DNA from: an uncultured Rhodospirillaceae bacterium
Lineage (GTDB): Bacteria; Pseudomonadota; Alphaproteobacteria; GCA-2731375
Length of the DNA: 64,000 nt
Direction of reading: 5' to 3'
Assembly (NCBI GenBank): GCA_964590195.1
Contig: CAZPWJ010000001.1
Location: forward strand, 175,882 to 239,881
The notes under the pieces were generated by a model. The model ran no database searches and was not told the DNA's origin. It worked only from the letters and a program-made list of their open reading frames with translations. Below are positions 1 to 64,000 of the stretch, one piece after another (the first letter of the stretch is position 1; every line of letters starts with the position of its first letter). The translations under genes and the position numbers were made by a program.

Positions 1-273
1 GATCTGCTTGACCTGATCCAGGTCGCCGATTTCCGCCCGCAACGTAGCCAGAGCGTTCAAACCCACCTGACGGGCTGCGGCCTGGGCGTCCTCGATGCTC
101 ATGCCATCGGTGCCGACCTTGCCGGTGATGGAGCTGCCGTCGGGATTGCGCGGTCCCTGGCCGGAAATATAGACCAGATTGCCGACGCGTTTCGCGCCCA
201 CATAGCTGCCCATGGGGGTTGGCGGGTTCGGCAGTTCAATTCCAAGATTCTTCAATGTCGCTTCGGCGCTCAT
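1..273 (-). CDS. RidA/YjgF/YER057c family protein (runs off window start)
   Basis: Manual translation from ATG at 273: MSAEATLKNLGIELPNPPTPMGSYVGAKRVGNLVYISGQGP..., a typical Rid-family N-terminus; AGGAG RBS upstream; absent from the ORF track because its stop is outside the window. Confidence 0.85.
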   Translation of the reverse strand, partial: MSAEATLKNLGIELPNPPTPMGSYVGAKRVGNLVYISGQGPRNPDGSSITGKVGTDGMSIEDAQAAARQVGLNALATLRAEIGDLDQVKQI

Positions 274-357
274 GGCTCTCTCTCCTTGTTTGTTGATCTC
301 ACTAGCCTATCATCGCCACGACGAAATAGGGAAATAGCGAAACGGGGAGTACGGCTC

Positions 358-2672
358 ATGGGCCAGTTCGGGATCAGCCAGCCGGTGTTGCGGCGCGAGG
401 ATGATAAACTGCTGCGCGGCGGGGGCTGTTTTATCGATGACCTGTCGCCCGATGGCCTGGTCCACGGCCACGTCCTGCGCTCGCCCCACGGCCACGCCCG
501 CATCACGGCGCTGGATGTTAGCCAGGCCCGTGCCGCGCCCGGCGTATTGGTGGTCTACACCGCCGCTGATCTGGCCGCCGCCGGCATTGGCGATATCGAG
601 GCCATCACCCAACCCAGCCCGCGGCCCGGAAATGAATACCTCCCCCGCCTGCAGCCGTACTGGCCCGCGGCGAAGTGCGTTATGTCGGCGATAGCGTCGC
701 CTTTGTCGTGGCCAAGACTCCGGCCCAGGCCCAGGATGCCGCTGAATTGATCGAAGTGGATTATGAAACGCTGCCGGCCGTGATCGGCTGCGCAACAGGC
801 GCCGATGACGATCTGTCCTTTGCCTGGGAGATGGGCGACGGTGCGGCAGTGGCCAAGGTCTTCGCCGACGCGCACCATTGCACCAGCCTTGATCTGGTGA
901 ATAACCGCCTGGTGCTTGCCGCCATCGAAACCCGTGGTGCCGTGGCCGAGTACGACCCAGGTGCCTGCGATGGCCGGGGCAAATACACCCTGACCACCAC
1001 GACCCAGATGCCCAACCCCATGCGTGATCAACTGGCCGATCAGATCCTGCGGGTGGAGCGGGAACAGGTCCGCGTGCTGGTGCACGATGTTGGCGGCGGT
1101 TTCGGCGGCAAGAATTCCATGTTCCCGGAATATCCCCTGTGTCTCCTGGCCGCGCGCCAGCTGGGCCGCCCGGTGAAGTGGATCGGCCAGCGTTCGGATG
1201 CCTTCGTCACGGATTTCCATGGCCGGGATAACGTGATGAAGGGCGAAATGGCCTTCGATGAGGACGGCCATCTGCTGGCCATACGGGTTGCCAGCCAGGC
1301 CGACATGGGCGCCTATATTGCCGGGCGGGGGGCCATTTCGCCTGTAAACGGCATGATCATGCTGTCCAATTGCTACCGCATTCCGCACATTCATGCCCAG
1401 GTCTGGGCCCGCTATACCAACACCGTGCCAACGGATCCGTACAGGGGCGCGGGCCGGCCGGAAGTGCTCTATATGATCGAAAGATTAATGGATGTGGCCG
1501 CCGCCGAGATGAATATGGACCGGGTGGAACTGCGCCGGCGCAACCTGATACCGCCCGAGGATTTTCCCTATGCCACACCCACCGGTTTGAATTACGACGT
1601 CTGTGATTTCGCCCAGGTGATCGATGGCGCCATGGCGAACGCGGACTGGGCCGCCTTTGAAGACCGCCGGCAGGAAGCCTTAAGCCGGGGCCGCCTGCGC
1701 GGCATCGGCATGGCGAATTATATTGAACGCTGCGGCGGCGGCGCCGGTTTGAGCGAGGCTGCGCGCCTGGAATTCGATGCCTCTGGCGGGGTCACGGTCT
1801 ATTCCGGCTCCATGGCCAATGGTCAGGCTCACGAGACCGCGTTCAGCCAGATTCTGCATCATTATTTCGATCTGCCGTTCGAGAAAATCCGCGTCGTCGA
1901 AGGCGATACGGACGTGATCGCCACGGGTACGGGCACCGGCGGCTCCTGGTCCATTCCCATGGGCGGCGGCGCCATCAGCCTGGCCTCGGAACAGGTGATC
2001 GAAAAGGCCAAGCGTATCGCGGCGCATTTATTGGAGGCCGCGGTCACCGATATGGAATTCGCCGAAGGACAATTCTCCGTTGCCGGAACCGATCTGCATA
2101 TCGCCTGGGAGGCGGTGGTGACGGCCAGCCTTGATCCCGCGCAATTACCCGACGGTGAAACGCCCGGCCTGGATACCGAGGCACGCTTTACGCCGGAAAA
2201 CTTTACCTTTCCATATGGCTGCCATATTGCCGAGGTTGAGGTCGATCCGGAAACCGGGGCGGTCGAGCTGGCGGCCTATAGCTGCCTGCATGATTTTGGC
2301 GTGGTTCTCAATCCGCTGCTGTTGGCTGGCCAGGTTCAAGGCGGTCTGGCCCAGGGTATCGGCCAAGCCCTGCTGGAGCATACCGCTTATGGCGACGACG
2401 GCCAGCTGCTGGCCGGTTCATTCATGGATTACTGCCTGCCCAAGGCCAGGGATCTACCGGATTTGAATTTTGCCTCCCAGGTCACGCCCAGCCCGCAGAA
2501 CCTGTTGGGCATCAAGGGCTGTGGCGAGGCCGGCGCCGCCGGCTCGCCCCCCGCCGTGATCAACGCCCTGGTTGATGCCCTGCGCGATTTTGGCATTCGC
2601 CACATCGATATGCCGGCCACCTCGGAACGGGTCTGGTCGGCGATCCAATCAGCCACGCCGGGGCTTCGTTAG
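358..2672 (+). pseudogene. Xanthine dehydrogenase-family molybdopterin-binding large subunit (CoxL form II-like), split by a 1-nt frameshift near 657-660
   Basis: N-terminus MGQFGISQPVLRREDDKLLRG...VLRSPHGHA in one frame continues as LARGEVRYVGD...GGGFGGK...YRGAGRPE...KGCGE in another; restoring one base at CAGCCG^TACTG joins them. Confidence 0.8.
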
Positions 2673-3169
2673 AGGATGATCCGGCCCCAGAAATCGGGTG
2701 GTATCGCGTCAAACCGGGTATAGGTCAGGATCCGGTTGATGCTCTCGCCATCATCGGACAAAGGCAGGTTCAGTCGGTAGGAGGCGGATGCCCGCGTCGG
2801 GTTATCATAGCCCACTTCCACGCGGTAAACCGTCGGTTCTTCGCCTTCGACAGTGGCGCAGAGTTGTTCGAATATGCGTTCTCCCAATTCCGCCGGCATG
2901 AAATCCCGGACACTGCGCTTGGTCAGATCCCGATGCAGAAAATCAGCTATACCGCTGCCGAATAGGCTAAATTTGAAATCAAATGGCCCTTGTTCGAGCT
3001 TGAGAATACAGAGATATCCCAGATAGGCGCGCAGTTTTGCCGGTTCGATGTCGCTTCGGGCTGGCGCCTTCCGCGTGCCGCGCAACTCTTGCCAATGGGC
3101 CTGCAGGGCGGTGATATCATCAGGCGCCTCGGCCAGAGTGCACAATGAGGATGCAACGTTTACGGCCAT
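2669..3169 (-). CDS. Stand-alone PAS-like (PAS_5/DUF1457-type) protein
   Basis: HWQELRG...PARSDIEP...LFGS...LNLPLSDDG pattern; ATG at 3169 with GGGGG RBS. Confidence 0.7.
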   Translation of the reverse strand: MAVNVASSLCTLAEAPDDITALQAHWQELRGTRKAPARSDIEPAKLRAYLGYLCILKLEQGPFDFKFSLFGSGIADFLHRDLTKRSVRDFMPAELGERIFEQLCATVEGEEPTVYRVEVGYDNPTRASASYRLNLPLSDDGESINRILTYTRFDAIPPDFWGRIIL

Positions 3170-3362
3170 TTGGCCCCCTGACGAACAGAGTGTAATTTCA
3201 ATTGATAAATGTTTGGGAAAAATTGACGGCGCCGGCAGCAAATACCGCAGGTAATCGCGCAATACAATCGTGCTACTTTCATCCGCACCCTGAGCTTCAA
3301 TGCATTTTTTCGCATTGATTATTTGGATGCCCTCAATTGCTAATATTTATGCGGCCACCGGG

Positions 3363-3378
3363 TTAACAAATCCATAAC
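3363..3378. promoter_or_regulatory. Possible CtrA site in the divergent PAS-gene/dapF promoter
   Basis: TTAA-CAAATCC-ATAAC, one mismatch from TTAA-N7-TTAAC, in an AT-rich intergenic region. Confidence 0.35.
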
Positions 3379-3443
3379 AACACCCAGGACCGCTGTCATA
3401 TTGCGCCCTGGACGGGAAGCCGGGAATTGCCTATATCCGGCTT

Positions 3444-4328
3444 ATGACTGAAACCACGGGACAGCCATTCTTGAAAATGCATGGCGCGGGCAACGACTTT
3501 GTCGTGCTTGATCTGCGCCAGGCATCATGGCGCGTGGACCCAAGCCTTGCCCGTGCCCTGGCAAACCGCCGCACCGGCGTAGGCTGTGATCAGGTTATCT
3601 CGCTTGAGCCATCGGAACGGGGCGATGTCTTCATGCGCATTCACAATCCCGATGGCAGCGAGGCGCAGGCCTGCGGTAACGCCACGCGCTGTGTCGCCGG
3701 TCTGATATTCGCGGAAAACGGCCAAAATAGCGCGGTCGTCGAGACGGTTGCCGGTCTGCTGCAAAGCCGGATGGCGGATGATGGTTGGATTCAGGTCGAC
3801 ATGGGGCCGGCCTACTTGGATTGGCAAGAGATCCCGCTGGCCAGTGAAATGGACACGTTGTCGCTGGATTTATCCCTTGCACCGGCGGCGGGCCCGGGCC
3901 TGGCTGAACCCTGCGCCGTTGGCATGGGTAATCCCCATGCGGTGTTCTTTGTCGATGATATGGATGCCATCGATATCCCGGTCGTGGGCCCTGTTTTGGA
4001 AAATCATGCCCTGTTTCCCGAGCGCGCCAATATCGGTTTTGTGCAAATGACCGGCGCGGACGAATTTCGCCTCCGCGTGTGGGAACGCGGCGCCGGGTTG
4101 ACGCTGGCCTGCGGCTCCGGTGCCTGCGCCGCCCTGGTCGCCGCGCACCGGCGGGGCAAGTGCGGCCGCCGGGCGCGTTTGACCCTCGATGGCGGCGAGC
4201 TGGTCATCGAATGGCGGGCTGAGGACGGCCATGTCCTGATGTCAGGCCCGGTGGCAACATCGTACGCCGGCGTTTTGGACGGCAGCCTGCTGGCCGCCCG
4301 GCAGGATCAGCGGCGGTCCGTGGCATGA
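3444..4328 (+). CDS. dapF: Diaminopimelate epimerase
   Basis: [36 protein letters not shown]. Confidence 0.97.
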
Positions 4329-5599
4329 GCGGCGGCCAAGATAGCCTGCAAGGCAACAGGATCATCAATTTCGGCTGCCGCCTGAACGCCTATGAAGCGG
4401 AGGTAATGCGCGATCAGGCCCATGACGCGGGCTTGCGGGACGCGGTTATCATCAACACCTGTGCCGTTACGTCCGAAGCGGTGCGCCAGTCTCGGCAGGC
4501 CATCCGCAAGGCGCGGCGGCAGCAACCCGGCGCCACCATCGTGGTGGCGGGATGCGCGGCGCAATTGGAGCCGGACGCTTTCGCCGCCATGGACGAGGTG
4601 GACCGGGTCCTGGGCAACCGGGAAAAGCTGCGCGGGGCCAACTTCGTGACGCCCATGGACGGCAAGATCCTGGTTGACGACATCATGTCGGTGGAGCAGT
4701 TGGCGGGCCATCTGGTGCCCGGCTTTGACGGCCGCAGCCGGGCCTTTGTTCAGGTGCAACAAGGCTGTGACCACCGCTGCACATTTTGCATCATCCCCTT
4801 CGCGCGCGGCCCCTCGCGCTCGGTCCCCATGGGCGCCATCGTACAGCAGATCAAGACCCTGGTGGCCAACGGTTACAGTGAAGTGGTGCTGACCGGTGTT
4901 GATATTACCGCCTATGGCAGCGACCTGCCGGGCCGGCCCGGCCTTGGGCAGCTGCTGCGCCGGCTGTTGCGGGCGGTGCCTGAATTGCCCCGATTGCGCC
5001 TGTCATCCCTGGATGCGGTGGAGATTGATGTGGAATTGGAGCAGCTGCTGTTGGGCGAGGAACGGCTGATGCCGCACCTGCATCTTAGCCTTCAGGCGGG
5101 CGATGATCTGATCCTGAAGCGCATGGCGCGCCGCCACAGCCGGGCCCAAGCGGTTGAGCTGTGCCAACGCCTGCGCGCCGGTCGGCCCGGCATGGTCTTC
5201 GGAGCCGATTTGATCGCCGGCTTCCCGACGGAGACGGAAGCGCAATTCGAGAATTCCCTGGCCTTGATCGATGATTGCGGCCTGACTTATTTGCATGTCT
5301 TCCCTTATTCCGAACGGCCAGGCACGCCGGCCGCGCGGATGCCGCAGGTACCGGGGCAGGAACGCCGCCGCCGCGCCGCCTTGTTGCGCGAAAAGGGCGC
5401 GGCCGCGTTGGCCGGATTCCTGGCCGGCCAGGTTGGCAATTCCAGCCGTGTCCTGTTGGAGCGGCCCGGACAAGGGCGCAGCGAGCAATTTGCCCTAATT
5501 CAATTGGATCAAACCGCGGCCATACCTGAGAACGGTATTGTCACCGTGGATATTGTAGAGGCGGCGGACAACCATCTGATCGGGCGGTTGGCTGCATGA
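4325..5599 (+). CDS. mtaB: tRNA t6A37 methylthiotransferase (radical SAM)
   Basis: [28 protein letters not shown]; position between dapF and ftsY. Confidence 0.93.
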
Positions 5600-6528
5600 G
5601 TGACGGAAAGCCCGGATTGTTTTCCCGCCTGAAGGCGGGTCTGAGCCGCACGGCGGGCAACTTCACGTCCGGCGTAACGGCTGTCTTCACCAAGCGCAAG
5701 CTGGACACCGCCGCTCTGGAAGAGCTGGAAGATCTCTTGATAGCCGCTGATCTGGGACCGGCGGTCGCCAATCGGGTCAGCGGAAAACTGGCGGCGGACC
5801 GCTTTGACAGAGAAGTTGACGAGAACGAAATCAAGGCGGCCTTGGCGGATGTCGTGACCGAGATACTGGAGCCGGTGGCGAAACCACTTGCCATTGATAG
5901 CGCGAAGCGTCCGCATGTGATTTTGGTGGTTGGCGTGAACGGCACGGGCAAAACCACGACTATCGGCAAAATTGCGCACAACTTGGCGGCGGAAGGCAAG
6001 ACGGTTGTTCTGGCCGCCGCCGATACCTTTCGTGCCGCGGCCATTGAACAACTGGAAATCTGGGGCCAGCGAACCGGTGCGACGGTGGTTCGCCGCGACG
6101 TCGGCGCCGACCCGGCCGCCGTTGCCTACGAAGGCCTGCAACTGGCCCAGGACAAGGACGCCGACGTGTTGTTGGTGGATACCGCCGGACGCCTACAGAA
6201 CAAGACCAACCTGATGGACGAGCTGGCCAAGGTCGTGCGGGTGTTGGGCAAGTTGGATGCCGATGCGCCCCACGATTGTCTGCTGGTGCTGGATGCCACT
6301 ACGGGACAGAACGCCCTGCGTCAGGTGGAGGTTTTTGCGGAAGTTTGTAATGTAACCGGACTGGCCATGACCAAGCTGGATGGCACCGCGCGCGGCGGCG
6401 TCCTGGTCGCCTTGGCGGAACGTTTCGCATTGCCAGTGCATTACATTGGCATCGGCGAAGGAATTGACGATTTGCAAGCCTTTGCGGCGGAAGATTTTGC
6501 CCGTGCTATTGCAGGTTCGAACGATTGA
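5596..6528 (+). CDS. ftsY: SRP receptor GTPase FtsY
   Basis: GVNGTGKTTT, DTFRAAA, DTAGR, TKLDG. Confidence 0.97.
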   Translation: MSDGKPGLFSRLKAGLSRTAGNFTSGVTAVFTKRKLDTAALEELEDLLIAADLGPAVANRVSGKLAADRFDREVDENEIKAALADVVTEILEPVAKPLAIDSAKRPHVILVVGVNGTGKTTTIGKIAHNLAAEGKTVVLAAADTFRAAAIEQLEIWGQRTGATVVRRDVGADPAAVAYEGLQLAQDKDADVLLVDTAGRLQNKTNLMDELAKVVRVLGKLDADAPHDCLLVLDATTGQNALRQVEVFAEVCNVTGLAMTKLDGTARGGVLVALAERFALPVHYIGIGEGIDDLQAFAAEDFARAIAGSND

Positions 6529-6746
6529 TATATGGGATGTAAATAGGAGAAAGTCACAGGCATTGCTTCAACTTTACAATGATTTCAATCTATTACGGCG
6601 GAAAACAAATATTTTTATGTTTCCTGCTTGCCAGCGGCGGCATTTGTAACATTTAGAGAATTGGGTTAGATTAACCGAACGCATACTGGAGTACTGCCTG
6701 TGCTTTGCACATATCCAGTAACGATAATGATGAGTTGAGACTTAAG

Positions 6747-7460
6747 ATGCTGGGACGAATTCTTATTGTCGATGATGACCCTGATATGCGGCTGGTGTTG
6801 CGTGAACACCTGGAGCCCGAGGGATTCGAAGTCTTGGACGCCGGCAATGGTGCTGAAATGCGGGCCTTGATTGAGCAGGAAGAGGTAGACCTGGTCATTC
6901 TTGATCTGCAATTACCCGACGAAGATGGCCTAAATCTGGCCAAGGTGCTGCGCGAGAAAACTGATGCAGGCATTGTCATGCTGACCGGCAAGGGTACATC
7001 GGTCGATATGGTCGTGGGCCTGGAAGTCGGCGCCGATGATTACGTGGCAAAGCCCTTCAAGGCGCGGGAATTGCTGGCTCGTATTCGCAGCGTATTACGC
7101 CGGACCAAACAGGCGCGCAGTGCCAAGCCGGGGACGGGCGGCGCTGTTGTGAGGTTTGATGGCTGGCGCTTTGACAGCGCCTTTCAACGTTTGACCGACC
7201 CACAGGGCAGCGATACGGTTTTGACGGCGGGCGAATCGAGATTGCTGCAAACCTTGATCGACAATTTGGGTCAAACCGTGGCGCGGGAAACCCTGCACCG
7301 CGAGGCGCTGGGCTACGATATGCAGAGCAGCAGCCGCAATATTGATGTGTTGGTCGGACGTCTGCGGCGCAAGCTGGATTCTGACGACGGCAAGGAAAAC
7401 CTGATCAAATCAGTCCGCGGCGTCGGTTACGAGTTTACCGGCAGCATTGAGCAGGATTAA
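6747..7460 (+). CDS. OmpR-family response regulator (no adjacent kinase)
   Basis: REC domain (ILIVDDD, LDLQLP, GADDYVAKPF) plus winged helix (RNIDVLVGRLRRKL, VRGVGY). Confidence 0.92.
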   Translation: MLGRILIVDDDPDMRLVLREHLEPEGFEVLDAGNGAEMRALIEQEEVDLVILDLQLPDEDGLNLAKVLREKTDAGIVMLTGKGTSVDMVVGLEVGADDYVAKPFKARELLARIRSVLRRTKQARSAKPGTGGAVVRFDGWRFDSAFQRLTDPQGSDTVLTAGESRLLQTLIDNLGQTVARETLHREALGYDMQSSSRNIDVLVGRLRRKLDSDDGKENLIKSVRGVGYEFTGSIEQD

Positions 7461-7462
7461 CA

Positions 7463-10093
7463 TTACCCGCCGCTGCTGACCGCCGCCTGCGCGGCGGCAA
7501 GCCGTGCGATGGGCACCCGAAAGGGTGAACACGAGACATAGTCCAGACCAATGGATTGGCAAAATGCGATCGAGGCCGGGTCGCCGCCGTGTTCGCCGCA
7601 GATACCCAGTTTAAGATCGCTTCGGCTGCCGCGTCCCCGCTCCGCCGCCAGTGCCACCATCTCGCCAACGCCGTCCTTATCCAAGGTTGCGAATGGATCG
7701 CCGTCAAGAATACCCTTGTCGTGGTAATCCTCCAGGAAACCTGCCGAATCGTCGCGGCTGATACCGAACACCGTCTGGGTCAGATCATTGGTGCCGAACG
7801 AGAAAAACTCGGCTTCCTCGGCGATTTCACCTGCCCGCAGGGCGGCGCGGGGCAGCTCTATCATGGTGCCGATCAAATACTCCAACTCGCCGCCATGTTC
7901 CGCCGCGACCTGACCGGCGACGGCGGCAATACGTTCCTGCAGGAAGACAAATTCCGCCTTGCTGGCAATTAGCGGGATCATCACTTCCGGCACCACGGTC
8001 TTGCCTTGCTCGGCGCTGACAATGGCGGCGGCCTCAAAAATGGCGCGGGCCTGCATTTCGTAAATTTCCGGGTAGGAAATGCCAAGACGGCAGCCGCGAT
8101 GGCCCAGCATGGGATTATATTCGTGCAGCTGATTAGCACGGAAACGCAGGTCGTCGGCGGTGGCGCCGGTGACGCTGGCCAGTTGCGCCAGTTCGTCATC
8201 GGTCTTCGGCAGGAATTCGTGCAGCGGCGGGTCCAACAGCCGGATCGTCACGGGCAGGCCGGTCATGATGGTGAACAGATCGACAAAATCCTGGCGCTGC
8301 ATGGGCAATATCTTGGCCAGGGCCGTCTGCCGGCCCTCCAGATCCTCCGCCAGAATCATCTCGCGCACGGCCAGAATGCGGTCGGCATCGAAGAACATAT
8401 GCTCGGTACGGCAGAGCCCGATCCCCTCGGCGCCGAATTCGATCGCCGCTTTCGCTTCCGCCGGGGTTTCGGCGTTGGTGCGGATGCCAAGTTGGCGAAT
8501 CTCGTCCGCCCAGCCCATCAGGGTGCCGAAATCGCCCGACAATTTGGGCTGTATGGTCGCGACCTCGCCCACCATGACCTCGCCGCTGCTGCCGTCGATG
8601 GTGATGACGTCGCCGGCGGAAATGGTAATGTCGCCAACCTGCATGGTCTGGCTTTTATAATCAATGCGCAATTGCCCCGCGCCCGAGACGCAGGGCCGGC
8701 CCATGCCGCGCGCCACCACCGCCGCATGGCTGGTCATACCGCCGCGCGAGGTAAGGATGCCGCGGGCCGCGTGCATGCCGTGTATGTCCTCCGGCGAGGT
8801 TTCGATCCGCACCAGCAGAATACTCTCGCCCTGGGCGGCCAGGCTTTCGGCCTGATCGGCGGAAAACGCCACCTTGCCCGTGGCGGCACCGGGAGAGGCC
8901 GGCAAGCCGTGGCCGATAACGCGCCGTTCGGCGTCGGGATCAAGGGTCGGATGCAGCAATTGGTCCAAACTATCCGGTGCCACGCGCAGAACAGCTTCTT
9001 CCCGGCTCAACAGGCCTTCGTTGGTCATTTCCACGGCGATCTTGATGGCCGCCTCGGCGGTGCGTTTGCCCGACCGGGTTTGTAGCATATACAGCTTGCC
9101 CCGCTGCACCGTGAATTCGATATCCTGCATATCCCGGTAGTGGGCTTCCAGGTGCTGATAGATCGCTTCCAGTTCCGAGAAAATTTCCGGCATCACCTCT
9201 TCCAGGGATGTCAGATGATGGGGCGTGCGGATGCCGGCGACCACGTCCTCGCCTTGGGCATTGATCAGATATTCGCCGAAAAAGCGCTTCTCGCCCGTCG
9301 AAGGATCGCGGGTAAAGGCAACGCCGGTGGCCGAATCTTCGCCCATGTTGCCGAACACCATGGCCTGGATATTAACGGCGGTACCCCAGGAGGCGGGAAT
9401 ATCGTGCAGGCGGCGATAGGTGACGGCACGGGCGTTCTGCCAGGAGCCGAAGACGGCGCCAATGGCGCCCCAAAGCTGCGTCGTCACATCCTGGGGAAAC
9501 GCCTCGCCCAGGGCACCCTCCACCTCGGCCTTGAAGCGGTCAACCAGTTGCCGCAGATCATCCGCCGACAGGTCCGTATCCAGGCGCAGATCTTTTTCTT
9601 CCTTCAGATCTTCCAGCAGCCCTTCGAATATATAATGGTCGATGCCCAGAACCACATCGGAATACATCTGAATGAAGCGGCGATAACTGTCCCAGGCAAA
9701 GCGTTCGTTGCCGCTGCTCTTGGCCAGGGCCAGCACGGTTTCGTCATTCAGGCCCAGGTTCAAAACCGTATCCATCATGCCCGGCATGGAGGCCCGCGCA
9801 CCCGAGCGGACGGAAACCAAAAGCGGATCTTCCTGATCGCCAAAATTGGCGCCAGCGGTTTCCTCCATTTTCCCCATGGCGGCCGCGACCTGATCCGCCA
9901 AATCATCGGGATAATTCTCGCCGTTATCGTAATAGGCGGTACAGACTTCCGTGGTCAGGGTAAACCCGGGCGGCACCGGCAACCCCAGGCCGGACATCTC
10001 GGCCAGATTGGCGCCCTTGCCGCCAAGCAGGTTCTTGTCCCCCGCGCCACCGTCGGCCTGGCCGCCGCCAAAACTGTAAACCCATTTCGTCAT
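7463..10093 (-). CDS. ppdK: Pyruvate, phosphate dikinase
   Basis: LGGKGANL, SVRSGA, GGMTSHAAVVAR, FSFGTNDLTQ, ICGEHGG. Confidence 0.98.
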   Translation of the reverse strand: MTKWVYSFGGGQADGGAGDKNLLGGKGANLAEMSGLGLPVPPGFTLTTEVCTAYYDNGENYPDDLADQVAAAMGKMEETAGANFGDQEDPLLVSVRSGARASMPGMMDTVLNLGLNDETVLALAKSSGNERFAWDSYRRFIQMYSDVVLGIDHYIFEGLLEDLKEEKDLRLDTDLSADDLRQLVDRFKAEVEGALGEAFPQDVTTQLWGAIGAVFGSWQNARAVTYRRLHDIPASWGTAVNIQAMVFGNMGEDSATGVAFTRDPSTGEKRFFGEYLINAQGEDVVAGIRTPHHLTSLEEVMPEIFSELEAIYQHLEAHYRDMQDIEFTVQRGKLYMLQTRSGKRTAEAAIKIAVEMTNEGLLSREEAVLRVAPDSLDQLLHPTLDPDAERRVIGHGLPASPGAATGKVAFSADQAESLAAQGESILLVRIETSPEDIHGMHAARGILTSRGGMTSHAAVVARGMGRPCVSGAGQLRIDYKSQTMQVGDITISAGDVITIDGSSGEVMVGEVATIQPKLSGDFGTLMGWADEIRQLGIRTNAETPAEAKAAIEFGAEGIGLCRTEHMFFDADRILAVREMILAEDLEGRQTALAKILPMQRQDFVDLFTIMTGLPVTIRLLDPPLHEFLPKTDDELAQLASVTGATADDLRFRANQLHEYNPMLGHRGCRLGISYPEIYEMQARAIFEAAAIVSAEQGKTVVPEVMIPLIASKAEFVFLQERIAAVAGQVAAEHGGELEYLIGTMIELPRAALRAGEIAEEAEFFSFGTNDLTQTVFGISRDDSAGFLEDYHDKGILDGDPFATLDKDGVGEMVALAAERGRGSRSDLKLGICGEHGGDPASIAFCQSIGLDYVSCSPFRVPIARLAAAQAAVSSGG

Positions 10094-10119
10094 GGCAGTA
10101 CCCTTCGGTGTCTTGCGAA

Positions 10120-12174
10120 CTAGCCTTCAATCTCGCTGAAATCGGCGACCTTGTGTAAGGTGCCGCGAATTTGCGACAACAGACGCAGGCGATTGCCACG
10201 CAGGGCGGCATCGTCGGCGTTCACCGTCACGGCATCAAAAAACTGGTCAACCGGCCGCCGCAGGCCGGCCATGGCCGCCATGGCGCCGGCAAAGTCTTCG
10301 CCATTCAAGGCACCATCGATCTTATCCACCGCCTGCGCCAAGGCGTCTGCCAGGGCCGTTTCCTGGTCCTCGCGCAACAGGCCGGCGTCAACGGCGCCGT
10401 CATGGGCCGCGCCGTCCTTCTTTTCCTCGATGCGCAGAATATTGGCGGCGCGGCGATAGGCGGTCAGCAGATTGGCGCCGTCCTCGCTGCCCAGGAAGCC
10501 ATCCAGGGCGTTGACCCGGGCGATCAGGCGCACCAGATCGTCTTCGCCCCCCAGGGCAAAGACCGCCTGAACCAGATCATGGCGCACACCCTGTTCGCGC
10601 AAATGCACCTTCAGGCGGTCGGCGAAGAAATCCAGCAGGCTATCGTCGTCACCCGCCTCGAATTCATAGCCGTCTAGCGCCAGGGCGAAGGCCTCTTTCA
10701 GGGGCAGGCGCAGGCCGTTTTCCAAAACCATGCGGATCACACCCAGGGCGGCGCGGCGCAGGGCAAATGGGTCGCGGGAGCCCGTGGGCTTTTCGTCGAT
10801 GGCCCAGAAACCAACCAGAATATCCAGCTTGTCCGCCAGGGCGACACACACGGCGGTCGGCGCCGTGGGGCAATCGTCGGCTGGCCCGGCTGGGGAATAA
10901 TGCTGCATGATCGCCTGCGCCACGTCCTCGTCCTCGCCATCGTTCAAGGCGTAATAGCGGCCCATGACGCCCTGGACTTCTGGAAATTCATAGACCATGT
11001 CGCTGACCAGATCGGCCTTGCACAGATGCGCCGCGCGGCGCGCCTTTTCCGCATCGGCACCGGGCACGAATTGCGCCAGCGCGGCGGATAGTTTTTCGAG
11101 GCGCATGATTTTCTGGCCCAAACTGCCCAGCTTGGCGTGAAAGACCATCTCGTCCAGGGCCGGCAGGCGGCTTTCCAGGGTCTTCTTATTATCCTGGGTC
11201 CAGAAGAACTCCGCATCCGCCAGACGGGCGGTCAGAACATACTCGTTGCCGGCGATGATCTGCCTACCCCCGTCCTGGGCCTCCAGGTTCGCCACGGTGA
11301 TGAAGTTCGGCGCCAGCTTGCCGTCGCCATCGCGCAGAGAGAGGTATTTCTGGTTCACCTTCATGGTGGTCACCAGAACCTCCGCCGGCACATCCAGAAA
11401 ACGCCGGTCGAAGTTACCCAACATGGGCACCGGCCATTCCACCAGACCGGCGATCTCGGCCACCAGGCCATCGTCGGCGACCAGGCTTAGACCGGTCTCC
11501 TGGGCCAGTTGTGCAGCACCTTCGGCGATGCGCTGGCGCCGTTCGGCCGCATCGATCAGAACCTTGGCGGCGGCCAATTTTTCCTGGTAATCCGAGAAAT
11601 TCCTGACCGTGATTTCATCCGGCGCATGGAAGCGGTGACCCTTCGTGCGATCGCCGCTGTCAATGCCGGCAAACGACAGCGGCACCACCGCGCCGTCAAG
11701 CAGCGCGATGATGGAGTGCAGCGGACGCACCCAGCGGGTGGCTCCGGTACCCCAGCGCATGGATTTTGGCCAGGGCAGGTCCGCGAATGCGGCGGGCAGG
11801 ATTTCGGACAGGACCTCCGCCGTGGGCCGGCCCTGGCGTTCAATAATGGCAAACAGGAAGGTACCTTTTGGCAGCTCCCGTTCTTCGCACTGCTCCCGGC
11901 TGACGCCATTTCCCCGCAGAAAGCCTTCGATGGCTTTTTCCGGTGCATCGACCTTGGGACCGCGCTTTTCTTCCCGCACATCCGGCTGGGCCAGGGGCAG
12001 GCCAGTAATATGCAGGATCAGGCGCCGGGGTGTGACATGGGCTTCGGCGGCCTCGAACGGCAGTTCCGCCGCCTTCAAACCCGCCGTGACCAGGCGTTTC
12101 AGATCGCCGCCCGCGCGGGCTTGCATGCGGGCGGGAATTTCCTCGCCAAACAGCTCCAACAACAAATCCGCCAT
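10120..12174 (-). CDS. glyS: Glycine-tRNA ligase beta subunit
   Basis: LLLELFGEEIP, TPRRL, WPKSMRW, GSRDPFALRR; follows glyQ. Confidence 0.97.
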   Translation of the reverse strand: MADLLLELFGEEIPARMQARAGGDLKRLVTAGLKAAELPFEAAEAHVTPRRLILHITGLPLAQPDVREEKRGPKVDAPEKAIEGFLRGNGVSREQCEERELPKGTFLFAIIERQGRPTAEVLSEILPAAFADLPWPKSMRWGTGATRWVRPLHSIIALLDGAVVPLSFAGIDSGDRTKGHRFHAPDEITVRNFSDYQEKLAAAKVLIDAAERRQRIAEGAAQLAQETGLSLVADDGLVAEIAGLVEWPVPMLGNFDRRFLDVPAEVLVTTMKVNQKYLSLRDGDGKLAPNFITVANLEAQDGGRQIIAGNEYVLTARLADAEFFWTQDNKKTLESRLPALDEMVFHAKLGSLGQKIMRLEKLSAALAQFVPGADAEKARRAAHLCKADLVSDMVYEFPEVQGVMGRYYALNDGEDEDVAQAIMQHYSPAGPADDCPTAPTAVCVALADKLDILVGFWAIDEKPTGSRDPFALRRAALGVIRMVLENGLRLPLKEAFALALDGYEFEAGDDDSLLDFFADRLKVHLREQGVRHDLVQAVFALGGEDDLVRLIARVNALDGFLGSEDGANLLTAYRRAANILRIEEKKDGAAHDGAVDAGLLREDQETALADALAQAVDKIDGALNGEDFAGAMAAMAGLRRPVDQFFDAVTVNADDAALRGNRLRLLSQIRGTLHKVADFSEIEG

Positions 12175-12175
12175 G

Positions 12176-13096
12176 TCAGGCCGCCCCCCCAATCGCTTCT
12201 TCGGGGACAAGCTCGCCCTCGGCGATCAGATAGGCGGTGGCGCAGGCCTTGGCCAATTCCCGCACCCGGCCGATATAGGCGGCGCGTTCCGTGACGGAGA
12301 TCACCCCGCGCGCATCCAGCAGATTGAACAGATGCGAGGCCTTGATGCACTGGTCATAGGCCGGCAGGGGCAACGCCGCTTCAACCAGGGCGGCGCATTC
12401 GGTTTCCGCGTCGGCGAAATGACGGAACAGTATCTCCGTGTTGGCATGGTCGAAGTTGTAGGCGGAAAACTGCTGCTCCGCCGCCAGATAGACATCGGCA
12501 TAGGTTCTTGATCGTTCCGTGCCCGGTTCATTCCAGGCCAGCTGCTGAAAATGGTCAACGCCCTGCACGTACATGGCCAGGCGTTCCAGACCGTAGGTCA
12601 GCTCACCCGAGACCGGATTGCAGTCAAAGCCGCCGACCTGTTGAAAATAGGTGAACTGGCTGACCTCCATGCCGTCGCACCAAACCTCCCAGCCAAGGCC
12701 CCAGGCGCCCAACGTGGGGCTCTCCCAGTCATCCTCGACAAAGCGGATATCGTGGTTCGAGGCATCCAGGCCGATCGCCGCCAGGCTGCCCAGATAAAGC
12801 TCCTGCAAATCGGGGGGCGACGGCTTCATGATCACCTGGAACTGGTAATAGTGTTGTAGGCGATTCGGGTTCTCGCCATAGCGGCCGTCGGTGGGCCGGC
12901 GCGAGGGCTGCACATAGGCCGCATTCCAGCTTTTCGAGCCCAGGGAGCGCAAGGTCGTGGCCCAATGAAAGGTGCCGGCGCCCACCTCCATGTCATAGGG
13001 CTGCAGTATGACGCAGCCCTGTTCCGACCAATAATGCTGCAAGGCCAGGATCAGACCTTGAAAGGTCTTGGTGTTGAAATGCGGTGTGCCCGACAT
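12176..13096 (-). CDS. glyQ: Glycine-tRNA ligase alpha subunit
   Basis: [39 protein letters not shown]. Confidence 0.98.
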
Positions 13097-13185
13097 GGCA
13101 ATGACTTACCCGTGAAACAGAAAAAATGGAGCAGAGTTTGGCCGCAACCTAATGGCCGCTTCCGCCAATGGCAATGCCTGTTCGG

Positions 13186-13404
13186 TCAATTCGCCAGGGG
13201 GCAGTCGGCGCGCTCGCAACCACGGCTATCCGGGGCCACGAAATTGCCGCAGACCGCGCATTGGCTCAAGTCCATGGCCTGGTTCTTTTGCTCTACCTCT
13301 TCATTGTCATCGCTCTTGCCGACCCGGCCCCGAAAGGATTTAGACAGCAAGGCCACCACCGCGATCACGGCAAGCAGCAGCAGGATTTTTGGCAGGCTAA
13401 GCAT
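13186..13404 (-). CDS. Small membrane-anchored Cys-rich hypothetical protein
   Basis: 72 aa: hydrophobic N-terminal helix, acidic linker, C-x2-C-x10-C-x4-C; same strand as neighbours. Confidence 0.7.
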   Translation of the reverse strand: MLSLPKILLLLAVIAVVALLSKSFRGRVGKSDDNEEVEQKNQAMDLSQCAVCGNFVAPDSRGCERADCPLAN

Positions 13405-13444
13405 GGTGGCGCAGCTTACGGCACGAAGTGCCGCCCCTCAACAT

Positions 13445-15049
13445 CTAACGGTCATCCTGGATGATCATTTCCGCCGCTTTTTCCGCGATCATAACCACCG
13501 GCGAGTTTGTGTTGCCCGAGGTGATCGTCGGCATGATCGAGGCATCGACAACGCGCAGGCCGGCAATGCCATGGACCCGCAGGCGGTCATCGACAACGGC
13601 CAGATTGTCATCACCCATGCGGCAGGTGCTGACGGGATGGAAGATCGTCGTGGCCAGATCGCCCGCCGCCTTGGCCAGGTCCTCGTCGCTGTCGCCGACC
13701 TCTGGACCGGGACGGAATTCTTCAGGACTGAAGGGCGCCAGGGCATCCGCGGCGCAGATCCGCCGGGTCAGGCGGATGGCATCGGCGGCCACCGTGCGGT
13801 CGGCCTCCGCCGTGAGGTAATTGGGCCGGATGGAGGGCTGTTGCATGGGGTCGGGCGAGGATATGTGGATGCTGCCCCGGCTTTCCGGGCGCAGGTTACA
13901 GACCGAGGCGGTAAAGGCTTCGAACGGGTGCAGATCCTCGCCCAGTTTGTCCGTGCTCAGCGGTTGAATATGATACTGAATATTGGCGGTCTCCTTGCCG
14001 GGATCGCTCTTGGCGAAGGCGCCAAGCTGGCTCGGCGACATGGTCAGGGGCCCGGTCTTGAACAGAGCGTATTCAAGGCCCATGGCCGCTTTCCCAAACA
14101 GGCTGTTGGCGCGCAGATTGAGCGTTCTGGTATTGGCGACCTTGTAGACCAGGCGCACCTGCAAATGATCCTGCAGGTTTTCGCCCACGCCAGGCAATTC
14201 GTGGCGGACCTCGATACCATGTTGCTGCAACAAGGCACCCTGTCCGACGCCGGACAATTCCAGCAATTGCGGCGACGTTACCGAACCGCCCGACAGGACC
14301 ACCGCAGCCTTTGCGCTGGCCGACGTCGGTCGGCCTTCATGGCGGAATTCCAGGCCCGTGGCGCGGCCATCCTCGATAATGATCCGGCTGGCCTGGGCAT
14401 GGGTCATGACCTTCAGATTGGGCCGCTGCATGGCCGGCTTCAGGAAAGCGGTGGCGGCGCTCCAGCGTTTGCCCCGGCGCTGGTTGACCAGGAAATAGCC
14501 GCAGCCTTCGTTATCGCCGCGATTGAAATCATTGGTGTTGGGAATGCCGACCTCCGCCGCCGCCGCGCGGAAGGCGCCCAGGATCTCCCACGACAGGCGC
14601 TGTTCCTCGACCCGCCATTCGCCGCCCACGCCATGCATATCATCGGCGCCGGCATAATGATCCTCGGACTTGCGGAAATAGGGCAGTACATCCTCCCAGG
14701 ACCAGCCCACGTTGCCCATCTGGCGCCACTGGTCATAGTCCCTGGCCTGGCCGCGCATATAGATCATGCCATTGATGGAGGAACAGCCGCCCAGCACCTT
14801 GCCGCGGGCATAATCGATGGCGCGCCCGTTCAGGCCCGCCTCAACCTCCGTCTTGAAGCACCAATCCGTGCGCGGATTGCCCAGGGTATAGAGATAACCG
14901 ACGGGAATATGGATCCAGTGGTAGTTATCCTTGCCCCCGGCCTCCAACAGCAGGACAGAGGTTTTCGGATCAGCCGATAGGCGATTGGCCAGCACGCAGC
15001 CGGCAGTGCCGGCGCCGACGATGATGTAATCAAAACTGTCGATGGTCAT
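13445..15049 (-). CDS. GMC family oxidoreductase (choline dehydrogenase-like)
   Basis: IIVGAGTAG, GKVLGGCSSINGMIYMRG, NLQDH, VVDASIMP..TSGNTN. Confidence 0.93.
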   Translation of the reverse strand: MTIDSFDYIIVGAGTAGCVLANRLSADPKTSVLLLEAGGKDNYHWIHIPVGYLYTLGNPRTDWCFKTEVEAGLNGRAIDYARGKVLGGCSSINGMIYMRGQARDYDQWRQMGNVGWSWEDVLPYFRKSEDHYAGADDMHGVGGEWRVEEQRLSWEILGAFRAAAAEVGIPNTNDFNRGDNEGCGYFLVNQRRGKRWSAATAFLKPAMQRPNLKVMTHAQASRIIIEDGRATGLEFRHEGRPTSASAKAAVVLSGGSVTSPQLLELSGVGQGALLQQHGIEVRHELPGVGENLQDHLQVRLVYKVANTRTLNLRANSLFGKAAMGLEYALFKTGPLTMSPSQLGAFAKSDPGKETANIQYHIQPLSTDKLGEDLHPFEAFTASVCNLRPESRGSIHISSPDPMQQPSIRPNYLTAEADRTVAADAIRLTRRICAADALAPFSPEEFRPGPEVGDSDEDLAKAAGDLATTIFHPVSTCRMGDDNLAVVDDRLRVHGIAGLRVVDASIMPTITSGNTNSPVVMIAEKAAEMIIQDDR

Positions 15050-15094
15050 GTTCCACCCTTATGGTTTGTCCGGTGTTTTTATAGCACTTCCGGG

Positions 15095-17065
15095 CTATTG
15101 TCCCTCCCGGTTCGCGGGGTCGTTCAAATCCCGGCCTTCTCCCGGCTGGGCATCACCGCTGGAACCAAGGCTGCGCCAAAGCTTATCAAGCAAATTTCCG
15201 CTGGGCCGGGCCGCCGGCTGCTTGCCGCTGGTCCGGCCCAGGGCCTTGGCCGGCAGGCCCTTGTGGGCGGCCTTCATGAAGTCGCGCCACAGCCGGGCCG
15301 GCGCGCCGCCGCCCGTCACCCGGTTCATGGCCGCGCCATTGTCATTGCCCATCCAGACACCCGCCACCAGTTGATGGGTATAACCCAGGAACCAGGCATC
15401 CCGGTAATCCTGGCTGGTCCCGGTCTTGCCGGCGGCGGGGCGGCCAATCCTGGCGTTGCGTCCGGTGCCCCGTTGAATGGTGATTTCCAACATGCGGTTC
15501 ATTTCCGCCACATGCCAGGGCCGCGCCACCTCGCCCCGGCCCGAGCCCTGTCGGCGATAGAGAACATTACCGTTGCCGTCACGCACTTCCAGAATGCCAT
15601 GGGGCAGGACGCCGTAGCCTTGGTTGGCGAAGGCTGCGTAAGCGGCGGTCAGCCGCAGCAGGCTGGTCTCCACCGCGCCAAGGGCCATGGAAGGATGGCG
15701 GGGATTGGACGCGCTCAGGCCCAGACGCCCCGCGGTGGCGGCGACTTCATCCCGGCCCACTTTTTCCTGCACCTGCACCGCGACGGAGTTGGAGGAAAAG
15801 GCCAGCGCATCCGTATAGCTGATCCTGCCGCGATATTTGCCGGCGTAGTTTTTTGGCGACCAGCCATCGACTGTAATCGGCTTGTCCTGGAACATGGCAT
15901 CGGGGCGGATGCCCGCTTCCAGTCCGGTCAGGAAGACCACCGGCTTGAACGCGGAGCCCGGCTGCCGCCGCGCTTGCGTGGCACGGTTGTACTGGCTTTT
16001 GCCATAGTTTTTGCCGCCGGCCATGGCGCGGACCGCGCCTCTGGGCGTCATGGCCAGCAGGGCACCCTGGCCGATTTTCCGCTTGCGCGCGGTGGGGCCG
16101 GTTATCCGCGTCATCGCGGCTTCGGCCGCCGCCTGCATATCCCTGTCCAAGGTTGTCCTGATCACCAGATTACGTTCCGTCGGGCCCAGATAGTCGGTCA
16201 GACGGTCCATCACCCAGTCTGCGAAGTAGCGTGCCTGTTGAGTGCCCGCCGCACTACGTCCCCGGCGTAGACCGGCTGGTTTAAGCTTGGCGGCCTTGGC
16301 TGTCCCCGCGGCGATGTAGCCGGCGGCGACCAAGTTGTTCAGCACCACCGCTGCCCGGTTGCGCGCGGCTTTGAGATTGCGGGTCGGGGCCAGACGCGAC
16401 GGCGCCTTCAGCAGACCGGCCAGCATGGCGGCCTCGGCCAAATTTACCTTCGTGGCCGGTTTGTTGAAATAGCGCCGGGCGGCGGCGTCCACGCCATAGG
16501 CACCGGCGCCAAGGTAGACCCGGTTCAGATACAGGGTCAGGATCTGATCTTTGGAGAAATTGGCCTCCAGCCACAGGGCCAGCAGAAATTCCTGAACCTT
16601 ACGCTTTAAGGTCCGCTGATGGGTCAGAAAGACGTTCTTGGCCAATTGCTGGCTGATGGTGCTGCCGCCCTGCACGATGCGTCCGGCGAACAGATTGGTC
16701 ACCATGGCCCGGCTCAGGCCAATTGGGTCGACGCCGAAATGGCTGTAGAAACGGCGGTCTTCCGTGGCAACGACCGCGTGGGGCAAATGTTTCGGCAATT
16801 GGCTGGCCTGCACCGGTTCGCCATAGACATCGCCAAAGCGGGCGATTTCCCGGCCCTTGTAGTCCAGCAATGTCAGGGAGGGTTTGCGCTGAATGGCCGA
16901 TAGCTTGTCCACGGAAGGCAGGTCATAGGCATACCAGACGATCATGCCCATGGCGGCGATCACCCCCCATACGGCCAACACGATCAGCCAATAGAACAGG
17001 CGGGCGAACCAGCCGCGCCGGGGCGGTTCCGGCGCTGCCCGCCCGTCCCCGGCAGCCCTATTCAC
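15095..17065 (-). CDS. Class A penicillin-binding protein (PBP1A family)
   Basis: TM helix, EDRRFYSH, GGSTISQQLAKN, RKVQE, SAFK (SxxK), SSN, KTG. Confidence 0.95.
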   Translation of the reverse strand: MNRAAGDGRAAPEPPRRGWFARLFYWLIVLAVWGVIAAMGMIVWYAYDLPSVDKLSAIQRKPSLTLLDYKGREIARFGDVYGEPVQASQLPKHLPHAVVATEDRRFYSHFGVDPIGLSRAMVTNLFAGRIVQGGSTISQQLAKNVFLTHQRTLKRKVQEFLLALWLEANFSKDQILTLYLNRVYLGAGAYGVDAAARRYFNKPATKVNLAEAAMLAGLLKAPSRLAPTRNLKAARNRAAVVLNNLVAAGYIAAGTAKAAKLKPAGLRRGRSAAGTQQARYFADWVMDRLTDYLGPTERNLVIRTTLDRDMQAAAEAAMTRITGPTARKRKIGQGALLAMTPRGAVRAMAGGKNYGKSQYNRATQARRQPGSAFKPVVFLTGLEAGIRPDAMFQDKPITVDGWSPKNYAGKYRGRISYTDALAFSSNSVAVQVQEKVGRDEVAATAGRLGLSASNPRHPSMALGAVETSLLRLTAAYAAFANQGYGVLPHGILEVRDGNGNVLYRRQGSGRGEVARPWHVAEMNRMLEITIQRGTGRNARIGRPAAGKTGTSQDYRDAWFLGYTHQLVAGVWMGNDNGAAMNRVTGGGAPARLWRDFMKAAHKGLPAKALGRTSGKQPAARPSGNLLDKLWRSLGSSGDAQPGEGRDLNDPANREGQ

Positions 17066-17068
17066 GGC

Positions 17069-19531
<2,463 letters not shown>

Positions 19532-20752
19532 CTACCCTTCAAGTTTCGCTTGCCCGCGGTCCACCGTCACGAATTGTGCCTGCCCGCTCAACGGTTCGAA
19601 CAGGTTACGGTCGGTACCGCTTAACCAAGCCTGGCCGCCAAGGGCCAAGATCTCCGCGAACAAGGCTTCTCGCCGTTCGCTATCCAAATGTGCCGCGACC
19701 TCGTCCAACAACAGAACTGGCGGTGCGCCCCGGCGCTCCGCCTCCGCCTTGGCATTGGCCAGCATCACGGCGATCAGCAATGCCTTTTGCTCACCGGTCG
19801 AACAAAGTGCCGCCGGCATATCCTTGTCCAGATGATGCACCGCCAAGTCCGACCGGTGCGGTCCGTCCGCCGTCCCCTCATGGTGCCGGCTGGCGGCCAA
19901 CAGGGCGGCAAAGCGGCTTTCCACCTCAACCGCCGGGTGCTCGTCCAGCCAGCTTTCGATGCGGCCTTCAATGGCCAGGCCGGCTTTCGGAAAAAGACCC
20001 TTCGCCGATGATAGAAACCGTTGCAGCCGCACCAGGGCTTCGCGCCGGGCCGCCGCCACGGCGACGCCATCCGCCGCCATGCGCGCCTCCAGCGCCGACA
20101 GCCAGGCGGGATCGCCACCGCCGTCGCGCAGCAGTTTGGCCCGCTCTCGCAGGCTGCGTTCATAGGCACCAACCCGGCGGCCATGATCCGGGTCCAGGCC
20201 CAGCACCAGCCGGTCGAGAAAACGTCGGCGCGACGATGGCCCCTCCAGGAACAGCCGGTCCATCTGCGGCGTCAGCCATTGCACGCCGATCACCTGGGAC
20301 AGCGATGCCGGCGATACGGTCTGGCCATCAAGGCGGGCCAGGCGTTTGTCCGTGCCCCGTTCCGTCCGGCTCAGGCTGCTGCCCAATTTTACCAGGCCGT
20401 CCGGTCCCTGAACCGTGGCCGCCACGGCCCAGCTTTCCGCGCCGTCCGCCCCATCCTGAACTGCATCCTGGCGCAGGACGTCGCGCAGGCGGGCCCGGCG
20501 CAGGCCGCGTCCGGGCGAGAGAAACGAAATGGCCTCCAGCAAATTGGTCTTGCCCGCCCCATTGGCGCCGGTCAGCACCATCACCTGGGCGGCGGGATCA
20601 AGAGCCAGGCCGTCATAGTTTCGGAAATTGCTCAAGCGCAGGCGCAGCACACCGCAGCCGGCCCCCGCGTTAACCGCCATCGGGGAAACCGAGCCTTCGC
20701 CGCCCATTACAGGCGTGATGTTTTGTTGCGTGGCCAGCAAAGGCCCTCTCAA
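19532..20752 (-). CDS. recF: DNA replication/repair protein RecF (start codon uncertain)
   Basis: NFRNY, GANGAGKTNLLEA, CSTGEQK, LLLDEVAAHLD. Confidence 0.95.
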   Translation of the reverse strand: MRGPLLATQQNITPVMGGEGSVSPMAVNAGAGCGVLRLRLSNFRNYDGLALDPAAQVMVLTGANGAGKTNLLEAISFLSPGRGLRRARLRDVLRQDAVQDGADGAESWAVAATVQGPDGLVKLGSSLSRTERGTDKRLARLDGQTVSPASLSQVIGVQWLTPQMDRLFLEGPSSRRRFLDRLVLGLDPDHGRRVGAYERSLRERAKLLRDGGGDPAWLSALEARMAADGVAVAAARREALVRLQRFLSSAKGLFPKAGLAIEGRIESWLDEHPAVEVESRFAALLAASRHHEGTADGPHRSDLAVHHLDKDMPAALCSTGEQKALLIAVMLANAKAEAERRGAPPVLLLDEVAAHLDSERREALFAEILALGGQAWLSGTDRNLFEPLSGQAQFVTVDRGQAKLEG

Positions 20753-21864
20753 ACCCGCATGGGCATCAGGACATAAAGCGCGCCCTGATCAGCGGCATCT
20801 CTGATGATGGTTGGCGAGGCACCGTCGGAAAGATCGAAGCAGGCGTTCTCGCCATCGATCTGCCCGGTAATGTCGAGCAGATATTTGGCATTGAAACCAA
20901 TCTCCAGAAGCTCGTCACCGTTGTAGTTGACCGGCACTTCATCGGTGCCGCTACCCTGTTCGGGACTATTGGCCGACAGGGTCACCGCGCCGCCGTTGAC
21001 GGCCAGTTTCACCGCCCTGGATTTTTCCGAGCTGATCGTGGCGACACGGTCCACGGCGGCGGCGAAGCTTTTGCAGTCAACCTCCATCAGCTTGTCATTG
21101 CCGGCCGGGATCACCCGTTGATAGTCGGGGAAAGTGCCGTCGATCAGTTTCGATGTCAGAACGATATCGCCCATGGCAAAGCGGATCTTGCTGTCGGACA
21201 AGGCGATTTCCACCGCGCCTTCGCCGTCTTCGATCAATTTGTGCACTTCCAGGGCCGCCTTGCGCGGCATGATCACGCCGGGCATGCCGGCGGCACCCTG
21301 GGGCAGGGGAATTTCAATATGGGCCAGACGATGGCCGTCGGTGGCAACGCCGCGCAGCACCGGGGCTTCCTCGGGCGCATGCAGATAAATGCCGTTCAGG
21401 TAATAACGGGTTTCCTCGGTCGAGATGGCGAACCGGGTCTTTTCGATCAGGCGGCTCAGGTCAGGCGCGGGCAGCACGAATTGATGCGGCAGATCGCCAT
21501 CGGCCATGACCGGGAAATCTTCCCGTGGCAGGCAGGAGAGGGCGAATTTCGAACGTGCGGCGCGGACCACCAGGCGGCCGTCATCGGCGCCGTAATCCAG
21601 CTCCACCTGGGCGCCGTCGGGCAGCTTGCGGACAATATCGTGCAGGATATGCGCCGGCGCCGTGGTGCCGCCGGGGGTTTGCACTTCCGCCGGTACGGTT
21701 TCCACGATGGCCAGGTCCAGATCCGTCGCGGTCAGGCTTAACCCCGCCTCGTCCGCGACCAGTTGCACATTGGAGAGAATGGGAATGGTGTTACGCCGTT
21801 CGACAACATTTTGGACATGGCCGAGGGCACGCAAAAGGGCAGAACGTTCAATGGTTAGCTTCAT
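20749..21864 (-). CDS. dnaN: DNA polymerase III beta clamp
   Basis: RRNTIPILSN, ATDGHRL, FPDYQRVIP, C-terminal LMPMRV. Confidence 0.98.
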   Translation of the reverse strand: MKLTIERSALLRALGHVQNVVERRNTIPILSNVQLVADEAGLSLTATDLDLAIVETVPAEVQTPGGTTAPAHILHDIVRKLPDGAQVELDYGADDGRLVVRAARSKFALSCLPREDFPVMADGDLPHQFVLPAPDLSRLIEKTRFAISTEETRYYLNGIYLHAPEEAPVLRGVATDGHRLAHIEIPLPQGAAGMPGVIMPRKAALEVHKLIEDGEGAVEIALSDSKIRFAMGDIVLTSKLIDGTFPDYQRVIPAGNDKLMEVDCKSFAAAVDRVATISSEKSRAVKLAVNGGAVTLSANSPEQGSGTDEVPVNYNGDELLEIGFNAKYLLDITGQIDGENACFDLSDGASPTIIRDAADQGALYVLMPMRV

Positions 21865-22025
21865 GATTTTTTTCGTTTCAAAGTAATTATCGCACGGAAA
21901 AATATACAGCCCCGCCACGGCGGAAGTGCAAGAGAATCACGGCCCACCTTGTCGGGGATTAAGCATAGCAGATTGTGCGAAGAATCGCACCATGTTTACC
22001 CGCGAAATGACCCCGAAATTAGCTC

Positions 22026-22931
22026 TTAAATCAGCTTCTTGAGCGCTCTGGCGATGGCCTTTTGCTGGCGGGCGGAGGCGGCCGGCATGGGCGCCCTGGG
22101 CAGGCCGCCAGGCACCCCTTGTTCGGACAGGGCGAACTTCACCGTGGCCGGCAGATTGTCGTCGATCATGGCATTCCACAGCACCAGCAGCTTTTCGTGC
22201 AGACGCCGCGCTTCGTCATGTTCGCCGGCCTGAACCAGGTCCCAAAGCTTGACCTGGGCCGCCGGCGCCGCCGTCAGTATGGCCGCGATGGCGCCGTGGG
22301 CGCCAAGGGCAAAGGAGGGATACATCAAGGCATCCACCGCGCTCATGATGCGCGAGCCTTTGGGCGCGTCCAGCAGCAAATCCGCCAACAGCTTCATATC
22401 GCCGGCACTTTGCTTGACCCCGACAACCTGGGGCACTTCCTTCAAAATCCTGATCAACAAGGCCGGGGACAGATAGCTCCACGGAATGACATTGTAGATC
22501 AGAATGGGAATTTTCGTCGCCTTGCCGACGGTGCGGAAATGTTCCAGCATATGGCTATCGTCGGGCCGGAACAGATAATGCACCGGGGTAATCTGCAGGG
22601 CCGCGGGGCCCAGGTCCGCCACTGCCTCGGCCCGTTCAATCGCCTGCTGCGTGGAATCGACAATAATCCCCGCGACCACCGGCACCCGGCCCTTGGTCTC
22701 GGCCATGGCGATGCGAACCAGGCGGGTGACCTCCTTGGTCGATAATGTATGCCCTTCACCGGTGCTTCCCCCCACCGCCAGGCCATGCACGCCGGCGCCG
22801 ATCAGGAAATTCACCTGTTTGCGGAAAGCGGCCTCGTCGACCTCTCCCTTGCGGGTAAAGGGCGTGGTCATGGGGGCGATGATGCCGGTTATATCCTGAA
22901 CGCCAAAGCGGGCGGGTTTCTTGGCTGCCAT
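22026..22931 (-). CDS. DapA/N-acetylneuraminate lyase family aldolase
   Basis: GSTGE, LIYN, Schiff-base Lys in GVKQS. Confidence 0.88.
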   Translation of the reverse strand: MAAKKPARFGVQDITGIIAPMTTPFTRKGEVDEAAFRKQVNFLIGAGVHGLAVGGSTGEGHTLSTKEVTRLVRIAMAETKGRVPVVAGIIVDSTQQAIERAEAVADLGPAALQITPVHYLFRPDDSHMLEHFRTVGKATKIPILIYNVIPWSYLSPALLIRILKEVPQVVGVKQSAGDMKLLADLLLDAPKGSRIMSAVDALMYPSFALGAHGAIAAILTAAPAAQVKLWDLVQAGEHDEARRLHEKLLVLWNAMIDDNLPATVKFALSEQGVPGGLPRAPMPAASARQQKAIARALKKLI

Positions 22932-22973
22932 GTCTTGCACTCCACAATTTGGTTTTTTGCTTTTGGGTTTCCG

Positions 22974-23408
22974 TTATGGGGAAATAAGAAAATGGGTTGT
23001 CGCGGCGGCAAATAATTTGCCCCGGTCTTTCTGCCAGGCATGGGCGCGCACGCTGGCGACGCGCCGGCCCTGTTTGGTTACGATGCCGGTCGCGAAGCTG
23101 TCGGCGGCGCCTCCCGGGCGCAGATATTCGACGGTGATATTGACGATCTTCGGCAGGCGCGGCGTATCCATGGCGCCGATCAGGGAGATCATCGCCGCGC
23201 TTTCCAGCAAGGCGCCGGTGACGCCGCCATGCAGGGCGGGCAGCAAGGGATTGCCGATCAACATATCCTGGAACGGCAGCACCGTTATCAACTCGTCGCC
23301 CTGGCGGTCGACACGCAGGCCGAGCCAGCGAAAGTAGGGCACGGCCTCGATCAGTGGCTGCAAATCGCCGTTCTGTCGTGCCGCGCTTATACCATCCGCG
23401 CTACTCAT
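22974..23408 (-). CDS. PaaI-family thioesterase
   Basis: GNPLLPALHGG hotdog motif. Confidence 0.88.
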   Translation of the reverse strand: MSSADGISAARQNGDLQPLIEAVPYFRWLGLRVDRQGDELITVLPFQDMLIGNPLLPALHGGVTGALLESAAMISLIGAMDTPRLPKIVNITVEYLRPGGAADSFATGIVTKQGRRVASVRAHAWQKDRGKLFAAATTHFLISP

Positions 23409-23851
23409 GTGCGCTTGCTCATTTTTTGGTCTGTAGGTGACATCATGAAGGAACCGGTTGCATGCGCAATGGGATCGTCGATGTCACCCTGGTAGGCGAT
23501 GGCGCGGGTAAAGGCGATATTGCGCGTGGTTTTGTAACAATGAGCGCGGGCGTAAAGATCCTGTCCCGACGCCGCCGGTTTCAAATAATCGATACGCAGA
23601 TCCAGAGTCGCCACCATTGTCCCGTCGGGCAGCTTCGGAACCACGCACATGCCGCTCAGGCTATCAAGCAGCACCGTCACGATGCCGCCATGCACGACGC
23701 CGGTGTCAGGGTCGCCGACGAATTCCGGTCGATGGGGTATCCTGGCGACGACGCCGCTGTCATCAAGCGATATTAAATCCAGCCCCACCGCGGACATGTG
23801 CGGAATAGTGCTGATCATCAGTTGGCGGACGTTCTCGAAATCGATTTCCAT
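23405..23851 (-). CDS. PaaI-family thioesterase
   Basis: GVVHGG..TVLLD, TLDLRIDY. Confidence 0.88.
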   Translation of the reverse strand: MEIDFENVRQLMISTIPHMSAVGLDLISLDDSGVVARIPHRPEFVGDPDTGVVHGGIVTVLLDSLSGMCVVPKLPDGTMVATLDLRIDYLKPAASGQDLYARAHCYKTTRNIAFTRAIAYQGDIDDPIAHATGSFMMSPTDQKMSKRT

Positions 23852-24072
23852 GCTTGCCCGACAATGCGTGCTGGCCACGAGGCTGTCAAACATTCACTAG
23901 TTCAGGGCACTAGCGGCGGCTGAAAAACGGTCGTATAAGATGCGCCATGTGGAACAGCACGGTTGGTATTCGGGCCGGTTGGCCAGTTTTTGGCGGGACG
24001 CCGATAATTGCGCGGCGAACGTGCGCCGCACAGGGTGCGCCGGGGGCACAGCGGGCTGGGCGGCGCGGCATT

Positions 24073-25062
24073 ATGGGCGCGCTGATCTGCTGCTTTATTC
24101 TGCTGCTTGGCATATCCGCTGCCCGGGCCGGAGAATCCGCGTATTTCCGTATTGCCACTGGCGCCGCGGATGGCACCTATTTTCCCATTGGCTCCCTCAT
24201 CGCCTCGGCCATTTCCAATCCGCCGGGCTCGCGCGATTGCGCTGACGGCGGCTCTTGCGGCGTACCGGGACTGATCGCCGTGGGCCGGGCCAGCAGGGGG
24301 TCGGTCCAGAACGTGGGCCTGATTGCCGGCGGCATGGTGGAATCCGGGCTAAGCCAGGCCAATGTCGCCTATATGGCCTATTTCGGCCTGGGTCCCTTCA
24401 AGGGCGGGGCGCAATACGATGGCCTGCGGGTCGTCGCCACGCTCTATCCCGAGCTGGTGCAGTTGGCGGTGCGCAAGCACAGCGGCATTTACGCGGTCGA
24501 GGATCTGCGCGACAGGCGGGTCTCGTTGGGGGTCGAAGGTTCGGGCACGGCGGTGGACGCCGATGCCATCATGGCGGCCCATGGTCTGGCGGCGGGCAGC
24601 TACAAGGCGCTGAATTATGATCTTGGCGAGGCCGCGGACCGTTTGCGCCTGGGCAAACTGGATGCTTTCTTCATTATCGGCGGCGCACCGGTGCCGGCCA
24701 TGGTGGATTTGGCGGAACAGACCAACATCACGCTGTTGCCGATCCATGGTCCGGCCGCATCGCGCCTGCGCCGGGACTATCCATTCTTCGCCCCGGCCAA
24801 GCTGCCAGCCGGCGTCTACCGCAACGTGGCCGAGACGCAAACCCTGAGCGTCGGCGCCCAATGGCTGGTATCGGACCGCCTGGACGCAAAACTGGTGTAT
24901 GAAATGGCCCGTGCCCTGTGGCATCCCTCGACCCGGCGGATCCTGGACAACGGCCACCCCAACGGCCGCCTGATCCAACTGCAAAGCGCCCTGGAGGGCC
25001 TTGGTATTCCGCTGCACGAAGGTGCCAGGCGCTACTACAAGGAAGTCGGCGCCCTACCCTGA
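24073..25062 (+). CDS. TAXI-family TRAP solute-binding protein
   Basis: Signal peptide, ATGAADGTYFPIG, GSVQN, LYPE, GSGT, PLHEGARRYYKE. Confidence 0.92.
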   Translation: MGALICCFILLLGISAARAGESAYFRIATGAADGTYFPIGSLIASAISNPPGSRDCADGGSCGVPGLIAVGRASRGSVQNVGLIAGGMVESGLSQANVAYMAYFGLGPFKGGAQYDGLRVVATLYPELVQLAVRKHSGIYAVEDLRDRRVSLGVEGSGTAVDADAIMAAHGLAAGSYKALNYDLGEAADRLRLGKLDAFFIIGGAPVPAMVDLAEQTNITLLPIHGPAASRLRRDYPFFAPAKLPAGVYRNVAETQTLSVGAQWLVSDRLDAKLVYEMARALWHPSTRRILDNGHPNGRLIQLQSALEGLGIPLHEGARRYYKEVGALP

Positions 25063-25695
25063 GTTCGCGGCTTCGACGTTGGCATCCGCCAGCCAGGCCC
25101 CCATGGCGGGTAGCCGCAATAGGGCGGCGGCGTAGCTTTGGCAAATATCATCCAGTGCCAAGCCATAGCGGTCAAAACGAACGGCCACGGGCGCATACAT
25201 GGCGTCCGCGGCGGAAAAAGCGCCAAACAGGAAATCGCCCCCGCCTTTATGTGCCTGGCGCGCCGCGCGCCAAATACCGCTAACGCGTTCCACATCCGAC
25301 AACGCCTCCGGCGACAATTCCGGCCGCCGCAGCCCCGATCTACAATTGAAGGACAATTCATCCCGCATGGCGGCGAAACCCGCGTGCATCTCCGCCGCCA
25401 GCACGCGGGCCTGGGCCCGCATCACCGCATCCGCCGGCCAGATCGGCAATTCCGGATGCCGCTCCGCCAGGAACTCCACGATCGCCAAACTATCCCAAAT
25501 GGTTTCGCCGCCGCATTGCAGGATGGGCACCCGGCCGGCCGGCGACAATTTCCGAATCCTGTCCGTGCTGTCCGGTTGATCCAGCGGGATCAGCACTTCT
25601 TCAAAAGGCAGCTCGAAATGGCGCAACAACAACCAGGCGCGCAAGGACCAGGAAGATTTGTTTTTGTCACCGATGATCAAACGATAGGGGGGCAT
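25054..25695 (-). CDS. Glutathione S-transferase family protein
   Basis: KNKSSWSLRAW, SPAGRVP, WDSLAI, AEMHAGF, ADAMYAP. Confidence 0.92.
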   Translation of the reverse strand: MPPYRLIIGDKNKSSWSLRAWLLLRHFELPFEEVLIPLDQPDSTDRIRKLSPAGRVPILQCGGETIWDSLAIVEFLAERHPELPIWPADAVMRAQARVLAAEMHAGFAAMRDELSFNCRSGLRRPELSPEALSDVERVSGIWRAARQAHKGGGDFLFGAFSAADAMYAPVAVRFDRYGLALDDICQSYAAALLRLPAMGAWLADANVEAANSG

Positions 25696-25746
25696 CGCGC
25701 CGTTCCATGCTTTGCTGTACAAGGATAGTAATGCAGTCTGAATGTA

Positions 25747-27156
25747 GTGGAGCCCGCCGTGATCGCCAATATCATAACCGACCTTGACCCCAACGCTGTT
25801 CCTATCTGGCCAATCGGCGGCGGCGACCTGGCCGCTTGGCAAGAAACCCAGCCGGATGCCGTGAAGGCCTGGTGCCAAAGCAACGGTTTTTCGGCGGATG
25901 CCGGCAAGTTCCTTTTGCTGCCGGGAGAAAGCGGCGGCCTGGCCGGCGTCATGCTGGGTTTGGGCGAAGCCGTGGAAGGGACCGGCGGTTATTGGGCATT
26001 TGGCACCCTGGCCACGGCCCTGCCGGCGGGAGATTACCGCATCGAGGGCGATCTGACGCCGGCCCAGGGCGATCAGGCGGCCCTGGCCTGGGCCCAGGCG
26101 GCCTATCGCTTCACCCGTTATCAAGGCAAGGATGACGCGGCCAAGGATGTGGCCCGGCTGTGTTTGCCTGAAAACGCCGATGGCACGGCATTGCACGGCG
26201 CCATCAAGGGTTCATTCCTGGCCCGCGATCTGATCAACACGCCGGCCTCGGACATGGGACCGGAGGAGCTGGCCGCCGCCGCCCTGGCCCTGGCGGAGGA
26301 ATTTGGCGGCACCGGTACCGTCATCGTGGGCGATGAACTGTTGCGCGACAATTACCCGGCGATCCATGCGGTGGGCCGCGCCTCGGTCCGGGCGCCGAGG
26401 CTGATCGACCTGCGCTGGGGACCGGCCGATGCGCCGCGTCTGACCCTGGTGGGCAAGGGCGTTTGTTTCGATACCGGCGGTCTGGATCTGAAACCCGCCG
26501 CCGGCATGCTGAAGATGAAAAAGGACATGGGAGGCGCGGCCACCGTGCTGGGCCTGGCGGCCATGATCATGACGGCGGAACTGCCGCTCTCGCTGCGGGT
26601 TCTGATCCCGGCGGTGGAAAATGCCGTAGCTGGCAATGCTTACCGCCCTGGCGATGTGCTGAACACCCGCAAGGGCCTGACCGTGGAGGTCGGCAACACC
26701 GATGCCGAGGGCCGCATCGTTCTCTGCGATGCCCTGGCCGAAGCGGCGACGGACGACCCTGAACTGATCATTGATATCGCCACCCTGACCGGTGCGGCGC
26801 GGGTCGCCCTGGGCCCGGATCTGCCGGCGATTTTCACGGGCAGCGACGAACTGGCTTCAGCTTTGCAACAGACGGGTGAGGCGCTGGATGATCCGGTCTG
26901 GCGCATGCCGCTGTATGGGCCCTATACCGAGCGCCTGAAAAGCAAGGTCGCCGACTTCAACAATGTTTCCGAAGGCGCCTTTGGCGGCGCCATAACGGCG
27001 GCCCTGTTCATGCAGAATTTTGTCACCGATCCCAGCCGCTGGCTGCACATGGACACCTATGGCTGGAACGACAAGGACCGCCCGGGCCGTCCGGCGGGCG
27101 GCGAAGGCCTGGCCATGCGCACGCTGTTCGCGGTGATTGAGGAGCGTTTTAGCTAA
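25747..27156 (+). CDS. Leucyl aminopeptidase (M17 family)
   Basis: VGKGVCFDTGG, MKKDMGG, NTDAEGR, ATLTGA. Confidence 0.95.
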   Translation: MEPAVIANIITDLDPNAVPIWPIGGGDLAAWQETQPDAVKAWCQSNGFSADAGKFLLLPGESGGLAGVMLGLGEAVEGTGGYWAFGTLATALPAGDYRIEGDLTPAQGDQAALAWAQAAYRFTRYQGKDDAAKDVARLCLPENADGTALHGAIKGSFLARDLINTPASDMGPEELAAAALALAEEFGGTGTVIVGDELLRDNYPAIHAVGRASVRAPRLIDLRWGPADAPRLTLVGKGVCFDTGGLDLKPAAGMLKMKKDMGGAATVLGLAAMIMTAELPLSLRVLIPAVENAVAGNAYRPGDVLNTRKGLTVEVGNTDAEGRIVLCDALAEAATDDPELIIDIATLTGAARVALGPDLPAIFTGSDELASALQQTGEALDDPVWRMPLYGPYTERLKSKVADFNNVSEGAFGGAITAALFMQNFVTDPSRWLHMDTYGWNDKDRPGRPAGGEGLAMRTLFAVIEERFS

Positions 27157-27165
27157 GCGCGGTTG

Positions 27166-28554
27166 TCAATCAGGCCAGACTGGCGGATGGCTGCCCAGGG
27201 GCATGGACGGTCGTGCCCAATGGGCCGGTGTCTCGGACAGTTGCGCCGCGTGGCGCACCGCCGTCAGCATGCCGTAACCTGATTGGCTGTCTTCCAGGAA
27301 TTCGTCGACGTCGTCTTCGTATACATTGCCCCCGTCGAAACCGTCCTCAACCCGTCCAAGGCTTTGCAGCCAGCGCCCCGTTCTGGCCAGGGCGACGCGG
27401 ATATGCCAGCTGCCGCCCTCATCCATCCGCCGGGCCAGGGTGGCCATTGCGGCGGCGGCCATGAAATAGCCCGAGGCATGGTCCAACACCTGGCAGGGCA
27501 ACGGCTTGGGGCCGTCCACGCCGGCGGCCTCGGCCTCGGCGAAGTTGATGCCGCTGGCCGTCTGCACCAGGGAATCGAAACCCCGGCGAAGGGACCACGG
27601 CCCCATATGGCCGTAGGCGGACAAGGAAACGTAGATGATGCCAGGACGGATTTTTGCCACTTGGTCCGGCCCAAAGCCCCAGCGTTCCAGCCCGCCGGGG
27701 CGATAACCCTGGACCAGGATATCCGCCTCGGAAATCAGCTGCCGCAGGCTTTCCCGGCCTGGTTCTTCCCGCAGATCAATATGAGTAGACAACTTGCCGC
27801 GCCCGGCATCGGTGACCAGGGCGGCGACGGATGGTAGATGCGAGGCGGTCACCCGCATGACATCGGCGCCGTGCGCCGCCAAAGTTCGCCCGCACACGGG
27901 GCCGGCGATGATCCGGGTCAGATCCAGCACCCGGACGCCGTCCAAGGGCCGCGCCCCCGCCGGCATTGGCCGTGGCGGTGCATCGCCAATCCGCTCGACC
28001 GCGATCAGCGGCTGTTGATCCAGCGCCTGGGCCTGGGGGTGGGCCTGCCATTCCTGCGCGCTTCGCATCATGGTGGCGACCAGACCCTTTTCGGCGGCGG
28101 CGTCCTCGAAGTCCTGGCCCCGCCATTGAGCAAGGGCGGCGGCAACCGCCTCGCGATCATTGGCGCAGTCTAAAAGCTCCAAGACGCCGTCCCGGTGATG
28201 GGGAAAATTCGTATGCAGGCGGACCCAGCGGCCATCGCCGGTTTGATAAGTCCCGGCAATCTTGTCCCATAACGCAGGCGACGGCCCGCCGTCGATCTTC
28301 AGGAAATGCTCGCTATGAAACTCAACCAGGGCGTGGCGCATATCCACGCCGATGGTCTGGCGCCCACCACCGCGTTGCCGCCAGACCTCCGCCGCCGCCA
28401 GCGCCGAGGCGGAAATCGCCACCTGGGCCGCCGTGCCGACCCTGAACGACGACGGCACGATTGGCTCCTGGCCCGTCAGCGCCAATTCATTCAGGCCTTC
28501 CAGGGGTAGGCTGATCTGGCCGCATATATCCCGCAGGATCTCATGTATTTGCAT
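27166..28554 (-). CDS. Family III (CaiB/BaiF) CoA-transferase with N-terminal extension
   Basis: PLDGVRVLDLTRIIAGP, GYRPG, GFDSLVQ. Confidence 0.9.
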   Translation of the reverse strand: MQIHEILRDICGQISLPLEGLNELALTGQEPIVPSSFRVGTAAQVAISASALAAAEVWRQRGGGRQTIGVDMRHALVEFHSEHFLKIDGGPSPALWDKIAGTYQTGDGRWVRLHTNFPHHRDGVLELLDCANDREAVAAALAQWRGQDFEDAAAEKGLVATMMRSAQEWQAHPQAQALDQQPLIAVERIGDAPPRPMPAGARPLDGVRVLDLTRIIAGPVCGRTLAAHGADVMRVTASHLPSVAALVTDAGRGKLSTHIDLREEPGRESLRQLISEADILVQGYRPGGLERWGFGPDQVAKIRPGIIYVSLSAYGHMGPWSLRRGFDSLVQTASGINFAEAEAAGVDGPKPLPCQVLDHASGYFMAAAAMATLARRMDEGGSWHIRVALARTGRWLQSLGRVEDGFDGGNVYEDDVDEFLEDSQSGYGMLTAVRHAAQLSETPAHWARPSMPLGSHPPVWPD

Positions 28555-28706
28555 TGTTCAACACCTTTTCGTGCTCGGGCACCATGTCGTGCCAGATCGC
28601 CAGATTTCCCGAAGACTGATTTACGCTCATTGCTGTACACTCTTGCTTTGCAGGCTTCGATTCCCAGGATGGAAGACAGAGCCAATTTTTTTGACGGAGT
28701 TGGATT

Positions 28707-30470
28707 ATGAAGGGTGGAGAGCTGATTGCACAGTTTTTGGTGCAGGAGGAAATCCCTTATGTTTTCGGCATCTGCGGCCACGGCAATGTTGGTCTGTTGG
28801 ATGCCCTGTACGATGTGCGCGACGATATAAAGCTGATCTCGCCCCGCCATGAACAGGTGGCCGCGCATATGGCGGATGCCTATTTCCGGATCAAGCATGA
28901 GCCCGTCGCCACCCTGACGTCATGCGGCCCCGGCTCGGCCAATATCGTCATGCCCATCGCCAACGCCCTGGCCGATAGCTCCGCCATCCTGGCCATCACC
29001 GCGAATATCCCGACGCAGCAGTTCAACCGCGGGCCTTTTCAGGAGGTTAACCGCCATTTCGCCGCCGACTTTCCCTCGGTTTTGAAGCCGGTGGTCAAGC
29101 GCAGCTATCAGCCAACCCGTGTCGACATGCTGCCCCTGACCCTGCGCCAGGCGCTGGAGCTTTCCGTCACCGGGCGGCCGGGTCCGGTGCAGGTGGATGT
29201 ACCATTCAACGTTTTTCAGGAGGAGGCGGATGTGGCGCTGGAGGCCACCGCGCGCGCCAAGACTAGAAAACGGCCCGGTACCGATCCGGCGGATATCGAC
29301 TGGGCCCTGGCCATGCTGGCCGCCGCCGAACGCCCGGCGTTGTTCATTGGCCATGGCGTTACCCTGGCCGAAGCCGCGCCCGAACTGGTGCAATTGGCCG
29401 AGCGTCTGAATATCCCCGTGATCTCCTCGCCCAACGGCATGGGCTGCATCCCCATGTCGCACCCGTTGTCGCTGGGCTTTATCGGCCGCAACGGCACCTT
29501 TCCGGCCAACCAGGCGGGCCGTCACGCGGATTTGGTGATCGCCGTCGGCGCCCGCTTCGATGACCGATCCTCGTCCTCATGGATACCCGGCTATTCCTGG
29601 AATTTCCCGGCCACGAAGTTGATCCATGTCGATATCGATGTGGATGAAATCGGTCGCAATTATGTGCCTGACCTGGGCATTACCTCTGATGCCGGCAGTT
29701 TTCTGCGCCAGATGCTGGGCGCGGCGGCGGAAATGGAAAGGCCGGAACGCAAGGCCTGGCTGACCGAGATCGAAGGTTGGCGCGATGAATGGCAGCGCTT
29801 TACGGCGCCGAATTTCGAACTTCGCACCTCGCCCCTGCGGCCGGAGCAGATTGTCGCCGATATCCGCGCGGTGTTGCCCGACGACGGTATCATCTCGCTG
29901 GATTCCGGTGTCCATCACAATTGGTTCATGCAGTTCTGGGATGCGCCCATGCCCCAGACCATGCTCAACGCCTGGGGCTTTTCGGGTATGGGTTTCGGTG
30001 TTTCGGGTATTCTGGGGGCGAAACTGGCGGCCCCGGACCGGCCCTGCGTCGCCATCTGCGGCGACGGTGGCTTTACCATGACGCCGCATGTTTTGTGCAC
30101 GGCGGTGGAATACAACATTCCCTGTATCTGGGTGGTTTGGAACAATTTCGCCTGGGGCGCGATTCGCGATATCCAATACGGTATGTTCGGGGGCCGGGAA
30201 ATCGGCACCGGCTTCTACAGCGGCGACAACCAGCAGCCCTACAATCCAGATTTCGCCGCGATGGCACGTTCCTGCGGCGTGCACGGCGTCACGGTCACCG
30301 AGCCAGACGATTTCAAGGGTGCGCTGGAAGCCGCCATCGCCTCGGGCAAACCGGCGCTGCTTAATGTGCATGTGGACCCGGAAGTCCGCCCGCCGGCCAC
30401 GGGCACCTGGCAGTTGCCGCCCACGCCCTTTGGCGAGCCGGCATTTGGCGGACCATTTTTGCCGGACTGA
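28707..30470 (+). CDS. Thiamine diphosphate-dependent enzyme (acetolactate synthase-like superfamily)
   Basis: RHEQ..AHMADAY, GPG, GRPGPV, GDGGF-x(n)-NN. Confidence 0.92.
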   Translation: MKGGELIAQFLVQEEIPYVFGICGHGNVGLLDALYDVRDDIKLISPRHEQVAAHMADAYFRIKHEPVATLTSCGPGSANIVMPIANALADSSAILAITANIPTQQFNRGPFQEVNRHFAADFPSVLKPVVKRSYQPTRVDMLPLTLRQALELSVTGRPGPVQVDVPFNVFQEEADVALEATARAKTRKRPGTDPADIDWALAMLAAAERPALFIGHGVTLAEAAPELVQLAERLNIPVISSPNGMGCIPMSHPLSLGFIGRNGTFPANQAGRHADLVIAVGARFDDRSSSSWIPGYSWNFPATKLIHVDIDVDEIGRNYVPDLGITSDAGSFLRQMLGAAAEMERPERKAWLTEIEGWRDEWQRFTAPNFELRTSPLRPEQIVADIRAVLPDDGIISLDSGVHHNWFMQFWDAPMPQTMLNAWGFSGMGFGVSGILGAKLAAPDRPCVAICGDGGFTMTPHVLCTAVEYNIPCIWVVWNNFAWGAIRDIQYGMFGGREIGTGFYSGDNQQPYNPDFAAMARSCGVHGVTVTEPDDFKGALEAAIASGKPALLNVHVDPEVRPPATGTWQLPPTPFGEPAFGGPFLPD

Positions 30471-30613
30471 ATCATCTGATAGCACGAGCATAATGTTTGC
30501 ATAATAGGGCGTCCGCCGCATACCATTGGGGCGGGGACGCTATATTAGTCATTCCCAACGTTAGGCGTTTGAATAGATTTCAACGACGAACCGATTGGTT
30601 GGGGGATAACACC

Positions 30614-31819
30614 ATGCTTGAATTTCATTCCGGCAGCTCCAGCGCCGTAAATTCAAAGACCGCAATTCTCGAATGTATCGACCATGCCTTTGGCGATCGC
30701 GACAAGGCGGATTGCAGGTTGCTGGTCATTCATTCCACCGTGGGGCACAACTTCGATCAGATGGCCGCTGGCGCGAAGGAAGCCTGTCCGGAGGCCGAGA
30801 TCGTCGGTTGTACCGGCAGTGGCGTCATCGGCCACGGCAGCGTCAGCGAAGCCATGCGCGCCATGGCGGTCATGGCCATCACAGGCAACGAATTCACCGT
30901 TGCCGCCGCCAATGGCCTGAACGGCGGAAATTCCGCTGAATTGGGCGAGCAGGTGGCGGCCGAGATAAAGGCCGAGGATCCGGACATCAATATGGTCTTC
31001 GCCCTATCCGCTGGATTGGATGTGGCGGGAGATCAAGTGATCAAGGGAATAGAATCGGTGTTGGGCGCGGATGTCCCGATCTTTGGCGCCACCGCCGCCG
31101 ACAACGGCAAGGCCAAGGGCACTTTCCAGTTTCATAACCAGGATGTGCTCGAGGAAGGCTTGATCCTGGTTGGCTTTTCCGATCCGGGTCTGGAGGTGCT
31201 TTCGGGCGTCCATCACGGCTCCATTCCCATTGAAGGCGCGGTTTTCGAAGTCACGAAATCAAATGAAAATGAAATCATCGAACTGGACGGCAAGCCGGCC
31301 TGGCATGCGCTGCTGGCACGATTTGGCCTACCCCCCGAAAGTACCGAGGTGCCCGATGTCATGGCCATCGCCGGGCTGGGCGATGCCCTGACGGCGGACG
31401 AGCAGGCGGTCTACGACAACCCGCAAATTCTGCGCGTGCCGATCAAGGTCTCCGAGGACAAGCAATCGTTCTATCTGACGGCAGCGATACCGGAGGGGAC
31501 AAAGCTGCAACTGATGCAGCGGGACGAGCAGTATATTTTTGATGGTGTCGAAAGCCTGATGCAGCGCATGCGGGACGACCTGGACGGCCGTCAGCCGGTC
31601 GCGGTTTTCCACGCTGACTGCATGGCCCGGGGGCGGCACACCTTCAACCAGGTTCTGAAAGACGAGATCATCGCAAAGATGCAATATCCGATTTGCGGCG
31701 AGGACTTCATTCCGTGGCTGGGCGTTTATGGCTTTGGCGAATATTGCCGTTTCGCCGGGAAGAATCATTTCCATGCCTACACCACGTCGCTGTTCCCCAT
31801 TGTTCGGCGCGAGGCCTGA
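30614..31819 (+). CDS. FIST N/C-domain sensor protein (NosP-like)
   Basis: VGCTGSG, FGATAAD, ELDGKPA, DCMARG, GVYGFGE. Confidence 0.85.
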   Translation: MLEFHSGSSSAVNSKTAILECIDHAFGDRDKADCRLLVIHSTVGHNFDQMAAGAKEACPEAEIVGCTGSGVIGHGSVSEAMRAMAVMAITGNEFTVAAANGLNGGNSAELGEQVAAEIKAEDPDINMVFALSAGLDVAGDQVIKGIESVLGADVPIFGATAADNGKAKGTFQFHNQDVLEEGLILVGFSDPGLEVLSGVHHGSIPIEGAVFEVTKSNENEIIELDGKPAWHALLARFGLPPESTEVPDVMAIAGLGDALTADEQAVYDNPQILRVPIKVSEDKQSFYLTAAIPEGTKLQLMQRDEQYIFDGVESLMQRMRDDLDGRQPVAVFHADCMARGRHTFNQVLKDEIIAKMQYPICGEDFIPWLGVYGFGEYCRFAGKNHFHAYTTSLFPIVRREA

Positions 31820-31828
31820 TTTAGAGAA

Positions 31829-33334
31829 ATGTCCGTACCGGCGGCAAAGCGTACCTACGAAGAGTTAGAGGCCCTGTGCGCCCGGTTGGAAGCGGAATCG
31901 GGCCGTAGTCAGGTCATGCAGCAGGATCTGATCCACGCCAAGGGTCAGGTGGACGGCGAGTTGATGCGCTTCAAGGCGATCCAGGCCTATATCGCCAAGG
32001 CGTTCGAAACAGATGACCCGAACGATTTTTTCTCCCTGACCTTGGAATCCGTAATCGAGGCCTTCGAATATGAAGTGGCCTTGTTCCTGCAGGCGACGGA
32101 CAGCGATAAGCTGTTGACGGTCAGTGGTGAATTCGGTTTTCAGGAGCCGCCGGCGGATTTGCCATTCTCGCCAAAATGGCTCGATTCAGATGAAAGCCGG
32201 ATTGTCGGCGAGGATGACTTCTTGCTCATGGCCTGGGTCGAACTGGACCTTGCGAAAGCCATTGTCTGCCCCTTTCATGACAAACACGGCAAGCTGGCCG
32301 GCATTATTCTGGGCGGCATTACCAAGGACGGCGCCGGCGTCTTTGATGATATCGCCGACGATCATTGTTCCGCCTTCACTGTGATGGTGCAGCAGGCCGG
32401 TTCCCTTTGGACCAACCGGGAACTGAACGATGAAATTCGCCAGCAGAACAACCGCCTGGTCAATCTGACGGATTCCTATAGCCGCTTTGTCCCGTTCCAG
32501 TTCCTCGACCTGCTCGACCGCGCCTCGATCGAGGATATCGATGCCGGCGATCATGTTTCCATCGAAAGCAGCGTGCTGTTCGCCGATATCCGCGATTTCA
32601 CCGCGCTGTCAGAGGCCCTGGGCCCGGCGGGGACATTCGCCTCGCTGAATGAATTCCTGGTCGCGGTGGAGCCGGTGGTGGAGCAGGAAAAAGGCTTCAT
32701 AAATCAATATATGGGCGATGCGGTGATGGCGCTGTTTCCCGGCGGCGCCGATGCCGCCCTGAACTGCGCCATGGGCATGATCGCCCATTCGCGGGAGCTC
32801 AACGCCCGGCGCAGCGGCAGCGGCGAACTGGCGATCCGCTTTGGCATGGGGATTTCCAGCGGGCCGCTGATGCTGGGTGCGATCGGCGGCGGCAAACGGC
32901 TGGACAGCAATGTGGTGGGTGACACCGCGAACCTGGCATCGCGTATCGAAAGCCTGACCAAGCTTTATGGTGTCTCGACCCTGTTCACGGAATTCACCCG
33001 GGCGCGGCTGGAAAATCAGGATGCCTACTGTTTTAGGGAGGTGGACCGGGTGGTCGTCAAGGGACGCACCAGCGCCGTCTCCATCTATGAACTTTATGAC
33101 TGTGATACCGGCCCGATCCAGGCGCAGAAACATGCCACGGTGGAACCCTTCACCGAGGCCTTGTCGCTGTACCGTGAGGGCGACTTTGCCGCCGCCTGCC
33201 GGGCTTTCGAGGCCTGCGCCGTTGCTGCGCCCGATGACAATGTCACGCAACTTTATATTGAACGCTGTGGCGCGCTGATTGAGACGCCCCCGGCGGGGCC
33301 CTGGCGCGGCGTTTGGGTGCTGGACGAAAAATAG
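31829..33334 (+). CDS. Class III adenylate/guanylate cyclase (coiled coil, GAF-like region, cyclase, TPR-like tail)
   Basis: SRFVP, LFADIRDFT, YMGDAVMALF, GDTANLASRIES, VKGR. Confidence 0.92.
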   Translation: MSVPAAKRTYEELEALCARLEAESGRSQVMQQDLIHAKGQVDGELMRFKAIQAYIAKAFETDDPNDFFSLTLESVIEAFEYEVALFLQATDSDKLLTVSGEFGFQEPPADLPFSPKWLDSDESRIVGEDDFLLMAWVELDLAKAIVCPFHDKHGKLAGIILGGITKDGAGVFDDIADDHCSAFTVMVQQAGSLWTNRELNDEIRQQNNRLVNLTDSYSRFVPFQFLDLLDRASIEDIDAGDHVSIESSVLFADIRDFTALSEALGPAGTFASLNEFLVAVEPVVEQEKGFINQYMGDAVMALFPGGADAALNCAMGMIAHSRELNARRSGSGELAIRFGMGISSGPLMLGAIGGGKRLDSNVVGDTANLASRIESLTKLYGVSTLFTEFTRARLENQDAYCFREVDRVVVKGRTSAVSIYELYDCDTGPIQAQKHATVEPFTEALSLYREGDFAAACRAFEACAVAAPDDNVTQLYIERCGALIETPPAGPWRGVWVLDEK

Positions 33335-33365
33335 CCGCTATAGCGGCAGAAGTAGGAGTTTGACG

Positions 33366-34769
33366 ATGACCGACGAGCTGCACTACCAAACCATCCAGGA
33401 ACTCTCCAGCCAAATAAAGTCCGGCGCTCTTTCGCCCGTCACTTTGACCGAGGCGTTACTGGCGCGCATTGAGGCGCATGATGGGCGCCTGAAATCCTAT
33501 GCCACGGTGATGGCAGAGAGCGCTTTGGCCGAGGCCCGGACGGCGGAAGCGGAGATTGCGGCGGGGCGCTATCTGGGTCCGCTGCACGGCATTCCCATCG
33601 CCGTGAAAGACCTTTGTTATACCAAGGGCGTCCGTACCATGGGCGGCTGTGCCGTGCTGGCGGATCATGTGCCTGATTTCGATGCCACGGTGGTGCGCCG
33701 CTTTCGCGAGGCCGGCGCGGTGCTGCTGGGCAAGCTTAACCTGACCGAAGGGGCCATGGCCGGCTATAACCCGGCCTTTGATGTGCCGGAAAACCCCTGG
33801 AAAGAGAGCCATTGGTCCGGTGCCTCGTCCTCTGGTTCGGGCGCCGCGACGGCGGCGGGCCTGGCCTTTGCCACCCTGGGCAGCGATACCGGCGGCTCCA
33901 TCCGCCACCCGGCCGCCGTCTGCGGCACCGTCGGCCTGAAACCGACCTGGGGCCGGGTCAGCCGCCACGGGGTGCTGGATCTGGCGCAATCCCTTGATCA
34001 CGTCGGCCCGCTGACACGCAGCAGCGCCGATGCCGGCATCGTCATGCAGGTGATTTCCGGGCAGGATCTGGACGATCCCACCACCCTGGTGGCCCCGGTT
34101 CCCGATATGCTGGCCGGCCTGGAGGCCGGCGCCAAGGGTTTGCGTATTGGCTGGGACGAACGCTATGCCAGCGAGGACATGGCGCCTGATTTTGCCGCCG
34201 CTATTGCTGCCTCGGTAGAGGTTATGGCCGGACTGGGGGCCGAGATCATCGAAGTCTCGATGCCGGAACAACTAAGAGAATACCTAGCGGGATGGGCGGT
34301 TCTGTGCACGGCGGAGGCGGCCGATGCCCACCGGGCGACCTATCCCGAGCGGGCCGCCGAATATGGCCCATGGTTTGGCGAATGGCTGGCCCGGGGCAAC
34401 GCCTTTTCCGCCGCCGACTATGCCCAGGCCAACAACCTGCGCGCCGCCTGTGTCGGCGCCCTGCGCCAGACCATGCGGGATATCGATCTGCTGGCCTGTC
34501 CCTCCACGGCGCGGGAGGCTTTTCCGGTTACGCCCGAGATTTCGTACGGGCCGATCCCCGAGCGCGACCCCTGGCAAACCCGCTTTACCGTACCCATGGA
34601 TTACGCCGGCCTGCCGACTATTTCATTGCCTTGCGGCCTGTCCGAACTGGGCCTGCCGCTGTCACTGCAATTCGTCGGCCATCCCCTGAGCGAACCATTG
34701 CTGGTCCAGGCGGGCGCCGCCTATGAAGGCGCCACGGAATGGCATCACATGCATCCGCCGGGCTGGTAG
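33366..34769 (+). CDS. Amidase-signature family enzyme
   Basis: IAVKD, GASSSGS, GSDTGGSIR, GLKPTWGRVS. Confidence 0.93.
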   Translation: MTDELHYQTIQELSSQIKSGALSPVTLTEALLARIEAHDGRLKSYATVMAESALAEARTAEAEIAAGRYLGPLHGIPIAVKDLCYTKGVRTMGGCAVLADHVPDFDATVVRRFREAGAVLLGKLNLTEGAMAGYNPAFDVPENPWKESHWSGASSSGSGAATAAGLAFATLGSDTGGSIRHPAAVCGTVGLKPTWGRVSRHGVLDLAQSLDHVGPLTRSSADAGIVMQVISGQDLDDPTTLVAPVPDMLAGLEAGAKGLRIGWDERYASEDMAPDFAAAIAASVEVMAGLGAEIIEVSMPEQLREYLAGWAVLCTAEAADAHRATYPERAAEYGPWFGEWLARGNAFSAADYAQANNLRAACVGALRQTMRDIDLLACPSTAREAFPVTPEISYGPIPERDPWQTRFTVPMDYAGLPTISLPCGLSELGLPLSLQFVGHPLSEPLLVQAGAAYEGATEWHHMHPPGW

Positions 34770-34772
34770 CTT

Positions 34773-35993
34773 TTAGTCGATCAGAGCTTGGTAGGTCAGA
34801 ACCCGCAGTTCCCGGCGCAGGGGATAGGTTGACGAGGGCATCAGCTGGGTCAGGAAAATCACGCTCATGTCCTCTTCCGGATCGATCCAGAAGGCGGTGC
34901 TGGCCGCCCCGCCCCAGGCATGTTCGCCCGCCGAGCCGATGACCTGCGCCTTGGCCGGGTCCAGCATGACGGAAAAGCCCGGGCCGAAACCGATCCCGTC
35001 ATAGGAGGTTTCCGAATGTACCGGCTGGCCCATGGAGGTCAGGTCGCCATTGTCGGGTAGATGGTTCGCCGTCATGTATTCAACCGTCTTGCGGCCCAAC
35101 AGGCGCACGCCGTCCAGTTCACCCTTGCCGCGCAGCATCTGGGTGAAGCGGTGATAGTCGCCCGCCGTCGAGGTCAGGCCGCCGCCGCCTGAAAACAGCG
35201 TCACGTTGCGGAAGTCGCTGTCCTGGGGCGCGTCGGACAACGCCAGGCCGTCGCCCGCCGTATGCTCGTAGTTGGCGGCGAAGCGGTCCTGCTTCTCGGG
35301 CGCGATGGCGAACGAGGTATCCACCATGCCCAGGGGGTCCAGAATGTGCTGTTGAAAATAGACATCCAGGGCCTGGCCTGAAATCACCTCCGTCAGGCGG
35401 CCCAGCAGATCCGTGGACGTTGAATAATTCCATTCCGTGCCCGGATGGCAGAGCAGCGGTTGATCGGCCAGTTTGCGGGCGGTCTCCGCCAGATTGCCAT
35501 GGCGGTCGGCGAAATTGACGCCGTTGGCGCGATAGGCCGCCTCGACCGGTGTCTCGCCTCTGTTGCCGTAGGTCAGGCCGGCGGTATGGGTCAGCAGATG
35601 GCGGAAAGTGATTTGCTGCTTTGCCGGCTCATACACGGCATCATCGCCCTGGCCCGAGACATAGACCTGCATCTCGGCGAATTCCGGCAGATAACGGGCG
35701 ATGGGATCATCCAGTTGAAACAATCCCTGTTCGTACAGCATCATGATGCCGACGGAGGTTATGGGCTTGGTCATGGAGTAGATGCGGAAGATGCTGTCTT
35801 CCTCCACCGCCAGGCCGGCCTCCAGATCCCGTTGGCCACGGGTCAGGCAATAGGCCACCTGACCACGTCGGGCCACCAGCACCAGGGCGCCGGGCAGCTT
35901 GCCGGCATCGATATAGCCGTCGATCCAGGGGCCGATGCGGTCCAGACGGTCGCTGGACAGGCCCACATCTTCGGGTTTGGCGGTGACAAGCAT
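34773..35993 (-). CDS. Serine hydrolase, beta-lactamase/esterase family VIII
   Basis: FRIYSMTK (SxxK), LLTHTAG, WNYS, WGGAAST. Confidence 0.92.
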   Translation of the reverse strand: MLVTAKPEDVGLSSDRLDRIGPWIDGYIDAGKLPGALVLVARRGQVAYCLTRGQRDLEAGLAVEEDSIFRIYSMTKPITSVGIMMLYEQGLFQLDDPIARYLPEFAEMQVYVSGQGDDAVYEPAKQQITFRHLLTHTAGLTYGNRGETPVEAAYRANGVNFADRHGNLAETARKLADQPLLCHPGTEWNYSTSTDLLGRLTEVISGQALDVYFQQHILDPLGMVDTSFAIAPEKQDRFAANYEHTAGDGLALSDAPQDSDFRNVTLFSGGGGLTSTAGDYHRFTQMLRGKGELDGVRLLGRKTVEYMTANHLPDNGDLTSMGQPVHSETSYDGIGFGPGFSVMLDPAKAQVIGSAGEHAWGGAASTAFWIDPEEDMSVIFLTQLMPSSTYPLRRELRVLTYQALID

Positions 35994-36018
35994 GCGCAAG
36001 TTCCTTCTATGGATCCTT

Positions 36019-36750
36019 CTACAGGGTGCAGTAGCCGCCATCGACGGGGATGGTGACGCCGGTGATAAAGCCGGCGGCGTCGGACGAAGCCAGGAACAGG
36101 GCGGTGCCGATCATCTCGTCGGGTTCGCCCCAGCGGCCCATGGGCGTACGCTGCAGGATGGGGTCGGCGATTTCCGACATATCCTGGATCGGCGCCGTCA
36201 GCTTGGTGGAGATCCAGCCCGGCGCGATGGCATTGACGCGGACGCCATCGGCGGCCCATCGCGCGCCCAGGCTCATGGTCATTTGCAGGATGGCCGATTT
36301 CGAAGCGCCATAGCCCGGCCCCCGCGGCGAGCCGAAATATGAGGTCATGGACGCGATGTTGATGATCGAGCCTCCCGACGCCTTCAACAGCGGCTGCAAA
36401 CGGTGCGAGAGGCGATAGACCGAATTCAAATTGATATCGATGGTCGCCTCGAAATTATCCGGCTCCAGGGCCGCATCGCCCCGAAACGTCGTGCCGGCAT
36501 TGTTGACCAGTACGTCCAGCTGCTGGATGCCCTCCGCCAAAGCCTCGACCGCCGCGACATCCAGCATGTTGACCTGATGATAGGTGAAGGACGACAGATC
36601 ATCGGGATAATCGCCGATCCCGTCCCTGGTGCCGGTAATGGTCACCTGGGCGCCGGCATCCCGGAATCCCCGGGCGATCGACAGGCCGATGCCGCTGGAG
36701 CCGCCCGTGACCAAAACCGTCTTATCGGAAAAATCAAAACTCGCACTCAT
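36019..36750 (-). CDS. SDR family oxidoreductase
   Basis: TGGSSGIG, NNAG, YGASK, VDGG. Confidence 0.93.
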   Translation of the reverse strand: MSASFDFSDKTVLVTGGSSGIGLSIARGFRDAGAQVTITGTRDGIGDYPDDLSSFTYHQVNMLDVAAVEALAEGIQQLDVLVNNAGTTFRGDAALEPDNFEATIDINLNSVYRLSHRLQPLLKASGGSIINIASMTSYFGSPRGPGYGASKSAILQMTMSLGARWAADGVRVNAIAPGWISTKLTAPIQDMSEIADPILQRTPMGRWGEPDEMIGTALFLASSDAAGFITGVTIPVDGGYCTL

Positions 36751-36863
36751 GCCCACCACTCCATTCCTGCTGTTGAGGCTTAGACCTGCAGATGCAGGCC
36801 ATGAAAAATTTTCGTTCATGCCCTCGATATCATCGGCAGGCGTGATCATCAAATGTCAGGACA

Positions 36864-39227
36864 CTAACCGCACTTGGAATAGCCGCAGGAGACGCAGGTT
36901 TCGCAGCCTTCCTGGCGGATCAGGCCCGGCGTGCCGCATTTGGGGCAGCCGCGCAATAGGGGCGCATCACCGCCAACCGCATCACCGCCGTCGGCCTGAA
37001 CCTGCCCCGCCGCGGGCAGGGCGATCACGGCTTCTTCCGCATCCGGGCCGGCGCCGGGGGCGGCATTGGGGTTGGCGATGAAGCCGATGGCGATCATGTG
37101 CCGTTCGATGATTTCACCAATCGCGGCCAGCAGGGAGGGAATATAGCGGCCCTCGACCCAATAGCCGCCGCGCGGATCAAACACAGCCTTTAATTCCTCG
37201 ACAACGAAGGAGACATCGCCGCCCCGGCGGAAGACGGCCGAGATCATCCGCGTCAGGGCCACGGTCCAGGCGAAATGATCGACGTTCTTGGAGTTGATGA
37301 AGACCTCGAAGGGGCAGCGGCGGCCATCCTGGATGATGTCGTTGACGGTGATATAGATGCTGTGATCGCTTTCCGGCCAGTTGATCTTGTAGGTCTGGCC
37401 GGGCAGGGCGCCGGGGCGGTCCAGGGGCTGGGTCATATAGACCACGGCGCCCGCGTCCAGTTCATCCCGCGGTTTGGCCTCTGGCTGGACCAGGGGCAGT
37501 TCCGGTTCCGCCGGCAACACCGGTTTGGCCGTTTCGTTGGCCTCCAGCACCGCGCCGGTGACCTCGTTTGGCCTATACGTGGTGCAGCCCTTGCAGCCCT
37601 GATCATAGGCCTGCATGTAGACATCCTTGAAGGCCTCGAAGGAAATATCCTCGGGCAAATTAATGGTCTTCGAGATTGAGGCATCGACATATTTCTGTAC
37701 CGCCGCCTGCATGGCCACGTGATCGGACGGCGCCAGGGCGGTGGCGGTGACGAAATAATCCGGCAGTTGCGCCGCCTCGCCGAACTGGGCCCGGAATTGC
37801 CGATAGGCATAGTCGGAGACCGTTTCCTCCCGCCGGCCGCCGTCGGGCATGGTGACATGGCGGCGGTAGGTAAAGGCGAACACGGGTTCCAATCCGGAAG
37901 AAATATTGTCGGCGAATATCGAAATGGTGCCGGTCGGCGCGATGGAGGTCAAAAGCGCGTTGCGGACGCCATGTTCGGCGATGGCCGCGCGTACCTCGTC
38001 ATCCAGTTCCATGACGCTGTCGCCGGCCAGATAGGCCTCCGCCTCGAACAGGGGGAAGGCGCCTTTTTCCCGGGCCAGTTCCACGCTGGCCATATAGGCC
38101 GCCCGGCGTACTTCGGCCAGCCAGGTTTCGGTCAGCGCCACCGCCTGGGCCGAGCCGTAACGCACCTTGCAAAAAATCAAGGCATCCGCCAGGCCGGTCA
38201 CGCCAAGACCAATGCGCCGCTTGGCCCGCGCCTCCGCCGCCTGCTCCGGCAAGGGGAATTTGGAGATATCGATGGCATTGTCCAGCATGCGGACCGAGAT
38301 TCGCACCAGACGGCGCAGGGCGTCCATGTCCAGTTCGGCATCCGGGCCAAAGGGATCGCGCACCAAACGGGCCAGATTGACCGAGCCCAGCAAACAGGCG
38401 CCATAGGGCGGCAATGGCTGCTCACCGCATGGATTGGTGGAATTGATTTGTTCGCAATAGGCCAGATTATTGCGCTTGTTTATGCGGTCGATGAAGATCA
38501 CGCCGGGTTCGGCGTAGGCATAAGTGGCCCGCATGATGCAGTCCCACAGCTCCCGCGCTTCGACGGTTTTATAATTGCGCCCGCCAAAGGTCAGTTCCCA
38601 AGGGCCGTTTTCCTTCACCGCCGTCATGAAATCATCTGTCACCAGAACCGACAGATTGAACATGCGCAGGCGGCCGGGATCCTGTTTGGCCTCGATAAAA
38701 GCCTCGATATCGGGATGATCACAGCGCAGGGTCGCCATCATCGCACCCCGGCGGTGGCCGGCGGACATGATGGTCCGGCACATGGCATCCCAGACATCCA
38801 TGAAGGTCAACGGCCCGGAGGCATCCGCCCCCACCCCCTGGACCGGCGCGCCGTTGGGCCTCAGGGTCGAGAAATCATAGCCGATGCCGCCGCCCTGTTG
38901 CATGGTCAGGGCGGCCTCGCGCAGATTTTCGAAAATTCCGGACATATCATCCGGAATTGTTCCCATAACGAAACAATTAAACAGGGTGACATTCCGTGCC
39001 GACCCCGCACCCGCAAGGATGCGCCCGGCGGGCAGAAACTTGAAATCGTCCAGGGCCTCGAAAAAGGGGCCATGCCATTGTTCGGGTTGCTTTTCCGCCG
39101 CCGCCAGGGCGCCCGCGACCCTGGCCCAGCTATCCTCGATGGTGTCGTCCAGCGACTGGCCGTCAGCGCCCTTGAGGCGGTATTTTATGTCCCAGATCTG
39201 TTGGGATATTGGTGCGACGGTTGGCAT
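36864..39227 (-). CDS. nrdJ: Adenosylcobalamin-dependent (class II) ribonucleotide reductase with C-terminal Zn ribbon
   Basis: LFNCFV, GGGIG, TNPCGEQPL, IAPTGTIS, KGCTTYR, C-terminal CPKC...CVSCG; no nrdB nearby. Confidence 0.93.
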   Translation of the reverse strand: MPTVAPISQQIWDIKYRLKGADGQSLDDTIEDSWARVAGALAAAEKQPEQWHGPFFEALDDFKFLPAGRILAGAGSARNVTLFNCFVMGTIPDDMSGIFENLREAALTMQQGGGIGYDFSTLRPNGAPVQGVGADASGPLTFMDVWDAMCRTIMSAGHRRGAMMATLRCDHPDIEAFIEAKQDPGRLRMFNLSVLVTDDFMTAVKENGPWELTFGGRNYKTVEARELWDCIMRATYAYAEPGVIFIDRINKRNNLAYCEQINSTNPCGEQPLPPYGACLLGSVNLARLVRDPFGPDAELDMDALRRLVRISVRMLDNAIDISKFPLPEQAAEARAKRRIGLGVTGLADALIFCKVRYGSAQAVALTETWLAEVRRAAYMASVELAREKGAFPLFEAEAYLAGDSVMELDDEVRAAIAEHGVRNALLTSIAPTGTISIFADNISSGLEPVFAFTYRRHVTMPDGGRREETVSDYAYRQFRAQFGEAAQLPDYFVTATALAPSDHVAMQAAVQKYVDASISKTINLPEDISFEAFKDVYMQAYDQGCKGCTTYRPNEVTGAVLEANETAKPVLPAEPELPLVQPEAKPRDELDAGAVVYMTQPLDRPGALPGQTYKINWPESDHSIYITVNDIIQDGRRCPFEVFINSKNVDHFAWTVALTRMISAVFRRGGDVSFVVEELKAVFDPRGGYWVEGRYIPSLLAAIGEIIERHMIAIGFIANPNAAPGAGPDAEEAVIALPAAGQVQADGGDAVGGDAPLLRGCPKCGTPGLIRQEGCETCVSCGYSKCG

Positions 39228-39263
39228 GCAAACCTCTCGGTCAGGGCCTCGAACAATAGCAAT

Positions 39264-39278
39264 GTTCTCGTTATGTAC
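39264..39278. promoter_or_regulatory. Candidate alphaproteobacterial LexA (SOS) box upstream of nrdJ
   Basis: GTTC-TCGTTAT-GTAC, one mismatch from GTTC-N7-GTTC, 37-51 nt upstream of the nrdJ ATG. Confidence 0.55.
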
Positions 39279-39314
39279 TATACCAAAAGCAATGCGCGAA
39301 AGAAAGAGAGTCCT

Positions 39315-40043
39315 TTATTTGATAGCGGCCTCCGCTTCAAGGGCTAAGTTCGCGGATTCAACCCGTTCCTGCAACAGTGCGTCAAATTCCTTGCGCGGCA
39401 AGCCCGGCGGGATCGGTTCGAGAAACTGCAACACGATGGTACCGGACTGGCGCAGCAGTTGCCGCCGCGGCCAGAACAGGCCGGAATTCAGGGCCACGGG
39501 CACCACCGGCACATCCAGCCCCCGGTACAGAGCCGAGACACCGGGCTGATAGGGCATATCGATGGTGCTGACGCCGGGCGCCGTGCGCGTACCCTGGGGA
39601 AAAATAACGATGGCGCGGCCCAGTTCGGCTGCTTCCTTTGCATCCGTCAGCATTGCGCGCAGGGCTTTCGCGCCCGCCTTGCGGTCAACGGCGATCATCC
39701 GGGTCTTGCGGCACATCCAGCCATAGATGGGAATGGACAGCAGTTCTTTTTTCAAGACCATGGCCGGGTCGTCCAGGATGACATGCCAGATCAAGGTGTC
39801 CCAGGCCGATTGGTGCTTGGAAGCGATAATGGCGCCGCCCTGGGGGCGGTGTTGCAAACCCCGGATTTCCACCTTGATGCCAGCGCTCCAGCGCAGCAGG
39901 AGATTGACGCCGCTGGCCCAGCGCCGCTGGCCCCAGACCGTTACCTGATAGGGCAACAGCAGGCCCGGCGAAAAGCACAAGACCATCGCCGTGGTCCAGG
40001 TGTAGAACAGAATATTGAATAGATTGGATCGAACCGCCCGCAT
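39315..40043 (-). CDS. plsC: 1-acyl-sn-glycerol-3-phosphate acyltransferase
   Basis: KHQSAWD (HX4D), FPQGTR. Confidence 0.88.
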   Translation of the reverse strand: MRAVRSNLFNILFYTWTTAMVLCFSPGLLLPYQVTVWGQRRWASGVNLLLRWSAGIKVEIRGLQHRPQGGAIIASKHQSAWDTLIWHVILDDPAMVLKKELLSIPIYGWMCRKTRMIAVDRKAGAKALRAMLTDAKEAAELGRAIVIFPQGTRTAPGVSTIDMPYQPGVSALYRGLDVPVVPVALNSGLFWPRRQLLRQSGTIVLQFLEPIPPGLPRKEFDALLQERVESANLALEAEAAIK

Positions 40044-40053
40044 TATTTTTTTC

Positions 40054-40653
40054 CTATTCCGACGGACCGGTCAGGCGGACCCTGAGCAGAGAGATCAGAT
40101 ATTTGCTGTATTCCACGGCCAACAGTTTCATGGTGCCGGGGTACAGCCACCAATCCGCCAGCTTCACTTGTTTTGGAAACACCGGGTTGGCATGCAAGGT
40201 GATATTCGGCATGGCCTGTTGGAACAGCAACAGGCTGCGCGGCATATGGTAGGAGGCGGTAACAAGATGCAAGCTTTGATAGCCATTACGCTCCATCCAT
40301 AACGCCGCCTCGATCGCATTGCCCCAGGTATCGCGCGCCTGATAGCCCAGATCAACGCAACAGCTGAACAAATCGCCCGCCGCGCTCTGGCTCGTCTGTA
40401 TTTCCGCCGCCGAGACGTCTTTCTGAACGCCTGAAATCAGCAATTTTTCGCCTTTTCGGTCGGCCAGCAGTTGTAAACCCACCTCCAGCCGCCCTCGCCC
40501 GCCGGTCAGCACAATAATCGCATCATTGGCACCAGATTGAGCCCTGGCGGAGGCTTGCCGGGGCAGCTCGGCCGCGTACAGCAGGAAGCCGCCCAGCCAC
40601 AGCAGCGCCATGGCGGCTAAACTCAACAGCACGCTCCGCGGCAACCACGTCAT
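40054..40653 (-). CDS. YdcF/DUF218 family protein
   Basis: IIVLTGG, LISG, TWGNAIE, VTASYHMPR; usual position after ftsX. Confidence 0.9.
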   Translation of the reverse strand: MTWLPRSVLLSLAAMALLWLGGFLLYAAELPRQASARAQSGANDAIIVLTGGRGRLEVGLQLLADRKGEKLLISGVQKDVSAAEIQTSQSAAGDLFSCCVDLGYQARDTWGNAIEAALWMERNGYQSLHLVTASYHMPRSLLLFQQAMPNITLHANPVFPKQVKLADWWLYPGTMKLLAVEYSKYLISLLRVRLTGPSE

Positions 40654-41564
40654 GGCAGCCGCGACAATTCGTAAAGCACGGTGCGCCGCGCCGTCATTGC
40701 CGTCAAACCCGCCGCCAGCAGGGGCAACGTGGCCAGGGCCAGCAGGGCGAATGGTGAAAGCGCCAGATCACCAAACAACGGCCCCTCCAGATCCGCCGCC
40801 AGGCGCGACAGGGCGAACAGGGCGGCAGCGGTTACCGCCAGTCCGATCAGGCCGCCTTTCAGGCCCATGGTCAGGGCGCGCCATTGAAACAGCCGTGCGA
40901 TGTAGCTATCCCGCGCCCCCATGACGTGAAGCAATTTGACCACTTCCAGATGCGCCGCGAAGGCGGCCCGGGTGCCAAAGATCACCACCGAACAGGTGGC
41001 AAAGCAGATCATCGCCAGACAGGCCGCCATCATCCATTGCAATGACTGGCTGAGGCGGATCAGTTTGCCCAGCCAAATCTGATGATCATCAATGCGGATG
41101 CCAGGGTCAATCCTAGCCAGCCGCTTGGCCAGTAAACCCAGATCCGCCGGCTCGTTCTCCGACAGGCGCACATCGATCAGTTGCGGCAGGGGCAAATTAC
41201 CTAGCAAACCGCCAAGCGAGCCGCCGGGACCGCTGTTGCCCAACCAGGGTTGCAGCAACTTGGCGATCTCCGCCGCCGCCAGGGGGCGCACTTCGGCGAT
41301 ACCGGCGGTGGCCCGCAGGGCGACCACCACGGCTGCCAGCACGTCGTTCATTGCGCTGCCGGCTTTGTCGCCCGCGTCCGCTTTCGGCGGCGGAATTTCA
41401 ATGGTGATGGTGTTGGCCAGGTCATGTTGCCAGCTGCCTGTCGCCTGGTGCAGGGCCAGGGCGGCGGCGCCGGCCAGGGCGGCGAAAAAAACCATCACCG
41501 CCACGACCCAGGGCAGAAAACGCCCGGCGCCTTCCGAATCAGGTATCAAATCCGGCATCGCCAT
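40650..41564 (-). CDS. ftsX: Cell division permease FtsX
   Basis: Four TM helices, LHVMGA, follows ftsE. Confidence 0.9.
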   Translation of the reverse strand: MAMPDLIPDSEGAGRFLPWVVAVMVFFAALAGAAALALHQATGSWQHDLANTITIEIPPPKADAGDKAGSAMNDVLAAVVVALRATAGIAEVRPLAAAEIAKLLQPWLGNSGPGGSLGGLLGNLPLPQLIDVRLSENEPADLGLLAKRLARIDPGIRIDDHQIWLGKLIRLSQSLQWMMAACLAMICFATCSVVIFGTRAAFAAHLEVVKLLHVMGARDSYIARLFQWRALTMGLKGGLIGLAVTAAALFALSRLAADLEGPLFGDLALSPFALLALATLPLLAAGLTAMTARRTVLYELSRLP

Positions 41565-41570
41565 CCCGGT

Positions 41571-42305
41571 TCAACCCGACTTGCGCCGAACGGTCGGAGC
41601 CTCGGCCGTCTTGGCCTTGGCCTGACTGGCGCCATTAGAAGTGGCGGCGATGCTGGGGTGCAGAATGCTATCGGTCAAGGTCAGCACCGGGTGGGAAAAC
41701 CGCCGGACCAGGGCGTCGTTATGGGTGGCGACGACCACGGCGGTGCCCGAGCGGTGCAGCTCCTCGAACAAGCGCACCAGACGGTAGGCAATGCGGTCGT
41801 CAACATTGCCCGTGGGTTCATCCGCCAGCAGCAGATTGGGTTTTGAGATCACCGCGCGGGCGATGGCCACCCGTTGCTGCTCGCCACCCGACAGGGTGTC
41901 CGGGTTGTCGTCCAGGCGGGCCCCAAGGCCGACCCAGTCAAGCAGCTCGGAAACATTGTTGCGGGTGCGTTTCTCGTCCTCGCCGGCCAGGCGCAGGGGC
42001 AGGGCAACATTGTCGAAAACACTGAGGTTCTGCAATAATCGGAAATCCTGGAATACCACGCCGATGCGCCGGCGCAGGGCGGGCAGGTCGCGGCGCCGGG
42101 CGGTGGAGATGTCCTGGCCAAAAACTTCCATCCTGCCCCGCGAGGGGAACAGCGCCAGATACATCAGTTTCAGCAACGAGGATTTTCCGGCGCCCGAGGC
42201 ACCGGTCAGAAAGTGAAAGCTGCCGGGCGCTATATGCAGGTTGATGTCACGCAGCACTTCCGGTCCAACGCCATAGCGGACACCAACATTTTCGAAGCGA
42301 ACCAT
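41571..42305 (-). CDS. ftsE: Cell division ATPase FtsE
   Basis: [33 protein letters not shown]. Confidence 0.95.
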
Positions 42306-42578
42306 CCGATGCGCACCATCCGAAGCGTACTTTGGAAACGATAGCCTCTCATCACAGGCTTGCGCCAAGATGCCACGAGCCTGGGCCAGGGTCCAGCGCC
42401 GCAAGTCAATTCCATTGCAGCCCCAAATGATGCCGGCGAAAAAGAAACGCACCACTTCGCAGCCGATGCATTGCGCCGCCCGGCGAACACGGCTAACTTT
42501 TGCGCAGTGTGCGGTATGAATTTGCTTCGCCGGTTTAGAGTTCCTATATCGTTTTTATTTCGTTCATCGGTAGATTGC

Positions 42579-43430
42579 ATGATCCTTTCCTGCCCAGCGT
42601 GCGATACGCGCTTCAATGTCCCCGACAACGCCATTGGTGAGGCGGGCCGTATGGTGCGTTGCGCCAAGTGCGGCGACAGCTGGCATCAAATGCCAGTGAC
42701 GGAGGAAGTGATGCCGCCGGTGCTAGAGGCCGACCCACCCGCCGCCGATCCGACTGATGAAGCGGATTTCAGCGATTCGGCGGAAGATGCATTTGATGAT
42801 GCCCTTGAGGACGAGGCTGAAAATCCGGCTGAAGATGTTGGCGCCGTCGAGGCGGACGAAGACCTGGATGATGCCGATGCCTCGGATGCGGCGGCAGATG
42901 CGGCTGAAAAAGCGGCGTCCGATGACGAATCCGCCAAGAAGAAAGCGCGCCGGTCCCGTGCCAGGGCCGGTCAGCAGGCGCGGGAGGGCAAGGGGAAACG
43001 CGGTTTGGTTGGCTGGCTGGTTCTGTTCCTGGTGCTGGCCGGCGTGGGCAGCGGCGGGGTTTTCCTGCAGCAAAACATCGTTGCGCTCTGGCCCCCCGCC
43101 GAACAGCTTTACAACATGCTCGGAGTGGGTCCGGGGCCTGAAGAATTCAGCCTGGCGATCCAGAACGTAAAATGGGAACGCAAACGGGAAAAGGGCAAGC
43201 CGATCCTGGTTGTGCTGGGCGAGATCATCAACACTTCGGACAAGCCAAAGTCCGTGCCGCGCCTGCGCGTGATTATCCGGGACGAAAAGGACCGGCGGCT
43301 GTTCCGTTGGACAGTGACCACGGCTAAGGATCAGTTGGAACCGGGTCAAGTCACCACATTCTCCACCCGTCTGGCCGATCCCCCGGACGGTGCCCGCAGC
43401 CTGGCCGTCACATTTCTGATGCAGCCGTGA
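42579..43430 (+). CDS. zitP: Zinc-ribbon (MJ0042) / DUF3426 membrane protein, ZitP-like
   Basis: CPAC...VRCAKCGDSW, acidic linker, TM helix, periplasmic domain; divergent from ftsE as in Caulobacter. Confidence 0.75.
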   Translation: MILSCPACDTRFNVPDNAIGEAGRMVRCAKCGDSWHQMPVTEEVMPPVLEADPPAADPTDEADFSDSAEDAFDDALEDEAENPAEDVGAVEADEDLDDADASDAAADAAEKAASDDESAKKKARRSRARAGQQAREGKGKRGLVGWLVLFLVLAGVGSGGVFLQQNIVALWPPAEQLYNMLGVGPGPEEFSLAIQNVKWERKREKGKPILVVLGEIINTSDKPKSVPRLRVIIRDEKDRRLFRWTVTTAKDQLEPGQVTTFSTRLADPPDGARSLAVTFLMQP

Positions 43431-44053
43431 GCCGTTCGGAGATAACGTTCTTGGACAACGAGTTCTTGTGCAACAGGGGGCAAAACGGCATGGAAGGGGC
43501 AGGGGGGCGGCAGCACGAGGGGCAATTGGGCGCGGTGGATATGATGTATTCCGCGGCAGAGATCGGCGCCCGTGTCGGTGCATTGGCGGCTGATATCGCC
43601 GATGTCATGGGCCCCGATATCATGGTGGTGGCGGTATTGAAGGGCAGTTTCGTCTTTACCGCCGATCTGCTGCGTGCCTTGCATTACCATGGCGTGCATC
43701 CCCGAATCGATTTCATGACCTTATCCAGCTACGGAACCGGCACCGAGAGCAGCGGCGAAGTGGTCATTACCCGGGATATTACGGATGATGTCCGCGGGGC
43801 CAAGATTCTACTGATCGACGATATCCTGGAATCGGGCCGTACCCTGGCTTTCGCCCGTGCCCTGCTGCAGGAGCGGGGGGCCGAGACTGTGCGCCTGTGC
43901 GTCCTGCTGGATAAGCCCGAGAAACGCAAAACCAAACTAAATGCCGACTATGTCGGGTTCTCTATTGGCGATGCATTCGTCGTTGGTTATGGTCTGGACT
44001 ACGCTCATTATTACCGCGAATTACCATTTATTGGAACAATCTCGACTGGTTGA
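43427..44053 (+). CDS. hpt: Hypoxanthine phosphoribosyltransferase (true start may be downstream)
   Basis: VLKGSFVF, SSYG, LIDDILESGRT, FVVGYGLD. Confidence 0.93.
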   Translation: MSRSEITFLDNEFLCNRGQNGMEGAGGRQHEGQLGAVDMMYSAAEIGARVGALAADIADVMGPDIMVVAVLKGSFVFTADLLRALHYHGVHPRIDFMTLSSYGTGTESSGEVVITRDITDDVRGAKILLIDDILESGRTLAFARALLQERGAETVRLCVLLDKPEKRKTKLNADYVGFSIGDAFVVGYGLDYAHYYRELPFIGTISTG

Positions 44054-44075
44054 GAGAAATTAACGGAAAAATGCA

Positions 44076-44438
44076 GTGGCAAAAATCCTGGTAGCAGAGG
44101 ATGAAGATTCAGTCCGCGACCTTGTGGCGCGGGTTCTGAAGCTGCACGACCACGAGGTCAGGGCCGTGATCGACGGCTCCGCCGCGCTGGAGGCGCTGAG
44201 CGAGGACGATTATGACCTGCTGTTGACCGACATCGTGATGCCCTATGTGGACGGCATTGCCCTGGCGCTAAAAGCCTCCGCCGAATATCCGGGCATGCGG
44301 ATTCTGATGATGACTGGCTTTTCCGATCAAAAACGCCGGGCCCATAATCTGGACGTTCTGATCCACGACGTTTTGTTGAAGCCATTTTCCATCGATGAAC
44401 TAGCCCGGGCCGTGGAACAGACCCTCAACGCGGAATAA
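44076..44438 (+). CDS. cpdR: Single-domain response regulator, CpdR-like
   Basis: ILVAEDE, LLLTDIVMP, MMTGF, KPF; adjacent to hpt. Confidence 0.7.
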   Translation: MAKILVAEDEDSVRDLVARVLKLHDHEVRAVIDGSAALEALSEDDYDLLLTDIVMPYVDGIALALKASAEYPGMRILMMTGFSDQKRRAHNLDVLIHDVLLKPFSIDELARAVEQTLNAE

Positions 44439-44448
44439 TTGGGTCCGG

Positions 44449-45537
44449 TTATTTTATGGCGTAGTCTCGCAGAATCTCCGGTTTGAAGACCAGGCCGTGA
44501 CCGGGCCGGTCGGGCGGGCGCAGCATGTTGCCCTCGGGCAGCACCGGCTCGACCCAGACATCGTCGAGGAAATCAAGATATTCCAGGACATCCGGGTTCG
44601 GAATAGCGGCCATGACCTGCACCATCAATTCGTGAAACAGATGCGGCGCGATGCGGATGCCCTTGGCATGCGCCAGGGTCGCGATCCGGCGCAGTTGGGT
44701 CAGGCCGCCGCGCATCATGTCGGGCTGTAGGATTGGAATTTTCGGGTTCTCGAAAAACGGTGCCATATCATAATGGGTAAAATGGCTTTCGCCGCCTACC
44801 ACGCGGGTTTTCAACGCATCGGCGATACGGAAATAGCCGTCGAAATCCTCGGCCACCACCGGTTCCTCCAGCCAGTGAATGTTGTAGTCGTCCAGCCGGC
44901 GGCCGACCTCGATAGCCTCGTCCGCCGTCCAGCCCATGTTGACATCAACCATGATCGCCACGCCGTCGCCCAAGGCATCCCGCATGGCGGCCACATTGGC
45001 GACATCGGTGTCATGGTCGTACATATGGCCGGTCTGCATCTTGATGGCGTCGAAGCCTTTGCCGACATAGGCCTGGGCCTTTTCGATCATGCCCTCGCGG
45101 CCCAGTCCGCGCCAACAGCCCGAGCCGTAAGAGGCGATGGCGCGGTCGTCCTGGGCCCCGCCCCACAGCTGATACAGCGGCAGCCCGGCCTGCTTGCCCA
45201 GGGCATCCCACAGGGCGATGTCGATGGCTGATTGGGCAAAAACACTGACTCCCATGCGGCCAACCCAATAGGTCGCCTGCCAGATATCCTGCCAGATCGC
45301 CTCCACCGCCGCGATGTTGCGTCCAAGCACCACCGGGGCCACCAGTTCCTCGATACAGGCCTGGATGGTCCGCAACCCGCCCGATAGCACCATCAGATAA
45401 CCCATGCCCGTGATGCCCGAGGCGGTCTCGATCTCCACCACCAAAATTTCCCGCGGCCGGTTGTAATCGGCGCTCCACCGGGGCGGATCGGTAAAGGGAA
45501 TGGAAAGCGCGGTGGTACGGATGTCCTTGACGATCAT
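44449..45537 (-). CDS. Mandelate racemase/enolase superfamily enzyme
   Basis: SAIDIALWD, VDVN, WLEEP, GGES, QPD, APH. Confidence 0.92.
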   Translation of the reverse strand: MIVKDIRTTALSIPFTDPPRWSADYNRPREILVVEIETASGITGMGYLMVLSGGLRTIQACIEELVAPVVLGRNIAAVEAIWQDIWQATYWVGRMGVSVFAQSAIDIALWDALGKQAGLPLYQLWGGAQDDRAIASYGSGCWRGLGREGMIEKAQAYVGKGFDAIKMQTGHMYDHDTDVANVAAMRDALGDGVAIMVDVNMGWTADEAIEVGRRLDDYNIHWLEEPVVAEDFDGYFRIADALKTRVVGGESHFTHYDMAPFFENPKIPILQPDMMRGGLTQLRRIATLAHAKGIRIAPHLFHELMVQVMAAIPNPDVLEYLDFLDDVWVEPVLPEGNMLRPPDRPGHGLVFKPEILRDYAIK

Positions 45538-45783
45538 GGAGTCTAATTCCTTTCCTGGGACGCCTGTGGGTAAGTACCGGCCCGCGGCCTGTGAGTTGCC
45601 TTAATAGCGGGGAACGATGCTCTATGTTATTGCTCAAGCGGCGCTTCGCAAAGTATTCATTGAGAGCATCAATTGTGGACGATTTATCTCGATGAAGTTG
45701 CGTAAGCTATTGAATTTACGTGTAATTTCCAGTAATCTTCGCCTTTGGGCAATATCGCCAAGCATTACCAGGGGCGCCAAGGG

Positions 45784-46944
45784 ATGAGTATAGCAGCCAT
45801 GGATCAGGGCGGTCAGGCGACATCATCTGGAAGCTCCGGCATGGGCATTCTACCGTGTCAGGCGATCTCCGCGTTGTGGCGGGATGGCGAGATCACCGCC
45901 GCACAGCCCTTGCTGGATGGGCAGATCCAACCCTCCAGCCTGGATCTGCGCCTGGGCGAAGTGGCCTATCGGGTCCGCGCCTCCTTCCTGCCGGGCCCGG
46001 GCAATGACATGGCGTCCAAGATCGAACGCTTCACCATGCATGCGGTTGATTTGACCCAGGGCGCGGTGTTGGAGCGGGGCTGCGTCTATATCGTGCCGCT
46101 GTTGGAACGTTTGGCTTTGTCCGAACGTCTGTCGGCTATCGCGAACCCGAAAAGCTCCACCGGGCGCCTGGATGTCTTCACCCGTCTGATCACGGACGGG
46201 GCCAGTGAATTCGACCGGGTCGAGGCAGGCTATCACGGCCCGTTGTATGCGGAAATCGCGCCGCGTACCTTTTCGATCCTTGCGCGCACGGGGGGGCGGT
46301 TAAACCAATTGCGCCTGCGCCGGGGCGCCCAGCGCCTTTCGGACGCGGAATTAAGCCGTCTGCACCAACGTTCGCCCCTGGTTTACAGCGGCACTGATGA
46401 GGCGGGCGTGGAAAACATCGCCGATGGCATTGCCCTGACCGTCGACCTGCAAGGCACCGGTGATGATGGCCTGATCGGCTATAAGGCCCGTCCGCACGCG
46501 CCCTTGATCGATATTGAAAAAATCGCCCATTACGATCCGGCTGATTTCTGGGAGCCCATATATGCGGGCACGGGTACGGCATCGGGCCTGATCCTGAACC
46601 CGGACGACTTCTATATTCTGGTTAGCCGGGAAGCGGTTTCAGTGCCCCCGGAATACGCGGCGGAAATGGTTGCCTATGACACTTTGGTAGGCGAGTTCCG
46701 CGTCCATTATGCGGGCTTTTTCGATCCTGGTTTCGGCTGGGCGGAGGCCGGCGGGGCGGGCAGCCGCGCGGTGCTCGAGGTGCGCAGCCACGATGTGCCG
46801 TTCCTGTTGGAACATGGCCAGACCGTGGGCCGCCTGGTCTATGAACGGCACACTTCAACGCCTGATCAAATCTACGGTCAGGGAATCGGCTCCAACTATC
46901 AGAAGCAGGCCCTGGCGCTGGCCAAACAATTCCGCCGCGGCTAG
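45784..46944 (+). CDS. dcd: dCTP deaminase (alphaproteobacterial two-domain type)
   Basis: QPSSLDLRL, NPKSSTGRLD, HYAGFFDPGFG, LEVRSH. Confidence 0.92.
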   Translation: MSIAAMDQGGQATSSGSSGMGILPCQAISALWRDGEITAAQPLLDGQIQPSSLDLRLGEVAYRVRASFLPGPGNDMASKIERFTMHAVDLTQGAVLERGCVYIVPLLERLALSERLSAIANPKSSTGRLDVFTRLITDGASEFDRVEAGYHGPLYAEIAPRTFSILARTGGRLNQLRLRRGAQRLSDAELSRLHQRSPLVYSGTDEAGVENIADGIALTVDLQGTGDDGLIGYKARPHAPLIDIEKIAHYDPADFWEPIYAGTGTASGLILNPDDFYILVSREAVSVPPEYAAEMVAYDTLVGEFRVHYAGFFDPGFGWAEAGGAGSRAVLEVRSHDVPFLLEHGQTVGRLVYERHTSTPDQIYGQGIGSNYQKQALALAKQFRRG

Positions 46945-47069
46945 ACCTTTTTCGATATTCATCGAAGGGCCGGGCCGCCCGCTCCCCCTCCCGGCCACCC
47001 ACGGGACTATGCTCATTGGGTGGCCGGGAGGGGGAGCGGGCGGATAAGCCAATTCCGAAAAAGGTCTAG
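46941..47069. repeat. CTAG-bounded palindromic (MITE-like) element; may also act as a bidirectional terminator
   Basis: Perfect 14-bp terminal IR (46941-46954/47056-47069) and perfect 27-bp inner IR (46975-47001/47017-47043). Confidence 0.85.
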
Positions 47070-48976
47070 GGCGTCTCCGCCACCGGCAGATAAATCGTGA
47101 CCGTGGTGCCTTGGCCAACCTGGCTGCTAATGGTGACGCCGCCCTGGGATTGCTCGGCGAAACCGAACACCATGCTGAGGCCCAGGCCGCTGCCTTTGCC
47201 AATGTCCTTGGTGGTGTAGAAAGGCTCGAAAACCCGCCCCAAGGTATCAGCGGGAATGCCGATGCCGTCATCGATGACCGACAGGGCAACATAAGCGCCC
47301 GGCGCAAGTTCGGGCAGGTCAGCTATTTGTCTTTGTGCTATTTCGCAATTCATCGCCGCGATTTTCAGGCTGCCGCCTTCGGGCATGGCGTCGCGGGCAT
47401 TGATCATCAGATTCAACAAGGCATTTTCAAGCTGTGCCGCATCGACCATCGCGGGCCACAGGCCGGTGGCGGCAGTTGTTTCGATACTGATCGAGGGGTC
47501 GACCAGCCGCTCGGCCAGATCCTTGATGTCGTGTATCGCCTGAACGACATCGGTGACACCGGGAGAAACCGTCTGCTGCCGGGAGAATGACAACAACCGG
47601 TCGGTCAATTCGGCACCCCGATTGGTGGCCCGCATGGCAACATCCAGCATTTCCTTGGCCGGCCCGTCCAGATCGGGATTGAGGTTTAGCAGTTCCAGGC
47701 TGCCCAGAATGGCGGTCAGAAGATTGTTGAAATCATGGGCCACCCCGCCGGTCAACAGGCCGACCGCTTCGAGTCGTTGATGTTGCCTGAGCTTTTCGTC
47801 CTGCAATTTTCGCTCGGTGATGTCGCGAAGCACGACGGTCATTTCCAGATTATCGGTAAAATGCAGCTTGGAGATAGAGGCTTCCGCCGGGAACTCGCTG
47901 CCGTCACGGCGAAGGCCGGTAATTTCTCCACGCTCGCGCATCAGGCGCTGCTCGTCGGAAGAGGTCAGGAAACCGTCAATATGGCCGCCATGGCTGGGCC
48001 GGAACCTTTCGGGTATCAGGGTTTCCACATGCGCGCCGATGATTTCGTCGCAGCGATAGCCAAAAATCTGCTCGGCGCTGCGATTGAACATGGTGATGGT
48101 CATATCGCTGTTGACGAAGATGATGGCCTCGTGGGCGTTTACAACCAAGCTGTTGAGGCGGTCTTCGGTATGGCGCCGCGCCTCTTCCGCCGCCACCCTT
48201 TCGGTAATGTCCTGCACAACGCCGATTATGCGGCTGCCCCCGTCGTCCTTGTGACGCTCTATTTCCGCTGTCTCAAGCACCACACGCAGCATGCCGTCGG
48301 GGCGAATGATACGGTGGGTCACCTGGTACCGCTCGCCAGACCGCTGCACCGCGTCAAATACTTCATTGAGCGCGCTCAGGTCGTCCGGATGAATAAAGCT
48401 GCGAAATTCCGCCGTCGTGACGCCGTTTTGATCCGCATCAAGGCCGAATATGGCGGCGGTCTGAGCCGACCAACTGATCCAATCGGTATCCAGGTCTCTT
48501 TCCCAACTGCCGATATTTCCCAAGCGCTGCGCCCGGGCTAAATTAGACTCCCTGAGCGCCAGGGACTTAAGCGCCTGACGGTCTTCGGTAACATCCTCCA
48601 TCAGGGCAAAAAAGCCGATGACGTCGCCATTCCGCAAACGATGGGGAATGTATTGTATTTGCAGGATGTAGCCGCCATCGGCGGATTGGTAATCAAGCTC
48701 GAAATTGGCGCTCTCACCGGCCAGGGCCGCGGCGATCCAGGGCGCGACCCGTTGATAAATTTCAGGCTGCAGGATGTCCCGCACTTTTGCCCCAATGAAT
48801 GCCGAGCGTGGTTTGGAGAAGCGGGCCTCGAATGCCTGGTTAACGAATTGGTAGCGCTCGTCCCGGTCGATATAGGCGATCAAGGCGGGCAAATTGTCCG
48901 TGACCAGACGCAGCCCTTCCGCATCAAACAGCGCGCTGGCTGGTCTCGGCATATTGGGCGGCGTCTCGGAATCCAT
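47066..48976 (-). CDS. Soluble triple-PAS sensor histidine kinase
   Basis: Three PAS domains, H-box VAHDFNNLL, NARDA, DDGIGI, FEPFYTTK, GSGLGL; no receiver domain. Confidence 0.93.
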   Translation of the reverse strand: MDSETPPNMPRPASALFDAEGLRLVTDNLPALIAYIDRDERYQFVNQAFEARFSKPRSAFIGAKVRDILQPEIYQRVAPWIAAALAGESANFELDYQSADGGYILQIQYIPHRLRNGDVIGFFALMEDVTEDRQALKSLALRESNLARAQRLGNIGSWERDLDTDWISWSAQTAAIFGLDADQNGVTTAEFRSFIHPDDLSALNEVFDAVQRSGERYQVTHRIIRPDGMLRVVLETAEIERHKDDGGSRIIGVVQDITERVAAEEARRHTEDRLNSLVVNAHEAIIFVNSDMTITMFNRSAEQIFGYRCDEIIGAHVETLIPERFRPSHGGHIDGFLTSSDEQRLMRERGEITGLRRDGSEFPAEASISKLHFTDNLEMTVVLRDITERKLQDEKLRQHQRLEAVGLLTGGVAHDFNNLLTAILGSLELLNLNPDLDGPAKEMLDVAMRATNRGAELTDRLLSFSRQQTVSPGVTDVVQAIHDIKDLAERLVDPSISIETTAATGLWPAMVDAAQLENALLNLMINARDAMPEGGSLKIAAMNCEIAQRQIADLPELAPGAYVALSVIDDGIGIPADTLGRVFEPFYTTKDIGKGSGLGLSMVFGFAEQSQGGVTISSQVGQGTTVTIYLPVAETP

Positions 48977-49096
48977 GACGCCTGTATGCAGAAGTTTTCG
49001 AATTATTCCAAATTATTTCGATTTGGACTCGACGATAAAATCTAAATCCGCAATAACGGGCAGGAGACCCTTTCTTTCACTGGTAAATGCGTAGCG

Positions 49097-49486
49097 ATGA
49101 ATACAGCGGCCGCAAATTCACAAATTCGAATCCTGGTCATTGATGATGACGAATTGGTTAGGAAAACGATCGTCATGACCCTGCGATCCGCCGATTACGA
49201 GGTTGCCGAGGCGAGCGATGGTGTCCTTGGCTTGAAAGCGGCGGCCCAGGCGCCATTTGATCTGGTCATTACGGATATTTTGATGCCGAACAAGGAAGGC
49301 ATTGAAACCATGCGGGAATTGCGCCTGCAAGAAAGCGGTTTGAAGATTATTGCCATTTCAGGCGGTGACCGCAGGGGCGGCAGCTTCCTCGAAATGGCCA
49401 GGAAGCTGGGCGCCGATAAAACACTCAGCAAACCGTTTCGCCCGCAAGAGCTGCTCGCCGATGTGGCGGAGGTTCTGGCCCAATAG
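49097..49486 (+). CDS. Single-domain response regulator
   Basis: ILVIDDD, TDILMP, AISGG, KPF; divergent from the kinase. Confidence 0.92.
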   Translation: MNTAAANSQIRILVIDDDELVRKTIVMTLRSADYEVAEASDGVLGLKAAAQAPFDLVITDILMPNKEGIETMRELRLQESGLKIIAISGGDRRGGSFLEMARKLGADKTLSKPFRPQELLADVAEVLAQ

Positions 49487-49594
49487 AAGGCCTGTTCCCA
49501 TTATAATCCGTCACGGCGCCCGCATAGTCGGCGCCTTTCAACTCAGCGCCTCTAATCTATTGCCGATACGGGCTGGTTCGTTCAGTCTAGGATA

Positions 49595-49854
49595 ATACCA
49601 AGTTGCGGTGATAAAAACTCATATAGATCGTTTCAAGAGCCCCTCGGGTAGGAGTGGAAGCGCCGACGGTACCAGTACCTTCAAGCTTTCACGACGCCGC
49701 CGAGGGGCTCCTGAAACGACCGAATTCGGCGCTTTAGGAAGGCTTTCGGCGGTGTCGCGCGCCGCTTGTGGTACTGGTACCACAGCGCAATGCGCTCCTA
49801 CCCGAAAGCCTTCCTAAAGCGTCTATTTGGGTCTTTATCACCGCAACTTGGTAT
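49595..49854. mobile_element. 260-bp nested palindromic non-coding element (MITE-like or structured RNA/ssDNA)
   Basis: Perfect 21-bp terminal IR (49595-49615/49834-49854) enclosing two inverted 92-nt hairpin units (49628-49719, 49730-49821) and a central CCGAATTCGG palindrome; the symmetry is seen directly, mobility is inferred. Confidence 0.7.
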
Positions 49855-49882
49855 AACATTCAAAACGGGGAGAAATGGGGCT

Positions 49883-50632
49883 ATGCGGGAATTCGAAACA
49901 GAGATCGGGACGGCTGATGGCAATATGGACGTCTTCGTCTGCCATCCGGAACAGGACGGACCGCACCCGGCGGTCATTGTCTATATGGATGCCCCGGGGA
50001 TGCGCGAGGAATTGCGCGATATGGCGCGCCGGATCGCCACGGTCGGCTACACGGTGGTGCTGCCGAACATGTACTACCGCACGGGGCGCGAGGGGCATTA
50101 CGGCTATGATCTGTCGCGCATCCGGGAGGACGATGGTGAACGGGCCAAGATGTTCGACGTCATGAACACCTTGACCAATGCCAGGGTGGTGGATGACACC
50201 AAGGGCCTATTGGCCTTCATCGATCAGTGCGATGCCGCCAGCCCCGGCGTTGTGGGCTGTGTCGGCTATTGCATGAGCGGGCAGTTCGTGATGTCCGTGG
50301 GCGCGGCCTATCCAGATCGTTTCGATGCCATTGCCTCCTACCATGGGGTCAAGATCATAACGGATCAACCCGATTCACCCCATCTGACCGCCGATAAGAT
50401 TCGGGGCGAGGTTTATCTGGGCTTTGCCTCCGATGATCCGTTCGTACCGGAAGAGGAACTGGCCGCCATGCCCGGTGCCATGCAGGCGGCCGGGATCAAG
50501 CATACCATCGAAATCTATCCCGAGACCGAACATGGCTTTGTCTTTGCCGAGCGGCCGGTCTACAAGAAACCGGCGTCGGAGCGTCATTGGGAAACCATGC
50601 TGGCCCTGTTTAACCGCCGTCTGCGCGCCTGA
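49883..50632 (+). CDS. Dienelactone hydrolase family protein
   Basis: YMDAPGMR, GYCMSG nucleophile, HGF. Confidence 0.92.
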   Translation: MREFETEIGTADGNMDVFVCHPEQDGPHPAVIVYMDAPGMREELRDMARRIATVGYTVVLPNMYYRTGREGHYGYDLSRIREDDGERAKMFDVMNTLTNARVVDDTKGLLAFIDQCDAASPGVVGCVGYCMSGQFVMSVGAAYPDRFDAIASYHGVKIITDQPDSPHLTADKIRGEVYLGFASDDPFVPEEELAAMPGAMQAAGIKHTIEIYPETEHGFVFAERPVYKKPASERHWETMLALFNRRLRA

Positions 50633-50672
50633 AGCCATTTTTCGCGCCTAACCCAGTTGTGGAGTATTCGCC

Positions 50673-51827
50673 GTGAGCACGCCTGAGCCCAGCACCCGAA
50701 AAAAAATTCTCTACGCGGTACTAACGGCCTTCGCGGCGCTGTTCTTCGTGGCCGCGGTGGGTGAGTTCGTCCTGCGGCAGCAAAGAGTGGCGATCGGGGA
50801 TAGCGAAAAACTGAGTAAAGGACTATTCACCTATGATTCCAGGCTGGGTTGGCGGCTACAGGGGAATTGGGGCGGCAAGCACCGTCACCATGATTTCGCC
50901 TTCACCTATCAAACGGGCCCGGATGGTTTTCGCGGGCGCTTTCGCCCAGCCGCCGAGCGCACGGGCCCCGGAAGCATCGCATTCTTTGGTGACAGCTTCA
51001 CCTTTGGTTTCGGCGCGGGGCAGGGGGCGACGTTCGTTGCGCTGCTGGATGAAGCGGATGGGCAGCGTGCCTATCTGAATTTCGGCATTCCGGGCTTCGC
51101 AACCGATCAGGCGGTCCTGTTAATCGAGGAGATCATGCCCGCGCGGCGGCCGGGAACTGTCATAATGGTGGTCCATTTGGGCGATGATCTGGCCGACAAC
51201 ATGCGCCTTTACCCTCTGCGGCTGGATAATGGCAAGCCGATGTTCGAGCTGTCGGCGAAAGACCTGATATTGCGGAATGTGCCGGTCTCGCGAGATCGCA
51301 AACCAGTCTCGGAGGAGGGTGTCGATCTGGAAAAGGTCATTCTGGCCGGCTCCGGCGTGCGCCCCGGCTTTTGGAAGGGTCTGCTGGGTGGTTCGGAGAC
51401 CACGCGGCGTCTTGGTTTGGAGGAAACGGCCAAGGTTGATTTGAGCGATCATTTACAGCGTAGCCAGGCCCAGCCCCTGGCCTTGTTTCAGGCCCTGGCG
51501 CTACGCGCCAAAGCCGCCGCTAACGGCCAAGGGGCCGGTTTCGGCCTGCTGCTGCTGCCCGGCCGCGGCTTTGTCCAGAACCCGGACGGCGTCGTGGCCC
51601 AATATCAGGAGCATTTGCGTCGCGCCATCGTTGCCTGGGGCGCCGAAATGGCACTGCCGGTGGCCGACGCGGCATCGGATCTGCGTCACCGTTTCCAGGA
51701 TGGCATCTTTGGCGATTACTATCAGAACGAAGGGCATCTGACCCCGCAGGGCCATCGGGCGGTGGCGGATTTTCTGGCGCCCTGGATCGAAGCCCGGTTC
51801 GGACGGAGCAGCAAAACCGGCAAGTAA
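50673..51827 (+). CDS. Membrane-anchored SGNH/GDSL hydrolase-like protein
   Basis: N-terminal TM, FFGDSFTFG, NFGIPG, EGHLTPQGH. Confidence 0.8.
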   Translation: MSTPEPSTRKKILYAVLTAFAALFFVAAVGEFVLRQQRVAIGDSEKLSKGLFTYDSRLGWRLQGNWGGKHRHHDFAFTYQTGPDGFRGRFRPAAERTGPGSIAFFGDSFTFGFGAGQGATFVALLDEADGQRAYLNFGIPGFATDQAVLLIEEIMPARRPGTVIMVVHLGDDLADNMRLYPLRLDNGKPMFELSAKDLILRNVPVSRDRKPVSEEGVDLEKVILAGSGVRPGFWKGLLGGSETTRRLGLEETAKVDLSDHLQRSQAQPLALFQALALRAKAAANGQGAGFGLLLLPGRGFVQNPDGVVAQYQEHLRRAIVAWGAEMALPVADAASDLRHRFQDGIFGDYYQNEGHLTPQGHRAVADFLAPWIEARFGRSSKTGK

Positions 51828-51828
51828 T

Positions 51829-52863
51829 CTAGCTGGTGAGGGGTCGGCGCACTGTTTCTTCGTTGAAGGCGCCGCTGGACGGCAGGAACTTAACCATGCG
51901 CGAGCCGGTCTCGCCAAAACGGTTCTTGCGCAAATTCAATGAAATAGAGCGGCTCTTGGTGATCAGTTCATCGGGGTGGGTATAGCTGCCCTGACTGGCC
52001 GGCCGCTCAACATTGACCAGGAAGGTGATGCTGTCGGCGGAATATTCCAGATCCGAAGTGCCTTCCAGGCTGGTCAATATCGCTTCGCCTTGATGAATGC
52101 GATTCTGCGAGGATACGGCCAGAACAGGGCTGTCCAGACATAACGCCAGGCGCCGCATGGCCGTCATCAGCTTGCCTATTTCGTGGCGAAACTCAGTGAA
52201 TTGCCGGCTGCCGGCGGCCCAGATTTGTAAGTAATCTACGATCACCAGGACTCGGTCCCGCTGGCTCGCGGCGATCAACTGGCGCGCTATGTCCTCGACC
52301 TTTTTATCAGGCAATTCCGGATCCGCCTCAATCACCGTGATGCGGGAAAAGATTTCCGCCTGACTTGCCATTGCCGCGTCCAGCGCGGCGTCATCCAGCA
52401 CGCCGTCCATCATTTTGCGGCAGTCCAGATCGGCCTGCTGGCATAACAGCCGCATGACCAAGTATTCGGAATGCACATCGAAACTCAGATACAATACTGG
52501 AAATCCCGCCTGGGCCGCCGCGGCGGCATTGGACAGGGTAAAGGCGGTTTTGCCGCTGCCGGGTTCTCCAGCCAGTAAATGCAGCCCGGCGCGCCAGCCG
52601 CCCATGTTCCGGTTCAGGAAATCAAAGGCCGAGGGGACCACCTCGGCGGCGGCGGCGGCGCTGTATTCGCGTTTCAGTTCGGGCAAGTAGTCACCCGCCG
52701 TCGCCAACCTTGCCTCTGGCTCCGCCAAGTCTTTTAGGGCCGCGTCTTCTCCCGTTTTTGGGGCCGCCGCTGGAGCGTTGTCCGAAGTCGGTTCAACCGA
52801 TCCATCCGACTGCGTCAGACCGTGGCCGGTGGCCTCTGGTTGCGGTTTCACAGGTTCGTTCAT
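51829..52863 (-). CDS. DnaB-like (SF4 helicase C-terminal domain) ATPase
   Basis: Walker A GEPGSGKT, Walker B VIVDYLQ, SSQNR, LEYSAD, KNRFG. Confidence 0.85.
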   Translation of the reverse strand: MNEPVKPQPEATGHGLTQSDGSVEPTSDNAPAAAPKTGEDAALKDLAEPEARLATAGDYLPELKREYSAAAAAEVVPSAFDFLNRNMGGWRAGLHLLAGEPGSGKTAFTLSNAAAAAQAGFPVLYLSFDVHSEYLVMRLLCQQADLDCRKMMDGVLDDAALDAAMASQAEIFSRITVIEADPELPDKKVEDIARQLIAASQRDRVLVIVDYLQIWAAGSRQFTEFRHEIGKLMTAMRRLALCLDSPVLAVSSQNRIHQGEAILTSLEGTSDLEYSADSITFLVNVERPASQGSYTHPDELITKSRSISLNLRKNRFGETGSRMVKFLPSSGAFNEETVRRPLTS

Positions 52864-52874
52864 GAACGAAGCTC

Positions 52875-54377
52875 CTAGACCGCCGTGCCGCCGACGGTCA
52901 GGCCGTTGATCAGCAGTGTCGGCTGGCCAACGCCAACCGGCACGCCCTGGCCGCTCTTGCCGCAGGTGCCGACGCCGGTGTCCAGCGCCAGATCATTGCC
53001 GATGCCGCCCACCTTGGTCAGTACGTCCGGGCCATTGCCGATCAGGGTCGCGCCTTTCACCGGCGCGCCGATCTTGCCGCCTTGGACCTGATAGGCTTCG
53101 GTGCAGCTGAAGACAAACTTGCCGGAGGTAATATCCACCTGGCCGCCGCCGAAATTGACCGCATAGATGCCGTTCTTGACGCTGGCCAGAATTTCCCCTG
53201 GATCCTGATCGCCGGGGCGCATGAAGGTATTGGTCATCCGCGGCATGGGCATATGCGCGAACGATTGCCGCCGGCCATTACCGGTCGCTGCCATGCCCAT
53301 CAATCGGGCGTTTAGACGATCCTGCATATAGCCCTTCAGAATGCCGTCCTCGATCAAGGTGGTGCATTCGGTCGGCGTGCCTTCGTCATCGATAGAGAGC
53401 GAGCCGCGCCGGCCGTCAATACTGCCGTCATCGACCACCGTGACGCCGGGGCTGGCTACCCGCTCGCCCAACAGCCCGGCAAAGGCCGAGGTCTGTTTCC
53501 GGTTGAAATCGCCTTCCAGGCCATGGCCGATCGCCTCGTGCAGCAGAATGCCAGGCCAGCCGGGCCCCAACACCACCTGCATCTCGCCCGCCGGCGCGGG
53601 CACCGATGATAGGTTGACCTCGGCCTGGCGCATGGCTTCGTCAACCTGCGCCTGCCAGTTCGCCGTTTCGATATAGCGGGCAAAGCCGATGCGGTCGCCA
53701 ACCCCATGGCTGCCGCTTTCCTGACGATCCCCCTCGCCCAGCACGACGGCTACATTCAGGCGTACCAAGGGACGGATGTCGCGGATGCGCCGGCCGTCGG
53801 CGCGCATGATCTCCACCGCCTGCCATTGCCCGTGCAGGGATACGGTAACCTGGCGTACCCTGGCATCACGGCCGCGGGCATAGCTGTCAACCTCGCTCAA
53901 CAGCTGAACCTTGTCGGCGAACGAGACCTCGCCCAGAGGATTGTCATCGGGATAAAGATTTTGATTGGTGGCCAGGGGCGCCTCGCTCATGCTGCCGCCA
54001 TGTCCCGCGCGGACCGCCTGTACCGCACCGCCGGCCCTGGCGATCGCCGCCTCGTTCAACTCGGATGCATGGGCATAACCTGTCTGCTCGCCGGCCACCG
54101 CGCGCAGGCCAAAGCCCTGATTGGTATCGAAGTTAGCCGACTTTATCCGGCCGTCATCCAGCACCAGGCTTTCGCTCTGGCTGTATTCCATGAACAATTC
54201 GCCATCATCACAGCCCCGCAGCGCATCGCCGACGATGTTCTGTACCCGGCCTTCATCCAGGCCGGCCCGCTCGAACAGCAAAGCGGCATCGGGGGCATCG
54301 CGGCTGTCGCCAACCGCGCCGCCTGCCATTTTACCCGCGTTATCGGGGGATTCGCTGCTGGATTTCGATTCGCTCAT
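52875..54377 (-). CDS. tldD: Metalloprotease TldD
   Basis: GILLHEAIGHGLEGD, PRMTNT, CGKSGQGVPVG. Confidence 0.96.
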   Translation of the reverse strand: MSESKSSSESPDNAGKMAGGAVGDSRDAPDAALLFERAGLDEGRVQNIVGDALRGCDDGELFMEYSQSESLVLDDGRIKSANFDTNQGFGLRAVAGEQTGYAHASELNEAAIARAGGAVQAVRAGHGGSMSEAPLATNQNLYPDDNPLGEVSFADKVQLLSEVDSYARGRDARVRQVTVSLHGQWQAVEIMRADGRRIRDIRPLVRLNVAVVLGEGDRQESGSHGVGDRIGFARYIETANWQAQVDEAMRQAEVNLSSVPAPAGEMQVVLGPGWPGILLHEAIGHGLEGDFNRKQTSAFAGLLGERVASPGVTVVDDGSIDGRRGSLSIDDEGTPTECTTLIEDGILKGYMQDRLNARLMGMAATGNGRRQSFAHMPMPRMTNTFMRPGDQDPGEILASVKNGIYAVNFGGGQVDITSGKFVFSCTEAYQVQGGKIGAPVKGATLIGNGPDVLTKVGGIGNDLALDTGVGTCGKSGQGVPVGVGQPTLLINGLTVGGTAV

Positions 54378-54484
54378 AATTCCGTTTGCTCACTTTCGGC
54401 GTTAGCCTACCATTAGTTACCACCAATGGTTAACGCACCGTTATAAAACAAAAATTATGAAGCGATTATGACAGACAAAATCCC

Positions 54485-54547
54485 GTGCGACAAAACGTCG
54501 CACACGGTGCGGACAGCCAATGGCGATGCGGCAATCTTATAGCCGCA
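54485..54547. promoter_or_regulatory. Two RegA/PrrA/RegR-type boxes upstream of coxB
   Basis: GTGCGAC-AAAAC-GTCGCAC (54485-54503) and TGCGGC-N9-GCCGCA (54527-54547). Confidence 0.65.
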
Positions 54548-54628
54548 AATGGCCACATAGATGCCATTTTCCCACTTTCAAGCCCCAATTAGACTGAACA
54601 GTTTGTAATGGAATTACCGGGCCTTGCC

Positions 54629-54642
54629 TTGACCAAGGTCAA
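54629..54642. promoter_or_regulatory. FNR/FnrL/FixK-type box upstream of coxB
   Basis: TTGAC-CAAG-GTCAA palindrome versus consensus TTGAT-N4-ATCAA. Confidence 0.6.
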
Positions 54643-54747
54643 GCAACAGGCTTGTTCCCTGATAATCCGTTGGGTTACATAGGGGTAACAAGAGTAATGG
54701 GGATTCTTCCCGGCGTGGAAATTTTTTATAAAAATCGAGGCATTAAA

Positions 54748-55614
54748 ATGACGGCTTGGCGAATTTTGGCCGCGCCAATGGCGCTGTTCGGCACTTTGGT
54801 GGCAAGCGTATCGGCACAGGCGGATCACGGCTTGGCGCATCCCTGGCAACTGGGGCTGCAGGCACCGGTTACACCGGTGGCAGAGCAACTCAATGATTTT
54901 CATAATATGCTGCTGGTCATCATCACCGTTATCGCGGTGTTCGTGACCCTGTTGTTGATCTATGTGTTTATAAAGTTCAACGCCAAGGCAAATCCAACGC
55001 CGCGCACGACGACCCACAATACCTTGCTGGAAGTCCTGTGGACGGCGATCCCGATCCTGATCCTAGTTATCATCGCCATTCCCTCGTTCAAGCTGCTGTA
55101 TTACGCCGACAGCACCAAGGATGCGGAGATGACCATCAAGGCAGTCGGGCACCAGTGGTACTGGTCGTACGAATACCCCGACAACGGCAACTTCACATTC
55201 GATGCCTCCATGCTGGAGGAAGAGGAGCTCAAGGATGGGCAGCCGCGCCTGCTGGCCACAGACGAAGCCGTGGTCATTCCGGTCAACACCAACATTCGCC
55301 TGCTGATCGCCGCCGACGACGTGATCCACGCCTGGGCCATGCCGGCCTTCGGCGTCAAGCTGGATGGCGTGCCGGGCCGCCTGAACGAAACCTGGGTCCG
55401 GGTCGAGAAGGAAGGCACCTACTACGGCATGTGTTCAGAGCTGTGTGGCACCGGCCACGGCTTCATGCCGATCATGGTCAAGGTTGTCTCCAAGGAAGCC
55501 TTCGCGGCATGGGCCGTCAAGGCCAAGGAAGAATACGCCTCCCTTGGCGAGAAAACCGGCGTCAAGCTGGCGGCTGTTGGCGGCCAACCCGATGTTTCCG
55601 GGGCCGCGCGGTAG
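54748..55614 (+). CDS. coxB: Cytochrome c oxidase subunit II
   Basis: GHQWYWSYEY, DVIHAW, CuA motif CSELCGTGHGFM. Confidence 0.97.
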   Translation: MTAWRILAAPMALFGTLVASVSAQADHGLAHPWQLGLQAPVTPVAEQLNDFHNMLLVIITVIAVFVTLLLIYVFIKFNAKANPTPRTTTHNTLLEVLWTAIPILILVIIAIPSFKLLYYADSTKDAEMTIKAVGHQWYWSYEYPDNGNFTFDASMLEEEELKDGQPRLLATDEAVVIPVNTNIRLLIAADDVIHAWAMPAFGVKLDGVPGRLNETWVRVEKEGTYYGMCSELCGTGHGFMPIMVKVVSKEAFAAWAVKAKEEYASLGEKTGVKLAAVGGQPDVSGAAR

Positions 55615-55693
55615 TTTCGCGAATTGATATTTGAAGGGCGGGGCCGGTTGAGAGCCTAACCAGCCCAATATGTAAAAGAATACAGAGCGATAG

Positions 55694-57310
<1,617 letters not shown>

Positions 57311-57353
57311 TCGATGCCTAGTCGATGTGCGGTGGTAGAAGGAACAGAAACAG

Positions 57354-58277
57354 GTGAATAGCGGCAACGTTGCCTATGCCCAAAGCACCCGGCGCCAAAC
57401 TGGCGGCGCCCGGTTGCTGGACTATCTGGCGCTGTTGAAGCCACGGGTGATGAGCCTGGTGGTCTTCACGGCCCTGGTCGGTCTGATGCTGGCGCCCGGC
57501 AGCATGGATATGGTGACCGCCGTGGCGGCCTTGCTCTGCATTGCCGTCGGCGCGGGCGCATCGGGTGCCGTCAATATGTGGTACGACGCCGATATCGACG
57601 GCCAGATGCTGCGCACCTGTGGCCGGCCCATTCCACGTGGTCATGTCAAGCCGCGCGCCGCGCTGGTTTTTGGCGCCGTGCTGTCCTTTGCCTCTGTTCT
57701 GGCCATGGGTGCTCTGGTCAATCTGCTATCGGCGGCGCTGTTGGCGCTGACTATCGGCTTTTATGTTTTCGTCTACACCATGTGGCTGAAGCGGCGGACA
57801 CCGCAGAACATCGTCATTGGTGGCGCGGCCGGCGCCTTTCCACCGATGATCGGCTGGGCCGCGGCCAGCGGCGATATCCCGCTGGCCTCCATTGCCTTGT
57901 TCGCGATTATCTTCTTTTGGACACCACCGCATTTTTGGGCCCTGGCGCTTTATCGGGCCGATGATTACCGCAATGTCGGCGTGCCCATGCTGCCCGTGGT
58001 GGCCGGAAAAGCCGCGACCCGGCGGCAGATCCTGCTCTATTCCCTGATCCTGTTCCCCATTACGCTCAGCCCGGTCGCCTTGGGCGCCTGTGGCCTGATC
58101 TATGGCATTGGGGCGGCGTTGCTGGGTTTGATATTCCTGGCCTGCGCCATTCATGTCTGGCGTACCGGCGACGACAATGACAAGCCCGCGCGGCGTTTGT
58201 TCGGCTATTCCATATTTTATCTGTTCGCCCTGTTCGCGTTGATGCTGGGTGAACGTTTGTCGGGAGCTGTCGTCTGA
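57354..58277 (+). CDS. cyoE: Heme o synthase (protoheme IX farnesyltransferase)
   Basis: [34 protein letters not shown]. Confidence 0.95.
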
Positions 58278-58411
58278 TGCCGATCAGCAAGATGCATAAG
58301 CAACGGTTGGGCCGCAACCTGGCGGTAGCGGGATTTCTGGTCGTCTGCATCGTGGCGGCATTTTTTGTCACTCTGTACAACATGCAGGGCCAGACATGGA
58401 ATGGCGGCTGA
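58277..58411 (+). CDS. 44-aa single-TM protein of the cox cluster (CoxF-like)
   Basis: [44 protein letters not shown]; TGATG overlap with the cyoE stop; below the ORF-track cutoff. Confidence 0.7.
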   Translation: MPISKMHKQRLGRNLAVAGFLVVCIVAAFFVTLYNMQGQTWNGG

Positions 58412-58415
58412 TGCG

Positions 58416-59006
58416 ATGAACCCAATCTCCCGCAATAGGGCGCCCCGCAATAACAGGCGCATCCGGCTGACCGCCCTGGTCGCCGCCAGTGTCGTTGTCG
58501 GCATGGTGGGCGCGGCCTATGCGGCGGTGCCGCTGTATCAGATGTTTTGCCAGGTTACCGGCTTTGGCGGCACGACGCAGGTTGCCGAGGACGTGCCGGC
58601 GGCGGTGGGCGAACGGGTCATCACCGTGCGCTTCAATGCCGATACGGCACGGGCCATGCCCTGGAAGTTTCAACCGCAACAGCGCGCCGTAACCTTAAAG
58701 GTGGGCGAGCAGGCGCTGGCGTTGTACGAAGCGGTCAATCCGACGGAACGGCGCATTGTCGGCACCTCGACCTTCAACGTGACGCCGCTCAAAGCCGGGC
58801 CGTATTTCAACAAGATCGAATGCTTTTGCTTTACCGAACAGGCGCTGGCGCCTGGGCAAAGCGTCGATATGCCGGTTTCCTTTTTTGTCGATCCGGAAAT
58901 TTCCAAGGATCCAAATCTGGATGACGTGAAGACCATAACCCTGTCCTATACCTTTTTCGAGGTGGCGGACGATATTGCAGATAACAAGAAAGTCGCCGCC
59001 AAATAG
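58416..59006 (+). CDS. ctaG: Cytochrome c oxidase assembly protein CtaG/Cox11
   Basis: VPLYQMFCQVTG, KIECFCF, TLSYTF. Confidence 0.95.
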   Translation: MNPISRNRAPRNNRRIRLTALVAASVVVGMVGAAYAAVPLYQMFCQVTGFGGTTQVAEDVPAAVGERVITVRFNADTARAMPWKFQPQQRAVTLKVGEQALALYEAVNPTERRIVGTSTFNVTPLKAGPYFNKIECFCFTEQALAPGQSVDMPVSFFVDPEISKDPNLDDVKTITLSYTFFEVADDIADNKKVAAK

Positions 59007-59040
59007 GTGGCTATGAAGTTGCTGGGAACGGAGTGAAAAA

Positions 59041-59853
59041 ATGGCTGATACGCACGCAAAAGGGCATGACTACCATCTGGTGGACCCCAGCCCATGGCCG
59101 GCCCTTGGCGCGCTGAGCGCACTGGTCCTGGCCTCGGGCTTTATCTGGTACATGCACGAGGGGCCGGTCTGGCTGACCGCGATCGGCTTCCTGATGGTGC
59201 TCTACACCATGTTCGTGTGGTGGCGCGATGTCATCAAGGAAGCCCATGTTGATGGCCATCACACCCCGGTGGTACAGCTGCATCTGCGCTTTGGCATGAT
59301 CATGTTCATCGCCTCCGAGGTGATGTTCTTCATGGCCTGGTTCTGGGCTTATTTCAACGCCGCCCTCTACCCGACCGTGCAAATGGGCGGCGTCTGGCCG
59401 CCCGAGGGCATCCTGACCTTTGATCCCTGGCACCTGCCCCTGATCAATACCTTGATCCTGTTGACCTCGTCGACCACGGTGACCTGGGCCCATCACGCGG
59501 TGCGTGAAGGCAATACGAAAAGCGCCGTCCAAGGCCTGACCGTCACGGTGCTGTTGGGCGCCATCTTTACCTGCGTCCAGGCCTATGAATATGCCCATGC
59601 CTCTTTCGAGTTCACCTCGGGCATCTACGGCTCCACCTTCTTCATGGCTACGGGTTTCCACGGCCTGCATGTGCTGATCGGCACCATTTTCCTGCTGGTC
59701 TGCCTGATCCGTACCGCCAAGGGCCATTTCAAGCCGGACCATCATTTCGGTCTGGAAGCGGCTGCCTGGTATTGGCATTTCGTCGATGTGGTTTGGCTGT
59801 TCCTGTTCTGCTTCATCTACGTTTGGGGCGCCGGGACCATGGCACCGCACTAG
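59041..59853 (+). CDS. coxC: Cytochrome c oxidase subunit III
   Basis: [34 protein letters not shown]. Confidence 0.97.
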
Positions 59854-59863
59854 AACAACTTCG

Positions 59864-60250
59864 ATGCACGACGACAAAAAGGGCGGCACCGCGGTGTCGC
59901 CCTTTCTCGCTGGGTTGCTGTGCCGTTGTCCCCGTTGCGGCAAGGGCAGGCTGTTTCGCGGTCTGCTGGATGTCAGAAGCAACTGCGATAGCTGCGCGCT
60001 GGACTATTCGGCCCACGATGCGGGCGACGGGCCGGCGGTTTTTGTTATTCTGATCGTCGGCGCCCTGGCCGTGGCCCTGGCATTTATCGTGGAGAACGCC
60101 TTCACGCCGCCGATCTGGGTTCACCTGATCTATCAGATCCCCTTTGTACTTGGCGCCTCAATCCTGCTATTGCGGCCCCTGAAGGCGACGCTGATCGCCT
60201 TGCAGTACCGCCACCATGTCGCTGGTTTTAATGATAGACCGTCTGAATAG
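59864..60250 (+). CDS. DUF983 family membrane protein
   Basis: CPRCGKGRLF, CDSC, DAGDGPA, LLRPLK..LIALQY. Confidence 0.88.
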   Translation: MHDDKKGGTAVSPFLAGLLCRCPRCGKGRLFRGLLDVRSNCDSCALDYSAHDAGDGPAVFVILIVGALAVALAFIVENAFTPPIWVHLIYQIPFVLGASILLLRPLKATLIALQYRHHVAGFNDRPSE

Positions 60251-60253
60251 CTG

Positions 60254-60952
60254 ATGCGCCGCCCCGGTCTTTGGTCCATATGCCTGACCCTGTTTGGTCT
60301 GATCCTGATGCTATCTCTTGGTATCTGGCAGCTGCAACGCATGGCCTGGAAAGACGCGCTGACGGCCGAAATGCAGGCGGGCCTGGCGGCTGCCCCCGTA
60401 CGATTAGATGGGCGATTGGACGATTTGGCGGCGCTGAATTACCGCCCCGTCCAGGTGCGCGGCAGGTTTCTGCACGACAGAGAAGCCTTTCTTGGCCCCC
60501 GCTCGCATCAAGGCCAGAGCGGCCTGCATGTCCTGACCCCCCTGCGCCTGGAAAGCGGTGCCACCATCCTGATCAACCGCGGCTGGATCCCCAACGGGCG
60601 CCGCGATCCCGCCAGCCGCGCCCAGGGCCAGCTACAGGGCCTAGTCGAGGTTCAAGGCATTCTACGCAGCCAACTGAAACAGGGAACCTGGACGCCGGAT
60701 TATGATGCCAAGGCGGATCTGTGGTTCTGGTATGATATCGCCGGCATCGCGAGGTCCCGTGATTTGAATTTACTAAAGGGCGTGGTGCAGGCGGATGGGC
60801 GGGCCAGTCCCGGCGGTCTGCCCGTCGGCGGCGTGGCGCAGCCCGCCCTGGTCAACAATCATTTGCAATATGCCATCACCTGGTTTTCCCTTGCCGCCGT
60901 CCTGCTGGCGGTCTTTCTGCTGGCCCATCGCCGTGGAAGAGAAGCGACATGA
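60254..60952 (+). CDS. SURF1 family cytochrome oxidase biogenesis protein
   Basis: LGIWQLQR..WK, INRGWIP, NNHLQYAITWF. Confidence 0.93.
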   Translation: MRRPGLWSICLTLFGLILMLSLGIWQLQRMAWKDALTAEMQAGLAAAPVRLDGRLDDLAALNYRPVQVRGRFLHDREAFLGPRSHQGQSGLHVLTPLRLESGATILINRGWIPNGRRDPASRAQGQLQGLVEVQGILRSQLKQGTWTPDYDAKADLWFWYDIAGIARSRDLNLLKGVVQADGRASPGGLPVGGVAQPALVNNHLQYAITWFSLAAVLLAVFLLAHRRGREAT

Positions 60953-62439
60953 GCAATGCCTATGAACAACTGACGGAGCGTTTCGCCCGCCTGGCCAATT
61001 TGCATGGCGCCTCCGCCGTCCTGCATTGGGACGCCGCCGCCATGATGCCGGCGGGCGGCGCTGGTGCCAGGGCCGAACAACTGGCGACCTTGTCCCTGCT
61101 GGGCCATGAAATGCTCTGTCAGGAGGAGGTCGCGGCGCTGCTGTCGCGGGCGGAAGAGCGGCGCGATGACCTGGGGCAATGGCAGCAGGCCAATTTGCGC
61201 GAAATGCGCGCCAAATGGCGCCATGCGACCGCCCTGCCGGGTGATCTGGTAACGGCGTTGAGCCGGGCCGGTTCGGCCTGTGAGATGATTTGGCGCACGG
61301 CCCGGGCGGAGGATGATTTTGCCTCCCTTGCACCCAGTCTGGCGGAGGTGGTCAAATTGGTTCGCCAGGCCGCCGCCGCCAAGGGTGAAGCCTTTGGCTG
61401 CGCGCCCTATGATGCCCTGCTCTCGCAGTACGAGCCGGGCCTGAGCGCCGCCGATATCGACCGCCATTTTGACGCCCTGGTGGATTTCCTGCCTGGCCTT
61501 CTGAGCCAGGTTTTAGAGCGGCAACCCACGCCCCCAGCGGCGCCTGAAAACATGCCGGCGGCGGTGCAGGAGGCCATCTCCCGGCGTCTGCTGGATGTCT
61601 TGGGTTTCGATTTCGAACATGGCCGCCTGGATGTATCGTTGCATCCCTTCACGGGCGGTGTCGCCGATGACGTGCGCCTGACCACGCGCTATGACGAGGC
61701 CGACCCCCTGGGCAGCCTGTATCCCGCCTTGCACGAGGGCGGCCACGGCATGTACGAACGCGGCCTGCCGGCGGACTGGCGGCTACAGCCCGTGGGCGGG
61801 GCCATGGGCATGGCCATGCACGAAAGCCAATCATTGCTGGTGGAGATGCAGGTCAGCCGGGGCGATGCCTTTCTGAATTTCCTCTCACCGTTGTTGCGGC
61901 AGCTGGGCGGCGTCGCGGGCCCGGCCTGGGAGGTGGAGGGGCTTGGCCGGCGGGTGCGCCATGTGGCCCGCTCGCTGATCCGGGTCGAGGCGGACGAGGT
62001 GAGCTATCCCCTGCATATCATCCATCGCTATCGTCTGGAGCGCGCCCTGCTGGCCGGCGATCTCGCGGTCACGTAACTGCCCGGTGCCTGGCGCGAGGGT
62101 ATGCGGGGCTTGTTGGGCGTTGAGGTGCCCAATGACCGCGACGGCTGTATGCAGGATATTCATTGGATGGATGGCGCCTTTGGCTATTTTCCCACCTACA
62201 CCCTGGGCGCCATGGCGGCGTCGCAATTGTTCCAAGCCGCCGAGGCCGCCCTGCCTGATCTGGCGGATGATCTTGCCCGGGGCGACTTCAGCCGCCTGAT
62301 GACATGGCTGGGCGAAAAGGTGCACAGCCAGGGCCGCCTGCACGGCAGTGCGGATGCTTTATTGACCGCCGCCACCGGCGCGCCGCTGGACGGTGCAATC
62401 TTTCGCCGCCACCTTGAAAAACGCTACCTGGGCGACTAG
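60949..62439 (+). pseudogene. M32 carboxypeptidase with an in-frame TAA at 62074-62076
   Basis: HPF, HEGGH, HESQS, IRVEADE before the stop; LPGAW..., MQDIHW, GYFPTY continue in the same frame after it. Confidence 0.85.
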
Positions 62440-62481
62440 GTTGGCGCGCCCGTATGACCGGGCCATTTGGAGAGTCGTACC

Positions 62482-63867
62482 GTGCAATATATTTCGACCC
62501 GTGGCCAAGCGCCCGACCTGGCGTTCTCGGACGTCCTGCTGACCGGGCTGGCCCGAGACGGCGGCCTGTACGTGCCCGGCAGCTGGCCGCAATTGAGCCA
62601 TACGGATCTGAAGGCCTTGGCGGGCTTGCCCTATGCCGAGGCCGCGGCGCGGATCCTGCAGCCGTTCATGGCCGGTGTCGCGGCTGACGAATTGCTGGAG
62701 ATGACCTCGGCGGCCTATGCCGGTTTCGCGGATCCAGCCGTGGTGCCCTTGCGGCAACTGTCCGAGGGTCAATGGTTGATGGAGCTGTTCCACGGCCCCA
62801 CCCTGGCCTTCAAGGATTTGGCCATGCAGTTGCTGGGGCGTCTGTTCGACCGAGAATTGGCACGGCGGCAACAACGCATCACCATCGTTGGCGCCACATC
62901 GGGCGATACCGGTTCCGCCGCGATCGAGGCGTGCCGGGACCGCGAGGCCATCGACATATTTATTCTGCACCCCGAGGGCCGGGTGTCCGAAGTACAGCGC
63001 CGGCAGATGACCACGGTGCTGTCGGACAACGTGCATAACATCGCCATTCAAGGCACCTTCGACGATTGTCAGGCCTTGGTAAAGGGCACCTTCAACGATC
63101 TGGCCTTTCGTGACGAGGTCGCCCTGTCGGCGGTGAATTCCATCAACTGGGCCCGCGTGGTGGCCCAGGTGGTCTATTACATCACCTCCGCCATCGCCGT
63201 CGGCGCGCCTGAAAAGGCGGTCAGTTTCGCCGTGCCCACGGGCAATTTCGGCTGTGTCTTCGCTGGCTATGGTGCCGCCAGGATGGGCCTGCCGATCGAG
63301 AAACTTATCGTCTCCACCAACCGCAACGACATCCTGTACCGCTTCTTTCAAACCGGCGCCTACCGCACGGACGAGGTTTTCGCCACGCAAAGCCCGTCCA
63401 TGGATATTCAGGTCGCTAGTAATTTTGAACGGCTGCTGTTTGATCTGGCGGGCCGCGATGGCGCCGTCATTCGCGGGCAAATGCAGGAATTGGAAGAGCA
63501 CGGCGGCTTCGAGGTTTCGCCCGAAACCTTGGCCCAGGCGCACGAACTGTTCCTCTCGCACCGGGTGGACGAGGCGGCGACCACGGCCACCATCGCCGAG
63601 GTCTTCGAGGAAAGCGGTGTTGTCATCGACCCACATACCGCCGTCGGCCTGCGCGCGGCCCGCGACTTGATGCCGGATGGTCCGGTGATCACCCTGGCCA
63701 CGGCCCATCCGGCGAAATTTCCCGAGGCGGTGGAAAAGGCCTGCGGCCAGCGCCCCGCATTGCCAGCGCATATGGCGGACCTATATGAACGGGAGGAGCG
63801 CTGCGCCGTTCTGCCCAATGACCTAGACGTCTTGCAGGATCACATCCGCGGCCTGCGCCGCGCATAA
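62482..63867 (+). CDS. thrC: Threonine synthase
   Basis: YISTRG, ELFHGPTLAFKD, ATSGDTG, NSINWAR, PTGNFG, TAHPAKF. Confidence 0.97.
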   Translation: MQYISTRGQAPDLAFSDVLLTGLARDGGLYVPGSWPQLSHTDLKALAGLPYAEAAARILQPFMAGVAADELLEMTSAAYAGFADPAVVPLRQLSEGQWLMELFHGPTLAFKDLAMQLLGRLFDRELARRQQRITIVGATSGDTGSAAIEACRDREAIDIFILHPEGRVSEVQRRQMTTVLSDNVHNIAIQGTFDDCQALVKGTFNDLAFRDEVALSAVNSINWARVVAQVVYYITSAIAVGAPEKAVSFAVPTGNFGCVFAGYGAARMGLPIEKLIVSTNRNDILYRFFQTGAYRTDEVFATQSPSMDIQVASNFERLLFDLAGRDGAVIRGQMQELEEHGGFEVSPETLAQAHELFLSHRVDEAATTATIAEVFEESGVVIDPHTAVGLRAARDLMPDGPVITLATAHPAKFPEAVEKACGQRPALPAHMADLYEREERCAVLPNDLDVLQDHIRGLRRA

Positions 63868-63901
63868 TTGACCGTGCAAAATTAGGGGACTTGAAAACAC
63901 C

Positions 63902-64000
63902 GTGACCGTGAAAATGACCACCCTGGCCAATGGCCTGCGGGTAATTTCCGAAGGCCGGGAAGGTCTGCAGACCACCGCCGTCGGCGTCTGGGTCGATGCC
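63902..64000 (+). CDS. M16 (pitrilysin/MPP-like) peptidase, N-terminus only
   Basis: VTVKMTTLANGLRVISEG...AVGVWVDA; usual position after thrC. Confidence 0.75.
   Translation, partial: MTVKMTTLANGLRVISEGREGLQTTAVGVWVDA

Follow-up and report, generated by a model that had tools for sequence, protein, structure and literature searches.

Background

MITEs, non-autonomous transposons bounded by terminal inverted repeats, are generally identified by their ends; what lies between these drifts. IS630-type elements duplicate TA at the target, and the IS5 family with its IS1031 group, as well as the PIF/Harbinger-Tourist elements, produces a 3-bp TNA/TWA target duplication.

Several small palindromic repeats are the closest described systems. 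In an excerpt of Delihas (2011; PMC3184786), bcr1 of the Bacillus cereus group appears as a mobile non-coding repeat with direct-repeat flanks, reported to be transcribed, in which compensatory changes keep a cruciform-like structure. ERIC, or MITEEc1, is listed together with IS630 in ISfinder (excerpt of PMC11602168), and RNase III acts at Correia elements as RNase E does at ERIC (excerpt of PMC10969869). According to the portion of Di Nocera et al. (2013; PMC3733652) used here, REPs measure 20-40 bp, and CGTC-tagged REPs predominate in Alphaproteobacteria, where a known transposase for them is lacking.

Here we analyse a palindromic locus in an uncultured Rhodospirillaceae bacterium (assembly GCA_964590195.1, contig CAZPWJ010000001.1, positions 175,882 to 239,881). 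This whole stretch of 64,000 nucleotides is referred to below as the window, and positions given without a contig are window positions. The locus resembles bcr1 as that repeat is portrayed in the same excerpt (PMC3184786), being small, mobile, non-coding and marked by compensatory base changes. With ERIC/MITEEc1 and Correia/NEMIS, so far as the excerpted sources describe them, it shares the form of an intergenic palindrome bounded by terminal inverted repeats; theirs fold as RNA and affect mRNA processing. Like REPs and REPINs in the cited portion of PMC3733652, it contains an inverted pair of hairpins with an unpaired GTAG tag, an arrangement that in REPs is sometimes embedded in longer palindromes. 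A literature search, whose reach ended short of supplementary MITE catalogues, found no description of the element. An original prediction, made from the letters of the window, had proposed a non-autonomous mobile element or structured RNA or single-stranded DNA whose conserved loops are read by an enzyme acting in trans, by analogy with REPINs and attC sites.

Results and discussion

Anatomy of the element and its neighbours

The element spans 258 bp (49596-49853) and consists of termini of about 32 bp, two inverted modules of about 92 nt and a central mini-palindrome. Its left terminal inverted repeat (49596-49627, + strand), beginning TACCAAG, pairs with the right one (49822-49853, - strand), ending CTTGGTA; both are delimited by helix 1 of the predicted fold and by the alignment of copies. 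The sequence 49595-49615 is, as originally reported, the exact reverse complement of 49834-49854, with imperfect pairing to about 33 bp, and a repeat finder traces the repeat (I1) along 60-nt arms of 78% complementarity, the outer 21 nt of which are exact. The boundaries first drawn, 49595-49854, are nevertheless one nucleotide too wide on either side. The suspected TAA flanks, left (49593-49595) and right (49854-49856), are identical and represent a true 3-bp target-site duplication, and the outermost A and T are left out of the element because both belong to the duplicated TAA.

Module A (49628-49719) has its sense on the + strand, where it scores 86.4 bits with our module covariance model (R1) and shows outer-stem compensation. 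It is built of a 20-bp outer stem, an internal loop of GTAGGAG and CGACGCC, an inner stem and an apical GGTAC-CA-GTACC hairpin. Module B (49730-49821) is homologous to it with sense on the - strand (R1 71 bits at about 49729-49821), which bears out the homology of the two cores in opposite orientation. Their stems are likewise as first described: that of A (49628-49647/49700-49719; I3) is 20 nt long at 95% with 52 nt between its arms, and that of B (49730-49749/49802-49821, inside repeat I2) is perfect. The apical GGTACCAGTACC is common to A and B in inverted form (I4; 12 nt, 100%). Between the modules lies the mini-palindrome CCGAATTCGG (49720-49729), corresponding to helix 6 (3 pairs, 96.7% of cells paired). 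Minimum free energies (MFE) of the window copy are -160.9 kcal/mol on the + strand and -165.6 on the - strand, vs about -83 for shuffled sequences (z = -16.4 and -16.7, respectively; none of 200 shuffles was as good).

The flanking genes lie outside the element. Upstream is a response-regulator receiver protein (49097-49486, +; Pfam PF00072, E 1.5e-24), and downstream a member of the dienelactone hydrolase family (49883-50632, +; PF01738, E 1.8e-46), whose ATG at 49883 falls 27 nt past the right TAA. A PAS-rich histidine kinase gene (47066-48976, -) is divergently oriented upstream of the response-regulator gene.

Copies, target sites and mobility

The genome of the window (G000; 224 contigs) holds two full-length copies of the window's family plus remnants: a second full copy on contig C118 has 93% identity, and a degenerate copy (C78) and solo ends are also present. 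BLAST located the family in 18 of the 20 congeneric genomes besides G000 and in the one genome of a second genus, and in none of 11 other genomes of the family or of 28 other families sampled. Judging by counts of the exact end motif, a congener genome may have as many as about 49 copies, and 133 of 147 end-pair matches are 240-279 bp long. Many copies sit at contig ends, the metagenome-derived contigs breaking inside the element.

When 23 and then 82 copies were aligned, similarity ended exactly at TACCA...TGGTA. Identical 3-bp flanks were found in 68 of 89 unique copies (TTA 35, TAA 28, TCA 4, TGA 1), with C at -4 in 47/89 and G at +4 in 48/89. The target is (C)TWA(G), of which the central 3 bp are duplicated; it is often a TAA stop codon, which is thereby regenerated.

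Comparison with the closest relative (G019), whose flanks are about 95% identical, provides evidence of movement: none of nine copies examined is common to both genomes. Three of the nine correspond to exact empty sites with a single triplet (the C118 copy of G000, TAA; the G019 copies L082, TGA, and L083, TTA) and two to near-exact ones with the expected triplet and 1-2 changes in the duplicated copies (L081, L079). In L080 and L023 the length of the empty site is consistent and the triplet different, and the remaining two, L042 and the window's own site, are complex. At the window's site AGGA-TAA-CATTC would be expected in G019, which instead has AGGA-CCAAT-ATTC, an empty allele also found in a contig from an independent metagenome run. 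The element has moved since the divergence of G000 and its sister species G019. The element thus displays the small size, terminal inverted repeats, target duplication with insertion polymorphism and multiple dispersed copies of a MITE. Far from being a single copy that lacks homologues and covariation, the feature is multi-copy with exact boundaries, a 3-bp duplication and empty sites in a sister genome, so that its original designation as a non-autonomous mobile element holds.

Some empty sites are aberrant in their own right. Across the nine filled/empty comparisons, four show a triplet or neighbouring positions that differ beyond the approximately 5% divergence of the flanks: G019:C1 near 15057 (window copy) and G000 C42:12519, C21:52481 and C14:44057. 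Examples are CCAAT for TAA+C, ATC for TTA and CCA for TCA/TGA. Excision footprints or local hypermutability are possible causes.

Shorter derivatives were also observed. Mini-versions of 54-55 bp, composed of the two termini only, occur in G000 (C49:2302-2355 and C101:25-78) and at L138:2996-3050; they retain TAA or TTA flanks and may be either deletion derivatives or minimal mobile units. At C10:24417-24460 of G000, a solo terminus of about 45 nt abuts a sequence that by eye resembles a tRNA 3' end.

Gene context

Copies are dispersed singly between ordinary genes, and their orientation relative to these is random (++ 16, +- 14, -- 12, -+ 11; 72 copies). In 27 of 73 copies a flanking coding frame terminates at the duplicated triplet. 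Of the non-disruptive TWA sites in 1.39 Mb of G000, 9% are stop codons, as are 29% of the CTWAG sites; since the CTWAG preference alone predicts 29% vs the 37% observed, target preference together with selection explains the association, and we reject stop-codon targeting as a special mechanism. By the calls of a crude gene finder, the next start codon follows many copies, the window's included, at a distance of no more than about 30 nt, which makes co-transcription with neighbouring genes likely as judged from gene spacing. The same kind of gene calling on the first 12 contigs of G000 (1.39 Mb) gave TAG 478, TGA 381 and TAA 312 among 1171 stop codons; the high share of TAG is unusual and is possibly an artefact of the crude gene finder.

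A branched fold with compensatory changes

The fold was evaluated on an alignment of 82 unique full-length copies, whose identity to the window copy ranges from 100% down to 63%. RNAalifold predicted 91 pairs, of which 56 show double (compensatory) changes, vs 39.3 +/- 2.4 in shuffled alignments (0 of 500 shuffles reached 56). Paired cells amount to 96.6% of 7450, vs 83.7% after column shuffling and 38-47% when partner columns were slid by 1-3 positions. Compensation affects 14 of 17 outer-stem pairs in module A and 10 of 15 in module B, and is seen in the inner stems of module A as well. The terminal stem (helix 1) behaves similarly: 19 of its 30 pairs have changes on both sides and 97.6% of its cells are paired, positions 7-14 of the termini vary between copies and stay complementary within each copy, and one column pair occurs as GC 33, CG 29, AU 10 and UA 3. 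Because the copies are related by descent, the shuffle controls overstate the significance of these figures; the slid controls and the occurrence of several pair types per column are independent of descent and argue that the signal is real. The branched fold, including the pairing of the two termini, is thus kept by compensatory substitutions.

A second proposal, that one strand could switch between the branched fold and a rod in which the two cores pair, fared less well. The rod is indeed the predicted MFE structure of the minus strand of the window copy, and it is the MFE in 41 of 160 strand folds over the copies, vs 119 of 160 that are branched. Across copies, the outer arms of A and B could pair as a rod in 36-59% of cells, vs 94-96% for the branched stems. 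The switch is accordingly rejected as a conserved feature.

Strand-specific modules

Module A on the + strand and module B on the - strand share one consensus, and their predicted stability depends on the strand: alifold energies are -53.2 for A+ vs -34.3 for A-, and -49.3 for B- vs -31.7 for B+. The wobble preference first noticed in the window copy (+ for A, - for B) extends to the whole family. Inner stems of module A contain 162 G.T vs 19 A.C cells, and those of module B contain 228 A.C cells (in plus-strand letters, equal to G.U on the minus strand) vs 11 G.T, while wobble in the terminal stem is symmetric (48 vs 38). R1 scores the sense strands at 46-99 bits and the antisense at about 24 bits. 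Each DNA strand therefore presents one sense module, in its 5' half. Some of the asymmetry goes back to the shared ancestor of A and B; that it has persisted over 35% divergence still indicates constraint.

A superfamily with the same core and different ends

Profile and covariance searches uncovered three further elements in G000 that are single-copy, 264-272 bp long and of the same plan with unrelated termini (C20:52755-53026, C23:49827-50094 and C63:14624-14891), along with a solo module (C23:52075-52166). The termini of the three begin TACCTCC, TGGTTTGC and TGTCCTG, respectively, and their flanks are TTAA or CTAG. Of the 33 genomes of the order, 26 have modules according to R1, with up to 122 matches per genome; by genus, these are 18/20 in g1, 1/1 in g2, 1/2 in g3, 3/3 in g4, 2/2 in g8 and 0/4 in g5-g7. 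Among 150 genomes that represent other families of Alphaproteobacteria, 10 have modules as well, with E-values down to 7e-17. In most genomes with matches they form a plus/minus pair 7-10 nt apart, and in the examples examined the paired modules lie inside 260-272-bp elements with diverse termini. A scan with an exact pattern returned contigs of MAGs labelled Alphaproteobacteria, Rhodospirillaceae or Rhodospirillales; two exact-pattern matches in other phyla have no extended similarity and were discarded as chance.

Between families the outer and inner stems pair without being constrained in sequence, and the conserved parts are AGGAG, CAAG, CGACGCC and an apical GCGATG-loop-CATCG hairpin; the apical hairpin varies by subfamily, with GGTAC-CA-GTACC in one and CGATG...CATCG in others. 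These comparisons place the element in a wider superfamily of 260-272-bp alphaproteobacterial elements that is defined by architecture and not by end sequence. Its plan is a terminal stem of roughly 30 bp and free sequence around two inverted hairpin modules of about 94 nt, each with unpaired conserved motifs ((G)TAGGAG 5' and CGACGCC 3') plus an apical hairpin. That the fold, and not the end sequences, is conserved across many marine and other alphaproteobacteria suggests that the fold itself matters.

Two sister families duplicate TA within YTAR (9 of 11 copies in G158, 7 of 8 in G027), which, next to the 3-bp duplication in the window's family, means that the same core is associated with at least two insertion chemistries. 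The superfamily is apparently undescribed, no account of it having come up in the literature searches. No Rfam 15 family reaches its gathering threshold (the best score, 23.3 bits vs a threshold of 120, belongs to a plant miRNA model), an Rfam search of eight loci from other element families gave nothing on the elements, and queries from four element families had no match in a plasmid collection. A match to a described MITE or Rfam family, which according to the original prediction would have removed its novelty, did not turn up in these searches.

Search for the mobilising enzyme

The window's genome has no profile matches to PF01609, PF13340, PF13358 or PF13359. PF13359 is missing from all 21 genomes of the genus, and PF01609 is found in 13 of the 21, the element carriers G019, G007 and G013 not being among them. 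None of 10 transposase (DDE_Tnp_1) loci carries the element's terminal repeat. No autonomous parent emerged when G000 and about 256 loci, mostly from fragmented MAGs, were scanned for pairs of ends, and end-motif scans for longer copies in G027, G031 and G023 were negative; only short copies are present in G027, with 8 paired copies, and in G023, with 4, both of them near-complete genomes. IS630-type loci of G178, G158 and G023 were likewise negative as a source of the ends, and no IS630-type genes were found in G000, G141 (one contig) or G027. No enzyme gene recurs beside copies among the neighbour clusters identified, the only multi-locus one identified being that which contains the window's response-regulator ORF.

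Three candidate parents were considered and set aside. The DDE_Tnp_1 locus L266 has only 7 nt in common with the element and unlike flanks, and was judged a chance match. An end pair 8.7 kb apart on C19 has 3 mismatches and unlike flanks, at about chance level. L259 (G010:C24, locus 1428-2399) is a two-ORF insertion sequence of the IS1031/IS427 type with a TTA duplication, and shows that enzymes making such a duplication exist in the genus; its ends, GAGTCCGTCCCGAAAG, are unrelated to TACCAAG....

Within the same family, the IS630-type DDE_3 domain is matched 63 times in G023 (genus g4), and about 30 of these matches score identically, which indicates a recent IS630-family expansion in this genome. 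In G000, a Y1 HUH transposase-like gene (C51:14766-15458; PF01797) has self-complementary GGGGACAC hairpins on both flanks; these are unrelated to the element studied here, and the arrangement fits the 'TIRtron/TIRYT' type as characterised in the cited portion of Di Nocera et al. (2013; PMC3733652).

Interpretation

On balance, and with moderate confidence, we favour the interpretation that the window feature represents a copy of a non-autonomous transposon with terminal inverted repeats (MITE) that is mobilised in trans and whose modules act single-stranded. The 3-bp TNA duplication points to an IS5-superfamily-type DDE transposase, encoded outside the element, that would catalyse its movement. 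The modules would most likely act as RNA, within read-through transcripts of the tightly packed flanking genes, and their inverted pairing would make the element functional whichever way round it is inserted, for example as a cassette for processing, stabilisation or protein binding. Against this interpretation stand the failure to find a transposase with the element's ends, the presence of short copies only in the near-complete genomes, the lack of a promoter-like site in or next to the element, and the four of nine empty sites that deviate, the window's own among them. Of the original prediction, mobility, strand-specific modules and a conserved fold are supported; no enzyme that would read the loops was found at the loci searched.

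A broader reading, which we regard as tentative and rather doubtful, places the unit of selection in the structured module of about 94 nt itself. A class-wide superfamily would then propagate an inverted pair of modules inside unrelated shells, using both TA and TNA chemistries, and the module would be a nucleic-acid motif new to Rfam, with one sense copy on either strand. If true, it would be an orientation-independent RNA cassette spread through operons, or the substrate of a structure-reading mobilisation enzyme.

It is unlikely that the element is a REPIN-like single-stranded DNA element, in which GTAG-tagged hairpins are read by a Y1 HUH transposase of the RAYT/TIRYT type that mobilises the doublet. 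Each module does have a conserved unpaired GTAG 5' of its stem, within a nearly invariant GTAGGAG, and the modules form an inverted dimer, each strand-specific; furthermore, 26 of the order's 33 genomes, G000 (C51) among them, contain Y1 (Y1_Tnp) genes. The window's family nonetheless makes a 3-bp duplication, and to our knowledge HUH Y1 enzymes, REPINs and attC sites make none, a point on which the earlier REPIN, attC and HUH analogies fail. An attC site would moreover be expected to have R and L boxes, extrahelical bases and an adjacent integron integrase and cassette array, and the present copies lie singly between ordinary genes. Gene neighbourhoods weigh in the same direction: no module was detected at E<=0.7 at any of 12 Y1 loci (that of G000 not among them), the G000 gene has its own GGGGACAC hairpins, and G019, G007 and G006 bear modules without a Y1 match, these three being incomplete MAGs. 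REP dimers inside long palindromes have been reported, and REPs are 20-40 bp in size vs about 94 nt for the modules (both from the cited portion of PMC3733652).

We also consider it improbable that the element is an ordinary MITE in which pairing is a by-product, its arms having been homogenised in hairpins or cruciforms by intra-element template switching or gene conversion and the fold being functionless. Such a process would account for two termini that covary though about 200 bp apart, and for apical hairpins of A and B that have changed in concert between GGTAC-CA-GTACC and CGATG...CATCG. It is difficult to reconcile with two fixed positions that are mainly G.U (64/82 and 49/82 copies), alternating with A-U, because mismatch correction would remove such pairs. 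Neither does it predict loop motifs conserved over class-level distances while the stems are free, nor outer stems of A and B that have escaped homogenisation with each other, as the low rod pairing (36-59%) reveals.

Lower still in our estimation is a double-stranded reading, in which the two inverted cores are subterminal binding sites of a dimeric transposase or host DNA-binding protein. The inverted symmetry of the whole element and the position of the conserved blocks next to the termini agree with it; the compensatory changes in 14/17 and 10/15 outer-stem pairs and the G.T vs A.C asymmetry are left unaccounted for, and the same core accompanies unrelated termini and duplications of 2 bp as well as 3 bp. 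Finally, it is highly improbable that the modules are independent small-RNA genes, each driven by a promoter of its own in the neighbouring terminus, since strand specificity and a position just inside a terminus are set against the lack of any sigma-70-like promoter or terminator-like site in or beside the element, the lack of an Rfam match, and copies that are mobile and polymorphic between close species.

Conclusions: comparison with known systems

The MITE interpretation preferred here reverses the usual pattern of such elements, in that the ends vary while remaining complementary within each copy and the double-hairpin core is kept from genus to class level. It provides a defined, testable RNA or single-stranded DNA motif that covaries strongly and of which hundreds of variants exist in nature, and raises the concrete question of what reads the module. 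The elements interrupt MAG assemblies, many contigs ending where they lie, and their insertions fall precisely on stop codons or some 30 nt before start codons. They are therefore relevant to how genomes of abundant uncultured marine bacteria are assembled and annotated, and to the expression of operons in these bacteria.

With respect to insertion sequences, the window's family has a duplication like that of the IS5 family/IS1031 group and of PIF/Harbinger-Tourist elements (3-bp TNA/TWA), and the sister families in G158 and G027 resemble IS630-type elements in duplicating TA, in YTAR. A derivative of the IS5/IS1031 group would share the TNA duplication; its matching ends and cognate transposase were not found in G000. 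An IS630-type MITE of the ERIC/MITEEc1 kind would duplicate TA, whereas the element makes a 3-bp duplication and has a TGA site with an exact empty site. The element further differs from ERIC/MITEEc1 and Correia in being twice as long and branched as opposed to a single hairpin.

Membership of the REP/REPIN-RAYT system is suggested by the GTAG tag and the inverted doublet; however, the terminal inverted repeats with their duplication, the unit size of about 94 nt and the absence of modules flanking any of the 12 Y1 loci speak against it. By comparison with bcr1, which was made by description only, the element has two inverted modules with conserved loops, a 3-bp TWA duplication and family-variable terminal repeats, whereas bcr1 is about 155 bp long, has 5-bp direct repeats and belongs to Firmicutes (excerpt of PMC3184786). 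Overall, the element is set apart from bcr1, ERIC/Correia and REPs by its size, its two-module branched plan, its loop motifs and its pattern of a conserved core with free ends.
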